Part shown: positions 1-11,068 of the stretch, piece by piece
Numbering within the stretch: the first letter of the stretch is position 1
Layout: every line of letters starts with the position of its first letter
IMG/VR virus record: IMGVR_UViG_2700989545_000014
Origin: a virus
Lineage: Duplodnaviria > Heunggongvirae > Uroviricota > Caudoviricetes
Length of the DNA stretch: 11,068 bases
Reading direction: 5' to 3' (one strand)
Program-made: the position numbers and the translations under genes
The notes under the pieces: generated by a model
The model's input: the letters and a program-made list of their open reading frames with translations, nothing else
Databases searched by the model: none
Told to the model about the DNA's origin: nothing

Positions 1-37
1 GATAAGAATAAAATCAAAGCAATAAGCAGTGTCGTGA

Positions 38-60
38 AACCACCTTCGGGTGGTTTTTTT
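38..60 (+). terminator. Rho-independent terminator (7-bp stem, UUCG tetraloop, T7 run)
   Basis: aaccacc-ttcg-ggtggtt at 38-55 followed by ttttttt to 60, read directly from the sequence. Which transcript it ends is unknown because the upstream gene is outside the window. Confidence 0.5.
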
Positions 61-145
61 GTATTTGTATTTTGTGCAATGGCGGTTGAGTGGCGATGGT
101 GTGGCGATATGCAGAAACAATGGTAGTGCACGTGCTGTTTAAACT

Positions 146-250
146 CTAAGGATGAAGCAGAATTCTTCTGCAGCTCCTCCGTATTTCGCATAGTGAACCA
201 GGACTTCTGTTAAACAAAAATTTTTCTGGGATTTTTCCACTCGACTTCAT
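146..250 (-). pseudogene. Degenerate hok/mok-like remnant (upstream leader frame fused to the Hok C-terminal motif, toxin N-terminus deleted)
   Basis: Minus-strand AGGAGG then ATG at 250 gives MKSSGKIPEKFLFNRSPGSLCEIRRSCRRILLHP*. The FLFNR-P segment matches the short frame upstream of the intact hok at 1178..1273 and GSLCEIR matches the Hok core. Relative to 1050..1420 about 130 bp covering the toxin transmembrane codons are absent and the frame shifts after SLCEIR. Confidence 0.35.
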
Positions 251-531
251 TTTTCCTCCTGCAATCCACCAACAGGTACCTGCGCTAATCTATCTTTTTA
301 ATCTGACAACATCTTGGGAAAAGGCAAATTCGTCAGATTTACTGTTTTTCTGCTGCCTCGAATGCCGATGTCTGAAGCACTGATAAGAGTTCTATCTCTT
401 TGATATAGATCTTTTTTTTGATGAATTGCACGACATATTATCGTTATGACACCTTCTTGTTAAAGGTATTGTACTCCTCATCTCGATTTTATGATGTGGG
501 CTATGATTGGTTAGTAATAGAGTGTATCGGT

Positions 532-813
532 ATGCGATGTGGTTTATTAATGGCAATCTGCCTTTGTTTAGTATCTTTTAGCGGATATGCAGCAACAGGA
601 AAGTCTGATGCTCAGATCAAAAAAGAAATAATTAAAGAATCCATTGAATCTTATCCAGGCAATTGTGCGTGTCCTTATAATCATGCAAGGAATGGTAGTA
701 GATGTGGTGGACGCAGTGCATATAGCCGTAATGGAGGGTATGACGTGGTATGTTATGAGGGTGATGTTACCGATGAAATGATCCGGCAATGGAAGCAGGA
801 GAATGCTGAGTAA
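532..813 (+). CDS. Small secreted Cys-rich protein of unknown function (93 aa with predicted signal peptide)
   Basis: The ORF track frame is 418..813. The signal-peptide-like segment MRCGLLMAICLCLVSFSGYA-ATGKSD (basic n-region, hydrophobic core, A-x-A site) begins at the ATG at 532, so 532 is the preferred start. The mature part has 5 Cys (GNCACPYNH...CGG...VVCYEG). The region is markedly AT-rich compared with the phage genes. The Shine-Dalgarno is weak (GAGTG). Confidence 0.5.
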   Translation: MRCGLLMAICLCLVSFSGYAATGKSDAQIKKEIIKESIESYPGNCACPYNHARNGSRCGGRSAYSRNGGYDVVCYEGDVTDEMIRQWKQENAE

Positions 814-879
814 TCTCTTTTAACAGGTTTGTTGTGCGAGCATTATGTGCCGTTAACGGTACACTAGCTAGTGATAGTT

Positions 880-922
880 CCAAAAAGAAAACCCGCAGTT
901 CTTACGCTGCGGGTTTGTTGTT
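880..922. terminator. Bidirectional rho-independent terminator
   Basis: Stem cccgcag (892-898) / ctgcggg (907-913) with an 8-nt loop. It is flanked by tttgttgtt on the plus strand and ttttcttttt on the minus strand, so it can end both the 532..813 gene and the minus-strand hok transcript. Confidence 0.6.
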
Positions 923-1001
923 CATGTCTGTGAGATAGGGTGCCACTTCAGCCAACCTTAGCAACCGATTGACGGGGGATTGCTCCCCCGTCGCGGTTTC
1001 C

Positions 1002-1142
1002 TTACTGCTTACACTGTAAGAACGCCGCAAACTCCGCTCCCCAGAAGCTCATCCGTATTTCACACAGCGAACCGTGTAGCATCCAGATGATGAGGATTAC
1101 CGTCACGCAGAACGTGATGGCCGTAAGCGATTTTTGCGACAT
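1002..1142 (-). CDS. hok: Hok/Gef-family type I toxin (46 aa membrane peptide)
   Basis: Hand translation of the minus strand gives MSQKSLTAITFCVTVILIIWMLHGSLCEIRMSFWGAEFAAFLQCKQ*. It has an N-terminal hydrophobic helix plus the conserved Hok core SLCEIR and the AAF(L) C-terminal motif seen in Hok, Gef, RelF, PndA and SrnB. AAGGAG lies 8 nt upstream of the ATG. It is absent from the ORF track because it is under 60 aa. Confidence 0.7.
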   Translation of the reverse strand: MSQKSLTAITFCVTVILIIWMLHGSLCEIRMSFWGAEFAAFLQCKQ

Positions 1143-1177
1143 AGCGCTTGCTCCTTTGTTGGAGAGGCGCTAACCTA

Positions 1178-1273
1178 TCACTTGCTTAAGGTAGATATGT
1201 TAGGGCCTCGGTTAAACAGAAATGTTTTCCGGGGCCTTTCCACATCTGGCCTTCGGGTATTCCCTCCGACCAT
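1178..1273 (-). CDS. Short upstream (mok-like) reading frame in the hok leader
   Basis: The 31-codon frame MVGGNTRRPDVERPRKTFLFNRGPNISTLSK* shares the FLFNR-P peptide with the remnant copy at 146..250. Unlike classical mok it stops about 35 nt before the hok start and has no clear Shine-Dalgarno, so its function is uncertain. Confidence 0.25.
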   Translation of the reverse strand: MVGGNTRRPDVERPRKTFLFNRGPNISTLSK

Positions 1274-1333
1274 CAGCCGAAAGGCACCCGCGCGTAATCT
1301 ATCGCTTTTTTGTTACTCCGGCAATTCTGCCTG

Positions 1334-1594
1334 TTAATTCTGAGGTAAAGGCAAACTCATCTGATTGTTTCCCCTGTGTGAAGCTGGCAGCTCATGCCAC
1401 GGGATACCTTCTGAAGAGTGAACGCCGGAGGTGTGTTTTGATGTGAATTTATGGAAAGCTTCCAGTGTTGAGAAGCATACGCCGCATTCCAGGTTGTTAC
1501 ACTGGTAATACTTTTGCCGCACGGTGTTTGAATCATTTTCAGGACGACTGGTGCGGATACGGGCAGATGCGCCACAAAGCGGACAACGGAACAT
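1334..1594 (-). CDS. ogr: Ogr/Delta-family zinc-finger late-gene transcriptional activator (86 aa ORF, C-terminus atypical)
   Basis: The N-terminus MFRCPLCGASARIRTSR...YYQCNNLEC has the CxxC...CxxxxC zinc-finger layout and matches P2 Ogr (MFHCPLC...). AAGGGAGG lies 5 nt upstream of the ATG at 1594. The ORF is longer than P2 Ogr (72 aa) and its last ~28 codons lie in DNA homologous to the hok-like repeat. Confidence 0.8.
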   Translation of the reverse strand: MFRCPLCGASARIRTSRPENDSNTVRQKYYQCNNLECGVCFSTLEAFHKFTSKHTSGVHSSEGIPWHELPASHRGNNQMSLPLPQN

Positions 1595-1636
1595 AGCGAC
1601 CTCCCTTAACGTGGTGCTGCTGCTATTCTAAGTTGC

Positions 1637-2746
1637 TCACTCTGTTTCTGCTATCCATTCCGAGATTTTTGCCTCAAGCTCAAGCTGCGTGGTAAAGCCG
1701 CTGTTATCGATGGTGTGCTCGGCTTTTGCAATAATCCAGTCCTGATTATCAATCTCGCTTTTAAATCCTGTTACCGTGCCATGCATTTCGGGGTAGAGTT
1801 CTGCACGACCACATGCCAGCGTGATGGAGAATGATGCGGCTCCGCGTTGTAGCTGCTGCCACTTTGCCGCCGCTGCGCGTCTTGCTGCCTGCTCGTTCTG
1901 ATAAGTCTTGCGTAACACAAACACATTGCCTTCCGCGCCTTCCATATAATCACCTTCACGGCTGCTGCTTTTCTCCTTTTTGGGTTTTGGCGGTTTACGG
2001 CGTTTCACGCTGACTTTTTTCTTTTTCCCGTAATTAAGATCAAGCCAGTAGGCGCGTACCCCCGTATACGCCTCGCGGTCAGCAATACGGAACTGATGGC
2101 GATCGCCGCTGCTGCGTGTAATGGCGAACGAGGGCAACGGCTGGCCCTGTGCGTTCACGCCACCACCTGGCATGATGAATAACAGATTGCCGCTTTTTAC
2201 CGTGGTGATTGCGCCCAGCATTTCCGCCATGCGCGTAAGGAAGGACATATCGCTTTCTTCGGTCTGGTCGGCGTGGTCGATTTCGATATCCATCAGCATT
2301 TCGCTGATTTGCGGTTTCAGACCGTACCGATGAGCGATGGCAGATACCACGCGCTCAACGGTCACATCATGCCAGGACACCTCACGTTTAACGTTAAATT
2401 CATCCCGAAAATCTGCGCTTCTGGCTGAAACAGTCAGCCTGTCCGGCGGTCCTTCGTGAGCGATTTCATCAACAATGTAAGTGCCTTTTTCTGTCAGCGG
2501 TTCTCCTTTCCAGCCAATGAGAACCGTCAGGCGCGCGCCCCGTGGCGGTAGCTGCAACTGACCATCCGCATCATCCAGCGTGATGGTGAGCTGGTCCGCC
2601 TCAAATCCCCGGTTGTCGGTCAGTGACAGGCTCATCAGGCGCTCTGCCACGCCTGACAGCGTTTTACCCTCCGCGAGAATATCAAAATCCGGCATTTTCA
2701 CGGGGTCTGTGCCCTGACTGAGCAATTGCATGGTGGTATCGGTCAT
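1637..2746 (-). CDS. D: P2 gpD-family tail protein (phage late control gene D protein)
   Basis: The 369-aa product contains SLSLTDNRGFEADQL...LTVLIGWKGEPL, typical of the gpD family. The start is placed at the ATG at 2746 (MTDTTMQLL), which is preceded by GGGAGGG; the track ORF extends to 2878 without a ribosome-binding site. Confidence 0.85.
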   Translation of the reverse strand: MTDTTMQLLSQGTDPVKMPDFDILAEGKTLSGVAERLMSLSLTDNRGFEADQLTITLDDADGQLQLPPRGARLTVLIGWKGEPLTEKGTYIVDEIAHEGPPDRLTVSARSADFRDEFNVKREVSWHDVTVERVVSAIAHRYGLKPQISEMLMDIEIDHADQTEESDMSFLTRMAEMLGAITTVKSGNLLFIMPGGGVNAQGQPLPSFAITRSSGDRHQFRIADREAYTGVRAYWLDLNYGKKKKVSVKRRKPPKPKKEKSSSREGDYMEGAEGNVFVLRKTYQNEQAARRAAAAKWQQLQRGAASFSITLACGRAELYPEMHGTVTGFKSEIDNQDWIIAKAEHTIDNSGFTTQLELEAKISEWIAETE

Positions 2747-2903
2747 CTGTTCCCTCCCTGTGCGGCATGGTCGCATGTGCGTGCGGAGGGGGTTACTGCT
2801 TTTTGTTGTCGCCGTGGCGGGAGAACGGCGCAGGGGTGAGATTACGCACGTGGTGGGTGATGATTGTTGCCGAATCATTTAACGGATACAAGGGGCTGAA
2901 GCT
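2747..2903. promoter_or_regulatory. Divergent intergenic region between D-ogr and the FI operon (expected late promoters)
   Basis: This 157-bp non-coding spacer lies between two divergent starts. By analogy with P2 the FI operon should have an Ogr-dependent promoter here, but no clean TGT-N12-ACA dyad was found by eye. Confidence 0.3.
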
Positions 2904-4088
2904 ATGAGTGAAACTCGTTTTCATGGTGCCCGTGTTACGGAAAATACCGACCTGGTAACAGCGATTAACGATGTTGATTCCAGCGTTATCGGTATCGTGG
3001 CAACGGCGGATGATGCGGACGCGAAGCTGTTCCCGCTGAATAAGCCCACACTGCTGACCCGCGTCAATGACGTGCTGGGAAAATGCGGGACAACGGGGAC
3101 GCTTTATCGTGCGCTTAAGGCCATCGCAGACCAGGTGAGCACAAAGGTGATCGTCGTTCGCGTGGCTGAACACAAAGAAGAAGACGGAAAGACGCAGGAT
3201 CAACTGGTTATCGGTGGTTCTGAGGATGACGGCAGCTATACGGGGATGTATGCGCTGCTTGTTGCAGAGCAGGATGAAAGCATCGGATACCGTCCGCGTA
3301 TTCTGGCCGCGCCGGAGCTGGACACGGAGGCTGTAACAAAATCCCTGTGCGTGATTGCAGGTAAACTGCGCGCGTTTGTGTATGCCTCATGTCACGGCTG
3401 TAACACGATGGCTGAGGCGATTACCTACCGCCAGAAATTCAACGAACGTGAGGTGATGCTCTTATGGCCGGACTTCATCGCCTACAACCCGAAAAGTGGC
3501 AAAAACGAAACGTTCCCCGCGCCTGCTTATGCGTGCGGCCTTCGTGCGTACATTGACCATGAGCAGGGCTGGCACAAATCGCTGTCCAACGTTCCGGTTA
3601 AAAATGTGCTGGGAATGTCCAGGCATGTGTTCTGGTCGTTGCAGGCCGAAGACAGCGATGCCAATAGCCTCAACAACAAAGAAATCACGACCATTATTCG
3701 TCGCAACGGGTTCCGCTTCTGGGGCAACCGCACACCGGAAACGAACGCCTACATCTTTGAGGTGTATACCCGAACCGCACAGGTGCTGGCTGATTCAATT
3801 GCGGAAGCGCAGTTTGAAACCATCGACAGTCCACTGACACCTGCGAATGTGAAGGATGTTATCAGCGCCATCAGGGCAAAACTGGATTCGCTGGTTACTG
3901 CCGGGAAACTGATTGGTGCGGAGTGCTGGTATGACGTGGTGGATAACGGCACCACGAATTTACGTCAGGGACGTGTGCGTATTCGCTACAAATATACGCC
4001 TGTTCCCCCGCTGGAAGACATGGAGCTTTACCAGACGTTTACTGATGAATTCTTTGGTCCCGCATTTGCGGTGCTGGGAGGTGCCTGA
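2904..4088 (+). CDS. FI: Contractile tail sheath protein (P2 gpFI family)
   Basis: The 394-aa product aligns by eye with P2 FI along its length (FPLNKP, KLRAF, AYRQ-F, WPDF, EQGWHK-LSNV, IRRNGFRFWGNRT, YTRTAQV, YTPVPPLE). AAGGGG lies 7 nt upstream of the ATG. Confidence 0.9.
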   Translation: MSETRFHGARVTENTDLVTAINDVDSSVIGIVATADDADAKLFPLNKPTLLTRVNDVLGKCGTTGTLYRALKAIADQVSTKVIVVRVAEHKEEDGKTQDQLVIGGSEDDGSYTGMYALLVAEQDESIGYRPRILAAPELDTEAVTKSLCVIAGKLRAFVYASCHGCNTMAEAITYRQKFNEREVMLLWPDFIAYNPKSGKNETFPAPAYACGLRAYIDHEQGWHKSLSNVPVKNVLGMSRHVFWSLQAEDSDANSLNNKEITTIIRRNGFRFWGNRTPETNAYIFEVYTRTAQVLADSIAEAQFETIDSPLTPANVKDVISAIRAKLDSLVTAGKLIGAECWYDVVDNGTTNLRQGRVRIRYKYTPVPPLEDMELYQTFTDEFFGPAFAVLGGA

Positions 4089-4600
4089 TGGCTGTACCAA
4101 AACATCTTCGCTTTTTTACGTTGTTTGTGGATGGTGAAAACGAAGTGGGTAAAGTGACATCCGTCACGCCGCCCAAACTGACGCGCAAAACCGACAGCTA
4201 TCGTGGTGGTGGCATGATGGGGGCGGTAAGTATTGATCTCGGTCTGGACGACTCCGCGCTTGATGCGAGTTTTGTCATGGGGGGAGCTGTTCGTGCGCTG
4301 TTCCTTAAATATGGCGGCACGATTGACGGCACGCTGCTGCGTTTTGCGGGTGAATACTACACCGATGCAGAAAGCGATCTGTATGAAATCGAGATGCGCG
4401 GGCGTGTGACGGAAATTGATATGGGGGAAGCCAAACAGGGCGAAGCCACATCACACACTTACGCTGTCAAAAACACCTACTACAAGCTGAGCGTTAACGA
4501 TCGCCCGCTGTGGGAAATCGACCTGTTGAACCACATCTACCGGAAGGACGGCAAGGACATTGTGCCTGACCGTATCCGTTCCGCGCTTGGGCTTGGCTGA
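4088..4600 (+). CDS. FII: Tail tube protein (P2 gpFII family)
   Basis: The 170-aa product carries VTPPKLTRKTDSYRGGGM, the LGLDD motif and MRGR-EID-GE-KQGE, matching P2 FII. Its start overlaps the FI stop (ATGA), indicating translational coupling. Confidence 0.9.
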   Translation: MAVPKHLRFFTLFVDGENEVGKVTSVTPPKLTRKTDSYRGGGMMGAVSIDLGLDDSALDASFVMGGAVRALFLKYGGTIDGTLLRFAGEYYTDAESDLYEIEMRGRVTEIDMGEAKQGEATSHTYAVKNTYYKLSVNDRPLWEIDLLNHIYRKDGKDIVPDRIRSALGLG

Positions 4601-4612
4601 TAAGTAATATGC

Positions 4613-4633
4613 AGGCGGCGCAGTGCGTCGCCT
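4613..4633 (+). other. Intergenic GC-rich hairpin between tube and chaperone genes (possible attenuator or RNA-processing site)
   Basis: An 8-bp stem aggcggcg / cgtcgcct with a 5-nt loop, followed by only two T residues, so it is not a strong terminator. Confidence 0.25.
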
Positions 4634-4655
4634 TTGACTGAAAAGGAGACAACTG

Positions 4656-5030
4656 ATGAAAGACATCGATACTGAAACCCGGAATAACACCGTGGCGGAT
4701 GATGTGACGGCAGGTGAGGATATGGCTGTCGAACGTGGCGTAAAACTGACCCGACCAATTGAGCGTGGTGGCGAAAAAATCACGTATGTGGAGATCACCG
4801 GGGCTATTGAGCAGGCTGGATCCCTGCGTGGTCTGTCGCTGTCTGATGTGCTGAATCTGAAAGCGGATACCATGTTTACGCTGTTGCCTCGCGTGACCTC
4901 GCCACGACTGGATGAAGTGATGATTAAAAAAATGTCGTCACGCGATTTTATTCAGTTGTGCGCAGTGGCTGTAAATTTTATGAGCGAGCCAGACTCTGGC
5001 GCGAAGAGCGTGCAGGAGACGGCAGCGTAA
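4656..5030 (+). CDS. E: Tail assembly chaperone gpE
   Basis: The 124-aa ORF has AAGGAG 7 nt upstream and sits between the tube and tape-measure genes, where P2 and lambda (G/GT) carry the chaperone pair. A slippery heptamer lies near its 3' end. Confidence 0.8.
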   Translation: MKDIDTETRNNTVADDVTAGEDMAVERGVKLTRPIERGGEKITYVEITGAIEQAGSLRGLSLSDVLNLKADTMFTLLPRVTSPRLDEVMIKKMSSRDFIQLCAVAVNFMSEPDSGAKSVQETAA

Positions 5031-5194
5031 TCACTCTGGTGTGCTTTGAGCACATCGAAGATCTGGTGGCGGATATTGCCGCCATTTTTAACTGGTCGCC
5101 CGCCGAAATCTTCATGATGACGCCCGGCGAAGTGGTTAGCTGGCGTGAGCGGGCGGCACTTCGCAGCGGGAATGCAGATAATGAAGACTCTTGA
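4656..5194 (+). CDS. E+E': gpE+E' chaperone fusion produced by programmed -1 ribosomal frameshift
   Basis: The -1 frame (track ORF 4958..5194) overlaps the end of E. A canonical X_XXY_YYZ heptamer A_AAT_TTT lies at 4973-4979 in the E zero frame, and slipping there continues as ...CKFYERA... in the E' frame. The arrangement is conserved in contractile-tail phages. Confidence 0.6.
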
Positions 5195-7988
5195 TATCCG
5201 GGTCGCTTTCAGCGCCGTTGACAGGCTGACCCGGCCTGCCGAAAACGCCCGCCGCCTGATGGGGCAGTTTGGTGACTCCATCCAGCGAACGCAGGGGGCG
5301 ATCAAAAATCTCGAGCGTCAGGCGCGTTCATTTGAGCGCGCCCGTGACGCTGTCAGTAAAGCGGATGCTGGCATCGTGAAAGCACGACGCCAGCTTAACG
5401 CCCTTAATCAGTTACAACGCACGGGTACAGTGCTCAGCGAAAAACAACAAAAGCTGATGCAGCAGTTAAGCACCCGGCTTGAACGCCTGAATGAATCGCG
5501 CACACGGGAAATTCAGAAAATGCGGGAGCTTGGCGGAGAGCTGAAACGCCACGGCATTTCCCTGACAGGCAGCGATAACACCATCCAGCAGGCCATCAGA
5601 CGCACCGAACAGTACAACAACCAGCTTGAACGCGAACGGCAGGCGCTTGCGCGTGTAACGCGGGCGCGTGAGCGGTATTCGCGCGCGCAGGAAACCGCGG
5701 GAAAACTGAAAACAGGTGGTGCGCTGGCAATTGGTGCTGCAGCGGCTGGCGGCTATGCCGCCGGGCGTTTTTTGCAGCCTGCGATCGGGTTCGGCAAAGA
5801 GATGTCCCGCGTTCAGGCACTGACGCGAATCGACAAAAACAGCCCGCAGTTTAAGGCGCTGCGTGAGCAGGCGTTAAAACTTGGTTCTGAAACACAGTTT
5901 ACTGCGAGTGATGCCGCCAGTGGGCAGAGCTTTCTGGCAATGGCTGGTTTTACTCCGCAGGCCATTCAGGCCGCATTGCCCGGTGTTCTTAATATGGCGC
6001 TGGCAGGTGGCGTCGAACTCGGCGAGACGGCTGATATAGGCTCCAATATCCTCACACAGTTCAACCTGACAGCCGATCAAATGGACCGGGTTGGCGATAC
6101 GCTGACAGCAGCATTCACCCGGACCAATACTGATTTACGCGCGCTGGGCGAAACCATGAAGTATACCGGTCCGGTTGCCGCAAAACTTGGTATCAGTCTT
6201 GAAGAAGCGGCGGCCATGGCCGGGATGCTTGCCAATAATGGTCTTCGCGGAAGCGATGCTGGTACGGCCATGCGCGCAAGTCTGTCCCGCCTTGCATCAC
6301 CGCCAAAAGCTGCGGCTGATGCACTGAAAGAGCTGGGGGTGTCAGTTGCTGACGCCAGAGGCAAAATGCGCCCGATGGAGGATGTGCTGCTTGATCTCTA
6401 TAAGGCGACACAAAAATACGGACAGGTGGACCAGGTCTCCTTCTTCAAGGACATCGCCGGAGAAGAGGCGTTCGTTGGTTTGCAGACGCTTGTTGCGGCG
6501 GCTGGTTCAGGAGAACTGCAAAAACTGACCAGAGAATTGCAGGGGGCAAGGGGAGAGGCCGATCGCGTTGCAAAAGTAATGGCCGATAATCTTGATGGAG
6601 ACCTGAAAAATCTCGACAGCGCATGGGAAGGTCTTCGTATTCGCATCAGTGATCTGGTTGACGGTCCGCTGCGTTCTGTCACGCAGTGGCTCACGCGGGT
6701 GCTTGAAAAAATCACCTCGCTGGCGCAGGCCCATCCGGTACTGACGCGCCAGCTACTGATAGCAGGCGGTGCGTTGCTGGCAATGACTGCAACGATTGGC
6801 TCGTTGTCGCTGGTTATTGGGGTGCTTTACGGGAAGCTGGCCACCTTGCGTCTTGGTTTCGACATTCTTACCCGGTCAATGAATGTCATCAGGGTGTTGC
6901 CTGCGCTGTGGGGAATGGTGACGGGTTCTGTTTCTTTGCTGGGTGGCGCTATCGGGGCGCTGTTCAGTCCGGTTGGTCTTATCGTGGCTGCGCTTGCCGG
7001 AGCTGCCGTTCTTATCTGGAAATACTGGGATCCCATCAGGGCATTTTTTGCCGGGGTGTTCAGCGGGATTATGGAAAGGCTGACCCCGTTGCGTGAAACC
7101 TTTGAACGGTTTGGCCCTGTTTTTGACGCAATCGGAAGCGGGATCAGCCTGGTGTTTAACTGGTTTAAATCGCTGTTGTCACCGATGGAGTCCAGCAAGG
7201 AAACGCTGGATAAATGCACCAGTGCTGGCGAGGTATTCGGTAACGTTCTTGGCGGTGCGTTACAACTTGTTCTGACACCTGCAAAAATGCTACTGGATAC
7301 GCTGGCGTGGATACTTGAAAAACTTGGTGTCCTTCCGGATGAAGCGGAAAGGGCGCGCAAGAAAATCGAAGACGCACAGCGTGCGGCCATTCTTCAGGAC
7401 AAGGTTGCCTTGCTTCAGGGGGACCTGGCGAAAATCAATCCGCCGAAGCCTGTGGAAAATGGCAATGGCACCGGAGGTGATAAACCCAAAGACAACAAAC
7501 CGCTCACAGACAGCAATACCGGGACGCTACGCAGACTCAGCAAAATTGCTGATAACACAGGTAAGCTGGTTGATGAGACGAAAAAACGCATTGGCCCCGG
7601 CGATATTGTCTTTAAGAACCTGCCCCGCGCACTTGCTGTTCGTGGGGAGTGGCAGGAGCGGAAGATTGCGCAGGTCAGTAAGCCTGCCCCCGCAATTAAT
7701 ATCACACCCGTGGTCTCGGCTCCGCTGCCTCCGGCGCTGGTCCCTGTTGTTGCGGCCAGCTCCCGCCCGGTGGCGGAGGCCATACGATCGCCAGTGGCAT
7801 CAGTTCCTGCAACTTCCCGTAACCGGGAGCCTGCTGTCTCCGGATTTTGCGGTGAAATTCATGTTCATCTGCATAACGTTGTTACGCAGAATCCCCGCGA
7901 ACTGGCGAAACTGGTCGGTGAAATGGTCAGGGCAGAGATGGAACGGCGCGCCCGTGCCGGACGTGGCAGTTTTTACGATAAAGATTGA
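5181..7988 (+). CDS. T: Tail tape measure protein (P2 gpT family), about 935 aa
   Basis: A long ORF directly after the chaperone pair. It has a coiled-coil-like, Q/R/E-rich N-terminal third, internal hydrophobic segments and a Pro/Ala-rich C-terminal region. The start is placed at the ATG at 5181 (GGGA 9 nt upstream); the track frame opens at GTG 5145 inside E'. Confidence 0.85.
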   Translation: MKTLDIRVAFSAVDRLTRPAENARRLMGQFGDSIQRTQGAIKNLERQARSFERARDAVSKADAGIVKARRQLNALNQLQRTGTVLSEKQQKLMQQLSTRLERLNESRTREIQKMRELGGELKRHGISLTGSDNTIQQAIRRTEQYNNQLERERQALARVTRARERYSRAQETAGKLKTGGALAIGAAAAGGYAAGRFLQPAIGFGKEMSRVQALTRIDKNSPQFKALREQALKLGSETQFTASDAASGQSFLAMAGFTPQAIQAALPGVLNMALAGGVELGETADIGSNILTQFNLTADQMDRVGDTLTAAFTRTNTDLRALGETMKYTGPVAAKLGISLEEAAAMAGMLANNGLRGSDAGTAMRASLSRLASPPKAAADALKELGVSVADARGKMRPMEDVLLDLYKATQKYGQVDQVSFFKDIAGEEAFVGLQTLVAAAGSGELQKLTRELQGARGEADRVAKVMADNLDGDLKNLDSAWEGLRIRISDLVDGPLRSVTQWLTRVLEKITSLAQAHPVLTRQLLIAGGALLAMTATIGSLSLVIGVLYGKLATLRLGFDILTRSMNVIRVLPALWGMVTGSVSLLGGAIGALFSPVGLIVAALAGAAVLIWKYWDPIRAFFAGVFSGIMERLTPLRETFERFGPVFDAIGSGISLVFNWFKSLLSPMESSKETLDKCTSAGEVFGNVLGGALQLVLTPAKMLLDTLAWILEKLGVLPDEAERARKKIEDAQRAAILQDKVALLQGDLAKINPPKPVENGNGTGGDKPKDNKPLTDSNTGTLRRLSKIADNTGKLVDETKKRIGPGDIVFKNLPRALAVRGEWQERKIAQVSKPAPAINITPVVSAPLPPALVPVVAASSRPVAEAIRSPVASVPATSRNREPAVSGFCGEIHVHLHNVVTQNPRELAKLVGEMVRAEMERRARAGRGSFYDKD

Positions 7989-7994
7989 GGAGTC

Positions 7995-8489
7995 ATGGTC
8001 ATGATGATGATCTACGGCATGTTTGTTTTTGAGCTGCGCACATTGCCGCATCAGCAGTTACAGCAAAACAAAAGCTGGCGGCATGTGAAAAATGAACGCG
8101 TTAACCGTTCAGCAAGCTGGCAGTATATCGGTGCAGGTGATGATCGCATTGTGCTTTCCGGCGTGCTTTATCCTGAAATTACAGGTGGCGAAGTGTCGCT
8201 TTCATTGCTGACCACGCAGGCATATACAGGACGGCCCTGGCCTCTGATTGATGGTGTCGGGCAGATTTACGGCATGTATGTACTGACTGAAACGAATACG
8301 ACCCGTTCCGAGTTTGATCGCTACGGTAAGGCGAAAAAGATAGAATTTTCACTGACTCTTGAACGCTGTGATGAGGATTTGCGGGAGCGCCTGCAATCCT
8401 CATCGTTCAGCGATATGTTGTCCGGCTTCAAAGATAAGGTGACATCATCCCTTAATAGCGCGGCCAGCTCAGTTAAGGGGCTGCTCTGA
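7995..8489 (+). CDS. U: Tail protein gpU (P2 U family)
   Basis: The N-terminus ...MMMIYGMFVFELRTLPHQQLQ... and the LSG-L-PE-TGG, WPL-DG-G and SEF motifs match P2 gpU (MMMVLGLFVF...). Shine-Dalgarno spacing favours the ATG at 8001 over 7995. Confidence 0.85.
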   Translation: MVMMMIYGMFVFELRTLPHQQLQQNKSWRHVKNERVNRSASWQYIGAGDDRIVLSGVLYPEITGGEVSLSLLTTQAYTGRPWPLIDGVGQIYGMYVLTETNTTRSEFDRYGKAKKIEFSLTLERCDEDLRERLQSSSFSDMLSGFKDKVTSSLNSAASSVKGLL

Positions 8490-8499
8490 TTTAACGTAT

Positions 8500-8532
8500 G
8501 TCGCCAATTTCCTGATGAAGGTGACTGGCGAC
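8500..8532 (+). terminator. Weak hairpin downstream of U (possible end of the tail operon)
   Basis: gtcgcca (8500-8506) pairs with tggcgac (8526-8532) across a large loop and is followed by moderately T-rich sequence. Structure only. Confidence 0.2.
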
Positions 8533-8565
8533 TTGCTGTTGTATGTCCTTCTCAGAAAATTGTTT

Positions 8566-8594
8566 TTGAATAATAAACAACAGGATTTTATAAT
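8566..8594 (+). promoter_or_regulatory. Near-consensus sigma70 promoter for the cargo gene
   Basis: TTGAAT (8566-8571), a 17-bp spacer, then TATAAT (8589-8594). The predicted transcription start near 8601 is followed by AAGGAG at 8634-8639. Confidence 0.5.
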
Positions 8595-8645
8595 CTCTTA
8601 ACCTTATAACATGTGTGGTCTGAAATAATAATTAAGGAGATTATC

Positions 8646-9218
8646 GTGCTGTCTTACCTAATGGCAATTCACTTTGTTTTATTTGGGAACTCTACTAATT
8701 TAAAAAACTTCTGGAAACATGAAGTAATTCGGCGGAAACGTATGGATATCTGGAGGCTTTTAAGAGAGAAAAAGCAGCGTAACAGGAATTTCCTTTTCTG
8801 GTGGCGGTTGGCTAACGAAATGTATATTAATGGTAATAAATTACATAAGAAAGCAGCCAAGAAGTTAAACAGTAAAATAATTAACAAATTTGGTTGCGAA
8901 ATTGGATTGGGCGCAAATATTGGAAAAGGGTTAACAATTCCCCATCATGCTGGAATTGTTGTTCATTTTGCTGTTGATGCTGGTGAAAATCTGGTGTTAC
9001 GACAGAATACGACCATTGGACAGATAGATGGTGACATACCTGGTTCAAGAGTAAAAATTGGTAGCAACGTTGATATCGGAGCTAATTGTTGCATCATTGG
9101 ATTATCCCGTAAAATTGGGGATAATGTAAAAATAGGTGCAATGTCTTTTATAAATAAAGATATACCATCGAACTGCACATATATAACTAAAAAGAGCGGT
9201 GCTGTATTGTATAAATAG
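8646..9218 (+). CDS. Hexapeptide-repeat (left-handed beta-helix) O-acetyltransferase of the CysE/WcaB/NodL type, prophage cargo (moron) gene
   Basis: The C-terminal two-thirds shows imperfect hexapeptide repeats (GCEIGLGANIGKGLTIPHHAGIVV...VKIGSNVDIGANCCIIG...IGDNVKIGAMSFI) resembling serine and polysaccharide O-acetyltransferases. The start is placed at GTG 8646, 6 nt after AAGGAG; the track frame opens at 8613. The gene is far more AT-rich than the flanking phage genes. Confidence 0.7.
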   Translation: MLSYLMAIHFVLFGNSTNLKNFWKHEVIRRKRMDIWRLLREKKQRNRNFLFWWRLANEMYINGNKLHKKAAKKLNSKIINKFGCEIGLGANIGKGLTIPHHAGIVVHFAVDAGENLVLRQNTTIGQIDGDIPGSRVKIGSNVDIGANCCIIGLSRKIGDNVKIGAMSFINKDIPSNCTYITKKSGAVLYK

Positions 9219-9226
9219 AGTACATA

Positions 9227-9263
9227 AAGCCATCGATATTTCTATCGATGGCTTTTTCTTTTT
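9227..9263. terminator. Strong rho-independent terminator after the cargo gene
   Basis: A 12-bp stem aagccatcgata / tatcgatggctt with loop tttc is followed by tttttcttttt on the plus strand. The tfa stop codon lies at the edge of this element. Confidence 0.7.
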
Positions 9264-9840
9264 ATTGTGGGGCGACTGGCCACTCAATATCTGCTGCTAC
9301 TGTTGTATCAACACGATGCAACAATACTCGATATGTCTTCCATGCAGCCAGTAACGATGTCTCTTCCTCCGTCGCAATATCTAAATCTATAGCATCCTGA
9401 AGTGGTGCAATATGCTCACTGGCTACCTGCATCAGGCTGTTTTTTGTTTCTTCCGCCTCCCTTATCCGAAATAGTTTTTCTGCTTCTGCATCTTTCACCC
9501 AGGATGTGCCGTTCCACTTCTGATACTCTCCATACGGCGACAACCAGGTAACATTTTCCGGTAACGGACCGAGTTCAGAAATAAATAACGAGTCCCCTGA
9601 TGCCACGTCATAAACCGTTTTACCCCGATGGTCTTCAACGAGATGCCACGATGCCTCATCACTGTTGAAAACGGCCACGAAGCCAGCCGGAATATCTGGC
9701 GGGGCAATATCGGTACTGTTTGCAGGCAGACCTGTATGAGGTGAAATGTATGCATCACCTTCACCAATAAACTCATTGGTTCCGGTCAGTAGATTATAAA
9801 TTTTTATGGTCCGTGATTGTTCACTCATTCTGAATGTCAT
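9262..9840 (-). CDS. tfa: Tail fibre assembly protein (lambda Tfa / P2 gpG family)
   Basis: The 192-aa product ([18 protein letters not shown]...[20 protein letters not shown]...) closely resembles, from memory, the TfaR/TfaQ-type chaperones of E. coli lambdoid prophages. Its ATG overlaps the stop of the upstream fibre segment (TAATG). Confidence 0.9.
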
Positions 9841-10226
9841 TATGCAAGCCTCACAATATAGTTAAATGCGATGTTTTTTACGGTGTTTTCTGCGTTCCCC
9901 GTAGCATTAACGGTGATGGTGTGTCCGTGGGGACCAATAATGACAGAATGGGCATGAGCACCAATGCCGATAGTGTGGTTATGGGCACCGATATATACAT
10001 TGTGAGCATGCTCTCCTGCGCTCGACGTGGTACCAGTACCTAACGCAGCGTTATAACCGGCTGATACACCATTCCCCGCGCCAGTGTGACCAACAGGTAT
10101 ATTGTGTGAATGAGCTCCTGCGCTATTTGTGGTTTTTGTGCCGTAATCAAATGAACTGGTCGTTTTAGTACCGTAATCAAACGACGGCCCGGCCACTGGC
10201 GGGTTTGCCCTTAATCGTCCAGCCAC
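9840..10226 (-). CDS. stf: Side tail fibre, distal receptor-binding segment with HxH repeats (out of frame with the upstream fibre ORF)
   Basis: The 128-aa frame contains GAHSH...[37 protein letters not shown]...[11 protein letters not shown], an HxH-rich fibre tip, and a tandem FDYGTKTT repeat. It is translationally coupled to tfa. The frame opens only about 4 codons upstream of the GTG at 10226, so it is not an independent gene extending upstream. Confidence 0.6.
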
Positions 10227-11068
10227 GCATATCAGGGATCACGCCTGACGGATAAGCGGCTGCAAGTTTCGGGTAGGCAGATTTGTCAAAAGTCTGCCCC
10301 TGCATCAGGGCATAACCAGACGGAACGGTATCCGATGGCCACGGGATTGGTGCGCCAGGCGGATAAAACTGCTCTGATGGCGTATAGAGTGAATAAACTG
10401 TACCGTCCGTTAACCCTTCCGGCTTATTAGCAGAATATGCTGGTGACGTATGAATCGTCACGCTGGCATTACTGGTATAATCCCATTGAATATTTACACC
10501 AGTCGCATAATTTCCGATTGCAACGTAAATATCGTAAGTATCACCAGATGTATTGACCCAGGCAAAATTTGTAAACCCTGTCGATGTGCGCTGCCATAAA
10601 GCACCAGTAATCCCCTTCGGATTACCATTACCTGCACGCAAAACAAGTTCAGATATACCTGCCTGTTGAGGTGAACCGACGTTAAATCCAGCGCCACCAA
10701 TCAACGTAATTGAAACAACAGAACTCGCCTGTGGCATGGTTACCGTTGCTAATTTGAACCAACCAGCACCACCGCTGAATGACATTGTTGTTGAGTTAAG
10801 CGTACCAATATCTTTCGGCGTCAGTGTTATATCCGCCGAAAGCGCCTTACCATTCACCTTACGGGCAGAAGGTACCCGACCATTCGCATTGTCATTAGCT
10901 GCTTTCACTGCTTTCGGTGTTGCAGCAAGCGTTTCAGATGTGCTGTTGGTTGCACTACTGAGCTGGACAATTCCTTTTTGTGCCGTCGTGGCGTCCTGTG
11001 CGGTATATTTCCCGTTAGCAAGGTCATAGGCTGCCTTTACCGCCTTTGGTGTTGCCGCCAGCGTTTCT
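10177..11068 (-). CDS. stf: Side tail fibre, shaft portion (5'-partial; continues beyond the window edge)
   Basis: The frame is open from the window edge to the TGA at 10177. It carries the repeated fibre motif [14 protein letters not shown] twice (hand translation of 10900..11068) and a Gly/Thr/Ser/Asn-rich shaft, as shared by lambda Stf, P2 H and Mu/P1 S. The track start at 10908 is an internal GTG. Confidence 0.7.

Follow-up and report, generated by a model that had tools for sequence, protein, structure and literature searches.

Immediately inside the leuZ end of a P2-like prophage of Escherichia coli, a short minus-strand stretch at positions 133–345 is very probably what remains, in inert form, of a second unit of the hok/sok type, a reading to which we assign a probability of about 0.85. 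The DNA analysed is an 11,068-nucleotide stretch (IMG/VR record IMGVR_UViG_2700989545_000014), referred to here as the window. The original unit would have run from the last ~10 codons of ogr through a hok promoter and leader into the hok open reading frame (ORF). With toxin, antitoxin and hok mRNA architecture all missing, the relic would be inactive and simply carried along with the prophage end. It sits in a variable cargo slot that extends from the attP arm to the conserved hok–ogr module in an Sp13-type P2-like prophage at leuZ. As the initial annotation had proposed, two hok-like loci, the relic (133–345) and an intact copy (1002–1370), flank the gene of a small secreted protein as direct repeats. 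Its block of 61–400 for the degenerate copy was drawn too wide: 133–345 is hok-derived, and 61–132 and 346–400 are not hok-like. The features on which the argument draws are as follows.

1–62, plus strand: host-side att repeat, the sequence downstream of leuZ, including a terminator hairpin at 36–57
63–132, no strand assigned: attP arm with two direct GTGGCGAT repeats, at 90–97 and 101–108
133–199, minus strand: relic hok codons 24–46, with a 4-nt deletion that shifts the frame after SLCEIRRS
199/200, minus strand: junction of a 128-bp deletion, placed by BLAST coordinates and identical in all five relic variants
200–280, minus strand: relic hok mRNA leader (mok/sokT region), 72% identical to 1202–1289 (z = 19), hairpin stems degraded
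281–345, minus strand: relic hok promoter and last ~10 ogr codons, placed by alignment; -10 TAGATT at 287–292 and -35 TTGTCA at 304–309
346–884, plus strand: small-gene cassette, comprising an upstream region and the gene (532–813) of a 93-aa secreted, Cys-rich protein
889–916, no strand assigned: bidirectional terminator between the small gene and hok
930–1289, minus strand: intact hok mRNA with 5'–3' fold-back pairing; hok ORF at 1002–1142
1334–1594, minus strand: ogr/delta late-gene activator (Pfam Ogr_Delta, E = 5e-14; RefSeq annotation)
1637–2878: gpD

Comparison of window 1–420 with 880–1460 by BLASTN returned three colinear segments on the same strand, and each score was set against 500 dinucleotide-preserving shuffles. 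Two segments, 200–299 with 1202–1310 (72% identity, E = 3e-8, z = 19.3) and 172–199 with 1046–1073 (86% identity, E = 2e-5, z = 10.4), had scores reached by 0/500 shuffles; the third, 312–339 with 1339–1366 (79% identity, E = 0.008, z = 4.6), was reached by 2/500. The similarity that had been noticed by eye, that of a degenerate hok copy in the same orientation, is therefore significant on formal alignment, with z values of 10–19 for the two main segments. In a MAFFT alignment of five relic variants with five hok units the homology reaches as far as the hok stop codon position, and 133–345 is colinear with intact 1002–1370 at 71% identity over 214 columns. Moreover, tblastn recovered GSLCEIR(R/M)S from the relic (E = 0.001). 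Colinear similarity and the conserved Hok codons GSLCEIR mark the relic as homologous to hok by descent.

The limits of the relic follow from the same comparisons. No similarity to 880–1010 was found in 61–145 (z = -1.0), a stretch made up of the att repeat and attP arm; 63–132 contains no counterpart of the hok 3' UTR, the part that pairs with the 5' end of the mRNA. On the other side, hok-like similarity was looked for in 346–400 and none was seen beyond 339–345, and these positions belong to the small-gene cassette. The extension of the relic into the end of ogr is carried solely by a marginal 23-nt DNA block (316–339 against 1343–1366, a score reached by 2/500 shuffles), and at the protein level the comparison of the relic's upstream end with the Ogr C-terminus was not significant (E = 18).

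Three lesions separate the relic from a working unit. A gap of ~130 bp across the toxin start and transmembrane codons had been read from the sequence by eye, and the missing piece is exactly 128 bp (intact 1074–1201). It comprises hok codons 1–23, MSQKSLTAITFCVTVILIIWMLH, which include the membrane segment, and 59 nt upstream of them, with the AAGGAG Shine–Dalgarno site inside. Judged by position, the sok promoter would have been lost in the same deletion, along with the Sok 5' end. The frame break previously located after SLCEIR is a 4-nt deletion after SLCEIRRS. In the promoter the -10 hexamer TAGATT is kept, and the spacer has shrunk to 11 nt (12 nt in other variants) compared with 17 nt in the intact copy. 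The leader has decayed as well, in that the complementarity of the hairpin at 1204–1236 (Sok terminator/mok start hairpin) is gone from the relic sequence.

The intact locus provides the reference for what has been lost. Its ORF matches Pfam HOK_GEF (PF01848; E = 3.7e-7), and its mRNA, read from 1289 to 930, folds with z = -8.2 and pairs end to end. The leader (1132–1289, minus strand) matches Rfam RF01794 with 47.9 bits (E = 3e-9), short of the gathering score of 59; since the locus scores below this threshold despite its strong fold, P2-phage hok loci of this subfamily are missed by Rfam scans run at the gathering threshold. The hok copies of two further loci (L011 and L044) gave 46 bits against the same model. 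For the sok promoter of the intact copy we take TTGCTC-17-TAACCT (1148–1176), placed by positional analogy with plasmid R1 and a poor fit to the sigma-70 consensus. A consensus promoter scan flagged neither this site nor the hok promoter of the intact copy, so both are assignments that we infer. Positions 930–1333 are 93–99% identical to P88, Chuche and Xuanwuvirus relatives, and 82–84% identical to Stx-phage loci annotated 'MokW-like host killing'.

None of these attributes was detected in the relic. A search of window 1–400 with RF01794 at E <= 10 gave no match on the relic, and none at the gathering threshold either; the hok units of another prophage contig (L047, described below) score 48–96 bits. 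Neither of the two relic peptides matched a Pfam family at E <= 10, and the relic encodes no Hok ORF of ~50 aa with an N-terminal transmembrane helix. Its sense RNA folds no better than chance (z = +0.1; 105 of 200 shuffles fold as well), and it does not form the highly structured mRNA with tac/fbi fold-back that characterizes hok. Nor is there a Sok gene with its own promoter, the stretch corresponding to the inferred sok promoter lying inside the deletion, and the hok promoter spacing is not one with which sigma-70 could work; a promoter scan over the relic reported no promoter-like site. No ORF is conserved among the five relic variants, because the frames change with the length of an A-run. 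In one variant (L003), the sense orientation contains no ORF of at least 20 aa. The window-type relic does have a strong AGGAGG-N5-ATG start before a 34-codon ORF (146–250), but this ORF is not conserved.

The position of the relic in a prophage end, a context absent from the initial annotation, comes from the attachment site. The window comes from the E. coli chromosome and matches strain OkiPb01713 at 100% identity; its base 1 lies 7 nt past the tRNA-Leu gene leuZ of the glyW-cysT-leuZ operon. In 5418 of 5426 complete E. coli genomes the core-genome match to the window ends at base 62–64, and in strains with an empty site leuZ is directly followed by yecA. In E. coli 55989, an 89-bp perfect direct repeat, consisting of the leuZ 3' end and terminator, bounds both prophage ends (L049, 4028–4116 and 39672–39760) and ends at window base 62. 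The yecA–leuZ interval of that strain holds a complete P2-like prophage (int, C/cox-like, replication, Q-P-O-N-M-L, tail, D and ogr). Because the att repeat ends at 62, the window from base 63 onwards is prophage DNA, read from the ogr end, and the whole region is the attP-proximal cargo of a P2-like prophage at leuZ. The relic is thus enclosed by the duplicated att boundaries, with the att repeat on one side of it and the phage core genes on the other. In the record of O157:H7 Sakai this element is labelled 'prophage Sp13, P2-like phage', with its start 66 nt past leuZ, and the relic region carries no annotation. On the integrase side, AGTGGCGAT/AGTGACAAT motifs resemble the GTGGCGAT repeats of the arm, which are possibly integrase arm-type sites and are treated here as putative. 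Phage P88 was considered as a user of the same att site on the grounds that its record ends in CACCTTCGGGTGG, and was set aside: only a 13-nt hairpin is common to the two, and the real att is the 89-bp repeat.

Between the relic and the intact hok lies the small-gene cassette. Its 93-aa product, ECs_2649 in Sakai, has a signal peptide and a Cys-rich motif (CACPYNH..NGS.CG.RSAYSRNGG), and no Pfam family was found for it. Homologues with 50–64% identity occur in Aeromonas, Kosakonia and Pseudomonas; a scan of species-representative genomes found only distant homologues of this kind, and none of them adjoins hok. The gene looks like a moron in the attP-proximal slot. A search of a phage collection with window 62–880 gave no match, even in distant mode. 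Among plasmids, full-length matches to 62–880 were confined to two E. coli records, both large (0.44 and 1.41 Mb); the small gene also had weak DNA matches on plasmids of Xanthomonas and Spartinivicinus. One locus (L046), which had appeared to carry a variant upstream region, proved to have an IS3-family insertion in the small gene.

Related phages show how the slot varies. Sequenced phages of the P88/Xuanwuvirus group and Chuche have in common with the window only 882/930–1340, that is, hok plus ogr, at 93–99% identity. Their cargo from hok to attP/int is different, consisting in P88 of a DUF-type small gene and in Chuche of a com/methyltransferase pair, from which it follows that the relic and the small gene fill a variable cargo slot beside attP. 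In the IMG/VR contig IMGVR_UViG_2757320577_000005 (L047, 1–1540), the same slot holds a homologue of the small gene and, after it, three hok/sok units in tandem, which score 48, 64 and 96 bits against the Rfam sok model, the third belonging to a different Hok subfamily. In the first of these units the leader is joined to the end of the small gene and the toxin ORF is missing, so that it could be an orphan Sok-type unit. These tandem units indicate that duplication and partial loss of hok units recur in the slot. A second arrangement, found near copA in 3 of 5426 E. coli genomes (L011 type), has the cassette abutting a different arm-like repeat (TGTCCACA, twice) without a relic; its similarity to the window begins at ~343, which coincides with the end of the hok/ogr homology in the relic.

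Sequence diversity among 24 distinct loci distinguishes the two hok copies. Nucleotide diversity (pi) is 0.098 in the relic hok codons against 0.008 in the intact hok ORF, a 12-fold difference, and 0.077 against 0.054 in the respective leaders; the small gene, at 0.025, and the region upstream of it, at 0.036, are conserved. Compared pairwise between lineages, the relic is 80–87% identical and the intact ORF 98–99%. The noncoding spacers at 814–884 and 885–1001 reach 0.10–0.15, as variable as the relic, so that its diversity denotes a lack of constraint and nothing more special. Relic-versus-intact differences are biased towards AT (38 GC>AT against 15 AT>GC, p = 0.002), and the GC content of the relic is 39%, compared with 51% for the intact locus. 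With the second hok unit of L047 as outgroup, 39 changes are assigned to the relic branch, compared with 9 to the intact branch (~4:1). Constraint on the relic is thus relaxed relative to its functional paralogue. On sequence grounds, diversity, AT bias, branch ratio and GC content are the signatures of a pseudogene.

Decay is old and widespread. About 11% of complete E. coli genomes carry the relic: it is present in 646 of 5426, 615 of these matches having at least 80% coverage, and it is without annotation in all the matches listed. Variants only 83–86% identical to the window share the same 128-bp deletion, the 4-nt deletion and the shortened spacer. Since identical lesions occur in variants this divergent, they are older than the split of the present prophage lineages, and this order of events would hold under either of the origins considered below. 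A distant blastn search of the E. coli genomes found no intact allele of the relic, and the full-length matches listed were single colinear pieces of 274–283 bp. The leuZ-type arm was likewise accompanied by relic and small gene on all 27 IMG/VR contigs that have it. Comparison with related strains, which had been suggested as a check on copy number, showed the relic with its constant lesions in ~11% of complete E. coli genomes and the cassette without a relic in L011.

Insertion sequences have remodelled this prophage end in some strains. In strain EC7 (L010), an IS1 with a tet(B) region is inserted in the relic at ~248, replacing the rest of the prophage end; the relic can therefore be disrupted. 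In O157:H7 strains WS4202 (L002) and Sakai (Sp13, L084), an IS30 lies at window position ~864, and the intact hok is absent together with ogr and part of gpD. Owing to this IS30-associated loss of the intact hok and ogr, the relic is the sole hok-related sequence at this prophage end in O157:H7.

How the second copy arose is less clear-cut than its decay. An ancient duplication followed by decay had been suggested; the decay is borne out by the 12-fold difference in pi, the GC>AT bias and the absence of a conserved ORF, and duplication is one of two origins that fit. We give roughly an even chance to duplication in situ, in which the resident hok/ogr-end unit would have been copied and the small gene would have come to lie between the copies by insertion. 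This origin is favoured by the duplications seen in L047 and by the relic being closest to the hok type of its neighbour (71% identity, against 59% and 49% to other units). Almost as tenable, though we would hold it only tentatively, is illegitimate recombination between two P2-like phages with diverged functional hok alleles, one contributing an attP(leuZ)–hok–ogr end and the other small gene–hok–ogr, after which the att-proximal hok decayed. The coincidence of the boundaries at ~343, where the L011 cassette abuts a different arm repeat without a relic, speaks for such an exchange, as do the differences in slot cargo between P88, Chuche and the present prophage. Furthermore, all three differences in the GSLCEIR codons that are common to every relic variant are synonymous, which suggests divergence while both copies were under selection, although three sites are a very small sample. 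However, the L011 type is limited to 3 of 5426 genomes and is a degraded island without ogr, and could thus be derived; the closeness of the relic to the neighbouring hok type also tells against recombination. Nor did searches of the E. coli genomes and of IMG/VR, the latter with the small protein and the arm repeat as queries, find an intact allele of the relic lineage or a leuZ-arm prophage without the relic.

A further proposal of the initial annotation, that recombination between hok loci captured the intervening AT-rich gene, found no support: the copies, at ~71% identity, have diverged too far, and the cassette also occurs with no pair of hok copies around it, as in L011, where it adjoins another att arm with no relic. 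The homologues of the gene in Aeromonas, Kosakonia and Pseudomonas, which do not stand beside hok, also fail to bear it out.

Whether the relic, of either origin, has been put to new use is a separate question. It might have been co-opted to act as a Sok decoy, to give rise to a small RNA or peptide, to form part of the attP P' arm or to regulate or insulate the small gene, all of which we regard as very unlikely. Its architecture is unchanged in the ~11% of complete E. coli genomes that carry it, across lineages 83–86% identical, it begins 25 nt from the arm repeats, and where the leader lies opposite the 3' half of Sok ~79% identity is kept. Against this stand the high diversity, the lack of a conserved ORF or of any excess folding energy, the disrupted hairpin stems and the deletion of the stretch that would face the inferred 5' recognition end of Sok; in addition, L011 presents the same cassette context without the relic, and the relic of EC7 is interrupted by IS1. 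Persistence across diverged lineages could mean that the relic is tolerated beside the att arm or that it is of some use; that it is kept specifically for P'-arm function, as a Sok decoy or sponge, or for regulation of the small gene seems slighter still. Chance or low-complexity similarity with no hok-derived sequence at all, to which the identity of only ~71% and the marginal third block might lend some colour, is refuted by three blocks colinear in strand and order, two of them with scores beyond every shuffle (z = 19 and 10), by the recovered GSLCEIR codons and by an alignment consistent over five relic variants and five hok units, and we consider its probability negligible.

As an inert hok remnant, the relic adds a further, unannotated example to a class of objects already known. 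Inactivation of the hok loci of K-12 is mostly due to IS elements, point mutations or rearrangements. According to the summary in a later paper, degenerate and apparently non-functional hok loci beside intact ones have been described on enterobacterial chromosomes (Pedersen & Gerdes 1999, cited in Fozo et al. 2010, PMC2887945), and the relic resembles these E. coli loci in having degenerated, apparently without function, while intact copies persist. It differs from them in its clean 128-bp deletion, 4-nt frameshift and shortened spacer, and in lying within the cargo slot of a prophage, with an intact paralogue 800 bp away. A census of hok set aside 5.1% of unique Hok coding sequences as too short and 2.6% for internal stops, and found hok to be enriched in prophages (bioRxiv 10.1101/2025.08.07.668861). 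P2-like phages, for their part, carry cargo hotspots, including ones next to att (PMC13586616).

The relic belongs to the same subfamily as the hokW/sokW-type locus of Stx phage Sp5 (Takada et al. 2021, as described in a citing paper) and the P88-like hok–ogr module, but unlike them it is without the toxin N-terminus, the Shine–Dalgarno site, the region of the sok promoter and the fold-back element of the 3' UTR, and its promoter spacing is not a functional one. Set against hok/sok of plasmid R1, the archetypal type I toxin–antitoxin (TA) system, its promoter, its structured leader with a mok-like frame (..K.FCLTE.L) and LCEIR are still recognizable, and an antisense Sok of the ancestral architecture would be expected from position, yet no working part survives. 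Type I TA units are prone to duplication inside a single intergenic or cargo region, as for ibs/sib and ldr/rdl (Fozo et al. 2010, PMC2887945), and the hok units of L047 and the pair described here are likewise duplicated in one region. Here, however, an unrelated gene lies between the relic and the intact copy, and one of the two is dead and not a functional paralogue. The relic itself matters little: it makes a useful annotation note and raises no new question about mechanism. It serves as a small example of the turnover of TA units, by duplication or shuffling and then decay, in the attP-proximal cargo slot of P2-like prophages.

Two observations concern other parts of the window. A full-length match to Rfam IS009 (9299–9497, minus strand; 177 bits) lies within a tail-fibre-assembly ORF (9262–9840, minus strand), and the IS009 family was probably derived from prophage coding sequence and does not represent an independent small RNA gene. 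In the tail-region cargo slot, 8613–9218 (plus strand) encodes a serine acetyltransferase, and a gene with the same annotation and length lies between the small gene and hok in L011 (3111–3683); this pair suggests that cargo may move between slots.

What the first reader, a model, noticed from the sequence alone, without database searches (positions are those of the whole stretch)
146..1273. Short leader peptide conserved between the two hok-like loci despite DNA divergence
Both copies keep a small reading frame sharing ...K-FLFNR(G/S)P... (146..250 and 1178..1273) although surrounding DNA has diverged and been rearranged. Conservation at the peptide level hints at selection on a mok-like leader peptide or on the RNA structure it overlaps, which is the expected antisense-RNA target.
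Basis: inference. Interest (0 to 1): 0.35.

Follow-up and report, generated by a model that had tools for sequence, protein, structure and literature searches.

The report
Hok/sok RNA hairpin, not a peptide
The short "peptide" shared by the two loci is the translation of a well-known regulatory RNA hairpin of the hok/sok toxin-antitoxin system, found here in one intact prophage copy and one decayed relic, so the finding is ordinary.

Summary
Both small ORFs exist on the minus strand (146..250 and 1178..1273). They coincide in frame over only seven codons, FLFNR(S/G)P. A 1-nt indel just upstream puts the rest of the two ORFs in different frames.

The 21 nt under the motif are no better conserved than non-coding blocks of the same two loci. 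They form the apical loop and 3' arm of the hok mRNA stem-loop that in plasmid R1 pairs the mok Shine-Dalgarno (GAGG) with its anti-SD. The complement of that stem-loop is the body of Sok antisense RNA.

Locus B (about 885..1324, minus strand) looks like an intact hok/sok module at the right end of a P2-like prophage in E. coli. Locus A is a relic. A 128-nt deletion removed the Sok promoter and the hok SD, start codon and membrane helix, and its hairpin no longer folds.

Across 71 distinct homologous leaders:
- The hairpin is kept, with compensatory changes.
- Non-3n indels occur inside the motif.
- The "F" codon varies to S, L, C and Y, because it lies in the tetraloop.
- Third codon positions are the least variable.
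- A Salmonella clade keeps the nucleotides but has no start codon.

Peptide-level selection is refuted.

The parts
1002..1142 (-). Locus B hok toxin gene (46 aa, MSQKSLTAITFCVTVILIIWMLHGSLCEIRMSFWGAEFAAFLQCKQ).
   Evidence: One search lists the ORF. Pfam HOK_GEF matches at 30.1 bits against a cutoff of 22, E 3.7e-7. RefSeq annotates it as a Hok/Gef family protein. The coding pattern of variation by codon position is 0.147/0.069/0.231.
1296..1324 (-). Predicted hok promoter: -35 TTGCCG (1324..1319), 17-nt spacer, -10 TAGATT (1301..1296). The transcript start is at about 1290.
   Evidence: Read from the sequence. The -10 block is conserved in relatives. The Rfam sok model match starts at 1289. 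The strict consensus scanner did not call it, so this is inferred.
1193..1247 (-). Anti-SD/SD stem-loop of the hok mRNA leader. Outer stem AGAUGUG (1247..1241) pairs with CAUAUCU (1199..1193). 5' arm GGCCCCGG (1236..1229) pairs with 3' arm CCGAGGCC (1211..1204), with a conserved C1232.A1208 mismatch. Apical stem AAACA/UGUUU closes a UUUC tetraloop (1222..1219).
   Evidence: Fold energy is -21.1 kcal/mol, z -4.4, and the stem-loop is part of the full-length fold. Over all 31 pairs of the two tested helices, 89.7% of cells are paired against at most 41% in slid controls (87.9% for this stem-loop alone), with GC->AU and CG->UA compensatory changes in its stem. The arms are identical to the R1 anti-SD GCCCCG and SD CGAGGC (PMC9841398).
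1202..1222 (-). The 21 nt that translate to FLFNRGP: the tetraloop, the 3' half of the apical stem, and the SD-homologous arm (GAGG at 1209..1206).
   Evidence: Variation is concentrated in the tetraloop, which is the 'F' codon.
1178..1273 (-). The stop UGA (1180..1178) lies 35 nt before the hok AUG. It is a truncated upstream ORF in the position of mok.
   Evidence: Relatives carry the same start with ORFs that overlap hok (+1..+137, 23 leaders), end at -12..-36 (30), end at -43..-69 (8), or have no start at all (12).
1142..1172 (-). Local hairpin that sequesters the hok SD (AAGGAG, 1156..1151) and AUG. UUAGCGC pairs with GCGCUA and CUCC pairs with GGAG.
   Evidence: fold. 92.9% of cells are paired across relatives.
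1148..1245 (+). Predicted sok gene: -35 TTGCTC (1148..1153), -10 TAACCT (1171..1176), start about 1183, a 5' tail of about 20 nt, then stem-loop GGGCCUCGG..CCGGGGCCU followed by UUUCC (3' end about 1245).
   Evidence: Antisense fold is -24.4 to -28.9 kcal/mol, z -4.4 to -4.9. AGGTTAG, the complement of the -10, is invariant or nearly so in 72 leaders. The layout is the same as R1 AGGATA/TTGCGC. The strict scanner made no call. The ends are inferred, not mapped.
885..1001 (-). hok 3' UTR. The fold-back element GGCACCC (944..938) pairs with the 5' GGGUGCC (1289..1283). An intrinsic terminator lies at 916..889.
   Evidence: The full-length fold is -181 kcal/mol, z -8.2, with 5'-3' end pairing. 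The terminator scan finds 916..889.
200..299 (-). Locus A leader relic. It keeps -10 TAGATT (292..287), but the -35 spacing is broken. The hairpin is degenerate, and the motif lies at 220..200.
   Evidence: repeats D3, D8. Hairpin folds are not better than shuffles, z -1.1 sense and +0.9 antisense. There is no Rfam match.
139..199 (-). Locus A hok 3' fragment, joined to the leader at 200|199 by a 128-nt deletion. The deletion removed the Sok tail target, the Sok promoter, and the hok SD, AUG and transmembrane helix. The fragment also carries a frameshift.
   Evidence: alignment. D1 172-199 vs 1046-1073 at 86%, with a spacing difference of 1002-874 = 128. The same junction is present in six diverged orthologues.
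146..250 (-).
   Evidence: No Pfam match. Orthologues read KFLFNR, KFCLTE, KTLV* or KILI* over the motif because of 1-2-nt indels.
312..339 (-). Relic of an ogr 3' end upstream of locus A. It is homologous to 1339..1366 of the intact ogr gene.
   Evidence: D2, 79%.

Best explanation
The window is E. coli chromosome just downstream of the glyW-cysT-leuZ tRNA genes, carrying a P2-like (P88/Xuanwuvirus-type) prophage.

[quoted passage not shown] Its parts are:
- a highly structured hok mRNA of about 400 nt with 5'-3' end pairing;
- a leader stem-loop in which an anti-SD arm (GGCCCCGG) pairs with a GAGG-containing arm (CCGAGGCC);
- a second hairpin that hides the hok SD and AUG;
- a predicted cis-antisense Sok RNA of about 60 nt, whose stem-loop is the complement of the leader stem-loop and whose 5' tail is complementary to the variable segment just downstream.

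The 'FLFNRGP' motif is simply this stem-loop (tetraloop, half of the apical stem, and the SD arm) read in one of three frames. It is conserved because both RNAs need it, not because a peptide is selected.

ORF 1178..1273 occupies the place of mok. It is a frame-drifting upstream ORF that stops 35 nt before hok. If it matters at all, it matters through being translated, not through its product.

Locus A is a relic of an older copy of the same prophage end (ogr fragment, hok leader, hok 3' fragment). It was inactivated by a 128-nt deletion, and it retains the motif only as residual homology.

Shown here: the homology, the deletion, the structure conservation and covariation, and the lack of any coding signature. 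Inferred: the Sok ends, both promoters, and the regulatory dynamics, all by analogy with plasmid R1.
For: Identity and context:
- 100% match to E. coli chromosomes with Hok/Gef, Ogr and gpD annotated, next to tRNA-Leu.
- P88/Xuanwuvirus phages at 96-99% identity.
- Pfam HOK_GEF.

RNA family:
- Rfam RF01794 'sok' matches 1132..1289 (-) over the whole model, E 2.9e-9.
- The arms GCCCCG/CGAGGC and the C.A mismatch equal the R1 mok anti-SD/SD (C74/A106) (PMC9841398).

Structure:
- Full-length mRNA fold has z -8.2 with end pairing.
- The hairpin has z -4.4 sense and -4.9 antisense, and the antisense fold is always the more stable one.
- 89.7% of cells are paired against at most 41% in slid controls, with compensatory GC->AU in 7 distinct sequences and CG->UA in 2.

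Against a peptide:
- A 1-nt indel separates A and B.
- Loop lengths of 14-19 nt occur in loci with intact hok, and there are +1, -1, -2 and -5 indels in the motif.
- Variability by codon position is 0.133/0.138/0.056 in the leader, against 0.147/0.069/0.231 in hok.
- 12 of 71 leaders, the Salmonella types, have no start codon while the motif nucleotides are unchanged.

Locus A:
- The same 128-nt deletion is present in orthologues 13% diverged, and the frame over the motif is not kept.
- The hairpin fold is no better than shuffles.
- There are no Rfam or Pfam hits.
Against: - The Rfam score (47.9 bits) is below the family's gathering threshold (59).
- The promoter scanner called neither the hok nor the sok promoter, so both were assigned by eye and by conservation.
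- The U-run after the predicted Sok stem-loop is short (UUUCC), so its 3' end is uncertain.
- Covariation is modest because the sequences are closely related. Only 6 pairs change on both sides, and 181 of 500 shuffles reach that count.
- No expression data were available for this locus.
- The experimentally studied hokW-sokW of Sp5 encodes a different, 51-aa Hok, so function here rests on homology.
Confidence: 0.85

Rival explanations
1. One reading: a mok-like leader peptide containing FLFNR(G/S)P is kept by purifying selection in both loci.
For: Two ORFs share 6 of 7 residues, and two of the nucleotide differences in the motif are synonymous.
Against: - The frames coincide for only 7 codons.
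- Non-3n indels occur in homologues of both loci.
- The F codon varies to S, L, C and Y.
- Third codon positions are the least variable.
- 12 leaders have no start codon although the nucleotides are identical.
- For R1, the literature shows that translation of mok matters, not its product (PMC9841398).
Confidence: 0.03
2. The upstream ORF of locus B (AUG 1245 or GUG 1243 to UGA 1178) is a working functional equivalent of mok. Ribosomes translating it would melt the anti-SD/SD stem-loop and stop next to the hairpin that hides the hok SD, which would allow hok translation. Sok would block this by covering the ORF. This is compatible with the best explanation and concerns only whether the ORF is used.
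For: - The start pair AUGUGG with GAAGG 4-6 nt upstream is kept in 59 of 71 leaders.
- In 53 of those 59, an ORF from it reaches to within 36 nt of the hok AUG or overlaps hok.
- 23 leaders have a long ORF in the same relative frame as R1 mok.
- Almost the whole ORF lies under the predicted Sok RNA.
Against: - The Salmonella-type loci have intact hok, hairpins and sok -10 but no start codon.
- The three possible end points occur roughly as expected if the frame drifts freely: 23 of 59 overlap hok, about one third.
- The start-codon nucleotides also form the outer stem of the hairpin and change together with their partners, so RNA structure alone can explain their conservation.
- In R1, translation must reach the hok SD, whereas here it stops 22 nt short of it.
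Confidence: 0.35
3. Locus A is not junk. It would be kept as an orphan regulator, for example a decoy or antitoxin-like RNA acting on hok-B or on incoming P2-like phages, or it would encode the 34-aa protein behind its strong GGAGG-N5-ATG site.
For: - The relic with the same deletion persists in about 646 of 5426 E. coli genomes at 86-100% identity.
- GGAGGAAAAATG is conserved in all seven copies examined.
- On the + strand a weak stem is followed by TTTTT.
Against: - The Sok promoter and 5' tail lie inside the deleted 128 nt.
- The hok-type promoter has an 11-13-nt spacer.
- The hairpins fold no better than shuffles.
- ORF length and frame differ among orthologues: 18, 34 and 41 aa.
- Substitutions are spread evenly, with no conserved island.
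- There are no Rfam or Pfam matches.
Confidence: 0.05

Closest known systems
hok/sok/mok of plasmid R1 (parB), the model type I toxin-antitoxin system
   Same: - A Hok/Gef toxin.
- An mRNA closed by 5'-3' end pairing.
- A leader stem-loop with identical arm sequences (GCCCCG / CGAGGC) and the same C.A mismatch (R1 C74/A106).
- The sok -35 overlapping the hok SD region, and the -10 at AGG(A/T)TA.
- Sok built as a 5' tail plus one stem-loop (PMC9841398; PMC1635323).
   Different: - Hok is 46 aa rather than 52, and is distantly related.
- There is no start codon 3-14 nt after the GAGG in 72 of 73 leaders.
- Instead an AUGUGG start lies upstream of the stem-loop, and in the window that ORF ends 35 nt before hok rather than overlapping it.
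- The loop is 17 nt rather than about 25.
hokW-sokW of Stx2 prophage Sp5 (PMC8621323)
   Same: It is a prophage-borne hok/sok module, shown experimentally to be a type I TA that depends on RNase III and Hfq. Stx and lambdoid phages also carry close relatives (76-84% DNA identity) of the window's locus.
   Different: The studied HokW is a 51-aa protein, not the 46-aa type found here. Function of the window's locus is therefore inferred and has not been tested.
Inactivated chromosomal hok loci of E. coli K-12 (hokA-E).
   Same: hok loci commonly persist in chromosomes as relics inactivated by rearrangements, IS elements or point mutations. Locus A is such a relic.
   Different: Locus A was inactivated by an internal 128-nt deletion that took out the sok promoter and the hok start together. 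It lies beside an intact paralogue at the same prophage end.
Rfam RF01794 'sok' (model of the hok leader / sok region)
   Same: There is a full-length match (model positions 1-157) at 1132..1289 (-), E 2.9e-9. The consensus contains the same GCCCC...GaGGC helix.
   Different: The score of 47.9 bits is below the gathering score of 59, so this is a divergent subfamily. Locus A gives no match.

Membership tests
[quoted passage not shown] | Small hydrophobic Hok/Gef toxin ORF | tested here: met
   PF01848 matches at 30.1 bits (cutoff 22), E 3.7e-7. It is annotated as Hok/Gef in RefSeq.
[quoted passage not shown] | Leader RNA matches the curated sok/hok-leader covariance model | tested here: inconclusive
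   RF01794 gives a full-length match, E 2.9e-9, but 47.9 bits is below the gathering score of 59.
[quoted passage not shown] | Anti-SD (ucb) / SD stem-loop in the leader | tested here: met
   The arms and the C.A mismatch are identical to R1 (PMC9841398). The fold has z -4.4. Over both tested helices 89.7% of cells are paired (87.9% for this stem-loop), with compensatory changes.
[quoted passage not shown] | Pairing of the mRNA 5' end with its 3' end (tac/fbi) | tested here: met
   The minimum-free-energy fold of 885..1313 (-) pairs GGGUGCCUUUCGGCU with the 3' UTR; -181 kcal/mol, z -8.2. This is prediction only.
[quoted passage not shown] | Cis-encoded antisense Sok RNA with its own promoter, a 5' tail and a stem-loop | tested here: inconclusive
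   -35 TTGCTC and -10 TAACCT have a 17-nt spacer and a conserved complement. The antisense stem-loop has z -4.9. The strict promoter and terminator scans made no call. No transcript data were available.
[quoted passage not shown] | mok reading frame that starts just after the SD in the stem-loop and overlaps hok | tested here: not met
   There is no ATG/GTG/TTG 3-14 nt after GAGG. The only upstream ORFs end 35 and 43 nt before hok. Relatives with a long overlapping ORF exist.
[quoted passage not shown] | Toxicity of Hok and its neutralisation by Sok | not testable with these tools
   This needs expression experiments.
[quoted passage not shown] | Intact hok ORF, sok promoter and leader stem-loop | tested here: not met
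   A 128-nt deletion removes the SD, AUG, TM helix and sok promoter. There are no Pfam or Rfam matches. Hairpin z is -1.1 and +0.9.
Conserved leader peptide under purifying selection | Reading frame kept among homologues (indels in multiples of three) | tested here: not met
   B family: +1, -1, -2 and -5 indels and loops of 14-19 nt. A orthologues: 1-2-nt indels giving four different readings. A versus B: a 1-nt indel.
Conserved leader peptide under purifying selection | Coding pattern of substitution (synonymous excess, third position most variable) | tested here: not met
   There are 2 synonymous and 7 non-synonymous codon variants. Variability by codon position is 0.133/0.138/0.056, against 0.147/0.069/0.231 in the hok control.
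Conserved leader peptide under purifying selection | Conserved start codon | tested here: not met
The AUGUGG start is absent in 12 of 71 leaders although the motif nucleotides are unchanged.

The most novel reading that the evidence does not exclude
In this 46-aa Hok subfamily, found in P2-like and lambdoid prophages of Escherichia and Salmonella, the classical mok start after the stem-loop SD is missing. E. coli-type loci instead have two overlapping starts (AUGUGG) upstream of the anti-SD/SD stem-loop, giving an ORF whose frame and end point drift freely. Salmonella-type loci have no upstream ORF at all. Hok translation in this subfamily may therefore be mok-independent, controlled only by RNA refolding and by Sok-triggered decay, or it may use a different kind of coupling from R1.
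Probability: 0.3. Interest if true: 0.35.

Novelty: already known. Interest (0 to 1): 0.12.

Why it matters
It matters mainly as a caution. In compact antisense-regulated loci, a strongly conserved RNA helix translates into a "conserved peptide" in whichever frame happens to be open. Frame, indel and codon-position tests separate the two cases quickly.

For annotation, the result gives three things:
- It places the parts of a hok/sok module at the right end of P88-like prophages.
- It identifies the neighbouring sequence as a dead relic rather than a second toxin locus.
- It shows that phage records label the hok CDS itself as 'MokW-like'.

The one point of modest wider interest is that the mok reading frame, described as required for hok translation in the papers on plasmid R1 read here, is labile or absent in this prophage subfamily. 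A recent survey of Hok diversity left mok unannotated because it is hard to define (bioRxiv 10.1101/2025.08.07.668861).

Tried and rejected
- **Promoter and terminator scan.** It found neither the hok nor the sok promoter and no Sok terminator. I assigned them by eye and by conservation, and marked them as inferred.
- **Rfam at gathering threshold.** It found only IS009. The sok match appeared only in the E-value search.
- **Species-representative genomes.** The scan gave 7 loci, three of them in assemblies named for unrelated bacteria (probably contamination). The first IMG/VR scan returned only near-identical Hok sequences. Diversity came from two further scans seeded with Salmonella-type proteins.
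- **Equating the locus with hokW-sokW.** I first assumed the 933W/Sp5 homologue was the published hokW-sokW. The paper's HokW is 51 aa, so I dropped that identification.
- **The 'MokW-like host killing' CDS in phage records.** It turned out to be the hok CDS, not a mok.
- **A duplicated att core.** I looked for one between 1..62 and about 865..900 to explain the tandem arrangement and found none. No phage record contains 63..880, so the origin of that segment stays open.
- **tac-ucb pairing as a second covarying interaction.** GCCUUUC/GAAAGGC in E. coli types versus GCCUUCG/CGAAGGU in one Salmonella type looked suggestive by eye. It was not consistent in all clades, so I did not use it.
- **The + strand ORF 1134..1337 (67 aa), antisense to the leader.** It is also open in 933W, but its ATG is not conserved in relatives, so I rejected it as a gene.
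Full report
**What is there**

The window is E. coli chromosome. Bases 1..62 are the end of the core region after the glyW-cysT-leuZ tRNA genes and occur in 5418 of 5426 complete E. coli genomes. From about 880 rightwards lies the right end of a P2-like prophage with hok, ogr, gpD, tail sheath and so on. That end is 96-99% identical to phages P88 and P88_4B11 (Xuanwuvirus).

The stretch 63..880 is in no phage record. It accompanies this prophage end at the same site in about 646 genomes, including O157:H7, where an IS30 has replaced hok-ogr.

**Check of the observation**

The ORF listing gives both ORFs on the minus strand exactly as stated. ORF 146..250 is 34 aa and ORF 1178..1273 is 31 aa, and they share FLFNR(S/G)P.

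The DNA alignment of the two loci shows that they are homologous over the promoter -10, the leader and part of hok. It also shows a 1-nt indel immediately 5' of the motif. The two ORFs therefore read homologous DNA in the same frame for only seven codons (A 220..200, B 1222..1202). Their N-terminal parts are unrelated because they are in different frames.

The claim that the peptide is conserved although the DNA diverged does not hold:
- The best 24-nt window at the motif is 20/24 identical.
- The non-coding -10/5' end block is also 20/24.
- An ogr 3'-end block is 19/24.

Within the motif there are two synonymous differences and one doubly changed non-synonymous codon. That carries no statistical weight.

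**What locus B is**

- ORF 1002..1142 (-) is a 46-aa Hok/Gef protein (Pfam 30.1 bits).
- Rfam's sok model (RF01794, built in the sense of the hok leader) matches 1132..1289 (-) over its whole length. E is 2.9e-9, although the 47.9 bits fall below the gathering score of 59.
- The 429-nt stretch 885..1313 (-) folds at -181 kcal/mol (z -8.2). The 5' GGGUGCCUUUCGGCU pairs with the 3' UTR, which is the hallmark end pairing of hok mRNAs, and a terminator lies at 916..889.
- In that fold, 1247..1193 is a long stem-loop. Its outer stem is AGAUGUG/CAUAUCU. Its inner stem is GGCCCCGG/CCGAGGCC with a C.A mismatch. An apical AAACA/UGUUU stem closes a UUUC tetraloop.
- A second hairpin (1172..1142) pairs UUAGCGC with GCGCUA and CUCC with GGAG. 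It hides the hok SD and AUG.

**Comparison with R1**

I fetched an R1-type hok locus with mok annotated (L171) and aligned it. I used the numbering in Le Rhun et al. 2022 (PMC9841398).

- The R1 mok SD is G105-A106-G107-G108 in CACGAGGCA.
- Its anti-SD is G71-C-C-C74-C-G76.
- C74 lies opposite A106.

The window's GGCCCCGG (1236..1229) and CCGAGGCC (1211..1204) are the same two arms, with the same C.A mismatch (C1232/A1208).

'RGP' is the translation of CGA-GGC-CCU, which contains the GAGG.

On the opposite strand the same sequence gives a more stable stem-loop (-24.4 vs -21.1 kcal/mol here, and -31.3 vs -15.1 in a lambdoid relative), because the C.A mismatch becomes G.U. Together with a -35 TTGCTC (1148..1153), a 17-nt spacer and a -10 TAACCT (1171..1176), this predicts a Sok RNA of about 60 nt. 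It would have a 5' tail of about 20 nt and one stem-loop, which is the architecture established for R1 Sok (PMC1635323). AGGTTAG, the complement of the -10, is invariant or nearly so in 72 relatives. These promoter and end assignments are inferred. The strict scanner did not call them.

**Test of peptide versus RNA**

I collected 159 loci that encode this Hok type, from IMG/VR and from species-representative genomes. They gave 95 distinct leader+CDS sequences and 71-73 distinct leaders, nearly all followed by an intact 46-aa hok (two, L007 and L010, read differently at the 3' end).

*Structure.* On a 72-sequence alignment, 89.7% of cells pair in the proposed structure, against 29-41% when the partners are slid. 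GC->AU at the inner stem occurs in 7 distinct sequences and CG->UA in 2. Covariation is otherwise modest because the set is closely related.

*Frame.*
- The distance between the arms is 14, 15, 16, 17, 18 or 19 nt in different loci.
- Single loci have +1 or -1 inside the motif.
- Two Salmonella-type leaders have -2 and one has -5.
- A 1-nt indel just 3' of the hairpin (ACATATC vs AC-CGTC) changes the frame and the stop.

Five of the seven hit the TTT 'F' codon (to S, S, L, C, Y), which is the tetraloop.

The same measure on hok gives the expected coding pattern, 0.147/0.069/0.231.

*Start codons.*
- The plausible start is an overlapping AUG/GUG pair (1245/1243) behind GAAGG.
- Twelve Salmonella-type leaders have no start there, or anywhere sensible, while AAAACATTTCTGTTTAACCGAGG is unchanged.

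**What ORF 1178..1273 is**

From the AUGUGG start, ORFs in relatives fall into four groups:

| Where the ORF ends | Leaders |
|---|---|
| Overlaps hok, ending at +1 to +137, in the same relative frame as R1 mok | 23 |
| 12-36 nt before hok | 30 |
| 43-69 nt before hok | 8 |
| No start codon, so no ORF | 12 |

The window's ORF is the -35 type.

In R1 the mok AUG lies 7 nt after the GAGG. Here 72 of 73 leaders have no ATG, GTG or TTG 3-14 nt after it. The ORF thus occupies the position of mok but starts upstream of the stem-loop, and its frame drifts. About one third of the ORFs land in the hok-overlapping frame, which is what free drift predicts.

Its start-codon nucleotides are also the outer stem of the hairpin. 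In Salmonella types they change together with their pairing partners (AAAGaCG/CGCUUU).

Whether its translation helps to open the hok SD hairpin cannot be decided here. I give that 0.35. For R1, it is translation of mok that counts, not its product, and translation must reach the hok SD.

**What locus A is**

The homologous blocks are spaced 1027 nt apart (ogr 3' end), 1009 (-10), 1002 (hairpin) and 874 (hok CDS fragment). A 128-nt deletion therefore joins the 3' side of the hairpin (200) to hok codon 24 (199). It removed the Sok tail target, the sok promoter, and the hok SD, AUG and membrane helix. A frameshift follows SLCEIR.

Six orthologues at the same leuZ site, up to 13% diverged, share the junction. 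The deletion is therefore old. They read the motif as KFLFNR, KFCLTE, KTLV-stop or KILI-stop because of 1-2-nt indels.

The hairpin folds no better than shuffled sequence on either strand (z -1.1 and +0.9). The -35/-10 spacing is 11-13 nt. Nothing matches in Pfam or Rfam. Locus A is a relic of an older copy of the same prophage end, and ORF 146..250 is incidental.

**Verdict**

The peptide reading is refuted, and the RNA/antisense-target reading is correct for locus B. Everything fits the known hok/sok paradigm.

The only mildly unusual point is the labile or absent mok frame in this prophage subfamily. A recent survey explicitly left mok unannotated because it is hard to define (bioRxiv 10.1101/2025.08.07.668861).

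Interest is low.

Noticed in passing
window 532..813 (+): A 93-aa hypothetical protein (WP_001303543.1) lies between the two hok loci. It has a signal-peptide-like N-terminus and many cysteines, and its only Pfam match is sub-threshold. It is conserved at the leuZ site in hundreds of E. coli genomes and looks like prophage-end cargo of unknown function.
   Followed up: no
window 9299..9497 (-): There is a full-length match to Rfam IS009 (RF02111) at 177 bits, well above its gathering score of 117, inside the P2-like prophage.
   Followed up: no
window 1193..1247 (-) and loci L004-L163: In this 46-aa Hok subfamily the R1-type mok start after the GAGG is missing in 72 of 73 distinct leaders. E. 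coli-type loci have overlapping AUG/GUG starts upstream of the stem-loop. Salmonella-type loci have no start codon at all but keep the hairpin, the sok -10 and an intact hok.
   Followed up: partly
window 312..339 vs 1339..1366: Locus A is preceded by a fragment homologous to the 3' end of ogr (79%). The relic is therefore a piece of an older P2-like right end (ogr-hok), not an isolated hok copy.
   Followed up: partly
L170 (E. coli O157:H7 Z1626), 3331..4871: In O157:H7 the same site keeps locus A and the 93-aa gene. An IS30 has replaced hok-B, ogr and the 5' part of gpD, which leaves a crippled P2-like prophage.
   Followed up: partly
window 63..880: This segment is absent from all 50,697 phage records, although phages of this type carry the flanking 1..62 (their att region) and 882 onwards. 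No repeated att core was found at its right edge. How the relic-plus-cargo segment came to lie between att and the intact prophage end is unexplained.
   Followed up: partly
L002 (NC_049391.1) 802..942: Phage records label the 46-aa hok CDS itself as 'MokW-like host killing'. The name is misleading, because no mok is annotated there. The published HokW of Sp5 is a different, 51-aa protein.
   Followed up: yes
L004, L005, L008: E. coli-type hok loci (74-100% Hok protein identity) occur in assemblies named Planococcaceae bacterium UBA3378, Vagococcus sp. WN89Y and Xanthomonas pisi DSM 18956. These are probably contaminating enterobacterial contigs.
   Followed up: no
window 1134..1337 (+): A 67-aa ORF antisense to the hok leader is also open in the phage 933W homologue (81 aa). 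Its ATG is not conserved in other relatives, so it is probably a by-product of the G+C-rich structured sequence.
   Followed up: partly

What the first reader, a model, noticed from the sequence alone, without database searches (positions are those of the whole stretch)
418..813. AT-rich gene for a small secreted Cys-rich protein between the two hok-like repeats
Its composition is strikingly lower in GC than the phage genes, implying a separate horizontal origin. The product has a plausible Sec signal peptide and a roughly 70-aa mature domain with five cysteines (NCACPYNH...RCGG...VVCYEG), which suggests a disulfide-stabilised periplasmic or secreted protein. I cannot assign a family from memory.
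Basis: partly seen in the sequence, partly recalled or inferred. Interest (0 to 1): 0.45.

Follow-up and report, generated by a model that had tools for sequence, protein, structure and literature searches.

The report
Prophage cargo gene: small secreted four-cysteine protein
This is a real gene, carried as optional cargo at the end of a P2-like prophage in E. coli (including O157:H7), for a small exported four-cysteine protein from a large, highly conserved bacterial family that has no name, known structure or known function.

Summary
The ORF is real, but the coding sequence is 532..813 (93 aa), not 418..813. The upstream extension is not conserved as an ORF. The product has a hydrophobic signal-like N-terminus, probably cut after A20. 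The mature part is about 73 aa and has four invariant cysteines (C45, C47, C58, C74), not five.

- **Family:** at least 2,300 clusters at 50% identity across Gram-negative phyla. dN/dS is 0.12-0.19. There is no Pfam or NCBIfam model, and neither PDB nor BFVD gives a fold match. PHROGs has it as phrog_27544, "unknown function".
- **Fusions:** in larger proteins the domain is joined to peptidoglycan-binding modules (SH3_3, PG_binding_1, TonB_C) and to secreted nucleases (SNase, GmrSD_C). This points to an extracytoplasmic binding module.
- **Location:** the gene lies inside the att boundaries of a P88-like prophage at tRNA-Leu (leuZ). It occupies a variable slot between the att core and hok-ogr, where related phages carry other genes.
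- **Composition and mobility:** the AT-rich cassette 329-821 (CDS GC 0.41 against 0.48-0.56 for phage genes) recurs beside copA in other E. coli strains.
- **hok flanks:** it is flanked by a decayed hok remnant and an intact hok/sok locus.

The function remains inferred. Interest is moderate.

The parts
1..62 (+). Distal half of the 124-bp att core repeat. It consists of the 3'ETS-leuZ sequence and its terminator, and the prophage begins at base 63.
   Evidence: It is identical to K-12 sequence downstream of leuZ up to base 62 and diverges after that. An exact 124-bp repeat is found next to the integrase on the yecA side of the same prophage.
146..340 (-). Decayed hok locus (pseudogene) with an internal deletion of about 128 bp
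   Evidence: It is colinear with the intact locus in three blastn blocks. The residual ORF 146..250(-) keeps only the 'GSLCEIR' motif of Hok.
329..821 (+). AT-rich cassette made of the gene and about 200 bp of upstream DNA. It behaves as a unit and is found in other contexts.
   Evidence: The same span is 83-85% identical next to copA in other E. coli strains (L095, L180). GC of 340-881 is 0.395.
532..813 (+). CDS for the 93-aa precursor of the small four-cysteine protein (WP_001303543.1; ECs_2649 in Sakai)
   Evidence: RefSeq annotation. Homologues start at the equivalent Met. dN/dS is 0.12-0.19. The upstream extension is not conserved as an ORF.
532..591 (+). Probable Sec signal peptide (residues 1-20, MRCGLLMAICLCLVSFSGYA), with cleavage predicted after A20
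   Evidence: The best 10-residue hydrophobic window has mean KD 3.26. The same feature is present in 201 of 209 family members. AF2 gives a low-confidence N-terminal helix at residues 4-15. The cleavage site comes from applying the -3/-1 rule by eye; no trained predictor was run.
592..810 (+). Mature domain of about 73 aa. It has helix 1, a loop-rich core carrying the motif YPGNC-x-CPYN...C-G-x-RSA[YW]S[RK]-x-GG...C-[YF], and helix 2.
   Evidence: Invariant residues are S37, Y41, C45, C47, P48, G55, C58, G59, R61, S62, A63, G69 and C74. AF2 models have pLDDT 77.7 and 78.7.
889..916 (.). Bidirectional intrinsic terminator shared by the cargo gene (+) and the hok mRNA (-)
   Evidence: The terminator scan finds it on both strands. 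Homology with the P88-like phage backbone starts at about 882.
1002..1142 (-). Intact hok (Hok/Gef toxin, 46 aa)
   Evidence: RefSeq annotates it as 'Hok/Gef family protein'. Pfam HOK_GEF hits the equivalent genes.
1132..1289 (-). sok-like antisense/regulatory region of the intact hok locus
   Evidence: Rfam RF01794 scores 47.9 bits, E = 3.9e-9, which is below the gathering score of 59.
1334..1594 (-). ogr/Delta late-gene activator, the first backbone gene of the prophage after the cargo slot
   Evidence: RefSeq annotation. Pfam Ogr_Delta hits the homologous loci.

Best explanation
**Shown.** Window 532..813 is a genuine protein-coding gene under purifying selection. It sits in the variable cargo slot between the att core and hok-ogr of a P88-like (Peduoviridae, Xuanwuvirus-type) prophage. 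The prophage is integrated at the 3' end of tRNA-Leu (leuZ).

**Shown.** Its product belongs to a very large, strongly conserved, unnamed family of roughly 90-aa proteins of Gram-negative bacteria. Each member has a hydrophobic N-terminal leader and a roughly 70-aa domain with four invariant cysteines.

**Inferred.**
- The precursor is exported by Sec and cut by signal peptidase I after A20.
- The four cysteines are oxidised in the periplasm to two disulfides. These clamp a loop-rich core between two helices.
- The 8-kDa protein acts as a free-standing copy of a promiscuous extracytoplasmic binding module. In other bacteria this module is tethered to peptidoglycan-binding domains (SH3_3, PG_binding_1, TonB_C) or to secreted DNases (SNase, GmrSD_C/HNH).
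- Its most likely activity is therefore non-catalytic binding of an abundant envelope or extracellular polymer. Peptidoglycan is the first candidate and DNA or another polyanion the second. The binding site is probably the invariant C-G-x-R-S-A-[YW]-S loop.
- In the lysogen it would act as a lysogenic-conversion ('moron') gene that alters an envelope property. The adjacent hok/sok addiction locus would hold it in place.
For: **Real gene**
- 235 homologues with E down to 1e-57.
- The profile search gave 2,304 cluster representatives at E <= 1e-3 and 1,479 at E <= 1e-10.
- 13 columns are invariant.
- dN/dS is 0.12-0.19.

**Export**
- Hydrophobic N-termini occur in 201 of 209 stand-alone members, and 206 of 209 have exactly four Cys in the mature part.
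- There is no lipobox (read directly from the sequence).

**Binding-module inference**
- Among 48 long family members, SH3_3 occurs in 14, PG_binding_1 in 3, SNase in 3, and TonB_C, GmrSD_C and Adhesin_E in 1 each.
- The domain occurs N- or C-terminal to nucleases, next to Excalibur-like and YHYH-like motifs (both judged by eye), and as tandem copies.

**Prophage cargo**
- An exact 124-bp att repeat places the boundary at 62/63.
- P88, Chuche and other Xuanwuvirus phages share 882-1700 at 95-98% identity but carry other genes in the slot.
- GC is 0.41 against about 0.52, and a terminator lies at 889-916.
- The same gene-hok-ogr layout occurs in Salmonella at 68% protein identity and in another lineage at 74%.
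- The gene is retained in decayed prophages, such as Sakai Sp13 and strain C21.
- 616 of 5,426 complete E. coli genomes carry it.
Against: - No trained signal-peptide predictor was run, and no experiment bears on export, disulfides or ligand.
- No sigma-70 consensus promoter was found upstream, and the Shine-Dalgarno sequence is weak, so expression is unproven.
- AF2 confidence is lowest (pLDDT 58-63) exactly over the most conserved loop.
- Fold searches gave no analogue, so the 'binding module' idea rests only on domain fusions.
- Fusions to other binding modules (SH3_3, PG_binding_1) would also fit a small effector, inhibitor or enzyme domain.
- The E. coli mature protein is mildly acidic (pI 5.8) while the family median is 8.8. 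This weakens a simple polyanion-binding model for this member.
- There is no conserved gene neighbourhood to anchor a pathway.
Confidence: 0.55

Rival explanations
1. The four cysteines form a metal site (a Zn(Cys)4-type knuckle, or a Cu or other metal site) rather than disulfides, and the protein is a periplasmic metal-binding or metal-sensing module.
For: The CxC...C...C spacing resembles zinc knuckles. Seven of 91 members give weak, sub-threshold hits to a zinc-finger model (RIM2a_ZnF, best E = 0.01). One E. coli variant lies directly beside copA. One fusion carries a YHYH-like His/Cys motif, judged by eye (P0187).
Against: All hits are far below Pfam cut-offs. The family is exported, and Cys4 zinc sites are unusual in the oxidising periplasm (established knowledge of DsbA-dependent oxidation). 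No His, Asp or Met ligands are invariant. The copA adjacency is one insertion site among several, not a conserved linkage.
Confidence: 0.12
2. It is a small periplasmic inhibitor or immunity-type protein. Candidates are a lysozyme or peptidoglycan-hydrolase inhibitor, an orphan immunity protein against envelope-targeting toxins, or a superinfection-exclusion factor. It would protect the lysogen.
For: Small periplasmic proteins on prophages and plasmids often have such roles (general knowledge). The gene is the main cargo of very small mobilisable plasmids. It associates with peptidoglycan-binding domains in fusions.
Against: There is no match to Pfam families of any kind, which includes the known lysozyme-inhibitor families, and none to PADLOC defence models. 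No effector or toxin partner is conserved nearby. Conservation of 45-60% identity across classes, with 13 invariant residues, is atypical of arms-race immunity proteins. Fusions to nucleases are not explained by this model.
Confidence: 0.15
3. It is a membrane-anchored protein or lipoprotein rather than a soluble periplasmic protein. In this model the N-terminal hydrophobic segment is an uncleaved anchor.
For: PHROGs labels a distantly related short family 'membrane associated protein' (phrog_14503, E = 6e-7). The leader contains cysteines (C3, C10, C12).
Against: None of the leader cysteines is preceded by a lipobox ([LVI][ASTVI][GAS]C), as read from the sequence. Homologues lack Cys in the leader. 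Small residues at -3/-1 (G-Y-A) follow the hydrophobic core.
Confidence: 0.07
4. It is a spurious ORF in AT-rich intergenic DNA between two hok loci.
For: No consensus promoter was found. The Shine-Dalgarno sequence is weak. Every database annotates it only as 'hypothetical protein'.
Against: There are thousands of homologues with invariant residues across phyla. dN/dS is 0.12-0.19. The domain is reused in multidomain proteins.
Confidence: 0.01

Closest known systems
phrog_27544 (PHROGs v4, 'unknown function'), equivalent to the RefSeq 'hypothetical protein' cluster WP_001303543.1 / ECs_2649 of O157:H7 Sakai prophage Sp13
   Same: It is the same protein family. The match is full-length with E = 7e-58, and identical or 99% identical proteins occur in hundreds of E. 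coli genomes.
   Different: Nothing is known about this family. It has no function, structure or literature.
Prophage 'morons' / lysogenic-conversion cargo genes of P2-like phages (for example the variable tin/old and Z/fun regions of P2; recalled from general knowledge)
   Same: It lies inside the att boundaries, is dispensable because related phages lack it, has deviating GC, has a terminator, and sits in a slot that holds different genes in sister phages.
   Different: The slot is the att-proximal end next to hok-ogr, not the classical P2 variable regions. No promoter was identified and no phenotype is known.
Promiscuous small extracytoplasmic modules such as Excalibur (PF05901), YHYH and DUF3761
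   Same: It has a similar size. It occurs both as a stand-alone secreted mini-protein and fused to SNase nucleases and SH3 domains. It co-occurs with Excalibur-like and YHYH-like motifs in single proteins, judged by eye.
   Different: There is no sequence similarity. Pfam scans of 91 members hit none of these families. The Excalibur DxDxDGxxCE motif is absent. Its own motif (CxCPYN...CGxRSA[YW]S...GG...C) is distinct.
Periplasmic lysozyme inhibitors (Ivy, MliC/PliC, PliG)
   Same: They are also small Sec-exported periplasmic proteins of Gram-negative bacteria, and some are disulfide-bonded.
   Different: There is no Pfam hit of any kind above noise and no fold match. The resemblance is only one of general type.

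Membership tests
Unnamed four-cysteine exported mini-protein family (phrog_27544 / WP_001303543.1 relatives) | Significant full-length sequence similarity to family members | tested here: met
   phrog_27544 matches at E = 7e-58. There are 235 homologues and 2,304 cluster representatives.
Unnamed four-cysteine exported mini-protein family (phrog_27544 / WP_001303543.1 relatives) | Invariant core C-x-C-P ... C-G-x-R-S-A ... G ... C, plus S37 and Y41 | tested here: met
   All 13 invariant columns are present in the window protein. 206 of 209 members have exactly four Cys in the mature part.
Unnamed four-cysteine exported mini-protein family (phrog_27544 / WP_001303543.1 relatives) | N-terminal Sec-type signal peptide | tested here: inconclusive
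   A hydrophobicity heuristic is positive (KD 3.26; 201 of 209 members), and the -3/-1 rule fits by eye. No trained predictor (SignalP) was available.
Prophage moron / lysogenic-conversion cargo | Located within the integrated prophage, between the att sites | tested here: met
   An exact 124-bp att repeat places the boundary at window 62/63.
Prophage moron / lysogenic-conversion cargo | Absent from, or replaced in, closely related phages; base composition deviates | tested here: met
   P88 and Chuche carry other genes in the slot. tblastn against 50,697 phage records finds no match. GC is 0.41 against 0.48-0.56.
Prophage moron / lysogenic-conversion cargo | Own promoter and terminator, and expression from the repressed prophage | tested here: inconclusive
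   A terminator is found at 889-916. No sigma-70 consensus promoter lies upstream. Expression could not be tested.
Any Pfam-A / NCBIfam family | Score above the curated gathering threshold | tested here: not met
   Only sub-threshold noise was found: Sclerostin at 18 bits against a cut-off of 27, and RIM2a_ZnF at 11 bits against 27.
Bacterial lipoproteins | Lipobox [LVI][ASTVI][GAS]C at the end of the leader | tested here: not met
   C10 and C12 are preceded by A-I and C-L, as read from the sequence. Homologues lack a leader Cys.
Known anti-phage defence proteins (PADLOC-DB) | Match to a defence-system HMM | tested here: not met
   No family matches at E <= 0.1.
Hok/Gef-Sok type I toxin-antitoxin (flanking elements, not the gene itself) | Hok ORF of about 50 aa with a TM segment, plus an overlapping sok antisense region | tested here: met
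   Right copy: RefSeq Hok/Gef CDS at 1002..1142 and Rfam sok at E = 3.9e-9, below the gathering score. Left copy: only a deleted remnant, so not a functional member.

The most novel reading that the evidence does not exclude
The roughly 70-aa four-cysteine domain is a new fold and a new class of extracytoplasmic ligand-binding (or inhibitory) module of Gram-negative bacteria. It would target peptidoglycan or extracellular DNA. Mobile elements (P2-like prophages of EHEC and Salmonella, small ColE1-type plasmids, Xanthomonas and Pantoea plasmids) spread free-standing copies because these confer an envelope-level advantage on the host.
Probability: 0.3. Interest if true: 0.6.

Novelty: new member of a known kind. 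Interest (0 to 1): 0.4.

Why it matters
The gene is present in about 11% of complete E. coli genomes, including O157:H7 Sakai (ECs_2649), and in Salmonella prophages. Homologues also occur on the chromosome in Klebsiella and on plasmids or in genome assemblies of Pantoea and Xanthomonas. Its family has at least 2,300 clusters at 50% identity, yet it has no Pfam model, no solved or recognisable structure and no literature.

Defining it would add a new extracytoplasmic domain to the catalogue. It would also explain a recurrent piece of prophage and plasmid cargo, and clarify the architecture of a set of secreted nucleases and SH3/PG-binding proteins. As a single observation it is a solid but unspectacular 'conserved hypothetical' finding. 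Its value lies in being a clean, small and tractable target: 73 residues with two probable disulfides.

Tried and rejected
**Searches that found nothing**
- Pfam and NCBIfam on the protein, and Pfam on 91 family members, gave only noise.
- PADLOC gave nothing.
- A PDB sequence-profile search gave no hits even at E <= 10.
- The AFDB library was unavailable.
- tblastn against INPHARED phages gave no match.
- Literature searches for ECs2649/ECs_2649 and for motif strings found nothing. A search for P2-like/leuZ/prophage returned one Salmonella prophage paper, which I did not read.

**Gene-neighbourhood analysis**
- In 80 GTDB loci and four plasmids there is no conserved partner.
- The one exception is an adjacent, equally uncharacterised small secreted protein in 9 of 80 loci.

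**Readings considered and rejected**
- The 131-aa reading (TTG 418 or ATG 421), because the extension has an in-frame stop in the 83%-identical cassette and is absent from homologues.
- A lipoprotein, because there is no lipobox.
- A spurious ORF, because of the conservation and dN/dS.
- An intrinsic hok linkage for the family. The linkage holds only within the enterobacterial P2-like prophage lineage and not in plasmids or other taxa.

**Other**
- A relaxed promoter scan of 300-531 found nothing convincing.

Full report
**Where the window lies.** The window starts directly after tRNA-Leu (leuZ) of the E. coli glyW-cysT-leuZ cluster. It runs into a P2-like prophage in the order small ORF, hok, ogr, gene D, sheath, tube, tape-measure and so on. 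Bases 1-62 are identical to the K-12 3'ETS-leuZ and terminator sequence, and K-12 diverges from base 63 towards yecA. On the far side of the prophage, next to the integrase and yecA, lies an exact 124-bp copy of the 3' part of leuZ plus the 3'ETS. The att core is therefore 124 bp, the prophage begins at window base 63, and the finding lies inside the prophage.

**The observation.**
- The ORF 418..813 exists.
- The region is AT-rich. The CDS has GC 0.408 and GC3 0.287, against 0.48-0.56 for neighbouring phage genes.
- RefSeq annotates 532..813 (93 aa, WP_001303543.1; ECs_2649 in Sakai prophage Sp13).
- The shorter reading is correct. Homologues begin at the equivalent Met. In an 83%-identical copy of the cassette the upstream frame is closed by a stop 23 codons before the ATG.
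- The 93-aa product has cysteines at positions 3, 10, 12, 45, 47, 58 and 74. The first three are in the leader, so the mature part has four, not five.
- The right hok-like flank is an intact Hok/Gef gene at 1002..1142(-) with a sok-like region (Rfam E = 3.9e-9, below the gathering score).
- The left flank (about 146-340) is a decayed copy, colinear in three blocks and missing about 128 bp of the hok coding region.

**Is it a gene?** Yes.
- One search found 235 homologues, most of them 85-110 aa and 45-70% identical, from Enterobacterales, Oxalobacter, Pseudomonas and many metagenomes.
- A profile search of 1.84 billion cluster representatives found 2,304 at E <= 1e-3 and 1,479 at E <= 1e-10.
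- GTDB genomes place the family in Gamma-, Beta- and Alphaproteobacteria, Geobacterales, Myxococcales, Acidobacteria and Vampirovibrio/Cyanobacteria MAGs.
- Thirteen positions are invariant: S37, Y41, C45, C47, P48, G55, C58, G59, R61, S62, A63, G69 and C74.
- dN/dS against four diverged enterobacterial copies is 0.12-0.19.

**Export.**
- The leader MRCGLLMAICLCLVSFSGYA has a basic n-region, a strongly hydrophobic core (mean KD 3.26) and small residues at -3/-1. It has no lipobox.
- The same N-terminal hydrophobic segment is present in 201 of 209 stand-alone members, although its sequence is not conserved.
- 206 of 209 members have exactly four Cys after the leader.
- No trained predictor was available, so export is a strong inference rather than a result.

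**Structure and family.**
- No Pfam, NCBIfam or PADLOC family matches.
- PHROGs contains the family as phrog_27544 ('unknown function', E = 7e-58). Two distant short relatives also match, and one of them is labelled 'membrane associated protein'.
- There is no PDB relative by sequence profile.
- AF2 gives a medium-confidence model (pLDDT 77.7 and 78.7, pTM 0.61 and 0.66). Two helices flank a loop-rich cysteine core. Confidence is lowest over the most conserved CG-x-RSAYS-x-GG loop.

**Functional clues.** Neighbourhoods are not conserved.
- The gene is an orphan on a 5.6-kb ColE1-type E. coli plasmid, a 4.7-kb Cobetia plasmid, conjugative Xanthomonas plasmids and a Pantoea megaplasmid.
- Clustering the neighbours of 80 GTDB loci gave only one recurrent partner. 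It is another uncharacterised small secreted protein (motif GY.R.DGTYV..H.R...NWSTKGNVNPYTG), found in 9 of 80 loci.

The informative signal is domain fusion.
- Among 48 long family members, 14 carry SH3_3, 3 PG_binding_1, 3 SNase, and 1 each TonB_C, GmrSD_C (HNH-type nuclease) and Adhesin_E.
- Individual sequences show the domain N- or C-terminal to SNase, next to Excalibur-like and YHYH-like motifs (judged by eye), and as tandem duplicates.
- All these partners are extracytoplasmic. Most bind peptidoglycan or act on extracellular DNA.
- My best reading is a small disulfide-clamped binding module for an envelope or extracellular polymer. This is inference. An inhibitor or effector role, or a metal site, cannot be excluded.

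**Genomic biology.**
- P88, Chuche, P884B11 and other Xuanwuvirus phages share window 882-1700 (terminator, hok, ogr, start of D) at 95-98% identity.
- Between attP and hok, however, P88 has an unrelated 80-aa protein (phrog_12383), and Chuche has Com plus a DNA methyltransferase. This is therefore a cargo slot.
- The AT-rich cassette 329-821 behaves as a unit. It recurs at 83-85% identity beside copA in other E. coli strains, there followed by a serine acetyltransferase and a hok locus.
- In Salmonella enterica the same leuZ site carries a 68%-identical homologue followed by two intact hok genes, a third partial repeat, ogr and D. A 74%-identical copy shows gene-hok-ogr-D.
It is absent from the wider family.
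- 616 of 5,426 complete E. coli genomes carry the gene. These include decayed prophages that keep little more than gene-hok-ogr (strain C21) and an IS30-disrupted version (Sakai Sp13). This retention is compatible with selection, or with stabilisation by the hok/sok addiction module (inference).
- In Klebsiella pneumoniae a 48%-identical homologue is chromosomal, next to a prophage junction.

**Expression.**
- A bidirectional terminator lies at 889-916.
- No sigma-70 consensus promoter was found upstream.
- The Shine-Dalgarno-like AGAG is weak but conserved in position.
- Expression is untested.

**Verdict.** Three details needed correction: the start codon (532), the cysteine count (four) and the status of the left hok copy (a remnant). 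The gene is already annotated as hypothetical. It is a new member of a known kind, namely prophage cargo encoding a small periplasmic protein. Its family is nevertheless a large, strongly conserved and completely uncharacterised extracytoplasmic domain.

Noticed in passing
window 1-62; L007 about 4873-4996; L002 11939-12062: The prophage att core is an exact 124-bp repeat that includes the whole 3'ETS-leuZ small-RNA sequence and its terminator. Lysogens therefore carry a second copy of this sequence, next to the integrase and joined only to the 3' part of leuZ. Whether that copy is transcribed is unknown.
   Followed up: partly
window 8613-9218 (+): A second AT-rich cargo gene (GC 0.353), annotated as serine acetyltransferase, sits between the tail genes and the tail-fibre assembly gene. 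A 58%-identical acetyltransferase lies between the small Cys-protein gene and hok at the copA site of strain CP131_Sichuan (L180 5811-6383).
   Followed up: partly
L010 5333-5638; L017 3283-3609; L034, L046, L062, L074, L088, L090, L092: In 9 of 80 GTDB loci, spanning Xanthomonas, sphingomonads, Geomonas and Vampirovibrio, the homologue is directly adjacent to another small secreted protein on the same strand. That protein has the motif GY.R.DGTYV..H.R...NWSTKGNVNPYTG and no Pfam match. It may be a functional partner.
   Followed up: partly
L097 4340-5505 (Salmonella enterica): The Salmonella counterpart of this prophage end carries two intact hok genes and a third partial hok-locus repeat in tandem, downstream of the small gene. 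The hok locus is therefore repeatedly duplicated in this slot.
   Followed up: partly
L142-L178 (IMG/VR); L030 (K. pneumoniae ATCC 13883): About 36 IMG/VR prophage predictions include a 48%-identical homologue exactly 1,052 bp from the contig end. Comparison with the K. pneumoniae type strain shows this is a host chromosomal gene next to a prophage junction, not phage cargo.
   Followed up: yes
window 1637-2878 (-): The maximal ORF for gene D is 413 aa, whereas RefSeq annotates 369 aa (1637..2746). In strains 55989 and TOK-001, D is truncated to 266 aa, and an extra 1.46-kb gene is inserted between ogr and D in TOK-001.
   Followed up: no
window 435-463 (-): The only sigma-70 consensus match in 60-1400 is on the minus strand inside the discarded 418-531 extension (TTAACA-17-TAATAT), pointing towards the hok remnant. 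One match is fewer than the 2.8 expected from shuffles, so it is probably chance.
   Followed up: no

Follow-up and report, generated by a model that had tools for sequence, protein, structure and literature searches.

Whether a 46-codon reading frame within an Escherichia coli prophage belongs to a functional toxin-antitoxin locus, and how its toxin could be held in check when no upstream frame with a start codon reaches the toxin start, are the two questions raised by the DNA analyzed here. The window, by which we mean the whole stretch of 11,068 nucleotides (IMG/VR record IMGVR_UViG_2700989545_000014), was examined for the toxin gene, its genomic setting, its messenger RNA and a putative antisense RNA. 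The reading that we prefer, with a probability of roughly 80%, is that the frame forms part of a type I toxin-antitoxin locus of the hok/sok type within Hok cluster 72, carried as prophage cargo at leuZ and operated by a switch of the kind proposed below.

The toxin gene is encoded on the minus strand.

1002..1142, minus strand: hok coding sequence, 46 aa, predicted Hok/Gef-family inner-membrane toxin of cluster 72

The translation of this frame is MSQKSLTAITFCVTVILIIWMLHGSLCEIRMSFWGAEFAAFLQCKQ. It is preceded by the ribosome-binding site AAAGGAG, with GGAG at positions 1154-1151 and a spacer of 8 nt to the ATG, which confirms the 46-codon frame and the ribosome-binding site described in the first-pass annotation. 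The Hok-like character that had been ascribed to the peptide was borne out by the Pfam profile HOK_GEF (PF01848), which scored 30.1 bits against a gathering score of 22 (E-value 3.7e-7) and aligned residues 7-44 to profile positions 5-42 of 42, and by phrog_251, which matched over the full length (82.8 bits, E-value 2.5e-23). Alignment to a Hok/Gef profile had been suggested as a check on the assignment, and that alignment is thus significant. The residues conserved in Hok proteins are kept in the window peptide (C12, T14, L26, C27, E28 and E37, which align with C16, T18, L30, C31, E32 and E41 in R1 numbering), and the expected N-terminal hydrophobic helix and a Cys near the C-terminus (C44) are present as well. 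The closest classical Hok by sequence is HokA from the chromosome of E. coli K-12, with 43% identity to the window peptide and a genomic site different from that of the window locus. The HokA equivalog model NF007290 was also the best match in NCBIfam, with a score of 35.8 bits against a cut-off of 89, and the window peptide is therefore not HokA; it fell far below the cut-offs of the NCBIfam Hok models.

Could the frame be a chance short frame in a non-coding spacer, with a spurious resemblance to Hok? Its small size and the modest Pfam E-value are all that speak for this, whereas the Pfam score lies above the curated threshold, the PHROG match spans the whole peptide, the coding frame has been kept, most changes among close relatives being synonymous, the upstream leader shares homology with those of hok genes, and toxicity has been demonstrated for close variants (bioRxiv 10.1101/2025.08.07.668861). 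The results from Pfam, PHROG, the Rfam model RF01794 and the loci retrieved by their leaders, of which 73 of 74 have an intact Hok frame (see below), refute a chance origin, and we regard its probability as negligible. Judged by its sequence, the small gene is a true Hok-family membrane toxin gene, and the exact peptide that it encodes is predicted to be toxic.

The locus had been presented as unannotated, which does not hold. An identical sequence is available in RefSeq as the Hok/Gef family protein WP_000078920.1, the identical DNA in E. coli 55989 and other strains carries a Hok/Gef family protein annotation, and a hok/gef protein is annotated in the record of phage P88. The 431-bp locus family was found in 1545 of 5426 complete E. 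coli genomes (~28%), with at most 7 copies per genome and 1984 E. coli copies in total, and on 34 plasmids as well; a Hok/Gef annotation was present in every row covering the gene in a sample from the 1545 genomes. Hok cluster 72 was classed as abundant in a 2026 preprint, in which 42 of 45 Hok homologues were toxic upon arabinose induction (Escalera-Maurer et al., bioRxiv 10.1101/2025.08.07.668861). The toxic homologues include two members of cluster 72, 72_1621 (sequence in Table S2 of the preprint) and 72_1589, neither of which is among the three reported to be non-toxic. The first of these is one residue off the window peptide (V15A), so that the tested construct is 72_1621 and not the exact peptide, while the second, the Stx-phage form, has 76% identity to it. 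The ribosome-binding site GGAGC is the same in the window locus and as given for 72_1621. Mok, Sok and the mRNA structure were left out of that preprint, which is hence without the leader features described here. The locus is of an already known kind and is a known member of it, and there is nothing new in it as a toxin discovery.

The genomic setting was resolved by comparison to sequenced strains. Over positions 1-1700, the window has 99.9-100% identity to E. coli 55989 and to numerous further strains. Its DNA is part of an E. coli chromosome, and its positions 1-62 correspond to the 3′ external transcribed spacer of the tRNA leuZ (3′ETS-leuZ), the same as in K-12. The latter strain represents the empty site, with yecA located directly after 3′ETS-leuZ. 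The attachment core, which consists of the 3′ part of leuZ and 3′ETS-leuZ, ends at window position 62 and is repeated in E. coli 55989 beside the phage integrase, on the yecA side. Since 55989 has a copy of the core at either end of the prophage, the prophage begins at position 63. The first-pass annotation had the toxin locus directly abutting the prophage end, but the hok locus (884-1324) is situated ~820 bp inside. Positions 882-3708, with gpD, ogr and the hok locus, share 98% identity with Escherichia phage P88 (Peduoviridae, Xuanwuvirus), and the similarity to P88 ends at 881/882. The hok locus is thus located both between the attachment repeats and within a sequenced phage genome, as an accessory element that a P88-like, P2-family prophage at leuZ carries between ogr and its right attachment site.

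For the segment at 63-881, no nucleotide match was obtained in phage records. A bacterial origin of this DNA, by which hok would come to lie at the prophage edge, is ruled out by the duplication of the attachment core and the empty site in K-12. The segment always accompanies a P2-like prophage at leuZ (618 genomes), and it holds a 93-aa reading frame that matches phrog_27544 and has no similarity to the P88 reading frame at the equivalent place. A decayed second copy of ogr′-hok′ was observed at 172-339, 700 bp from the hok locus.

Another prophage-borne system has been studied experimentally. [quoted passage not shown] By analogy, hokW-sokW is a plausible functional counterpart of the window locus, although HokW has 51 aa, belongs to HokD cluster 35 and is only 30% identical to the window peptide. 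We considered whether a Stx-phage locus that is 84% identical to the window locus might be hokW-sokW itself, and rejected this because the primers and the peptide given in PMC8621323 show HokW to be a different, 51-aa toxin. The 84%-identical homologue represents a further hok locus of Stx2a phages, distinct from hokW-sokW. The label "MokW-like" that is found on phage P88 is the name of a PHROG family only.

We then turned to the RNA that would be transcribed from the minus strand, for which the following elements were delineated (nt refers to positions in the mRNA).

1296..1324, minus strand: putative hok promoter as read from the sequence, -35 TTGCCG (1324-1319), 17-nt spacer, -10 TAGATT (1301-1296)
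1275..1289, minus strand: tac-like mRNA 5′ end, nt 1-15, GGGUGCCUUUCGGCU, from the minimum free energy (MFE) and centroid folds
1177..1192, minus strand: Sok-target region, nt 98-113, ACCUUAAGCAAGUGAU, which holds a YUNR-type CUUA
1142..1172, minus strand: hairpin over the hok ribosome-binding site, nt 118-148, -13.4 kcal/mol, z -4.6
971..992, minus strand: 9-bp GC hairpin in the 3′UTR, GACGGGGGA-GCAA-UCCCCCGUC, -19.7 kcal/mol, z -4.6
955..969, minus strand: 3′UTR element, AUCGGUUGCUAAGGU, predicted to pair with the Sok-target region and to mimic the 5′ tail of Sok
938..953, minus strand: fbi-like element, GGCUGAAGUGGCACCC, predicted to pair with the tac-like 5′ end
884..916, minus strand: intrinsic terminator of the hok mRNA, stem 916-889, T-run to ~884, bidirectional in shape

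The transcription start was set at 1289, the first position matched by the Rfam model and in agreement with R1 homology, which is 7 nt after the conserved TAGATT. The putative promoter is located just downstream of the ogr stop codon (1334-1336). It matches the consensus at 8 of 12 positions, and a promoter scan at its threshold reported no sigma-70-like site; the -10 hexamer and the adjoining GCGGGTGCC are conserved in the homologues from Stx phages, E. albertii and Citrobacter. Both the 9-bp GC hairpin at 971-992 and the terminator that had been placed at 880-922 were recovered, the latter as the intrinsic terminator at 916-889 with its T-run. The terminator is the last sequence in common with phage P88, and terminator-like sites in the region numbered 4, as compared to 0.7 expected. 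The motif GGCACCC of the fbi-like element is present in all homologues that extend there, with isolated one-base changes.

The 147-nt leader upstream of the toxin frame was matched end to end by the Rfam hok-leader model RF01794 (model positions 1-157, 47.9 bits, E-value 3.3e-9), which is built on the hok leader strand and also aligned on the hok strand here, though the gathering score of 59 was not reached. By sequence, the window leader is homologous to hok leaders, outside the curated threshold of the model.

The ~405-nt transcript is predicted to fold like the hok mRNA of plasmid R1, and this fold is backed by covariation across 41 relatives. The MFE of the 406-nt RNA starting at 1289 was -178.1 kcal/mol (z -8.6). 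In the MFE and centroid folds alike, nt 1-15 are predicted to pair with nt 337-352 in a tac/fbi helix (helix 1), which was 94% paired in the 41 sequences. The Sok-target region at nt 98-113 pairs with nt 321-335 of the 3′UTR (helix 6), where compensatory changes were found in 5 pairs. The hairpin over the ribosome-binding site (helix 7), in which an anti-SD CUCC pairs with GGAG at 1154-1151 and a lower stem AGCGC/GCGCU extends up to the base before the AUG, was 95% paired in the 41 sequences, and the GC hairpin (helix 16) had compensatory changes in 3 pairs across the relatives. Over the whole fold, 94.6% of the cells in the alignment of the 41 non-redundant homologues were paired, as compared to 38-45% with slid partners. 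Compensatory changes were seen in 25 pairs, as compared to 9-15 with slid partners, and the observed value was reached in none of 500 shuffles.

Cutting the RNA at nt 322, just past the GC hairpin, is predicted to make the 5′ end fold locally, so that nt 1-15 would pair with nt 19-35 in the nascent or truncated RNA instead of with the 3′ fbi-like element as in the full-length RNA. At the same time, the unpaired probability of nt 103-108 rises from 0.0-0.5 in the full-length RNA to 0.74-0.96. The same logic has been described for R1, where Sok and the 3′ end of the mRNA compete for the target and the mRNA is activated by truncation (PMC9841398). The title of a paper from 1994 by Thisted and coworkers is reportedly in line with this. 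The GC hairpin at 971-992 is likely to be the protective 3′ stem-loop of the processed, translatable mRNA, by analogy with the truncated hok mRNA of R1 (PMC9841398). The SD sequence is paired with a probability of ~1.0 in the full-length and the truncated RNA alike. No support was obtained for a simple switch in structure by which the ribosome-binding site would be set free: an enforced R1-style sokT hairpin (nt 81-126) costs 6 kcal/mol in the truncated RNA, and it still leaves the SD partly paired.

Two features on the plus strand are candidates for the antitoxin part of the locus.

1148..1176, plus strand: putative Sok promoter, -35 TTGCTC (1148-1153), 17-nt spacer, -10 TAACCT (1171-1176)
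1181..1243, plus strand: predicted Sok-like RNA, ~60-65 nt, complementary to hok mRNA nt 47-109, with estimated ends

The -35 hexamer of the putative Sok promoter lies opposite the hok ribosome-binding site, which we take to be the position of the sok promoter also in R1. The R1 coordinates given in PMC9841398 are consistent with this placement. The complement of the -10 hexamer (AGGUUA, nt 114-119) is invariant in the 41 sequences; the match to the consensus is weak, 6 of 12 positions, and was not picked up by the promoter scan. The candidate RNA would begin with an unpaired 5′ tail and continue with a GC-rich hairpin, GGGCCUCGG...CCGGGGCC(U), and then UUUCC; its predicted folding energy lies between -22.7 and -25.3 kcal/mol (z -3.4 to -4.3). 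Its start would be 38-42 nt upstream of the hok ATG, as compared to 48-49 nt for the annotated sokB and sokC of K-12. An mRNA of ~400 nt and an antisense RNA from the plus strand are consistent with the predicted fold and with the homology to R1.

We compared these features to the hok/sok (parB) locus of plasmid R1, which encodes a toxin of the same Hok fold class with 30% identity to the window peptide. By its predicted structure, the window locus would share with R1 an mRNA of ~400 nt with tac/fbi pairing of its ends, a 3′ end that competes with Sok and a protective 3′ hairpin after processing, and its putative sok promoter lies opposite the hok ribosome-binding site, as in R1. The distance from the GAGG-containing target hairpin to the hok AUG is also the same (67 nt in the window and 69 nt in R1). 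The R1 locus resides on a plasmid and the window locus on a prophage. The main difference concerns mok: the 70-codon mok gene of R1 starts from an AUG at 116-118 inside the Sok target and overlaps hok, whereas no frame with a start in the window reaches the hok start. Two upstream frames need to be considered in this context.

1178..1273, minus strand: 31-codon ORF, termed mok-like in the first-pass annotation, with an AUG at nt 17 inside the 5′ tac stem and without a ribosome-binding site
1186..1245, minus strand: upstream ORF in the mok-equivalent frame, AUG at nt 45 (window 1245), 19 codons MWKGPGKHFCLTEALTYLP, UAA at nt 102-104 (1188-1186)

The observation that the upstream frame ends before the toxin start is correct, and both upstream frames on this strand stop before the hok ATG. 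The 31-codon frame is not the positional equivalent of mok, since it starts in the tac stem and has no ribosome-binding site, and it is probably not translated. The suspicion that the regulation may differ from R1 was thus reasonable, there being no overlapping frame with a start codon, although it rested on the wrong ORF. Past the UAA at nt 102-104, the mok-equivalent frame is open for 42 codons across the hok start, without a start codon, and the position equivalent to the R1 mok AUG (116-118) is an AUA at nt 92-94. No frame started by ATG, GTG or TTG runs across the hok start in the window. A mini-ORF in the target loop, GUG-AUA-GGU-UAG, was discarded as it is not conserved, the Stx homologue having GUA.

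Related leaders were examined for the state of the mok-like frame. Among 87 unique leaders, 34 had the frame uninterrupted from a start codon further upstream and 53 had it closed (open ~40%), and 65 of the 87 had no start codon within 19 nt after GAGGC, where R1 has one. The mok-equivalent frame reads through the hok start in some of the relatives. As controls, mokB and mokC of K-12 are annotated with starts under sokB and sokC. A comparison of synonymous to non-synonymous changes (10:1 for open and 26:26 for closed frames) was not relied on, since that set had been picked by protein identity, and a leader-anchored sample was used in place of the protein-retrieved set. Of the 74 loci that were retrieved by their leaders alone, 73 had an intact Hok ORF, with the frame either open or closed, and the hairpin over the ribosome-binding site was equally stable in the two groups (-13.2 kcal/mol for open and -13.7 kcal/mol for closed variants). 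Since the state of the frame is unrelated to the intactness of Hok and to the stability of the hairpin, the overlapping frame does not look selected in the cluster 72 subfamily, as far as the sequences tell.

These data bear on the main rival to our reading, which states that the locus is structurally intact and translationally silent. With the mok-equivalent frame shut by the UAA at nt 102-104, no ribosome would open the hairpin over the hok ribosome-binding site, and the toxin gene would be a relic of recent date, carried along by the prophage. In K-12, the hok loci on the chromosome are largely inactive, as reportedly found by Pedersen and Gerdes in 1999. Consistent with silence are also the ~100% pairing of the SD in both predicted RNA forms, the closure of the frame in 53 of the 87 leaders and the clearly decayed copy at 172-339, 700 bp off. 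Moreover, stop codons in the mok gene of R1 upstream of the hok start abolish Hok translation (PMC9841398). Against a silent locus, on the other hand, speak the intact Hok ORF in 73 of the 74 leader-anchored loci, which include quite divergent proteins with open as well as closed frames, the retention of all RNA elements with compensatory changes, and the equal stability of the hairpin in open and closed variants. Also, the frame is open about as often as by chance, a rough estimate for 34 codons free of stops being (61/64)^34, or ~0.2, which suggests that it was never under selection in the subfamily, rather than recently lost. We consider a silent locus to be unlikely, while giving it more weight than any other rival.

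A second possibility is that the 19-codon ORF (AUG at nt 45, window 1245-1186) encodes a functional leader peptide that provides a shortened form of mok coupling. Sok would block this ORF, and termination at nt 104 would aid initiation at the distant hok start through re-initiation or remodelling of the structure. The AUG at nt 45 is present in nearly all relatives with AAGG 5 nt upstream, the ORF is in the same frame relative to hok as mok in R1, and Sok would cover it from the third nucleotide on. The AUG is, though, predicted to be base-paired in both RNA forms (unpaired probability 0.04), its conservation is accounted for by the overlapping terminator hairpin of Sok, and it is missing in the homologues from Citrobacter and S. 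diarizonae. Nor is the position of the stop kept among the relatives, where it lies 27 to 68 nt ahead of the hok ATG or gives way to read-through, and in the window it is 14 nt upstream of the base of the hairpin. A leader peptide is a weaker explanation than a silent locus, and we think it rather improbable.

The sequences show that the peptide belongs to the Hok family, that its leader is homologous to hok leaders and that the fold is conserved with covariation, whereas the transcript ends, the promoters, the 3′ processing, the action of Sok and the biological role are inferred. A working hok/sok-type locus, which we favor, would operate as follows. The mRNA of ~405 nt, extending on the minus strand from 1289 to ~884, would be made constitutively and would be closed and inert, with the 5′ end paired to the 3′ fbi-like element, the 3′UTR covering the antisense target and the ribosome-binding site held in a local hairpin. 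Slow trimming of the 3′ end back to the GC hairpin would free the 5′ end and expose the target. A short and unstable Sok-like RNA from the plus strand (~1181-1243) would then bind the target and silence the mRNA. Should Sok run out because the element is lost, transcription is shut off or the prophage is induced, Hok would be made and inserted into the inner membrane, and the cell would be depolarized or killed. With no start-bearing frame across the hok start, Sok would probably work without being coupled to mok, through decay mediated by RNase III or by denying ribosomes access upstream of the structured start. This is the least certain step. Translation of Hok from the native mRNA without a mok frame is put in doubt by R1, in which mok has to be translated as far as the hok ribosome-binding site (PMC9841398), and by the prediction that the hok ribosome-binding site stays paired even in the truncated RNA. 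The biological role may lie in prophage retention, in the exclusion of other phages or in help with lysis.

A possible model for the action of Sok without mok is the standby-site control of tisB/IstR-1, which is an analogy only and implies no sequence relationship. In that system, studied by Darfeuille and coworkers in 2007, the toxin start is reportedly structured, the antisense RNA is said to bind well upstream of it, and the mRNA to be activated by 5′ or 3′ processing. No description of mok-less hok loci was found in the searchable literature, in which subscription papers are poorly covered, so that this is weak evidence of absence. What novelty remains would be limited to the unselected mok frame in cluster 72 and to the possibility of mok-independent control. 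We tentatively suggest, as an idea that is more doubtful than the assignment of the locus itself, that the cluster 72 hok loci, which are present in ~28% of the complete E. coli genomes and mostly in P2-like and Stx prophages, may represent a natural mok-less branch of hok/sok in which Sok acts uncoupled on a toxin with a permanently sequestered ribosome-binding site. Sok would in that case block the ribosome standby region just 5′ of the hairpin, or act purely by RNase III-dependent decay.

For annotation, the hok gene in the window is a reminder that an ORF track with a floor of 60 aa hides type I toxins. If the suggestion of a mok-less branch is true, a large natural subfamily would do without the overlapping mok frame, which is treated as an integral third gene in the R1 paradigm. 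As judged from the predicted structures, the mok frame is the only element of the R1 hok mRNA that this subfamily does not keep, and the subfamily may therefore offer a handy natural means of testing whether control by Sok requires coupling to mok. It would also be a test of what hok does for a P2-like prophage, whether retention, phage exclusion or the timing of lysis as in hokW-sokW.

The attachment core of the prophage consists of the 3' end portion of the tRNA gene leuZ and of nucleotides 1-62, which contain the 3'ETS-leuZ small RNA region and its terminator with the same sequence as in K-12. A duplicate of this core adjoins the integrase in E. coli 55989. Nearby, on the minus strand at 172-339, is a decayed second copy of the ogr-hok module, of which three segments are recognizable:

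312-339, minus strand: 3' end of ogr, similar to 1339-1366
200-299, minus strand: hok promoter and leader, 72% identical to 1202-1310
172-199, minus strand: middle part of hok, matching 1046-1073

About 128 nt have been deleted internally from this copy, which has thereby lost its N-terminal codons along with the ribosome-binding site and Sok target. The decayed copy suggests that a previous P2-like right end was located at the same site, either in tandem or recombined.

An ORF of 93 aa is located on the plus strand at 532-813, between the attachment core and hok; it has an apparent signal sequence at its N-terminus, and its sole annotation is as a hypothetical protein. The ORF matches the protein family phrog_27544 (E 7e-58), no nucleotide match to it was found in a search of 50,697 phage records, and the ORF at the equivalent position in Escherichia phage P88 is not similar to it.

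The mechanically called ORF for gpD (1637-2878, minus strand) encodes 413 aa, a long N-terminal extension included; gpD of P88 has about 366 aa. The annotation of this region in 55989 lists a 266-aa product and an opposite-strand fragment labelled as a pseudogene, which suggests a frameshift or inconsistent start calling in that record. The ORF at 8613-9218 (plus strand), the positional counterpart of which is annotated as a serine acetyltransferase in 55989, is located among the tail genes on the strand opposite to its neighbours. It is likely to be a cargo gene, possibly with a role in O-antigen or surface modification. The Rfam family IS009 was matched over its full length at 9299-9497 on the minus strand (177 bits, gathering score 117). 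Because this match is located entirely inside the tail-fibre-assembly ORF (9262-9840, minus strand), the IS009 "sRNA family" may be nothing more than a stretch of coding sequence conserved among P2-like phages.

A second hok locus, encoding 46 aa (cluster 72_1589), was identified at around 50.6 kb in Stx2a-converting phages (homologous locus L003, 1445-1855; phage matches H33-H40). This locus is 84% identical to that in the window, is separate from the characterised hokW-sokW, and is not annotated in many GenBank records of Stx2a phages (LC6454xx). Many prophage predictions in IMG/VR (L019, L024, L027 and others) end exactly 3 nt past the final hok codon, and automated prophage boundaries therefore commonly exclude the hok 3'UTR, with its fbi element and terminator, as well as the rest of the right end.

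Follow-up and report, generated by a model that had tools for sequence, protein, structure and literature searches.

The 11,068-nt stretch of viral DNA analysed here (the window) carries a block of tail genes, FI to U, that is inverted relative to phage P2. The inverted block is real, yet a well-known branch of P2-like phages, the P88 group, has this order as its fixed, normal state, and the arrangement is thus ordinary. We read the window as the right-hand end of a P88-like prophage (Xuanwuvirus, Peduoviridae) next to the E. coli tRNA genes glyW-cysT-leuZ, with an ancestral, fixed gene order and a D-FI spacer that probably acts as a bidirectional late promoter, and we put the probability of this joint reading at roughly 0.88.

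The identity of the prophage follows from nucleotide comparisons. By megablast, P88 matched window positions 882 to 8495 at 93.7% identity, and two other Xuanwuvirus phages, 500465-2 (930 to 8495) and Shae_phiSM (928 to 8495), matched at 95 to 96%. Taken over P88, 500465-2, P884B11, PhiR44_2 and Citrobacter phage Shae_phiSM, identity was 93 to 96% from about position 900 (882 to 930, depending on the phage) to 8495. E. coli OkiPb01713 matches the window at 99.98% identity, and in that genome the matching segment forms one end of a collinear prophage of the P2 type, adjoining tRNA-Leu; P88 covers 74% of the compared part of that prophage at 94% identity. The gene layout, derived from open reading frames, Pfam searches and the OkiPb01713 annotation, is as follows.

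889-916, no strand assigned: G+C-rich hairpin with T-runs on both strands, from a terminator scan (fold -16.3 kcal/mol, z = -3.65), likely the terminator closing the D-ogr-hok side.
1002-1142, minus strand: hok/gef-family toxin gene (annotated Hok/Gef in OkiPb01713 at 20002-20142), prophage cargo at the end of the leftward unit, downstream of ogr; its P88 counterpart is annotated "MokW-like host killing".
1334-1594, minus strand: ogr, an Ogr/Delta zinc-finger late activator of 86 aa (PF04606, E = 5e-14; annotated Ogr/Delta in OkiPb01713).
1625-1630, minus strand: candidate -10 hexamer TAGAAT of an ogr promoter, read from the sequence, in the 42-nt D-ogr gap.
1637-2746, minus strand: D, tail/baseplate hub protein of 369 aa (PF05954, Phage_GPD; OkiPb01713 20637-21746, annotated "phage late control D family protein").
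2747-2903, no strand assigned: divergent D-FI spacer of 157 bp, the first "breakpoint", with conserved blocks in an alignment of 40 diverse spacers.
2904-4088, plus strand: FI, tail sheath (PF04984, PF22671, PF17482).
4088-4600, plus strand: FII, tail tube (Phage_tube, PF04985, E = 2e-45).
4656-5030, plus strand: E, E-type tail assembly chaperone (PF10109, weak match).
4656-5194, plus strand: E+E' tail assembly chaperone by reading frames, with the -1 frame at 4958-5194; OkiPb01713 annotates a "GpE family" protein at window positions 5039-5194.
4973-4979, plus strand: candidate slippery heptamer AAATTTT in E/E', a putative frameshift site read from the sequence.
5181-7988, plus strand: T, tape measure protein (PF10145, E = 2e-56; OkiPb01713 24181-26988).
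8001-8489, plus strand: U, tail protein and last gene of the F unit (PF06995, P2_GpU, E = 6e-39; OkiPb01713 27001-27489).
8492-8541, plus strand: stem-loop directly 3' of U (fold -22.3 kcal/mol, z = -3.7).
8646-9218, plus strand: serine acetyltransferase-like moron (hexapeptide repeat match; serine acetyltransferase annotation).
9226-9255, no strand assigned: terminator between the convergent acetyltransferase and tfa genes, a hairpin with a 13-bp stem and a T-run (terminator scan; fold -19.3 kcal/mol, z = -7.45).
9262-9840, minus strand: tfa, tail fibre assembly protein of the lambda gpK/Tfa type (Caudo_TAP, PF02413, E = 1e-40).
9840-11068, minus strand: 3' two-thirds of a tail fibre gene that continues past the window end (PF03406, PF07484).

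In the annotated P2 record the corresponding genes run FI>FII>E>T>U>D>ogr on one strand throughout, with D closing the F operon. The preliminary description had held that a single FI-U inversion, with breakpoints in 2747-2903 and 8490-9261, separates the two orders, and comparison with the P2 record confirms this; the gene identities and strands it gave likewise agree with the open reading frames and Pfam results. Being a gene-order fact and not a statistical signal, the inversion raises no question of chance. P2 and the window share the genes FI, FII, E/E', T, U, D and ogr and their Pfam families, and in both D is followed by ogr across a small gap, which bears a promoter in P2 and seems to bear one here, although the D proteins are only 49% identical. 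In contrast to P2, D is here the first gene of a separate, divergent leftward unit, D-ogr. Since D no longer closes the F operon, it needs a promoter of its own, and three elements of the D-FI spacer are candidates for supplying it.

2803-2824, plus strand: putative Ogr-type activator element TTGTTGT-N12-AGA, a quasi-dyad with TGT at 2807-2809 and AGA at 2822-2824, centred at 2815.5.
2859-2864, plus strand: predicted pF -10 hexamer GATGAT, with a start site expected near 2871.
2767-2772, minus strand: predicted pD -10 hexamer GACCAT, with a start site expected near 2760.

These elements and their spacing are conserved. TTGTTGT is at least 90% conserved among the 40 diverse D-FI spacers, with AGA or ACA as the partner triplet. 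On the FI side at least 72 of 85 distinct spacers have GAnnAT beginning 34 nt past the element, and on the D side 63 of the 85 have a NANNAT hexamer, also conserved in the alignment, beginning 34 nt from it; many of the aligned sequences are closely related and their conservation partly reflects shared ancestry and not constraint, though D protein identity falls as low as 63%. The O/P divergent region of P88-type genomes also holds this type of element, as does the sequence upstream of V in SEN5, and the SEN5 D-FI spacer has a perfect TGT-N12-ACA. The GTTGT-N12 core is common to the window element and the activator sites annotated in the P2 record, and in P2 late promoters, too, the -10 starts 34 nt downstream of it.

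A close parallel is P2 pP/pO, where a single activator site (3057-3087) serves pP (start 3016) and pO (start 3127), the mapped starts lying about 55 nt either side of its centre; in pO, GAAACT occupies the same 34-nt offset, 7 nt before the mapped start. Both layouts place a single quasi-dyad element in the middle, flanked by two divergent late units, which are P and O in P2 and D and FI in the window, and the right half-site reads CCA in P2 versus AGA(AC) here. Start sites are mapped in the P2 record, whereas for the window the promoter function of pF/pD and their Ogr dependence are predicted from spacer-motif conservation and the P2 analogy. On these grounds we infer that the D-FI spacer is a bidirectional Ogr-dependent late promoter. 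The inversion would have brought the activator site that lies upstream of the F promoter beside the start of D, so that one element could serve both sides of the 157-bp spacer: the right-hand hexamer would drive FI-FII-E/E'-T-U and the left-hand one D, with transcription reading through into ogr, a layout that would copy the divergent pP/pO pair with its shared site. The predicted pD leader, about 14 nt long, contains the Shine-Dalgarno sequence AGGGAGGG. It seems that ogr would also keep a small promoter of its own as in P2, whose record places the ogr promoter in its D-ogr gap; an xxxAAT hexamer is kept at the 1625-1630 position in the D-ogr gap of about 45 relatives. The preliminary description had concluded that late-gene regulation must differ from P2. 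D does need its own promoter, but "must differ" overstates the case, as the spacer has an Ogr-type element with pP/pO-like geometry and the regulatory logic looks re-used from P2 rather than different.

It is rather unlikely that D-ogr within this conserved order is driven without a shared Ogr site, by a constitutive or early sigma-70 promoter or by a separate, unrecognised activator site. An exact-pattern search of the D-FI spacer found no TGT-N12-ACA site; the window element, TGT-N12-AGA, deviates from that ideal, and the pD -10 is weak and its leader short. The symmetric placement of -10-like hexamers, each 34 nt from one conserved element, nevertheless reproduces the pO side of the P2 pP/pO site, and 157 bp is too short for two back-to-back Ogr-type promoters of P2 geometry unless they share a site. 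A GCGCGCG block conserved on the D side of the spacer alignment could be a different operator. The sigma-70 consensus scan was blank on both strands of the spacer, which is expected for activator-dependent promoters and does not discriminate between the readings.

The order itself was found in every relative examined, down to 64% D identity. The P88 and Shae_phiSM records are annotated in the same order as the window, and P88 and the other Xuanwuvirus phages share its orientations (H and tfa converging on the block U, T, E', E, FII, FI, followed by the opposite-strand D, ogr and hok) as well as a near-identical 157-bp D-FI spacer. The split arrangement U<...FI< D> also occurs in Salmonella phage SEN5 (Senquatrovirus) and Klebsiella phage Kp4875-2 (Reginaelenavirus), with D 63 to 70% identical, although these phages belong to other genera, occupy other integration sites and differ in what they carry between tfa and U, where SEN5 has no cargo. 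A tblastn census of 80 IMG/VR loci and about 44 species-representative genomes (D identity 64 to 98%) gave U< T< E< FII< FI< D> ogr> at every informative locus, in genera including Salmonella, Edwardsiella, Serratia, Erwinia, Pantoea, Klebsiella, Kosakonia, Brenneria, Symbiopectobacterium and Rouxiella, versus FI>...U> D> ogr> in P2 (D 49% identical). When a chimeric U+D query was compared with 50,697 phage records, U and D were contiguous in 391 of the 521 matching records; among the matches listed, those with D above 60% identity were always split and full-length ones at 51% or below were contiguous. In 5426 complete E. coli genomes, the D-FI junction was contiguous in 1355 and the U-acetyltransferase-tfa junction in 495. 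These data suggest that the FI-U block was inverted once, anciently, relative to the P2/186/phiCTX order and became fixed in the common ancestor of a lineage comprising Xuanwuvirus, Senquatrovirus, Reginaelenavirus and many Enterobacterales prophages, for which J, I, H and tfa facing the reversed U, T, E', E, FII, FI, followed by D and ogr in the first orientation, would be the fixed ancestral order. No paper explicitly describing the FI-U inversion was found, so that its status as known rests on annotated records and not on a published statement.

Of the two options offered in the preliminary description, a natural variant with D-ogr as its own leftward unit is thus the correct one, the arrangement being the common conserved order of a characterised P2-like subgroup around P88. 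The other, a recent inversion in this one decaying prophage from a P2-type parent, is very improbable and was rejected on the order census. The window copy is indeed partly decayed, an 86-nt deletion after 10186 having frameshifted the tail fibre gene (intact in OkiPb01713 at 28840-30843), and in the closest complete genome an internal stop interrupts the virion morphogenesis gene and the prophage contains an IS3 element. However, the decay sits in the tail fibre gene, away from the block: the FI-U, D and ogr frames are all intact, and the "breakpoint" spacer is a conserved, presumably regulatory region. The Shae_phiSM record, with the same order, is named for Citrobacter ΦSM. That phage is described as plaque-forming (PMC6456863), and P88 is reported to have been induced from its host and to lyse other strains (PMC5285337).

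The second "breakpoint" is the site at 8495, just after U, where the megablast matches to P88-type phages end, and it is also a cargo site. At this U-convergent site downstream of the tail fibre genes, cargo varies within the lineage. P88 carries there a Gin/Hin-type invertase with an invertible fibre segment, and the window prophage a fixed stf-tfa-acetyltransferase cassette that matches lambdoid and other coliphages. With such an invertase right at the U-proximal junction, FI-U might itself be a programmed invertible segment: the fibre segment that the P88-type invertase flips has 65-nt inverted repeats (23822-23886 and 26862-26926), with a gix-like core AAACCNNGGTTT at 26904-26915, and P88-type prophages are reported to undergo reversible inversion (bioRxiv 10.1101/2022.05.07.487787). 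There is next to no chance of this, since the window has no invertase gene, its two junctions share no pairing inverted repeat, neither holds a gix-like core even with up to two mismatches allowed, and FI-U keeps a single orientation relative to D across more than 120 loci; the search for repeats or recombinase sites linking the junctions, proposed at the outset, was thus negative. An assembly mis-join at 2747-2903 and/or 8490-9261 is just as negligible: nothing specific favours it, although the low-GC cassette at the second junction is repeated in many prophages and might in principle confuse short-read assembly, and it is contradicted by a single 10,186-nt alignment block at 99.98% identity that crosses both junctions in a complete chromosome, by 268 complete genomes that each contain 80% or more of the window at a single location, and by the many independent genomes in which each junction is contiguous.

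The acetyltransferase moron is part of the lambdoid stf-tfa-acetyltransferase cassette. Its GC content is 0.35 to 0.38, and window positions 8654-10797 are 92.6% identical to the stf/tfa/sacF region of phage JL22. A promoter scan placed TTGAAT-17-TATAAT at 8566-8594, in the AT-rich region upstream of the acetyltransferase gene. The tail fibre gene, frameshifted here unlike in P88 and the other Xuanwuvirus phages, joins a P2 H-like N-terminus to a lambdoid stf-like C-terminus.

The window holds a P2-like (Peduoviridae) set of tail and late-control genes recognizable by Pfam, comprising FI, FII, an E-type gene, T, U, D and an Ogr/Delta activator. These genes and their neighbors are laid out on the two strands as follows.

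Gene layout of the window (coordinates, strand, product, basis of assignment)
1334-1594, minus: ogr, Ogr_Delta zinc finger (ORF list and Pfam PF04606)
1637-2746, minus: D, Phage_GPD (ORF list and Pfam PF05954)
2904-4088, plus: FI, sheath (ORF list and Pfam PF04984)
4088-4600, plus: FII, tube (ORF list and Pfam PF04985)
4656-5030, with an overlapping -1 frame to 5194, plus: E-type chaperone (Pfam PF10109, weak)
ending at 7988, plus: T, tape measure (Pfam PF10145)
ending at 8489, plus: U (Pfam PF06995)
8646-9218, plus: hexapeptide acetyltransferase, in a low-GC stretch (0.35-0.38)
9262-9840, minus: tfa (ORF list and Pfam)
9840 to past the window end, minus: tail fiber gene (ORF list and Pfam)

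In the annotated P2 record, H, G, FI, FII, E, T, U, D and ogr share one strand. Here, the plus strand carries FI to U and the minus strand carries D, ogr, tfa and the fiber gene, such that U does not adjoin D and FI does not share the strand of D and ogr as it does in the canonical P2 F operon. The ORFs, the Pfam assignments and the annotated P2 record agree that inverting FI-U once, with one breakpoint in the D-FI spacer (2747-2903) and the other in the U-tfa interval (8490-9261), explains the difference, as the preliminary description had proposed. Within the block, a -1 frame at 4958-5194 overlaps E, and a GpE-family ORF is annotated in the corresponding locus of E. coli OkiPb01713, the closest complete genome. 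The canonical X XXY YYZ slippery heptamer AAATTTT occurs at 4973-4979, in the E frame and within the E/E' overlap (4958-5030), and is the probable candidate for the -1 frameshift site of E+E'.

As revealed by megablast against phage records, positions 882-8495 are 93.7% identical to Escherichia phage P88, and positions ~930-8495 are 93-96% identical to 500465-2, P884B11, PhiR44_2 and Citrobacter phage Shae_phiSM, all members of the genus Xuanwuvirus, family Peduoviridae. The OkiPb01713 chromosome is 99.98% identical to the window, which forms there the right end of a collinear P2-type prophage and is immediately preceded by the tRNA genes glyW-cysT-leuZ; a tRNA scan of the window itself found none, the tRNA-Leu gene being located just outside its start. 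P88 is collinear with the OkiPb01713 prophage over 30.3 kb and covers 74% of this stretch at 94% identity. Exactly the arrangement of the window is seen in the complete annotated records of both P88 and Shae_phiSM: the baseplate and fiber genes (H to tfa) are on one strand, U-T-E'-E-FII-FI are opposite to and convergent with them, and D and ogr are divergent from FI. The ogr gene is unannotated in the P88 RefSeq record but was detected by tblastn. P88 has been described as induced from its host and lytic on other strains (PMC5285337), and Citrobacter ΦSM, after which the Shae_phiSM record is named, as undergoing spontaneous release and producing plaques and lysogens on K-12 (PMC6456863). Since both are described as active phages, the arrangement is that of working phages. 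Identity, collinearity and gene order place the window in the P88-like lineage, as a member with a common cassette variant.

Two independent censuses were used to determine how widespread the order is. In the first, loci around D relatives (80 from IMG/VR and 47 from species-representative bacterial genomes) were mapped by tblastn with ogr, D, FI, FII, E, T, U, tfa, acetyltransferase, P88 invertase, I, J and int as queries. Every informative locus had U, T, E, FII and FI in one direction followed by D and ogr in the other, with D identity ranging in the genome loci from 98% down to 64%. Bacterial genera with this split order include Salmonella, Edwardsiella, Serratia, Erwinia, Pantoea, Mixta, Enterobacter, Kosakonia, Klebsiella, Raoultella, Yokenella, Brenneria, Pectobacterium, Symbiopectobacterium and Rouxiella, among others. 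The P2 control (D 49% identical) returned FI, FII, E, T, U, D and ogr all in one direction. In the second census, a chimeric U+D protein was searched against 50,697 phage records, and U and D were contiguous on the same strand (the P2 order) in 391 of the 521 matching records, among them Peduovirus, phiCTX, Burkholderia, Ralstonia, Wolbachia WO and Mu-like phages. Among the matches listed, records with D more than 60% identical matched the D part alone, with U elsewhere; these split-order records include SEN5 (Senquatrovirus), whose annotated order was confirmed, and Klebsiella phage Kp4875-2 (Reginaelenavirus). D identity is at most 51% in the contiguous order versus at least 62% in the split order, and this gap, taken with the gene order, suggests that a single old FI-U inversion defines a clade.

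The preliminary description had weighed a natural variant architecture against a rearrangement in a decaying prophage, and the P88 and Shae_phiSM records together with both censuses bear out the former: the order is common and conserved in a characterized P2-like subgroup, the outcome that the preliminary description had itself named as refuting its observation. The gene order already occurs in annotated, ICTV-classified and viable phages. We found no wording on inversion or gene order in the P88 paper or the SEN4/SEN5 paper, nor any mention of the arrangement in passages of the ΦSM paper (PMC6456863) dealing with P88, ΦSM itself, P2-like phages or invertase, and searches of the literature on Xuanwuvirus, and on Peduoviridae plus inversion, yielded nothing on F-block orientation. 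The seemingly odd order is thus the default arrangement in a widespread prophage lineage, found in roughly one-quarter of complete E. coli genomes, and annotators should therefore not read it as evidence of rearrangement, decay or faulty assembly. Its importance is mostly limited to correct annotation.

Three other explanations of the order were considered. DNA segments of the Gin/Hin/Cin/Pin type are bounded on either side by inverted repeats containing a gix/hix-like core, have an adjacent invertase gene and occur in both orientations in nature. If FI-U were a programmed segment of this kind, these features would be expected here, but none of the 25 inverted-repeat pairs listed (37 in the window) links 2747-2903 with 8490-9261, no gix/hix-like core (AAACCNNGGTTT) occurs at either junction with 2 mismatches allowed, and no invertase was matched by tblastn in the window or the OkiPb01713 locus. 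The same core is present in P88, where it adjoins the invertase. Furthermore, the tblastn census found FI-U in a single orientation relative to D in more than 120 loci, which excludes a programmed flip as far as these data go. A rearrangement in a decaying prophage is contradicted by the occurrence of this order as the standard one across the lineage and in working phages. Mis-assembly is contradicted by a single 10,186-nt alignment block that crosses both junctions in a complete genome and by the contiguity, among 5,426 complete E. coli genomes, of the D-FI junction (query 2300-3400) in 1,355 and of the U-acetyltransferase-tfa junction (query 8100-9700) in 495, with at least 80% of the window lying in one place in 268.

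The natural variant architecture puts D and FI back to back, with a 157-bp spacer between them. Ogr/Delta-dependent promoters possess a partial dyad of the TGT-N12-ACA type about 55 nt from the start and a -10 element, lack a good -35 element, and are activated via the alpha subunit of RNA polymerase. In the P2 record, pP (start 3016) and pO (start 3127) are divergent promoters with one activator binding site in common (3057-3087), the center of which is ~55 nt from either start, and P2 activator sites read GTTGT-N12-CCA or CAA. The D-FI spacer of the window contains TTGTTGT-N12-AGAAC at 2803-2826 (TGT at 2807-2809, AGA at 2822-2824), and an identical element resides in the divergent O/P spacer of P88, Shae_phiSM and the OkiPb01713 prophage. 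SEN5 carries the pattern both ahead of V and between D and FI, the latter copy being a perfect TGT-N12-ACA. In the window, the exact TGT-N12-ACA is absent from the D-FI spacer, and its sole match, at 846-863, represents a count at chance level. The AGA variant, which looks functional, was recognized only through comparison with the O/P spacer and relatives. A generic sigma-70 scan (11 found versus 11.7 expected from shuffling) is uninformative for activator-dependent promoters.

In an alignment of 40 diverse D-FI spacers, TTGTTGT is kept in at least 90%, with ACA or AGA as the partner triplet. The FI side also has a conserved GAnnAT hexamer (GATGAT in the window, 2859-2864) followed by a conserved GAACTCA block, and the D side a conserved matching hexamer (GACCAT, minus strand, 2767-2772) and a conserved GCGCGCG block. 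The distance from the 18-mer to the start of the hexamer is 34 nt on the FI side in at least 72 of 85 distinct spacers, and likewise 34 nt on the D side in 63; at P2 pO, GAAACT occurs at the same 34-nt offset, 7 nt ahead of the mapped start. Thus, the segment 2803-2824 shows the sequence features of an Ogr/Delta late promoter in the geometry of P2 pO, with start sites that are predicted. From this conservation and by analogy with pP/pO, we infer that the D-FI spacer is a bidirectional Ogr-dependent promoter, pF/pD, which looks like a second one built to the same plan. The predicted starts lie near 2871 for pF, with a leader of 33 nt, and near 2760 for pD, whose 14-nt leader would include the Shine-Dalgarno sequence AGGGAGGG.

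The 42-nt D-ogr gap contains TAGAAT at 1625-1630, where an xxxAAT hexamer is conserved in relatives, and the P2 ogr promoter occupies the corresponding gap; ogr thus probably keeps its own promoter. Read-through from pD across D into ogr would preserve the late positive feedback that P2 gets by pF read-through. In distant relatives (loci L086-L133), a conserved CTCCC-N4-GGGAG hairpin in the D-ogr gap overlaps the ogr Shine-Dalgarno sequence and may exert translational control of ogr; the alignment shows it to be absent from the D-ogr gaps of the window and other E. coli P88-type prophages. A more far-reaching reading, with a probability of roughly 0.6, is that the F block was inverted long ago and the inversion became fixed because the Ogr site of pF, being quasi-palindromic, was able to drive D on the other side at once, creating the bidirectional pF/pD and a self-reinforcing D-ogr unit. 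It would be an example of a gene-block inversion tolerated through re-use of a symmetric activator site. A limited literature search found no description of a bidirectional pF/pD for the P88, SEN4 or Reginaelenavirus lineage, and this inferred promoter is the one mildly new element here.

At the other junction, megablast homology to P88 ends at 8495, six bases past the U stop codon. At this U-proximal site, P88-type phages have an invertase gene in convergent orientation together with a fiber segment that can invert, and reversible inversion has been reported for them (bioRxiv 10.1101/2022.05.07.487787), whereas the window has neither and SEN5 has nothing between U and tfa. The invertase and its segment are present in P88 and are not necessarily defining for Xuanwuvirus. 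In their place, tblastn found a cassette of the acetyltransferase, tfa and the stf C terminus in the window and in about 20 of the 80 IMG/VR loci. Positions 8654-10797 are 92.6% identical to phage JL22 (megablast), the tfa-stf part (~9275-10370) is ~90% identical to many lambdoid phages, and hairpins at 8492-8541 and 9226-9255 bound the cassette. The site downstream of U is the cargo and host-range swap site of the lineage, a positional counterpart of the P2 Z/fun site downstream of G. The sole Rfam match, a full-length IS009 hit at 9299-9497 (minus strand, 177 bits, E = 4.5e-43), falls wholly within tfa; this "family" probably just tracks conserved tfa DNA and is irrelevant to gene order.

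In the tail fiber gene, 86 nt are missing after 10186 (29187-29272 of the OkiPb01713 locus), flanked by a 3-nt ACG microhomology. The deletion shifts the fiber frame, leaving ORFs at 10177-11067 and 9840-10226 (both minus) and cutting off the C-terminal receptor-binding part. The best 15 complete E. coli genome matches are all intact at this site, and the deletion reflects either genuine decay that inactivates the gene in this copy of the prophage or an error in the local assembly. The prophage in OkiPb01713 has a virion morphogenesis gene with an internal stop (33266-33901), an IS3 insertion near its partition genes (44861-46074), and a 1.9-kb DUF6645 gene (34385-36265) that separates the lysis genes from the first tail gene (annotated "phage tail protein").

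At the left end of the window, a hok/gef-family toxin gene (1002-1142, minus) comes immediately after ogr in the direction of transcription. P88 has it too, under the annotation MokW-like, and hairpins lie nearby at 970-993 and 889-916. No Sok-type antisense RNA was found there at the Rfam gathering score. The near-palindrome TGTGCCGTTAACGGTACA at 846-863, the only exact TGT-N12-ACA in the window (1 found versus 3 expected), has a small secreted-protein ORF (532-813) on one side and the terminator at 889-916 on the other, and it may mean nothing because the count is at chance level. A low-GC ORF at 418-813 (plus), annotated in OkiPb01713 at 19532-19813 (532-813 in the window), encodes a small cysteine-rich protein with a signal-peptide-like N terminus and lies between the tRNA-Leu gene and the point where P88 homology begins (~882). 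The cargo at this end of the prophage differs among P88, Shae_phiSM and the prophage of the window.

What the first reader, a model, noticed from the sequence alone, without database searches (positions are those of the whole stretch)
4973..4979. Slippery heptamer A_AAT_TTT for the E/E' -1 programmed frameshift
The only X_XXY_YYZ heptamer in the E/E' overlap lies at 4973-4979 in the correct phase, and reading -1 from it continues directly into the E' frame. The frameshift mechanism itself is conserved and expected; the exact site differs from P2 (T_TTT_TTG) and is an easy annotation to miss, since automated callers usually report E and a spurious separate E' ORF.
Basis: partly seen in the sequence, partly recalled or inferred. 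Interest (0 to 1): 0.35.

Follow-up and report, generated by a model that had tools for sequence, protein, structure and literature searches.

The report
Variant frameshift site in phage tail chaperone
This is the expected ribosomal frameshift site of a P2-like prophage's tail-assembly chaperone gene, ordinary in kind, but this common E. coli lineage has lost the TTTTTTG slip sequence that almost all relatives keep and is left with only the adjacent AAATTTT.

Summary
AAATTTT lies at 4973-4979 in X_XXY_YYZ phase with gene E (4656-5030). It is the only in-phase heptamer in the E/E' overlap (4928-5030), and the -1 frame runs from it to 5194.

The window is a Xuanwuvirus (P88-like, Peduoviridae) tail module. 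The fused product aligns end to end with P2 gpE+E' and carries the Pfam GpE domain. The Phe codon of the heptamer aligns with the Phe codon of the family's T_TTT_TTG site.

P88 has A_AAT_TTT_TTG, two overlapping heptamers. This lineage has TTG changed to ATG at 4980, so only A_AAT_TTT remains. None of 80 species-level relatives has this state, but about 600 complete E. coli genomes and a plaque-forming phage (PhiSM) carry this lineage.

Substitutions against P88 switch from 0-frame to -1-frame wobble positions at the heptamer. E' has no ribosome-binding site of its own.

Published E. coli reporter data put A_AAU_UUU at background without a stimulator and at 11% with a pseudoknot. A lineage-specific hairpin 8 nt downstream (4988-5023, -18.9 kcal/mol) is a weakly supported candidate stimulator.

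Verdict: a real, unannotated slip-site variant of a known recoding system, of low to moderate interest.

The parts
4088..4600 (+). Tail tube gene (FII homologue), the upstream neighbour that defines the chaperone locus
   Evidence: Pfam PF04985 Phage_tube, E=2e-45; annotated as major tail tube protein in near-identical records
4641..4649 (+). Shine-Dalgarno sequence of E (AAAAGGAGA), 6 nt before the ATG
   Evidence: -8.7 kcal/mol duplex with the 16S 3' end
4656..5030 (+). Gene E, the 124-aa tail assembly chaperone made by 0-frame translation
   Evidence: ORF; phrog_103 E=1e-36; PF10109 Phage_TAC_7 over aa 29-109 at 20.6 bits, below the 25-bit cut-off; this exact protein is on at least 1000 contigs
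4928..5030 (+). Overlap in which both the 0 frame (E) and the -1 frame (E') are open
   Evidence: -1 frame stop TAA at 4925-4927, E stop at 5028-5030
4973..4979 (+). Slippery heptamer A_AAT_TTT (P-site Asn AAU, A-site Phe UUU), the proposed -1 frameshift site
   Evidence: Only in-phase XXXYYYZ in the overlap. Its Phe codon aligns with the Phe of T_TTT_TTG in P2, 186-like, SEN4, Klebsiella, Yersinia and Burkholderia relatives. Invariant in 79 IMG/VR contigs chosen without reference to it.
4980..4982 (+). ATG codon replacing the family's TTG; the T-to-A change at 4980 removes the T_TTT_TTG heptamer
   Evidence: P88, Chuche and 500465-2 have AAATTTTTTG and the window clade has AAATTTTATG. TTTTTT(G/A/C) is present in 76 of 80 species-level loci.
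4979..5194 (+). E' segment read in the -1 frame after the slip (71 codons plus TGA); the fused E+E' is 179 aa
   Evidence: Pfam PF06528 Phage_P2_GpE at aa 138-173 of the fusion, 45 bits against a 23-bit cut-off. phrog_1756 E=2e-38 over aa 104-177. BLASTP to P2 E+E' E=1e-28, end to end. Substitutions against P88 fall on -1-frame third positions.
4988..5023 (+). Candidate stimulatory stem-loop, 8 nt after the heptamer (12 pairs with internal loops, loop AAGAG)
   Evidence: MFE -18.9 kcal/mol for 4983-5027, z=-1.9, 11 of 200 shuffles fold as well. Retained at -20.7 in the diverged window-type contig L091. Absent from P88-type sequences (-8.1, z=+1.4). No family-wide consensus structure.
4926..4932 (+). 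A7 run at the start of the overlap, considered as an alternative slip site
   Evidence: Out of X_XXY_YYZ phase. In P88-type sequences and three window-type contigs a -1-frame TGA lies between it and E'.
5181..7988 (+). Tape-measure gene T; its start overlaps the end of E'
   Evidence: PF10145, E=2e-56; RefSeq annotation of a 99.8% identical prophage

Best explanation
Genes E and E' encode the tail assembly chaperone pair of a P88-like (Xuanwuvirus) P2-family prophage.

Most ribosomes translate E (4656-5030) to its stop and make the 124-aa chaperone. A minority slip back one nucleotide at 4973-4979, when tRNA-Asn (AAU) occupies the P site and tRNA-Phe (UUU) the A site. The two tRNAs re-pair with AAA and UUU. 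The next codon read is then UAU at 4979-4981, and translation continues in the -1 frame to 5194. The result is a 179-aa E+E' fusion with the junction ...AVAVNF|YERARLW...

By analogy with P2 gpE/gpE+E' and lambda gpG/gpGT, both proteins would bind the tape-measure protein, and the E' domain would recruit tube subunits. Neither protein would end up in the virion.

The site is homologous to P2's T_TTT_TTG but moved one codon upstream, because a T-to-A change at 4980 removed the U6 run.

Shown here: the sequence anatomy, the homology, the switch of coding constraint at the heptamer, and the lack of an independent start for E'. Inferred: that slippage occurs, that it is a tandem two-tRNA slip, its efficiency, and any contribution from the downstream hairpin at 4988-5023.
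For: Locus identity
- Sheath, tube, E, E', tape measure and U are in order.
- The region is 99% identical to Xuanwuvirus P884B11 and to Citrobacter phage PhiSM.

Homology
- The fusion built at the heptamer carries PF06528 and phrog_103 plus phrog_1756.
- It aligns with P2 E+E' across the junction, E=1e-28.

Position
- In 13 phage loci and 80 genome loci the in-phase slip motif sits on the same Phe codon.
- The P2 record marks its -1 shift there.

Coding constraint, window against P88
- Differences fall at 0-frame codon positions 1/2/3 as 1/2/13 in the 90 nt upstream of the heptamer.
- They fall as 2/6/4 in the overlap downstream, and as 1/8/2 in the E'-only part. That is the third-position pattern of the -1 frame.
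- Amino-acid identity switches from the 0 frame (14/16 against 6/16) to the -1 frame (12/16 against 8/16) at the heptamer.

No independent start
- GTG 4958 and GTG 5039 have no Shine-Dalgarno sequence (+0.3 and -3.0 kcal/mol, against -8.7 for E).

The motif is competent
- In E. coli reporters AAAUUUU gives 0.07% frameshifting without a stimulator, 0.36% with IS911 stimulators and 11.4% with the IS3 pseudoknot. UUUUUUG gives 0.12%, 0.25% and 0.77% (Sharma 2014, PMC4066793, Table S3).

The variant works in nature
- PhiSM has the identical site and is a fully functional plaque-forming temperate phage (PMC6456863).
- 604 E. coli records match the region at 95% identity or more.
Against: - There is no direct evidence of frameshifting here: no reporter, mass-spectrometry or ribosome-profiling data.
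- An in-phase heptamer in a 34-codon overlap arises by chance about 10% of the time.
- Without a stimulator A_AAU_UUU is at background in reporters.
- The only candidate stimulator is weakly supported (z about -1.9). It is absent from the P88 type and from one apparently intact P88-backbone prophage that also has ATG (L055).
- No conserved structure exists across the family, and there is no upstream SD-like element.
- A P-site-only slip of tRNA-Phe on U_UUU gives the same protein, so sequence cannot separate the two mechanisms.
- The essentiality of E+E' is taken from P2 (record note; Christie 2002 could not be read).
Confidence: 0.8

Rival explanations
1. Same place and same product, but a single-tRNA slip. 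tRNA-Phe in the P site moves from UUU (4977-4979) to UUU (4976-4978) while the A site (AUG) is empty, and UAU is then decoded. The upstream A_AA would play no role.
For: U_UUU is one of the three most shift-prone tetramers in E. coli (PMC4066793). Across the family the run of U's is the conserved element, while the preceding X triplet varies (G, C, A or U). In P2-type sites the same Phe codon sits in the P site.
Against: AUG is not a slow or rare codon that would leave the A site empty. Tetramers alone were barely above background without a pseudoknot. Both lineages that lost the U6 run, the window clade and the Reipivirus type, keep a full in-phase heptamer (A_AAT_TTT and C_CCT_TTC) rather than only a tetramer.
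Confidence: 0.15
2. The frame change happens elsewhere in the overlap. One option is the A7 run at 4926-4932, through ribosomal slippage or insertion of an extra A by RNA polymerase. The other is the in-phase U_UUU at 4946-4949 (GAT TTT ATT).
For: In the window the -1 frame is open from 4928, so both routes would reach E'. A-runs are known slippage sites.
Against: A7 is out of X_XXY_YYZ phase. All P88-type sequences, and three window-type contigs with CGC changed to CGT, have a -1-frame TGA at the position of 4943-4945, which blocks the A7 route. The 4946-4949 tetramer is CTTT in P88. Both routes would replace the conserved end of the chaperone domain (MSSRDFIQLCAVAVNF), where substitutions follow the 0 frame (1/2/13). 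Neither aligns with the family's site.
Confidence: 0.04
3. E' is made as a separate small protein by its own initiation, as annotated (GTG 5039, 51 aa; or GTG 4958, 78 aa), with no frameshift.
For: RefSeq and GenBank records annotate a separate 'GpE family phage tail protein'.
Against: Neither GTG has a Shine-Dalgarno sequence. The -1-frame sequence upstream of 5039 (ER..LW.EER.GDG) is conserved in relatives and shows the -1-frame wobble pattern from the heptamer onward. In P2 the product is the E+E' fusion. The fusion aligns with P2 E+E' through the junction.
Confidence: 0.04
4. Loss of TTTTTTG crippled the frameshift, and E' is decaying or dispensable in this lineage.
For: The family's near-universal motif is gone. 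A_AAU_UUU alone is at background in reporters.
Against: E' is intact and under purifying selection in its own frame (1/8/2 pattern). It is 100% conserved in at least 80 IMG/VR contigs. A phage with this exact site forms plaques at high titre. The diverged L091 keeps the ATG, an intact E' and the hairpin.
Confidence: 0.03

Closest known systems
Bacteriophage P2 gpE / gpE+E' programmed -1 frameshift (Christie et al. 2002; annotated in NC_001895)
   Same: Same position in the genome, between the tube and tape-measure genes. The proteins are homologous (33% identity over the whole fusion, E=1e-28; PF06528). The shift is -1 and occurs at the same aligned Phe codon at the end of the chaperone domain.
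   Different: P2 slips on T_TTT_TTG with Phe in the P site and Leu in the A site. Here the heptamer is A_AAT_TTT with Asn in the P site and Phe in the A site, one codon upstream. E is 124 aa against 91, and the fusion 179 aa against 142. P2 has an SD-like UAAGGUGGU 3 nt upstream of its site, and the window has none. P2 has no downstream hairpin (PMC3091744), and the window has a candidate one. D and ogr are inverted upstream of FI rather than following U.
Escherichia phage P88 and relatives (Xuanwuvirus / Gemsvirus; NC_026014, PP925824, NC_049343)
   Same: Same genus-level module, about 84% nucleotide identity. A_AAT_TTT is at the identical position.
   Different: P88-type sequences read A_AAT_TTT_TTG, so they carry both the upstream heptamer and the family T_TTT_TTG. 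The 45 nt downstream fold weakly (-8.1 kcal/mol, z=+1.4) against -18.9 here. The frameshift is unannotated in these records as well.
Klebsiella Reipivirus-type E/E' (NC_049450; K. spallanzanii and K. michiganensis loci)
   Same: This is the only other lineage in the survey that lost the U6 run and kept only the upstream overlapping heptamer at the same position (C_CCT_TTC followed by TTG).
   Different: A different heptamer (Pro/Phe), produced by TTT changing to TTC rather than TTG to ATG. C_CCU_UUC is the most stimulator-responsive of these motifs in reporters (23% with the IS3 pseudoknot).
Phage lambda gpG/gpGT and the conserved tail-assembly-chaperone frameshift of long-tailed phages (Xu, Hendrix, Duda 2004)
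   Same: Same logic: two products with a shared N-terminus at a fixed ratio, encoded between the major tail and tape-measure genes, and needed for tail assembly but absent from virions (PMC5009743).
   Different: No detectable sequence homology was tested or claimed here. Lambda uses G_GGA_AAG (my recollection), and the review gives a G:GT ratio of about 30:1. P2-type efficiency is reported as 2-3 fold higher.
E. coli dnaX and IS911/IS3 -1 frameshift signals
   Same: The proposed architecture of an X_XXY_YYZ heptamer with a 3' stem-loop a few nucleotides downstream matches these bacterial signals. The IS911 and IS3 stimulators are the ones used to measure A_AAU_UUU.
   Different: Those use A_AAA_AAG-type Lys motifs, and dnaX also uses an upstream SD-like element (my knowledge). 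No SD-like element is present here, and the hairpin is unproven.

Membership tests
P2 gpE/gpE+E' tail assembly chaperone frameshift (Peduoviridae) | Two overlapping ORFs located between the tail tube gene and the tape-measure gene | tested here: met
   FII 4088-4600, E 4656-5030, -1 ORF to 5194, T from 5181
P2 gpE/gpE+E' tail assembly chaperone frameshift (Peduoviridae) | The upstream ORF is a gpE-type chaperone | tested here: met
   phrog_103 E=1e-36; BLASTP to P2 E+E' covers the E part. Pfam PF10109 matches aa 29-109 but at 20.6 bits, below its 25-bit cut-off. NCBIfam gave no hit.
P2 gpE/gpE+E' tail assembly chaperone frameshift (Peduoviridae) | The downstream -1 frame segment carries the GpE (E') domain | tested here: met
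   PF06528, 45 bits against a 23-bit cut-off, aa 138-173 of the fusion; phrog_1756 E=2e-38
P2 gpE/gpE+E' tail assembly chaperone frameshift (Peduoviridae) | The second ORF is in the -1 frame and has no translation start signal of its own | tested here: met
   Frame arithmetic; no SD before GTG 4958 or GTG 5039
P2 gpE/gpE+E' tail assembly chaperone frameshift (Peduoviridae) | An in-phase slippery heptamer in the overlap, at the end of the chaperone domain | tested here: met
   A_AAT_TTT at 4973-4979, aligned to the family's site
P2 gpE/gpE+E' tail assembly chaperone frameshift (Peduoviridae) | The slippery sequence is T_TTT_TTG (the P2 consensus) | tested here: not met
   The window reads TTT ATG. 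TTTTTTG occurs in 68 of 80 surveyed loci, TTTTTTA or TTTTTTC in 8, and A_AAT_TTT alone in none. This is a difference in the signal, not in the proteins.
P2 gpE/gpE+E' tail assembly chaperone frameshift (Peduoviridae) | Both E and E+E' are produced, and both are essential for tail assembly | not testable with these tools
   Indirect only: the -1 frame shows purifying selection, and PhiSM with the same site is viable
Canonical bacterial -1 PRF signal (heptamer plus 3' stimulatory structure) | An X_XXY_YYZ heptamer allowing re-pairing of both tRNAs | tested here: met
   A_AAU_UUU; belongs to the H_HHU_UUY class listed among the best E. coli motifs (PMC4066793)
Canonical bacterial -1 PRF signal (heptamer plus 3' stimulatory structure) | A stable stem-loop or pseudoknot about 5-9 nt downstream, conserved among relatives | tested here: inconclusive
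   Hairpin 4988-5023, 8-nt spacer, -18.9 kcal/mol, z=-1.9, kept in L091. Absent in the P88 type and in L055. The family consensus fold is -0.94 kcal/mol. The 60-nt and 108-nt folds are not significant.
Canonical bacterial -1 PRF signal (heptamer plus 3' stimulatory structure) | An upstream SD-like stimulator (dnaX type) | tested here: not met
   The best anti-SD duplex in the 30 nt upstream is -1.5 kcal/mol

The most novel reading that the evidence does not exclude
The window lineage did not simply tolerate loss of the family's U6G slip site. It re-engineered the signal. A_AAU_UUU is inert on its own but about 15 times more responsive to a strong stimulator than U_UUU_UUG in E. coli reporters. 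In this reading it is paired with a lineage-specific stem-loop 8 nt downstream (4988-5023) that evolved inside a doubly coding overlap. That would be compensatory co-evolution of slippery sequence and stimulator in a family otherwise thought to frameshift without any downstream structure.
Probability: 0.25. Interest if true: 0.45.

Novelty: new variant of a known kind. Interest (0 to 1): 0.3.

Why it matters
For annotation: about a quarter of complete E. coli genomes (1374 of 5426) carry a P88-like E/E' pair. Every record inspected splits it into E plus a short orphan 'GpE family' ORF. The 179-aa fusion is absent from a collection of about 15 billion proteins. A rule keyed on TTTTTTG would miss the roughly 600 genomes of this lineage.

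For biology: this is a natural experiment on a recoding signal. Two common, closely related haplotypes differ in whether the near-universal U6 run is present and in whether a downstream hairpin can form. Recombinants and a single-site intermediate also exist in nature (L294, L055). The viable phage PhiSM grows on E. coli K-12, so the effect of slip sequence and hairpin on the E:E+E' ratio and on tail assembly can be tested directly. Because only four U's remain, function of this variant would also argue that the family's shift is ribosomal and not transcriptional slippage on the T-run.

Tried and rejected
- Family-wide stimulatory structure. RNAalifold on seven diverse long-E relatives gave -0.94 kcal/mol with no meaningful covariation. 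This agrees with the literature, which reports no hairpin for P2, KS5, KS14 and KL3.
- Longer folds of the window. The 108-nt fold has z=-1.23 and the 60-nt fold z=-0.08, neither significant. Only the 45-nt hairpin stands out (z about -1.9), and that comes from several window sizes tried without correction for multiple tests.
- Upstream SD-like stimulator. None in the window. One exists in P2, but only 3 nt upstream of its site.
- A7 run at 4926-4932 and U_UUU at 4946-4949 as alternative sites. Rejected on phase, on -1-frame stops in relatives, and on the 0-frame constraint pattern.
- Independent initiation of E'. Rejected because there is no SD and the -1 frame is conserved upstream of the annotated start.
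- Terminator-like hairpin at 5064-5084 plus T5 inside E'. It is not conserved in P88 or P2 and appears only where the peptide reads AAIF, so I treat it as a by-product of coding.
- The first IMG/VR scan was conditioned on GTAAATTTT, so it cannot show conservation of the heptamer. I repeated it with a protein-anchored scan. Those 79 contigs are nearly identical, so that conservation test is shallow.
- NCBIfam gave no hits.
- Christie et al. 2002 (PMC135442) is not held. P2 efficiency and essentiality are therefore cited second-hand.
- An exact look-up of three possible fusion proteins found none in public collections.

Full report
**The observation.** The window reads AAATTTT at 4973-4979. Gene E is the ORF 4656-5030 (124 aa), preceded by a strong Shine-Dalgarno sequence, AAAAGGAGA, at 4641-4649. 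Its codons AAT (4974-4976) and TTT (4977-4979) put the heptamer in X_XXY_YYZ phase. The -1 frame is open from 4928, after TAA at 4925-4927, to TGA at 5192-5194. The overlap is therefore 4928-5030, and AAATTTT is the only in-phase XXXYYYZ in it and in all of E. Reading -1 from 4979 gives 71 codons (YERARLW...NADNEDS) and a 179-aa fusion. An in-phase heptamer in a 34-codon overlap is expected by chance in about 9-12% of cases. The motif alone therefore proves little.

**What the locus is.** The window carries sheath (2904-4088), tube (4088-4600), E, the -1 ORF, tape measure (5181-7988) and gpU (7995-8489). Region 4600-5250 is 99% identical to Xuanwuvirus P884B11 and to Citrobacter phage Shae_phiSM. 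It is about 84% identical to phage P88 and relatives, all Peduoviridae. A 99.8% identical E. coli prophage has D and ogr inverted upstream of the sheath gene and lies about 1.3 kb downstream of a tRNA-Leu gene.

The fusion built at the heptamer has the following matches:
- Pfam PF06528 (Phage_P2_GpE) at aa 138-173, 45 bits against a 23-bit cut-off.
- phrog_103 and phrog_1756, both annotated as tail proteins.
- P2 gpE+E' from end to end, through the junction, at 33% identity and E=1e-28.
- The chaperone domain PF10109 ends at aa 109, next to the slip codon Phe108. That hit is below Pfam's cut-off.

**Position of the slip site in the family.** In P2 (where the record marks the -1 shift), a 186-like phage, SEN4, and Klebsiella, Yersinia and Burkholderia relatives, the in-phase motif is T_TTT_TTG. 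Its Phe codon aligns with Phe108 of the window. P88, Chuche and 500465-2 read A_AAT_TTT_TTG, which is two overlapping in-phase heptamers. The window clade reads A_AAT_TTT ATG. A T-to-A change at 4980 (Leu to Met in E, Phe to Tyr in E') removed the second heptamer.

I surveyed 80 species-level genomic loci found through an E' protein profile, independent of the slip sequence:

| Motif at the slip position | Loci |
|---|---|
| TTTTTTG | 68 |
| TTTTTTA | 7 |
| TTTTTTC | 1 |
| C_CCT_TTC only (Klebsiella, Reipivirus type) | 2 |
| none (Symbiopectobacterium loci where the overlap contains no in-phase heptamer, probably degraded copies) | 2 |
| A_AAT_TTT only | 0 |

The window's state is therefore rare across the family.

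It is nevertheless common in E. coli. 1374 of 5426 complete genomes carry a P88-like E/E', and 604 records match the window at 95% identity or more. In IMG/VR about 45 window-type (ATG) and about 50 P88-type (TTG) contigs were recovered in a capped scan. In 79 contigs selected only by E' protein identity, the heptamer and the ATG are invariant, although these sequences are nearly identical.

**Evidence that translation changes frame at the heptamer.** I compared the window with P88.

| Region | Differences at 0-frame codon positions 1/2/3 | Reading |
|---|---|---|
| 90 nt upstream of the heptamer | 1/2/13 | wobble of the 0 frame |
| 48 nt of overlap downstream | 2/6/4 | mixed, leaning to the -1 frame |
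| E'-only region | 1/8/2 | wobble of the -1 frame |

Amino-acid identity is 14/16 (0 frame) against 6/16 (-1 frame) just upstream, and 8/16 against 12/16 just downstream. Within the overlap but upstream of the heptamer, the -1 frame is unconserved. It contains a stop in P88-type sequences and in three window-type contigs. The possible independent starts, GTG 4958 and the GTG 5039 used by RefSeq, have no Shine-Dalgarno sequence: +0.3 and -3.0 kcal/mol against -8.7 for E.

**Is A_AAU_UUU competent?** Sharma et al. 2014 (PMC4066793) measured all 64 heptamers in E. coli (Table S3).

| Motif | No stimulator | IS911 stimulators | IS3 pseudoknot |
|---|---|---|---|
| AAAUUUU | 0.070% | 0.355% | 11.4% |
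| UUUUUUG | 0.118% | 0.247% | 0.765% |
| CCCUUUC | 0.193% | 1.39% | 23.2% |

H_HHU_UUY motifs are listed among the best in E. coli. The retained heptamer is therefore a good slip sequence, but in that reporter context it depends strongly on a stimulator. P2-type frameshifting is reported as 2-3 fold more efficient than lambda's, which gives about 1 in 30 (PMC5009743). It is also reported to lack a downstream hairpin (PMC3091744). Reporter numbers therefore do not transfer simply to the native context.

**Stimulators.**
- There is no SD-like element within 30 nt upstream.
- Downstream, 4983-5027 folds into a stem-loop whose main stem spans 4988-5023, 8 nt after the heptamer. Its energy is -18.9 kcal/mol, with z=-1.9 and 11 of 200 shuffles folding at least as well.
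- The homologous P88-type sequence folds at only -8.1 kcal/mol (z=+1.4).
- A more diverged window-type contig (L091) keeps the ATG and folds at -20.7 kcal/mol. Two of its three substitutions strengthen the stem and one breaks a pair.
- Against a required role: one apparently intact P88-backbone prophage (L055) has ATG without the hairpin. ATG and the hairpin are linked in a single haplotype block, as the recombinant L294 shows, so they count as only one evolutionary event. Longer folds are not significant, and there is no family-wide consensus structure.
- I therefore treat the hairpin as a candidate only.

**Function in nature.** PhiSM of Citrobacter rodentium has the identical slip region (L001). 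It is described as a fully functional temperate phage that forms plaques on E. coli K-12 (PMC6456863). P88 is also plaque-forming (PMC5285337). If E+E' is essential as in P2 (record note), the ATG variant must still frameshift.

**Mechanism proposed.** Most ribosomes finish E. A minority slip -1 with tRNA-Asn on AAU, which re-pairs with AAA, and tRNA-Phe on UUU, which re-pairs with UUU. They then read UAU and continue to 5194, giving ...AVAVNF|YERARLW... A P-site-only slip of tRNA-Phe on U_UUU would give the same protein and cannot be excluded from sequence. With only four U's, transcriptional slippage is unlikely (inference). By analogy with P2 and lambda, E and E+E' would chaperone the tape measure and recruit tube protein. 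That function was not tested here.

**Annotation status and novelty.** None of the Xuanwuvirus, Gemsvirus or RefSeq records inspected joins the two ORFs. The three possible fusion sequences are absent from a collection of about 15 billion proteins, while the unfused E is on at least 1000 contigs. The P88 paper does not mention a frameshift. This is a known recoding system with an unannotated, unusual slip-site variant. It is ordinary in kind, modest in interest, and directly testable.

**Verdict.** I put about 0.8 on 4973-4979 being the frameshift site. I put about 0.25 on the more interesting reading, that a lineage-specific hairpin compensates for loss of the U6 run.

Noticed in passing
window 5118-5149 (+), PAM at 5115-5117: A 32-nt stretch inside E' is 100% identical to a spacer in the type I-E CRISPR array of E. 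coli GmM066 (NZ_CM183652.1; L297 1502-1533). In the window it is preceded by ATG, a permitted I-E PAM, so some E. coli carry immunity aimed at this phage lineage's E' region.
   Followed up: partly
window 9299-9497 (-): Full-length Rfam hit to RF02111 (IS009, a candidate small RNA), 177 bits against a 117-bit gathering score. It lies inside the tail-fibre-assembly ORF 9262-9840 (-).
   Followed up: no
window 8613-9218 (+): A hexapeptide-repeat acetyltransferase sits between gpU and the tail-fibre assembly gene. It is annotated as serine acetyltransferase in a 99.8% identical prophage. It looks like a moron (a non-phage cargo gene carried in a prophage), possibly O-antigen modifying.
   Followed up: no
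window 5064-5084 (+) plus T-run to 5089: A terminator-like hairpin (9-bp stem, then TTTTT) lies inside E', in the stretch that most ribosomes do not translate. It encodes VADIAAIF and is absent from P88 and P2 homologues, so it is probably a coding by-product.
   Followed up: partly
L009 (phage P2) about 1141-1149, just upstream of its TTTTTTG at 1153-1159: P2 and its close relatives have a strong SD-like UAAGGUGGU (-8.1 kcal/mol with the anti-SD) ending 3 nt before the slip heptamer. The window and P88 lack it (-1.5 to -2.2). I do not know whether it modulates P2 frameshifting.
   Followed up: no
window 1637-2878 (-), and the adjacent region by comparison with L296: The late control D gene, and in the matching prophage ogr and a hok/gef toxin gene, lie inverted upstream of the sheath gene. 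In P2 D follows U (FETUD order). The matching prophage lies about 1.3 kb downstream of a tRNA-Leu gene, after uvrC-pgsA.
   Followed up: no
L294 (E. coli C8), L055 and L091 (IMG/VR contigs): Natural intermediates exist. L294 has a mosaic E, with a window-type 5' half and a P88-type 3' half carrying TTG. L055 is a P88 backbone with ATG and no hairpin. L091 is a diverged window type that keeps ATG and a stronger hairpin.
   Followed up: partly
window 5768-5774 (+), inside the tape-measure gene T: An in-phase TTTTTTG, the P2-type slip motif, also occurs within T. It is one of 10 in-phase heptamers in the window's genes. No long -1 ORF was examined there.
   Followed up: no

What the first reader, a model, noticed from the sequence alone, without database searches (positions are those of the whole stretch)
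8566..9263. Self-contained AT-rich moron encoding a hexapeptide O-acetyltransferase beside the tail fibre genes: candidate lysogenic-conversion module
A complete expression cassette (near-consensus -35/-10 with 17-bp spacer, AAGGAG, GTG start, strong terminator) is inserted between U and tfa, with base composition far more AT-rich than the tail genes. The product belongs to the CysE/WcaB-like left-handed beta-helix acetyltransferases. Phage-borne members of this family are known to O-acetylate surface polysaccharides and so change serotype and phage receptor availability. Its position next to the receptor-binding genes, where P2 carries its Z/fun conversion gene, suggests it modifies the host receptor to exclude superinfection or alter antigenicity. 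The substrate is not evident from sequence.
Basis: partly seen in the sequence, partly recalled or inferred. Interest (0 to 1): 0.72.

Follow-up and report, generated by a model that had tools for sequence, protein, structure and literature searches.

The report
Prophage acetyltransferase gene beside tail fibres
A P2-like prophage of E. coli carries, next to its tail-fibre genes, a self-contained AT-rich gene for an acetyltransferase that databases wrongly call a serine acetyltransferase; it most likely acetylates a cell-surface sugar, but its target has never been tested.

Summary
Window 8545-9265 is a 35% G+C single-gene cassette. It has a promoter-like site, an AAGGAG/GTG start, a 190-codon ORF (8646-9218) and a strong hairpin terminator. 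It lies between tail gene U and the convergent tail-fibre assembly gene, which is the slot where P2 carries fun(Z).

The product has the fold of serine acetyltransferases (helical N-domain plus left-handed beta-helix) and keeps their catalytic His and acidic partner. It lacks the serine-binding residues, the CysK-binding tail and the family score cut-offs, so the database name "serine acetyltransferase" is a misnomer.

The gene belongs to a discrete family (PHROG 2154, unknown function) that evolves under purifying selection. It is present in about 10% of complete E. coli genomes. It usually sits convergent with a fibre-assembly gene in unrelated phage backbones, and is shared with a P1-like phage as one block together with the fibre tip.

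In four other lineages the family sits next to glycosyltransferase-like genes, and a GT9 gene fills the same slot in sister prophages. This supports glycan, probably LPS, acetylation as lysogenic conversion, but only by association.

The family also occurs away from fibres, on conjugative plasmids and at prophage ends. I found no functional study. I rate it a new member of a known kind, of moderate interest.

The parts
8500..8545 (+). Hairpin (GTCGCCA...TGGCGAC) and U-rich tail downstream of gene U: probable terminator of the FI-U late operon and left border of the cassette.
   Evidence: Fold of 8486-8560 gives -22.3 kcal/mol, z = -3.7. The hairpin is retained in the two GT9-bearing sister prophages, and homology to them ends just after it; the empty-slot sister diverges earlier, just after the U stop codon.
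8545..9261 (+). AT-rich accessory cassette (moron), about 0.72 kb.
   Evidence: 34.8% G+C against 46-56% in the flanking tail genes. Homology to sister prophages breaks at 8496-8544, and homology to K-12-type tfa genes starts at 9269-9278.
8566..8594 (+). Sigma-70-type promoter-like site: TTGAAT, 17 nt, TATAAT.
   Evidence: 10 of 12 consensus positions. The same sequence is present upstream of a 70%-identical allele in L063. Not statistically enriched over shuffles, and not tested experimentally.
8634..8639 (+). Shine-Dalgarno sequence AAGGAG, six bases before the start codon.
   Evidence: Read directly from the sequence.
8646..9218 (+). CDS, 190 aa, GTG start, TAG stop: serine-acetyltransferase-like LbetaH acetyltransferase (PHROG 2154). 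Predicted catalytic His100 and Glu85.
   Evidence: NCBIfam EpsC, cysE and WcaB hits all fall below their cut-offs. PHROG 2154, E 3e-86. PDB serine acetyltransferases, E 1e-12. AlphaFold2 pLDDT 96.4. Foldseek TM 0.70-0.75 to serine acetyltransferases. H100 is at least 90% conserved. dN/dS 0.03-0.26.
9226..9265 (+). Intrinsic terminator: perfect 13-bp stem, 4-nt loop, T-run. Shared with the convergent tfa gene.
   Evidence: -18.8 kcal/mol on the + strand and -19.5 on the - strand, z about -6.3 to -6.7.
9262..9840 (-). Tail-fibre assembly gene (tfa), convergent with the acetyltransferase gene; part of the same exchanged block.
   Evidence: Caudo_TAP, E 1e-40. Window 8654-10810 is 91-93% identical to P1-like phage JL22 as one near-contiguous block, two collinear pieces broken only by the window's deletion at 10186/10187. 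The 43-nt gap between the acetyltransferase ORF and the convergent tfa ORF is constant in most E. coli-type loci.
9840..10810 (-). C-terminal (receptor-binding) part of the tail-fibre gene, shared with JL22 in the same block. In this window it is interrupted by an 86-bp deletion at 10186/10187.
   Evidence: Collar domain, E 7e-13. Block homology. Deletion and frameshift relative to 55989 and JL22.

Best explanation
The cassette is an independently transcribed accessory gene (moron) in the fun(Z)-equivalent slot of a P2-like prophage.

It encodes a soluble, cytoplasmic, acetyl-CoA-dependent acetyltransferase with the architecture of serine acetyltransferases: a helical N-domain followed by a left-handed beta-helix, presumably trimeric. 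His100 would act as general base, with Glu85 as its partner. It is not a serine acetyltransferase.

The most likely job is O-acetylation of a sugar on an envelope-glycan precursor at the cytoplasmic face of the inner membrane. Candidate acceptors are LPS core, a lipid-linked O-unit, or another conserved glycan. The lysogen would then display an altered surface, which would reduce adsorption of phages with related fibres (superinfection exclusion) and could change antigenicity.

Shown here: the cassette anatomy, the fold, the conserved catalytic pair, loss of the serine-binding residues, purifying selection, the synteny and the block shared with a P1-like phage.
Inferred: expression in the lysogen, the acetyl donor, the acceptor and the phenotype.
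For: Anatomy: promoter-like site, SD/GTG start, terminator, low G+C, and empty or alternative slots in sister prophages.

Enzyme:
- High-confidence model (pLDDT 96.4). All 50 top PDB neighbours are serine acetyltransferases, TM 0.61-0.75.
- The catalytic His and the acidic partner align with those of CysE and are conserved across the family.
- dN/dS is 0.03-0.26 and the ORF is full length in nearly all of 99 family loci; the few short calls are diverged or contig-truncated loci.

Not CysE:
- The Asp of the DH motif is Pro99 here, and the Arg-His loop is absent. Every cysK- or cysS-type relative in the alignment has all five signature residues.
- Scores are 61 against a cut-off of 211, and 36 against 397.

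Glycan link:
- The best family models are EPS-locus EpsC and colanic-acid WcaB.
- Neighbours of the closest outgroup genes are rich in glycosyltransferases (13 GT1, 10 GT4, 9 GT2).
- Family members sit beside GT25 in a Xenorhabdus prophage and a Pseudomonas islet, beside HtrL/YibB, and beside a phage glycosyltransferase, phrog_1962.
- A GT9 (heptosyltransferase-family) gene fills the same slot in 49 E. coli genomes.
- All these cargo genes have 31-39% G+C.

Receptor link:
- The gene is convergent with tfa, 0-53 nt away, in 76 of 99 family loci, and likewise in P1-like JL22, phiNP and, more distantly, Hafnia phage yong2.
- It is shared with JL22 in a 2.16-kb block that includes tfa and the fibre tip.

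Precedent: prophage-borne LbetaH NeuO acetylates the K1 capsule and lowers susceptibility to K1 phage (PMC3046976, PMC13001214).
Against: - There is no direct evidence for any acceptor, and I found no functional study. Authors who annotated the gene say its role is unknown (PMC9603915; PMC6456863).
- Hosts have many different O-antigens (O157:H7, O55:H7 and strain 55989, which from my own knowledge is O104:H4). An O-unit-specific enzyme is therefore hard to reconcile, and a conserved acceptor has to be assumed.
- The family also occurs away from fibres: on I-complex and F plasmids, at a prophage end next to hok, next to an integrase, and in chromosomal islets. Fibre adjacency may partly reflect a general cargo hotspot, which is what the literature reports for this locus (bioRxiv 10.1101/2024.10.15.618418).
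- The GT9-bearing sister prophage has a tfa 86.6% identical to the one here, so cargo does not track fibre type strictly.
- The promoter match is not above chance for AT-rich DNA.
Confidence: 0.5

Rival explanations
1. It is an intracellular accessory enzyme unrelated to the cell surface. It would acetylate a small molecule or a protein, for example to detoxify a metabolite or antibiotic, or it would act as an anti-phage defence inside the cell, as other cargo of P2 hotspots does.
For: The Z/fun slot and other P2 hotspots are known reservoirs of defence genes (PMC9122126, PMC13586616 and bioRxiv 10.1101/2024.10.15.618418). The family is a general cargo gene of mobile elements, found beside toxin-antitoxin and hok genes on plasmids and at prophage ends. 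Other LbetaH enzymes acetylate small molecules; NCBIfam gives weak hits to maltose and galactoside acetyltransferases.
Against: No PADLOC model matches. The repeated pairing with glycosyltransferases and the GT9 alternative in the same slot point to glycans. The closest non-CysE relatives lie in polysaccharide loci.
Confidence: 0.25
2. It is a genuine serine O-acetyltransferase (CysE), an auxiliary metabolic gene that boosts cysteine synthesis, as its database name says.
For: RefSeq and phage records name it serine (O-)acetyltransferase. The closest solved structures are serine acetyltransferases.
Against: Scores lie far below the equivalog cut-offs: 61.1 against 210.65, and 36.1 against 397. 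The serine-binding Asp and the Arg-His loop are missing in this protein (Pro99, Ser-Arg) and are not conserved in the family, yet present in all cysK- or cysS-type relatives in the alignment. The N-domain is about 80 aa rather than about 140, and the protein ends right after the beta-helix with no CysK-binding tail. It has no linkage to cys genes.
Confidence: 0.03
3. It serves the phage itself, for example by modifying the fibre, the assembly protein or the receptor on lysing cells. In that case it is a late function rather than a lysogenic-conversion gene.
For: It lies co-oriented downstream of the FI-U late operon, so read-through is possible. It is tightly linked to tfa and the fibre tip.
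Against: Sister prophages with the same tail genes lack it or carry GT9 instead. It also occurs on conjugative plasmids and in islets that have no tail genes. A hairpin terminator separates it from U. Here it is intact while the fibre gene is frameshifted.
Confidence: 0.07
4. It is a decaying, non-functional passenger.
For: The prophage in this window shows decay: an 86-bp frameshifting deletion in the fibre gene.
Against: dN/dS is 0.03-0.26 across alleles up to dS 1.9. The ORF is full length in nearly all family loci, and catalytic residues are conserved.
Confidence: 0.03

Closest known systems
NeuO, the polysialate O-acetyltransferase of the E. coli K1 prophage CUS-3
   Same: A prophage cargo gene encoding a soluble LbetaH, acetyl-CoA-dependent O-acetyltransferase with a catalytic His. 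It modifies the glycan used as phage receptor and reduces susceptibility to related phages (PMC3046976, PMC13001214).
   Different: NeuO belongs to the MAT/GAT-like LbetaH subclass, with a His/Trp active site and no serine-acetyltransferase-type helical N-domain. The window protein's 50 top PDB neighbours are all serine acetyltransferases, and it has no Trp in the beta-helix. NeuO is phase-variable through a 5' heptanucleotide repeat; no repeat exists here. NeuO's acceptor is known; this protein's is not.
CysE serine O-acetyltransferase
   Same: Same overall fold (helical N-domain plus LbetaH), and the aligned catalytic His and acidic partner.
   Different: Lacks the serine-binding Asp and the Arg-His loop, has a much shorter N-domain, has no C-terminal CysK-binding tail, scores far below the equivalog cut-offs, and has no cys-gene context.
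WcaB (colanic acid) and EpsC-type acetyltransferases of polysaccharide loci
   Same: Short serine-acetyltransferase-like LbetaH enzymes of 160-190 aa without serine-binding residues. These are the best-scoring family models (EpsC 74.8 bits, WcaB 52-53 bits). Relatives lie among glycosyltransferase genes.
   Different: Scores lie well below the cut-offs (150 and 195). The gene is carried on mobile elements as a single-gene cassette, not inside a polysaccharide gene cluster.
P2 fun(Z) and other cargo of the Z/fun hotspot
   Same: Same slot: immediately after the fibre-assembly gene and convergent with it, non-essential, with its own signals. The hotspot is known to mix fibre swapping with accessory cargo.
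   Different: No sequence similarity to Fun(Z) (E 6.4). In this prophage the FI-U block is inverted, so the slot is bordered by U rather than FI.
Oac and GtrC serotype-converting O-antigen acetyltransferases (Sf6, P22-like phages, BTP1)
   Same: Phage-borne acetylation of a surface glycan that blocks superinfection, often encoded near tail genes (PMC7556043, PMC7067206).
   Different: Those are integral-membrane acyltransferase-3 proteins that act at the periplasmic side. This protein is a soluble LbetaH enzyme with no match to that family.

Membership tests
Left-handed beta-helix (hexapeptide-repeat) acyltransferase superfamily | Hexapeptide repeats folding into an LbetaH domain | tested here: met
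   Pfam Hexapep alone falls below its cut-off (23.9 against 27 bits). However, the AlphaFold2 model (pLDDT 96.4) shows short strands spaced at regular intervals through residues 110-179, as expected for beta-helix coils. Foldseek matches LbetaH serine acetyltransferases at E 3e-9, TM 0.70-0.75. phmmer finds PDB serine acetyltransferases at E 1e-12.
Left-handed beta-helix (hexapeptide-repeat) acyltransferase superfamily | Catalytic histidine | tested here: met
   His100 aligns with the CysE catalytic His in the DH motif and is at least 90% conserved in 108 homologues. An acidic residue (Glu85, or Asp) aligns with the CysE dyad Asp.
Left-handed beta-helix (hexapeptide-repeat) acyltransferase superfamily | Trimeric assembly and use of acetyl-CoA | not testable with these tools
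   Only a monomer was modelled. Needs biochemistry or a multimer model with ligand.
Serine O-acetyltransferase CysE | Score at or above the curated equivalog cut-off | tested here: not met
   TIGR01172: 61.1 against 210.65 bits. PRK11132: 36.1 against 397 bits.
Serine O-acetyltransferase CysE | Serine/cysteine-binding residues: the Asp of the DH motif and the Arg-His of the GDRHPKI loop (E. coli D157, R192, H193; numbering from my own knowledge) | tested here: not met
   Pro99 replaces the Asp. The loop has no Arg-His pair and is variable in the family. All three solved CysE/SAT sequences and all 11 cysK- or cysS-type relatives in the alignment have the full signature (neighbour families).
Serine O-acetyltransferase CysE | Long N-terminal helical domain and C-terminal tail that binds CysK | tested here: not met
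   The helical domain spans residues 2-82 only. The protein ends at residue 190, right after the last coil (...GAVLYK). CysE chains in the PDB are 240-310 aa.
WcaB / EpsC polysaccharide-locus acetyltransferases | Score at or above the equivalog cut-off, and location in the wca or EPS cluster | tested here: not met
   WcaB 52-53 bits against about 195. EpsC 74.8 bits against 150. The gene is in a prophage, not a polysaccharide cluster.
NeuO-type phage polysialate O-acetyltransferase | MAT/GAT-like LbetaH with a His/Trp active site, and a 5' heptanucleotide repeat for phase variation | tested here: not met
   No NeuO entry is named among the 50 best PDB neighbours, all of which are serine acetyltransferases. 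There is no Trp after residue 53. There are no tandem or direct repeats. Defining features taken from PMC3046976.
Moron (independently transcribed accessory cassette in a phage genome) | Inserted between genes that are adjacent in related phages | tested here: met
   Sister prophage L090 has U followed directly by the tfa region. L089 and L091 carry a GT9 gene instead.
Moron (independently transcribed accessory cassette in a phage genome) | Own promoter and terminator, and deviant base composition | tested here: met
   Promoter-like site matching 10 of 12 positions, strong terminator, 35% against 46-56% G+C. The promoter match alone is not above chance.
Moron (independently transcribed accessory cassette in a phage genome) | Expressed from the repressed prophage | not testable with these tools
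   Needs RNA-seq, 5' RACE or a reporter in a lysogen.
Known anti-phage defence systems (PADLOC-DB) | Match to a defence-system protein model | tested here: not met
   No PADLOC family at E up to 0.1.
Acyltransferase-3 O-antigen acetylases (Oac/GtrC) | Integral-membrane acyltransferase-3 domain | tested here: not met
   No such Pfam match. The model is a soluble helical bundle plus beta-helix.

The most novel reading that the evidence does not exclude
The family (PHROG 2154) is a receptor-masking enzyme that O-acetylates a conserved LPS sugar at the cytoplasmic face. It is exchanged together with the fibre tip and its assembly protein as one cassette that pairs an adhesin with an enzyme masking that adhesin's receptor, moving between P2-like, P1-like and other myoviruses. 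Conjugative I-complex plasmids carry the same family. Their thin-pilus PilV adhesins also bind LPS (my own knowledge, not checked here), which would make it a general self-exclusion device for mobile elements that dock on LPS.
Probability: 0.2. Interest if true: 0.7.

Novelty: new member of a known kind. Interest (0 to 1): 0.45.

Why it matters
- About one in ten complete E. coli genomes carries this cassette, including O157:H7, O55:H7 and strain 55989. Related alleles sit on P1-like phage-plasmids and on many conjugative plasmids.
- The gene is annotated everywhere as a cysteine-biosynthesis enzyme, which the sequence contradicts.
- If it acetylates LPS or another envelope glycan, it would change phage and tailocin sensitivity, serological typing and possibly immune recognition of pathogenic strains. 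It would also show that a fibre tip and an enzyme masking that fibre's receptor can move between phages as one unit.
- Correcting the name prevents false inference of auxiliary sulphur metabolism in phage and plasmid surveys.

Tried and rejected
- A first AlphaFold2 run with a 30-sequence alignment gave pLDDT about 50-60 in the beta-helix and weak Foldseek matches. A 108-sequence alignment fixed this.
- Pfam alone does not reach its gathering cut-off for Hexapep.
- PADLOC gave no hit, and PHROGs gave only a family of unknown function.
- The promoter scan is not enriched over shuffles, so I do not treat the promoter as established.
- I first thought the cargo type co-varies with the tfa/fibre type. 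One search rejected this: the GT9-bearing sister prophage has a tfa 86.6% identical to the one here.
- I first thought the family was strictly fibre-linked. This was also rejected.
- The genome-contig scan returned mostly outgroup serine-acetyltransferase-like genes and only about a dozen true family members. I used it to define the score gap (at least 187 against at most 133 bits) and the CysE signature test.
- Ten literature searches found no functional study of this protein.
- Rfam found only IS009 inside tfa and nothing in the cassette.
- I found no similarity to P2 Fun(Z) and no repeats that could give phase variation.
- A cross-tabulation of gene presence against LPS core type could not be done, because the genome search returns counts and top rows only.
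Full report
**What is there**

The window is the right arm of a P2-like prophage that ends next to a tRNA-Leu gene. Window 1-10010 is 99.5% identical, without gaps, to E. coli 55989. The gene order is:
- a small Cys-rich ORF (annotated CDS 532-813 +; the mechanical ORF runs 418-813);
- hok/gef (1002-1142, -);
- ogr (1334-1594, -);
- D (1637 to about 2746, -);
- FI, FII, E, T and U (2904-8489, +);
- the gene in question (8646-9218, +);
- tfa (9262-9840, -);
- the tail-fibre gene (from 9840, -).

The stated elements are all present. The promoter-like site TTGAAT-17-TATAAT lies at 8566-8594. AAGGAG lies at 8634-8639, six bases before GTG 8646. The stop codon is TAG 9216-9218. A perfect 13-bp hairpin with a T-run lies at 9226-9265 (-18.8 kcal/mol, z = -6.3).

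G+C is 35.6% in the CDS, against 49% in U, 46% in tfa and 56% in T.

A second hairpin directly after U (8500-8535; -22.3 kcal/mol for 8486-8560, z = -3.7) is retained in the two GT9-bearing sister prophages. It probably ends the late FI-U operon.

The promoter-like match is not statistically above what AT-rich DNA gives (5 found, 3.5 +/- 2.0 expected). However, the same sequence precedes a 70%-identical allele in L063.

**It is an insertion in a known hotspot**

Prophages whose FI-U genes are 91-98% identical lose homology at about 8496-8544. Homology to K-12-type tfa genes starts at 9269-9278.

In those sister prophages the slot is empty (L090) or holds a glycosyltransferase family 9 gene with 33% G+C (L089, L091). 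The GT9 version occurs in 49 of the 5,426 E. coli genomes in the collection, and the acetyltransferase cassette in 510-530.

In phage P2 the non-essential gene fun(Z) lies immediately after G (tfa) and convergent with it. The cassette is therefore in the equivalent slot. The difference is that the FI-U block is inverted here, so U rather than FI borders the slot. The literature describes this locus as a mixed-purpose hotspot in which fibre and tfa genes are swapped and other cargo is carried (bioRxiv 10.1101/2024.10.15.618418). The protein is unrelated to Fun(Z).

**What the protein is**

NCBIfam places it nearest to EPS-locus EpsC (74.8 bits, cut-off 150), cysE (61.1, cut-off 210.65) and colanic-acid WcaB (52-53, cut-off about 195). 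It therefore falls within that clade but belongs to none of those families. It matches PHROG 2154 (E 3e-86), a family of unknown function, and no PADLOC defence model.

With a 108-sequence alignment, AlphaFold2 gives pLDDT 96.4. The model has five helices (residues 2-82) followed by short, regularly spaced strands through residues 110-179. The 50 best PDB neighbours are all serine acetyltransferases, with TM 0.61-0.75.

In alignments to solved CysE proteins, His100 matches the catalytic His and Glu85 matches the dyad Asp. Both are conserved in the family.

The residues that bind serine or cysteine in CysE are not conserved. The Asp of the DH motif is Pro99, and the Arg-His loop is replaced by a variable loop. 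By contrast, all three solved CysE/SAT sequences and all 11 cysK- or cysS-type relatives in the alignment have all five signature residues. The protein also lacks the long N-domain and the C-terminal tail of CysE. The database name "serine acetyltransferase" is therefore a misnomer.

Alleles differ with dN/dS of 0.03-0.26, and the ORF is full length in nearly all of 99 family loci, so the protein is under selection.

**Where the family lives**

A profile of the family separates members (at least 187 bits) from all other serine-acetyltransferase-like genes (at most 133 bits).

Fibre-adjacent sites:
- In 76 of 99 family loci a tfa gene lies convergent, 0-53 nt downstream.
- The same arrangement occurs in unrelated backbones: P1-like JL22, Citrobacter phage phiNP and an Orbaceae prophage. 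The more distant homologue in Hafnia phage yong2 shows it too.
- Window 8654-10810 (acetyltransferase gene, tfa and the C-terminal 1 kb of the fibre gene) is a single block 91-93% identical to JL22 (two collinear pieces, broken only by the window's deletion at 10186/10187), while the promoter region differs. Fibre tip, assembly protein and acetyltransferase are thus shared between a P2-like and a P1-like phage as one block.

Sites away from fibres:
- 487 plasmid records, 265 of them conjugative. The records inspected include I-complex plasmids (IncI-gamma/K1, IncK2/Z), where the gene lies between a toxin-antitoxin pair and a ProQ/FinO gene.
- The end of another prophage, beside hok.
- Beside an integrase in Salmonella.
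- Small chromosomal islets.

Fibre adjacency is therefore the commonest context but not an obligatory one.

**Evidence on function**

All of it is indirect.
1. The best-scoring family models come from polysaccharide loci. The neighbours of the closest outgroup genes are rich in glycosyltransferases and sugar-modifying enzymes, apart from the true cysE genes, which sit by cysK or cysS.
2. In four independent lineages a family member sits beside a glycosyltransferase-like gene:
   - GT25 in a Xenorhabdus prophage and in a Pseudomonas islet;
   - HtrL/YibB, a gene that in E. coli lies in the LPS core (waa) region (my own knowledge);
   - a phage glycosyltransferase, phrog_1962.
3. A GT9 gene, from the family of LPS heptosyltransferases, is the alternative occupant of the very same slot.
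4. All these cargo genes have low G+C (31-39%). Polysaccharide genes in enterobacteria are typically AT-rich too (my own knowledge).
5. There is a characterised precedent. Prophage CUS-3 carries the LbetaH enzyme NeuO, which acetylates the K1 capsule and lowers susceptibility to K1 phage (PMC3046976, PMC13001214).

**Most likely mechanism**

The enzyme is soluble, so it must act on a cytoplasmic intermediate: a nucleotide sugar, a lipid-linked unit, or lipid A-core before export. Its E. coli hosts have many different O-antigens, so a conserved acceptor such as an LPS core sugar is the most economical guess.

Fibres of the P2, P1 and Mu type are known to bind LPS core (my own knowledge). That would make the enzyme a receptor-masking function. 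This chain is inference, and I give it 0.5.

**Rivals**
- An intracellular role in defence or small-molecule acetylation (0.25). It fits the hotspot literature and the non-fibre contexts, but not the glycosyltransferase associations.
- A true CysE (0.03). The signature and score tests reject it.
- A phage-assembly role (0.07). This is unlikely because sister phages lack the gene and plasmids carry it.
- A decaying passenger (0.03). Purifying selection contradicts it.

**Literature**

The gene has been noticed but never studied. The JL22 paper states that the reason for its presence is unknown (PMC9603915). The Citrobacter rodentium prophage paper lists the phiNP copy as a possible fitness factor (PMC6456863). 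The surveys of P2 hotspots do not mention it.

**Verdict**

The cassette is best filed as an uncharacterised member of a known kind: a phage-borne acetyltransferase moron near receptor-binding genes.

Three additions come from this work:
- the database name is wrong;
- the gene is shared with the fibre tip and tfa as one block;
- the same slot and the same family are repeatedly tied to LPS-type glycosyltransferases.

Noticed in passing
window 10186/10187 (tail-fibre gene, - strand; ORFs 9840-10226 and 10177-10908): The fibre gene lacks 86 bp that are present in both E. coli 55989 and P1-like phage JL22. This shifts the frame, so the fibre is split over two frames in this window. The prophage may be unable to make fibres while the acetyltransferase gene stays intact. 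A sequencing or assembly error is not excluded.
   Followed up: partly
window 1637-8489 compared with P2 (L172): The FI-FII-E-T-U block is inverted relative to P2. D and ogr are left as a separate, divergently transcribed unit, and D starts only about 160 bp from FI. In P2, FI to D form one operon.
   Followed up: partly
window 1-1142: The left end is a second AT-rich accessory region (37-41% G+C) between ogr and the tRNA-Leu attachment site. It holds a small Cys-rich ORF (annotated CDS 532-813; the mechanical ORF starts at 418; phrog_27544, unknown function) and a hok/gef toxin gene (1002-1142, -).
   Followed up: partly
window 9299-9497 (- strand): There is an Rfam IS009 match (177 bits, above the gathering score) inside the tfa coding sequence. 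It probably reflects conserved tfa sequence in cryptic prophages rather than a separate RNA gene.
   Followed up: no
L173, L174, L175 (conjugative plasmids IncI-gamma/K1 and IncK2/Z); L176 (IncF): Homologues 52-56% identical lie on hundreds of plasmids (487 records, 265 conjugative). In the I-complex plasmids inspected they sit just after a toxin-antitoxin pair near the replication gene, followed in L173 and L175 by a ProQ/FinO gene. These plasmids make thin pili whose PilV adhesins bind LPS (my own knowledge), a possible parallel to LPS-binding fibres.
   Followed up: partly
L089 5487-6665 and L091 5487-6665 (sister prophages); 49 E. coli genomes: The same slot holds a 392-aa glycosyltransferase family 9 gene (33% G+C, phrog_36326, unknown function) next to a tfa 86.6% identical to the one in the window. 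It is an uncharacterised candidate LPS-core-modifying moron.
   Followed up: partly
L045 5203-6105; L068 613-882; L070 1942-2208; L102 3618-3890: One variant has a Macro-domain protein gene inserted beside a truncated tfa downstream of the acetyltransferase gene. In three other lineages a small 88-90-aa protein (phrog_20491, unknown function) directly precedes the acetyltransferase gene and may be a co-transcribed partner or regulator.
   Followed up: no
L074-L078 (IMG/VR contigs): Here the order is fibre, tfa, a 151-aa protein (phrog_1128, enoyl-CoA hydratase-like), the acetyltransferase and a glycosyltransferase (phrog_1962), all on one strand. This is a possible multi-gene glycan-modification module downstream of the fibre genes.
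   Followed up: partly
RefSeq and GenBank annotation of window 8646-9218 and its homologues: The product name "serine (O-)acetyltransferase" (sacF, sat) has spread through E. coli genomes, phage records and plasmids, although the serine-binding residues are absent. One paper discussed it as a cysteine-biosynthesis enzyme.
   Followed up: yes

Follow-up and report, generated by a model that had tools for sequence, protein, structure and literature searches.

A probable recent 86-bp deletion splits the gpH-type tail fibre gene of a P88-like prophage into two reading frames

A tail fibre gene that is interrupted between its shaft and its tip has a precedent in phage lambda: Hendrix and Duda, in 1992, are said to have set the split stf gene of lambda PaPa (orf401/orf314) against the intact stf of Ur-lambda. 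For the fibre tip itself, a described system is T4 gp37, in which the collar fold (D10) is formed by residues 811-881 and 1010-1026, and the needle (D11, residues 882-1009) is inserted into D10 (PMC6957217). Histidines along the needle coordinate seven iron atoms on which folding critically depends, and the exchange of the iron-binding residues H929 and H931 for alanine abolishes plaque formation (PMC6957217). Further upstream in the same protein, S868 and R870 are named as amber sites, and the corresponding phages, S868am and R870am, were isolated as suppressor dependent (PMC6957217). Here we compare with these systems a fibre gene that is divided between two reading frames in a stretch of 11,068 nucleotides, hereafter called the window, which is the whole of contig LKDD01000108.1 of draft assembly GCA_001440645.1.

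All genes of the region 9,262-11,068 are carried on the minus strand. The features to which the text refers are, in window coordinates:

10177..11068, minus strand: 3' two-thirds of the fibre gene (gpH-type) in the original frame, with shaft repeats and collar domain (from translation, Pfam and identity to OkiPb01713)
10184..10186, minus strand: deletion junction, the one remaining microhomology copy (CGT on the coding strand, ACG on the plus strand)
9840..10183, minus strand: rest of the fibre gene, shifted to the +1 frame, with a T4 gp37-like needle and receptor-binding tip (starts ...SFDYGTKTT; five HxH motifs)
9262..9840, minus strand: tfa, gpG/Caudo_TAP chaperone, 192 aa, intact (PF02413, 1e-40)
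9226..9255, no strand assigned: hairpin with a 13-bp stem and T-runs between the convergent tfa and acetyltransferase genes (consensus scan and sequence reading)

Translation of the shaft frame ends at a premature TGA (10179-10177), two codons past the deletion junction. The mechanical list of open reading frames gives the shaft ORF as 10177..10908, and the same frame stays open to 11067, at the contig end; the fibre gene begins beyond this end, which lies inside one of the 132-nt (44-aa) shaft repeats. In the tip frame, a TGA at 10241-10239 is followed from 10238 by open sequence, in which four codons (SLIC) precede the GTG at 10226; the frame ends at the TAA at 9842-9840, and this stop is overlapped by the ATG of tfa (TAATG, 9842-9838). 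Shaft and tip frames overlap by 50 nt (10177-10226). Two starts have been assigned to the tip ORF, namely (i) GTG 10226, in the mechanical list, and (ii) GTG 10196, in the public gene call of the source record (118 aa); the codons between either GTG and the junction are shaft sequence read out of frame. The tip frame carries the five HxH motifs AHSHN, EHAHN, AHNHT, AHAHS and PHGHT. Finally, the hairpin downstream of tfa is probably, to judge from its sequence, a bidirectional terminator that ends the fibre operon. An initial annotation of this DNA had reported the same coordinates for the frames, their overlap of about 50 nt, a tip frame that opens shortly before its GTG, and the TAATG coupling to tfa, all of which we confirmed in the sequence.

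That annotation had also taken the two pieces for a single interrupted fibre gene, and the protein comparisons bear this out. Both pieces match 2XGF (T4 gp37 785-1026) consecutively and in order, the shaft end with 109 bits and the tip with 29 and 75 bits, and both also align, one after the other, to a 667-aa ORF that is undivided in close relatives. Because the pieces match consecutive parts of one solved protein, the two frames are no chance pair of ORFs.

The lesion was located by comparison with the closest relative, the prophage of E. coli OkiPb01713 (NZ_AP042682.1), which is intact at the fibre and to which the window is 99.98% identical outside the deletion. BLAST aligned window positions 1-10186 with 10184/10186 matching nucleotides (two mismatches, no gaps) and window positions 10184-11068 with 885/885, the latter placed 86 nt further on in the reference; the segments overlap by exactly 3 nt (10184-10186), and 86 reference bases are missing between them. 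On the coding strand the missing 86 nt are CGTATTGTCTCAGGAACAGGACGGCATTAAATCGCACACCCACAGCGCCAGCGCATCCAATACGGATTTGGGGACGAAAACCACAT, or an equivalent 86 nt shifted by the CGT microhomology, and the junction sequence in the window is CCGGGCCGTCGTTTGA. A five-way alignment of the window with four fetched loci contains one gap, and the 86 nt are present in all four of the others. As 86 equals 3 x 28 + 2, the loss amounts to 28 codons plus two nucleotides, and everything downstream is shifted to the +1 frame; the 667-aa fibre loses its residues 526-553, the first iron-binding HxH motif among them. The other differences between the window and OkiPb01713 are two SNPs, at 3848 and 5035, both synonymous. 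Thus the alignment to intact homologues that had been proposed in the initial annotation places the lesion exactly, and places it within the interval 10177-10237 where the break had been expected.

The nature of the lesion is another matter. A single-nucleotide frameshift, or a sequencing error in a homopolymer, had been put forward as its cause, and there is some ground for such a proposal, since the two frames are offset by one position, there are short G/C runs in the vicinity, and a true 1-nt insertion in a C-run occurs in the same gene of another strain (locus L008). However, in alignment with the intact homologues and the 99.98%-identical reference the 86-nt gap is the sole indel in 11 kb, and we give a one-base slip next to no chance. 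The lesion is an 86-bp deletion, flanked by a 3-nt microhomology and not situated at a homopolymer.

As for how the deletion arose, the pattern, a loss of 86 bp between two CGT triplets, would fit either replication slippage or microhomology-mediated end joining. On its right the deletion borders directly on a 30-nt unit of the FDYGTKTT repeat, and its left end lies in unique sequence (GGCCGGGCCGTATTG). We rejected two other routes: (i) a collapse of the FDYGTKTT repeats or of the shaft repeats, given that the left end is unique and that the ends share only 3 nt, and (ii) a DNA hairpin that would juxtapose the deletion ends, given that the intact 136-nt region folds no better than shuffled sequences (z = -0.67).

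The domain content of the gene and its neighbourhood identify the fibre and the prophage that carries it. Pfam searches of window positions 10180-11067 returned two Phage_fiber_2 repeats (PF03406, 2.6e-29) and a Collar domain (PF07484, 1e-12). The intact fibre of OkiPb01713, which is 100% identical to the window over the part retained upstream of the deletion (10184-11068), has an N-terminal PF12571 domain (Phage_tail_fib, 1.1e-61), the type that attaches to the baseplate, three Phage_fiber_2 repeats and a Collar domain. Shared with the gpH/gpG module of P2 are the gpH N-terminal domain (in the intact homologue), the Phage_fiber_2 repeats and the coupled Caudo_TAP gene. The OkiPb01713 prophage adjoins the glyW-cysT-leuZ tRNA cluster, pgsA and uvrC. 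One of its strands encodes capsid, terminase, lysis, baseplate (V-W-J-I), fibre and tfa; the other encodes the sheath-tube-E-E'-tape measure-U series and the acetyltransferase gene; D, ogr and hok follow. Baseplate genes W-J-I lie upstream of the fibre gene in all homologous loci, and are outside the window itself.

In a single-piece megablast alignment, window positions 882-8495 were collinear with phage P88 (93.7%) and with P884B11 (94.6%). The order of the tail module is that of Xuanwuvirus, with hok/ogr/D on one strand and then FI-FII-E-E'-T-U on the other. While the FI-U block is inverted relative to P2, this arrangement is the normal Xuanwuvirus order; inverted repeats flanking the block were looked for, and none was found. 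On the grounds of sequence and gene order, we identify the window as part of a P88-like (Xuanwuvirus, Peduoviridae) P2-family prophage that lies beside tRNA-Leu/pgsA/uvrC, with a fibre of the P2 gpH type. P88 itself shares with it the D/ogr block diverging from FI-FII-E-T-U, but differs in having a DNA invertase and an invertible segment of alternative fibres between gpU and tfa; at that place the present prophage has an AT-rich acetyltransferase gene, and its tip is T4-like rather than that of P88.

The gene had been named a side tail fibre in the initial annotation, a name that we have not kept. A lambdoid Stf was considered and rejected, as the neighbours are a contractile sheath, tube, tape measure, gpU, gpD and P2 baseplate genes, and not J/lom; the gene is of the P2 gpH type in a P88-like contractile-tail cluster, and only its tip is common to lambdoid Stf. 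The same tip is found in "side tail fiber" proteins of other phages (e.g., JL22, at 94%), and its occurrence in lambdoid Stf, in T4 gp37 and in this fibre is the usual mosaicism of fibre tips.

Homologous loci are abundant, and in nearly all of those examined the fibre is a single gene. Of 5,426 complete E. coli genomes searched by megablast, about 1,200 contained most of the region. In the ten best genomes, where the whole query was covered, the matched stretch of the record exceeded the query by 82-218 nt, and the alignment was broken into two or three pieces; under each of the best 30 E. coli matches a single "phage tail protein" or "tail fiber protein" is annotated. Four of these ten were fetched, and in each of them RefSeq annotates one "phage tail protein" of 667-715 aa, with tfa directly after it. 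Homologues in which the two segments are routinely separate genes, an outcome that the initial annotation had considered, were not what we found: in 12 of 13 homologous loci a single ORF of 627-715 aa encodes the fibre, with its frame open for 632-725 codons to the stop, and the undeleted left junction, GGCCGGGCCGTATTGTC, is kept in 13/13 other fetched loci. The exact Tfa protein occurs in 648 blocks of public assemblies; of the eight neighbourhoods displayed, seven have a one-ORF fibre beside it.

One might suppose from two distant phage records, PhiR30_1 and O157 typing phage 13, in which the tip region is in two pieces, that shaft and adhesin tip are normally separate genes in this fibre family. 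For this lineage we consider that exceedingly improbable, given the one ORF that spans the site in all but one of the 13 loci, the single protein annotated under each of those 30 E. coli matches, and the T4 gp37 region, which is one continuous chain in the crystal structure. L008 (GCA_900449155.1) is split elsewhere, by its own 1-nt insertion, a C added to a C-run near codon 141 of the same fibre gene. Like the window, L008 has a prophage of the same family, an identical Tfa and a fibre split into two called genes (153 and 524 aa); unlike the window, it has a 1-nt insertion at a different place, the kind of lesion that had been proposed for the DNA studied here.

The deletion junction, by comparison, was found in the source contig only. 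It was absent from the 5,426 complete E. coli genomes when these were searched by megablast with a 44-nt query, which can be matched only by a junction-bearing sequence (a 116-nt query was uninformative, since a match split in two ranks no lower than an unbroken one), from the GTDB species representatives (43-nt pattern) and from metagenome contigs (26-nt pattern). An exact-protein look-up of the 128-aa ORF that starts at GTG 10226 gave no match, and that of the 118-aa product of GTG 10196 returned only LKDD01000108.1, the protein being absent from the clustered protein collection. Taken with the mere two synonymous SNPs that separate 11 kb of the window from an intact prophage, the occurrence of the junction nowhere else points to a very recent, private event.

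A junction restricted to one draft contig might also reflect a fault of library preparation or assembly, by which 86 nt were lost from a gene that is intact in the strain. Three features agree with such an artefact: the window makes up a complete draft-assembly contig and ends in a fibre shaft repeat, the right deletion end abuts the 30-nt FDYGTKTT unit, and no other genome has the junction. Against it, a 3-nt overlap cannot be joined by a k-mer or overlap assembler without junction-containing reads; the left end, in unique sequence, excludes the collapse of a repeat unit; there is no homopolymer at the site, and the size is far above that of typical base-calling indels; and the flanks are error-free relative to the reference. 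The 3-nt overlap, the unique left end and the error-free flanks together make a real deletion the better reading, and while an artefact is a minor possibility that we think unlikely, the mutation is probably real. Our preferred interpretation, which we hold to be probable, is a recent and private inactivating deletion in the fibre gene of a P88-like prophage. Pseudogenisation had been among the readings offered before, and the 86-bp frameshifting deletion and the near-identical intact relative uphold it; the further signs of decay that had been invoked in its favour are absent from the window, which differs from the intact prophage by two synonymous SNPs only.

What an inactivating deletion would mean for the protein can be read from the comparison with T4 gp37. 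The last 217 residues of the intact homologue (451-667) match 2XGF with E = 2.1e-77; V525 and S553 are aligned with chain residues 88 and 116, respectively, and when the two pieces are conceptually fused and aligned to 2XGF, the break follows chain residue 88. With chain residue 1 as gp37 785, the deleted codons align residue for residue with T4 gp37 873-900, a stretch in which the first collar segment ends and the needle begins (the collar/needle boundary in 2XGF). The gp37 numbering is confirmed because S868 and R870 are the S and the R of the shared SGRAV motif (PMC6957217). The intact homologue shares with the T4 tip the collar (D10) fold, the HxH iron-binding needle (D11) and the conserved C-terminus; there are six HxH motifs in the intact homologue and five in the window copy, against seven iron sites in T4. 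The window fibre differs from T4 gp37 in being frameshifted and in lacking the equivalent of gp37 873-900, and its N-terminal two-thirds are P2 gpH-like, not gp37-like. A continuous 2XGF-type chain with all HxH rungs is not encoded in the window, which holds a disrupted member of this group.

The shaft product ends at the equivalent of V872. Such a truncated product would keep the shaft; missing from it would be the whole needle, the head that binds the receptor, and the C-terminal strand needed to complete the collar. Chaperones of the Tfa/gp38 type act on the C-terminal region in the folding and trimerisation of such fibres. With that region lost, and with the chaperone acting there, the truncated protein should not form a functional fibre; we infer from what is known of T4 and P2 that particles, if made, would be unable to adsorb. 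Restoration of the frame alone still leaves 28 residues of the ascending strand and one HxH rung missing, and what stands downstream as the tip ORF is a remnant rather than a gene.

The overlap of the frames raises the question of whether the fibre could be recoded, through a +1 shift near GUU-UGA (10182-10177), or made in two parts, with shaft and tip separate and assembled with Tfa. The tip frame is indeed open across the shaft stop, ...GRAVV-DYGTKTT... would result if ribosomes shifted by +1 at GUU UGA, GTG codons are available at 10226 and 10196, and Tfa is intact. Yet the arrangement is found in no homologue, and hence is not conserved (12/13 loci have one ORF), and no convincing ribosome-binding site lies 5-12 nt upstream of either GTG. 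The putative slip site, GUC GUU UGA U, is preceded by GGCCGGGCC, in which we read no Shine-Dalgarno-like stimulator. In prfB, tRNA-Leu re-pairs at CUU-U; tRNA-Val cannot likewise go from GUU to UUU. Judged from what is known of prfB, then, the P-site codon GUU cannot re-pair in +1. Moreover, a fusion would be without 28 structural residues and one HxH rung, and the ascending and descending strands of the needle would be out of register. We therefore regard a recoded or two-part fibre as very improbable. A frameshift-controlled or recoded fibre had previously been called the less likely possibility; that ranking stands.

A related reading is that the deletion allele is alive, either by a low-level +1 shift at GUU-UGA or by expression of the tip from GTG 10196, with a shorter needle that folds with Tfa. 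This reading draws on the geometry of the overlapping frames only, and we think there is very little likelihood of it; if true, it would provide a natural example of needle-length plasticity, one iron rung shorter, in a gp37-type tip.

If the gene was inactivated by deletion, as we prefer, several consequences follow. In annotation, the public record's 118-aa "gene" and the 296-aa truncated fragment should be joined into a single pseudogene, with an 86-bp deletion given as its cause. The prophage is predicted not to make adsorbing particles, and the junction would serve as a private marker of the strain or lineage. Found in a prophage that in other respects equals an intact one, the junction shows how recent the origin of such lesions can be.

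Other members of this prophage family carry defects of their own. Strain 90-3040 has an internal stop in gpI, as well as IS elements in the tape-measure gene, and OkiPb01713 has an internal stop in gpS. Decay is common in this prophage family, and it comes from independent lesions in the relatives.

The event described here is ordinary, already well-understood prophage gene decay, and raises no new biological question. Its counterpart is the stf gene of lambda PaPa, with which it shares a fibre gene followed by a Tfa gene, split into two ORFs by a frameshifting mutation, with a loss of the fibres that is predicted for the present prophage. The two cases differ in that (i) the lambda lesion is a single base, whereas the window has lost 86 bp, and with them coding sequence beyond what a correction of the frame could restore; (ii) lambda is a lambdoid siphovirus, whereas the tail here is the contractile one of the P2 family; and (iii) the fibres lost in lambda are accessory side fibres, whereas the gene split here is the only fibre gene visible in the homologous tail clusters.

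The tail fibre gene of one homologous locus (L008, from GCA_900449155.1) carries an independent 1-nt insertion (CGACCC to CGACCCC, at 2400-2460), which splits it into pieces of 153 and 524 aa; the tail fibre assembly protein, Tfa, of this locus is identical to that of the window. Among relatives with the same tip, the fibres are 627, 667, 671 and 715 aa long (L009, L010 2118-4001; L003 1667-3814), differences that apparently arise from the copy number of shaft repeats, with a different N-terminal domain also appearing to contribute in L003. The prophage family shows further inactivating lesions. Strain 90-3040 (L001) and its relatives have a gpI with an internal stop, and a tape-measure gene carrying IS600/IS3 insertions. 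An internal stop also lies within the gpS virion-morphogenesis gene of OkiPb01713 (L005 26266-26901), the closest reference prophage with an undeleted fibre ORF, and this "intact-fibre" reference may be defective too.

The junction of the deletion that breaks the window's fibre gene makes a small GC hairpin (GTGGCCGGGCCGT; 10184-10196, minus strand), after which comes a T-rich stretch. This 5-pair hairpin was terminator-like in a consensus scan; the scan found three such sites, compared with 2.0 +/- 1.5 in shuffled sequences, placing the hairpin within chance expectation.

As read from the sequence, the tail-chaperone pair E/E' (4656-5194) has the usual -1 arrangement, with a canonical slippery heptamer, A_AAT_TTT, at 4973-4979 inside the overlap:

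4656-5030, E ORF
4958-5194, E' ORF, in the -1 frame and overlapping the tape-measure start

This is the sole likely programmed frameshift in the window. The SNP at 5035, relative to OkiPb01713, falls in E' and is synonymous.

The window corresponds to a complete contig, LKDD01000108.1 (GCA_001440645.1; window 1-11068), and both of its ends are contig breaks of the typical short-read kind: it begins just past the glyW-cysT-leuZ cluster's tRNA-Leu, and its far end falls in the fibre gene, within the 132-nt (44-aa) repeat of the shaft. At the prophage end adjoining the tRNA cluster are two genes, both as annotated in OkiPb01713 and P88:

1002-1142, minus strand, hok/gef-family toxin ORF
1334-1594, minus strand, Ogr/Delta zinc-finger late activator

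The region at 8566-9255 contains the following:

8566-8594, sigma-70-like site of the acetyltransferase gene, TTGAAT-17-TATAAT
8646-9218, plus strand, hexapeptide-repeat "serine acetyltransferase" gene, AT-rich (GC 0.36-0.38, against about 0.53-0.58 for the tail genes)
9226-9255, probable bidirectional terminator with a 13-bp stem, by the acetyltransferase gene

Because this site is occupied by fun(Z) in P2, and by a DNA invertase with an invertible alternative-fibre segment in P88, the acetyltransferase gene is probably lysogenic-conversion cargo.

The FI-FII-E-E'-T-U block (1637-8489) is inverted relative to P2 and diverges from D/ogr, whereas the P2 order, H G fun FI FII E T U D ogr, runs rightward throughout save for fun. 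We looked for inverted repeats flanking the block and found none. The order might be taken for a rearrangement, but it is standard in P88-like phages (Xuanwuvirus), and these are viable phages that have been isolated.

Follow-up and report, generated by a model that had tools for sequence, protein, structure and literature searches.

A predicted inactivating deletion in the mosaic tail-fiber gene of a P2-like Escherichia coli prophage

We analyzed a stretch of 11,068 nucleotides from IMG/VR virus record IMGVR_UViG_2700989545_000014 (here called the window). Its right-hand end very probably represents the 3' two-thirds of a tail-fiber gene, located at the position of P2 gpH, together with the accompanying tfa gene of a P2-like Escherichia coli prophage, a probability that applies to our explanation of the region as a whole. 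Pairwise alignment with the intact fiber genes of two annotated relatives (L001 and L002, the latter from E. coli OkiPb01713) showed that 86 bases are absent between positions 10186 and 10187. Since related prophages often carry other lesions and the resulting junction was found in no other sequence, the simplest reading is that the prophage is decaying and has recently undergone a private, inactivating deletion. Codons 1 to 230 of the fiber gene lie past base 11068, and the window thus holds the last two-thirds of the gene; the 5' third was assumed to be L002-like. The overlap with L002 is identical.

Prophage context

On the basis of the ORF layout and the two annotated relatives, the tail cluster of the prophage adjoins tRNA-Leu, tRNA-Cys, and tRNA-Gly genes (the features of the window are collected in Table 1). 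In both L001 and L002, the genes follow the order of baseplate genes J and I, fiber gene, and assembly gene, the last two of which are found in the same succession in the window itself. The window is 99.98% identical to the L002 sequence, with 2 substitutions in 10,186 nt and a single indel, the 86-base deletion. In addition, approximately 1,200 complete E. coli genomes contain more than 80% of the segment from 9200 to 11068. Damage is not restricted to the prophage studied here, and the lesions found in related prophages include IS3/IS600 insertions in the gene for the tape measure, a frameshift in the capsid gene, and internal stop codons in the gene encoding gpI or in a virion morphogenesis gene. 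The L002 prophage is itself affected by an internal stop in a gene for virion morphogenesis.

Table 1. Coordinates of genes, domains, and motifs in the window
Feature	Position	Strand	Remarks
ogr	1334-1594	minus	ORF layout and annotated relatives
gpD	to 2878	minus	ORF layout and annotated relatives
FI sheath	2904-4088	plus	ORF layout and annotated relatives
FII tube	4088-4600	plus	ORF layout and annotated relatives
E	4656-5030	plus	ORF layout and annotated relatives
Tape measure	5145-7988	plus	ORF layout and annotated relatives
U	7995-8489	plus	ORF layout and annotated relatives
Hexapeptide acetyltransferase, low GC	8613-9218	plus	ORF layout; downstream of tfa
tfa	9262-9840	minus	Intact, 192 aa, lambda Tfa type, fiber assembly chaperone
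Tail-fiber gene	9840 to beyond 11068	minus	ORF layout
Out-of-frame 3' remnant (codons 553-667)	9840-10186	minus	100% identical to L002 nt 1658-2004; C terminus as in the intact fiber (15 residues)
PHGH	9932-9921	minus	
AHAH	9959-9948	minus	
AHNH	9986-9975	minus	
EHAH	10013-10002	minus	
Variable tip cassette	9978-10163	minus	Gene nt 1681-1866, between conserved needle flanks
AHSH	10115-10104	minus	
FDYGTKTT, two copies	10181-10158 and 10151-10128	minus	30-nt period; DNA copies 85% identical
Premature stop (TGA)	10176-10174	minus	Created by the frameshift; translation ends in KPASGRAVV
In-frame upstream fiber part (codons ~231-525)	10177-11068	minus	L002 nt 690-1571; two Phage_fiber_2 units and Collar; 5' end cut by window edge
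Collar domain (PF07484)	10213-10356	minus	Pfam E value, 1e-12; start of lambda Stf/T4 gp37-like C-terminal module
Middle module (aa ~300-463)	10369-10860	minus	Without counterpart in P2 H, lambda Stf, or Mu S
Phage_fiber_2 units (44-aa/132-nt period)	10867-11068	minus	Unit 3 complete, unit 2 partial; 14-residue repeat at 10935-10897 and 11067-11029

The deletion and the broken reading frame

In both relatives, the intact fiber gene measures 2,004 nt, and its product in L002 counts 667 aa. The window aligns to this gene as two blocks (nt 690 to 1571 and nt 1658 to 2004), without a single mismatch to L002. The deleted stretch corresponds to nt 1572 to 1657, codes for 28 residues, and held the first HxH motif (SHTH) as well as the first GTKTT unit of the intact fiber. 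At the two breakpoints (GGGCCGT/ATTG and CATCGT/CGTTTG, where the slash marks the breakpoint), the common sequence is limited to a 3-nt CGT microhomology, and the breakpoints are out of register with both the 30-nt and the 132-nt repeats of the gene. Because of this, we rejected repeat-mediated slippage as the mechanism behind the deletion.

The ORF list and a three-frame translation yielded, instead of a single uninterrupted reading frame, two overlapping ORFs in different frames, from 10177 to 10908 (extendable to 11067) and from 9840 to 10226. The upstream fiber frame runs from 11067 into a final stretch of 18 residues, directly followed by the premature TGA codon, and the predicted product is 525 aa long, versus 667 aa for the intact fiber. 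The 3' remnant carries both FDYGTKTT copies, five HxH motifs, and the tip cassette, and it aligns with the needle residues of T4 gp37 and lambda Stf. The tip is not in frame with the fiber shaft, and every HxH motif is situated past both the frameshift and the stop. The initial annotation had described one fiber containing near-identical 14-residue repeats, a tandem FDYGTKTT duplication, and an array of HxH motifs. While all of these motifs are indeed encoded in the DNA near the reported positions, and beyond chance expectation, they are not part of one ORF but are split by the frameshift: the repeats belong to the fiber frame, whereas the FDYGTKTT copies and all HxH motifs lie past the TGA.

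Because the deletion at 10186/10187 shifts the frame and translation stops at 10176 to 10174, we infer that the fiber gene is a pseudogene, the product of which would lack the needle and its HxH motifs, the tip, and the C-terminal strand of the collar. In T4 gp37, domain D10 is formed by residues 811 to 881 and 1010 to 1026, with the C-terminal strand completing the collar domain (PMC6957217). Particles originating from this prophage should then be devoid of functional fibers.

When a 171-nt query across the junction was compared with 5,426 complete E. coli genomes, the junction was intact in none of the full-coverage matches, all of which bridged it as two pieces spanning 257 nt. Similarly, the junction 24-mer was absent from species-representative genomes, IMG/VR, and JGI metagenomes. 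A unique junction like this is compatible with a private mutation of very recent origin as well as with an error. In the latter case, the 86-base gap would be a sequencing or assembly artifact, the real genome would encode an intact 667-aa fiber, and the earlier single-protein reading would be correct, in line not only with the uniqueness of the junction among the 5,426 complete genomes and the three large collections but also with the 100% identity of its flanks to the intact gene. However, repeat collapse is not a natural cause for a gap with breakpoints that have only CGT in common and that are out of repeat register, and related prophages at the same site commonly contain real inactivating lesions. 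We therefore consider an artifact unlikely and the deletion probably real.

For a real deletion, we regard it as very improbable that the allele is anything other than dead, whether through a low-level +1 shift at GUU-UGA or through a role of the remnant solely as a recombination donor for co-resident lambdoid stf genes. Expression across the lesion, in particular, by means of a +1 shift at GUU-UGA (10179 to 10174) or by independent translation of the 128-codon remnant from GTG 10226, seems extremely unlikely. The stop is positioned directly past the junction, and a +1 shift there would restore the needle frame, but neither the shift site nor GTG 10226 is preceded by a Shine-Dalgarno-like stimulator, and the arrangement shows no conservation, occurring in no other sequence searched. 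Moreover, compared to the CUU-UGA frameshift site of prfB, re-pairing of tRNA-Val on UUU is poor, which counts against a +1 shift, while independent translation of the remnant would generate a product without the baseplate attachment domain and half of the collar. If the +1 shift did take place, the resulting needle would be approximately 29 aa shorter, with five rather than six iron sites and two rather than three GTKTT units, and the locus would provide a naturally occurring test of the number of HxH layers required in a gp37-type needle.

Modular architecture of the intact fiber

The intact fiber is predicted to consist, in this order, of a P2 H-type attachment domain, three 44-aa Phage_fiber_2 repeats, a middle module, and a collar followed by a trimeric needle. 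In L002, the fiber gene of which is identical to that of the window in the overlap, the N-terminal baseplate attachment domain (PF12571) spans aa 1 to 150 (E value, 1e-61). Similarity to P2 H covers only aa 1 to 287 of the intact fiber (60% identity to P2 H residues 1 to 286) and ends directly after the last 14-residue repeat, at window position ~10897. The repeats themselves matched Pfam family PF03406 (Phage_fiber_2), with E values of 2.6e-29 for the two units in the window and 5e-63 for the three units of the intact relative. Thirteen residues of the repeat are fully encoded on the minus strand at 11067 to 11029 and 10935 to 10897; the S codon of the first copy is cut by the window edge. 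The DNA copies (10880 to 10935 and 11012 to 11067) show 77% identity at a spacing of 132 nt. The two-copy repeats were missed by Tandem Repeats Finder but recovered in a separate repeat search. DNA similarity to P2 H is confined to the repeat region (nt 451 to 867), with exact words of 26 to 32 nt per unit, and this region is the only part of the gene that is detectably alike, at the DNA level, in P2 H, lambda stf (orf-401), and Mu S. This restriction to the repeats fits the old idea that they serve as recombination points. The corresponding proposal of the initial annotation, i.e., that the repeats represent module junctions, was confirmed for the end of the P2 H similarity, at the last repeat, but a second junction was located elsewhere, at the collar domain.

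The middle module, for which no high-scoring segment pair with P2 H, lambda, or Mu was obtained, shares 82 to 95% amino acid identity with fibers of JL22, CMS-2020a, phi458, Cyrano, and Yersinia phages and 46 to 62% with those of ST64B, SJ46, and T-even phages; it is a module common to P1-like, ST64B, and T-even fibers. A module boundary near 10797, where DNA similarity to JL22 ends, was considered as a Mu gix-type crossover site and was ruled out, since the similarity to Mu S fades before the Mu G boundary region is reached and no DNA similarity was observed there. The fiber had previously been interpreted as a lambdoid, Stf/Tfa-like module on a P2-type tail cluster, which is an adequate description of the C-terminal end and of Tfa but overlooks this third module, which is of neither the P2 nor the lambda type.

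DNA similarity to lambda and to lambdoid phage mEp460 sets in at gene nt ~1388 to 1395, corresponding to window position ~10365, and reaches 84 to 89% for lambda and up to 94.5% for mEp460 within the C-terminal module. At the protein level, aa 465 to 667 of the intact fiber are 65% identical to lambda Stf (orf-314), and the C-terminal 217 aa (aa 451 to 667), including the conserved C terminus, match the T4 gp37 tip, the structure of which has been solved (2XGF), with an E value of 2e-77. The remnant displays 84 to 94% DNA identity to stf genes of lambdoid prophages. As reported in the initial annotation, FDYGTKTT is encoded twice, although the range originally assigned to the duplication, 10141 to 10190, is slightly off (Table 1). 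Intact relatives contain three related units within 26 residues, the first of which was removed by the deletion.

The five HxH motifs of the remnant occur within 128 aa, where 0.85 would be expected, and as few as 4 out of 10,000 shuffles (0.04%) reached five. Six motifs are present in the intact allele (HTH536, HSH578, HAH612, HNH621, HAH630, and HGH639), aligned with those of T4 and lambda, while the totals for T4, lambda, mEp460, and P2 H are 7, 8, 7, and 0, respectively. In T4 gp37, as described in PMC6957217 and in PMC11705849 (citing Bartual 2010), seven irons critical for folding are aligned on the axis of the needle, and each is coordinated by HxH histidines from the three chains. The match to 2XGF, the HxH motifs of which hold iron according to the same sources, lends good support to the earlier classification of the array as metal binding, for the gene family and by homology; the metal-binding idea appears well founded in this sense, with iron binding itself as its predicted consequence. 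Each HxH motif, contributed by three chains, would be expected to hold one iron ion, with six predicted sites in the intact form. In the window, the array with predicted iron binding lies outside the fiber frame, and the fiber therefore cannot include it.

Within the needle, the tip cassette has no DNA similarity to the stf genes of lambda and mEp460, where it appears as a gap between blastn high-scoring segment pairs, and protein alignment showed it to be shorter than the inserts of T4, lambda, and mEp460. This short, variable tip is the expected site of receptor specificity, which it would carry in the intact fiber.

Directly 3' of the fiber gene, with a start codon overlapping the fiber stop at 9840, tfa encodes a protein with 89% amino acid identity to lambda Tfa over the full length (191 aa). 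It contains the Pfam domain PF02413 (Caudo_TAP; E value, 1e-40), matches PHROG 105, "tail fiber assembly" (E value, 9e-96), and has an N-terminal domain matched to the type of tip, all characteristics of a lambda Tfa-type chaperone. Only the last 66 aa (127 to 192) resemble P2 G and Mu U (42%). According to PMC9608196, citing North 2019, Tfa proteins are modular, with a variable N-terminal domain that binds the cognate fiber and a conserved C-terminal domain that trimerizes. The pattern seen here, a lambda-like N-terminal part and a generic C-terminal part of 66 aa, agrees with that scheme. By homology, this lambda-type Tfa, the gene for which directly follows that of the fiber, would be required for the receptor-binding end to fold.

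Alignment with P2 H, lambda Stf, and Mu S mapped the module boundaries and substantiated the mosaic nature of the fiber, as far as the gene family and its intact homologue are concerned: aa 1 to 287 are P2 H-like, aa 465 to 667 are lambda Stf-like, and Tfa is closest to its lambda counterpart. A fiber that is uniformly P2 H-like and without module junctions, as its gpH position and N-terminal 287 aa might suggest, is next to impossible, given that nothing past aa 287 resembles P2 H, that the C terminus is of the lambda Stf/T4 gp37 type, and that the matches to 2XGF, lambda Stf, and lambda Tfa, together with the lack of any HxH motif in P2 H, refute it.

Significance

It is a classic observation that P2, Mu, P1, lambda, and T-even phages exchange fiber segments horizontally (Montag 1989, Haggard-Ljungquist 1992, and Sandmeier 1992 and 1994, as cited in PMC3945230). 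The architecture described here is textbook material, already known, and the private inactivating deletion is the only particular feature of the locus. The module map neatly exemplifies tail-fiber mosaicism of the textbook kind and could guide the design of chimeric fibers, but it introduces no new principle, and the significance beyond annotation is slight. In practice, since its receptor-binding end is not expected to be expressed, the prophage should be counted neither among the producers of infectious particles nor among the sources of functional receptor-binding proteins. The case also illustrates that a reading based on motifs only can miss a frameshift that divides those motifs from their gene.

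Comparison with known systems

The repeat region, with the sequence SETLAATxKAVK, is shared with the S/U systems of Mu and P1 (56% identity to Mu S aa 111 to 170). In contrast to those systems, a search of the window revealed neither an invertase ORF nor a second C-terminal cassette in inverted orientation. Long inverted repeats were likewise missing, the only ones present being chance occurrences of 12 to 14 nt. Because invertase and inverted second cassette are absent, the locus is not an invertible switch of the Mu/P1 type (Mu G, P1 C, and e14 P, with Gin, Cin, and Pin).

With P2 gpH/gpG, the locus has in common the location of the fiber gene after J and I, the PF12571 domain (in L002), the PF03406 repeats, and the similarity over aa 1 to 287. 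Everything past the repeats is different; P2 H has no collar or HxH needle, the resemblance of P2 G to Tfa is limited to the final 66 aa, and the gene in the window is frameshifted. In Stf/Tfa of Ur-lambda, on the other hand, it is the collar and HxH needle (65% at the amino acid level) and Tfa (89%) that correspond, along with PF03406 repeats, which are also found in orf-401. The N-terminal domain of the fiber studied here is of the P2 type, however, its tip cassette is unrelated and shorter, and its intact form has six HxH motifs versus eight. A frameshifted stf gene, divided into orf-401 and orf-314, is also known from the laboratory phage lambda PaPa (PMC3945230), but the lesion reported here is an 86-bp deletion rather than the frameshift mutation of lambda PaPa. 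Of the seven HxH positions that bind iron in the T4 gp37 tip (2XGF), six have an equivalent in the intact fiber, and the last 15 residues are the same. In contrast to T4, an extra FDYGTKTT unit takes the place of one ascending HxH motif, the insert at the tip is shorter, and the chaperone is of the lambda Tfa type, where T4 has gp38 and gp57A; the rest of the fiber is unrelated to gp37.

A parallel in overall design, from one end to the other, is Escherichia phage Chuche (PP925824), an isolated phage with a P2-like gene order, the fiber of which combines a P2 H N terminus, three repeats, a collar, and six HxH motifs with a lambda-type Tfa (59% identity over aa 2 to 667). It differs in having another middle module, a macro-domain gene between fiber gene and tfa, and an intact fiber gene. 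Fibers of the same architectural class as that of Chuche are also found in the Peduoviridae phages STYP1, P24A7b, and SEN1. The mosaic acquisition of the receptor-binding module suggested in the initial annotation is not peculiar to this locus: the same architecture is present in Chuche and is the norm in a sub-lineage of P2-like phages.

A low-GC acetyltransferase gene beside tfa

Next to the tail-fiber assembly chaperone gene (tfa), and convergent with it, lies a hexapeptide acetyltransferase gene with a GC content of 0.35, versus 0.54 in the tail operon. Its product resembles the acetyltransferases CysE, EpsC and WcaB but misses all curated NCBIfam cut-offs, and it belongs to PHROG 2154, a family whose function is listed as unknown. 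In P2, the position taken here by this gene is occupied by Z/fun. The gene accompanies tfa in many E. coli genomes, as well as in phage JL22, and may be a lysogenic-conversion gene, acting through polysaccharide acetylation.

Features in the window and in related phages and prophages
Feature	Sequence	Coordinates	Strand	Remark
Small hypothetical gene	Window	~532-813	+	Coordinates transferred from L002
Hok/Gef-family toxin gene	Window	~1002-1142	-	Coordinates transferred from L002
E ORF	Window	4656-5030	+	Upstream of tape-measure gene
"GpE family" ORF	Window	5039-5194	+	Upstream of tape-measure gene
Spacer	Window	8490-8612		On 5' side of acetyltransferase gene
Hexapeptide acetyltransferase gene	Window	8613-9218	+	Low GC
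Hairpin, terminator with 13-bp stem	Window	9226-9255		Common to acetyltransferase gene and tfa
Macro domain-containing gene (annotated)	Phage Chuche (L008)	13815-14684		Between fiber gene and tfa
Serine recombinase gene	Lambdoid phage mEp460 (L007)	4913-5503		Directly 3' of tfa
DUF6645 protein gene	Prophage L002	18186-20066		626 aa; outside window

Orientation of the tail operon and decay of the lineage

Between positions 1334 and 8489 of the window, the FI-FII-E-T-U block lies on the strand opposite to that of D/ogr and fiber/tfa, unlike in P2, where FI-FII-E-T-U, D/ogr, and the fiber and assembly genes are all co-directional. Since the orientation seen here is also annotated in two related prophages at the tRNA-Leu site (L001 and L002), and since at least 80% of the window is covered in 268 complete E. 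coli genomes, an inversion of the F operon, D excepted, seems to have become fixed in the prophage lineage. At the prophage end, the hypothetical and Hok/Gef-family genes are flanked by ogr on one side and the tRNA cluster on the other.

Decay is ongoing in the lineage at this tRNA-Leu site. In L001, IS3 and IS600 have inserted within the tape-measure gene and close to D, which is shortened; the capsid gene of this prophage is frameshifted and its gpI has an internal stop. In L002, the virion-morphogenesis gene has an internal stop. The DUF6645 gene, located between the lysis and tail-completion genes of the related prophages, is frameshifted in L001.

Comparison with known phages

Relative to P2, the DUF6645 gene of the related prophages is a large insertion. 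The relatives' annotations treat the E and "GpE family" ORFs as two separate genes. The corresponding E pair of P2 is expressed via a -1 programmed frameshift.

Some relatives (Chuche, O157:H7, and Salmonella SEN4/5 relatives) have an extra gene between the fiber gene and tfa. In Chuche, its product gives weak ADP-ribose-binding/macro-domain matches (E value of 5e-13, below cut-off); a gene of this type is absent from the corresponding interval of the window. In mEp460, whose stf 3' end is the closest among those of lambdoid phages, the serine recombinase gene is positioned as in invertible fiber systems; the window holds no counterpart of it.
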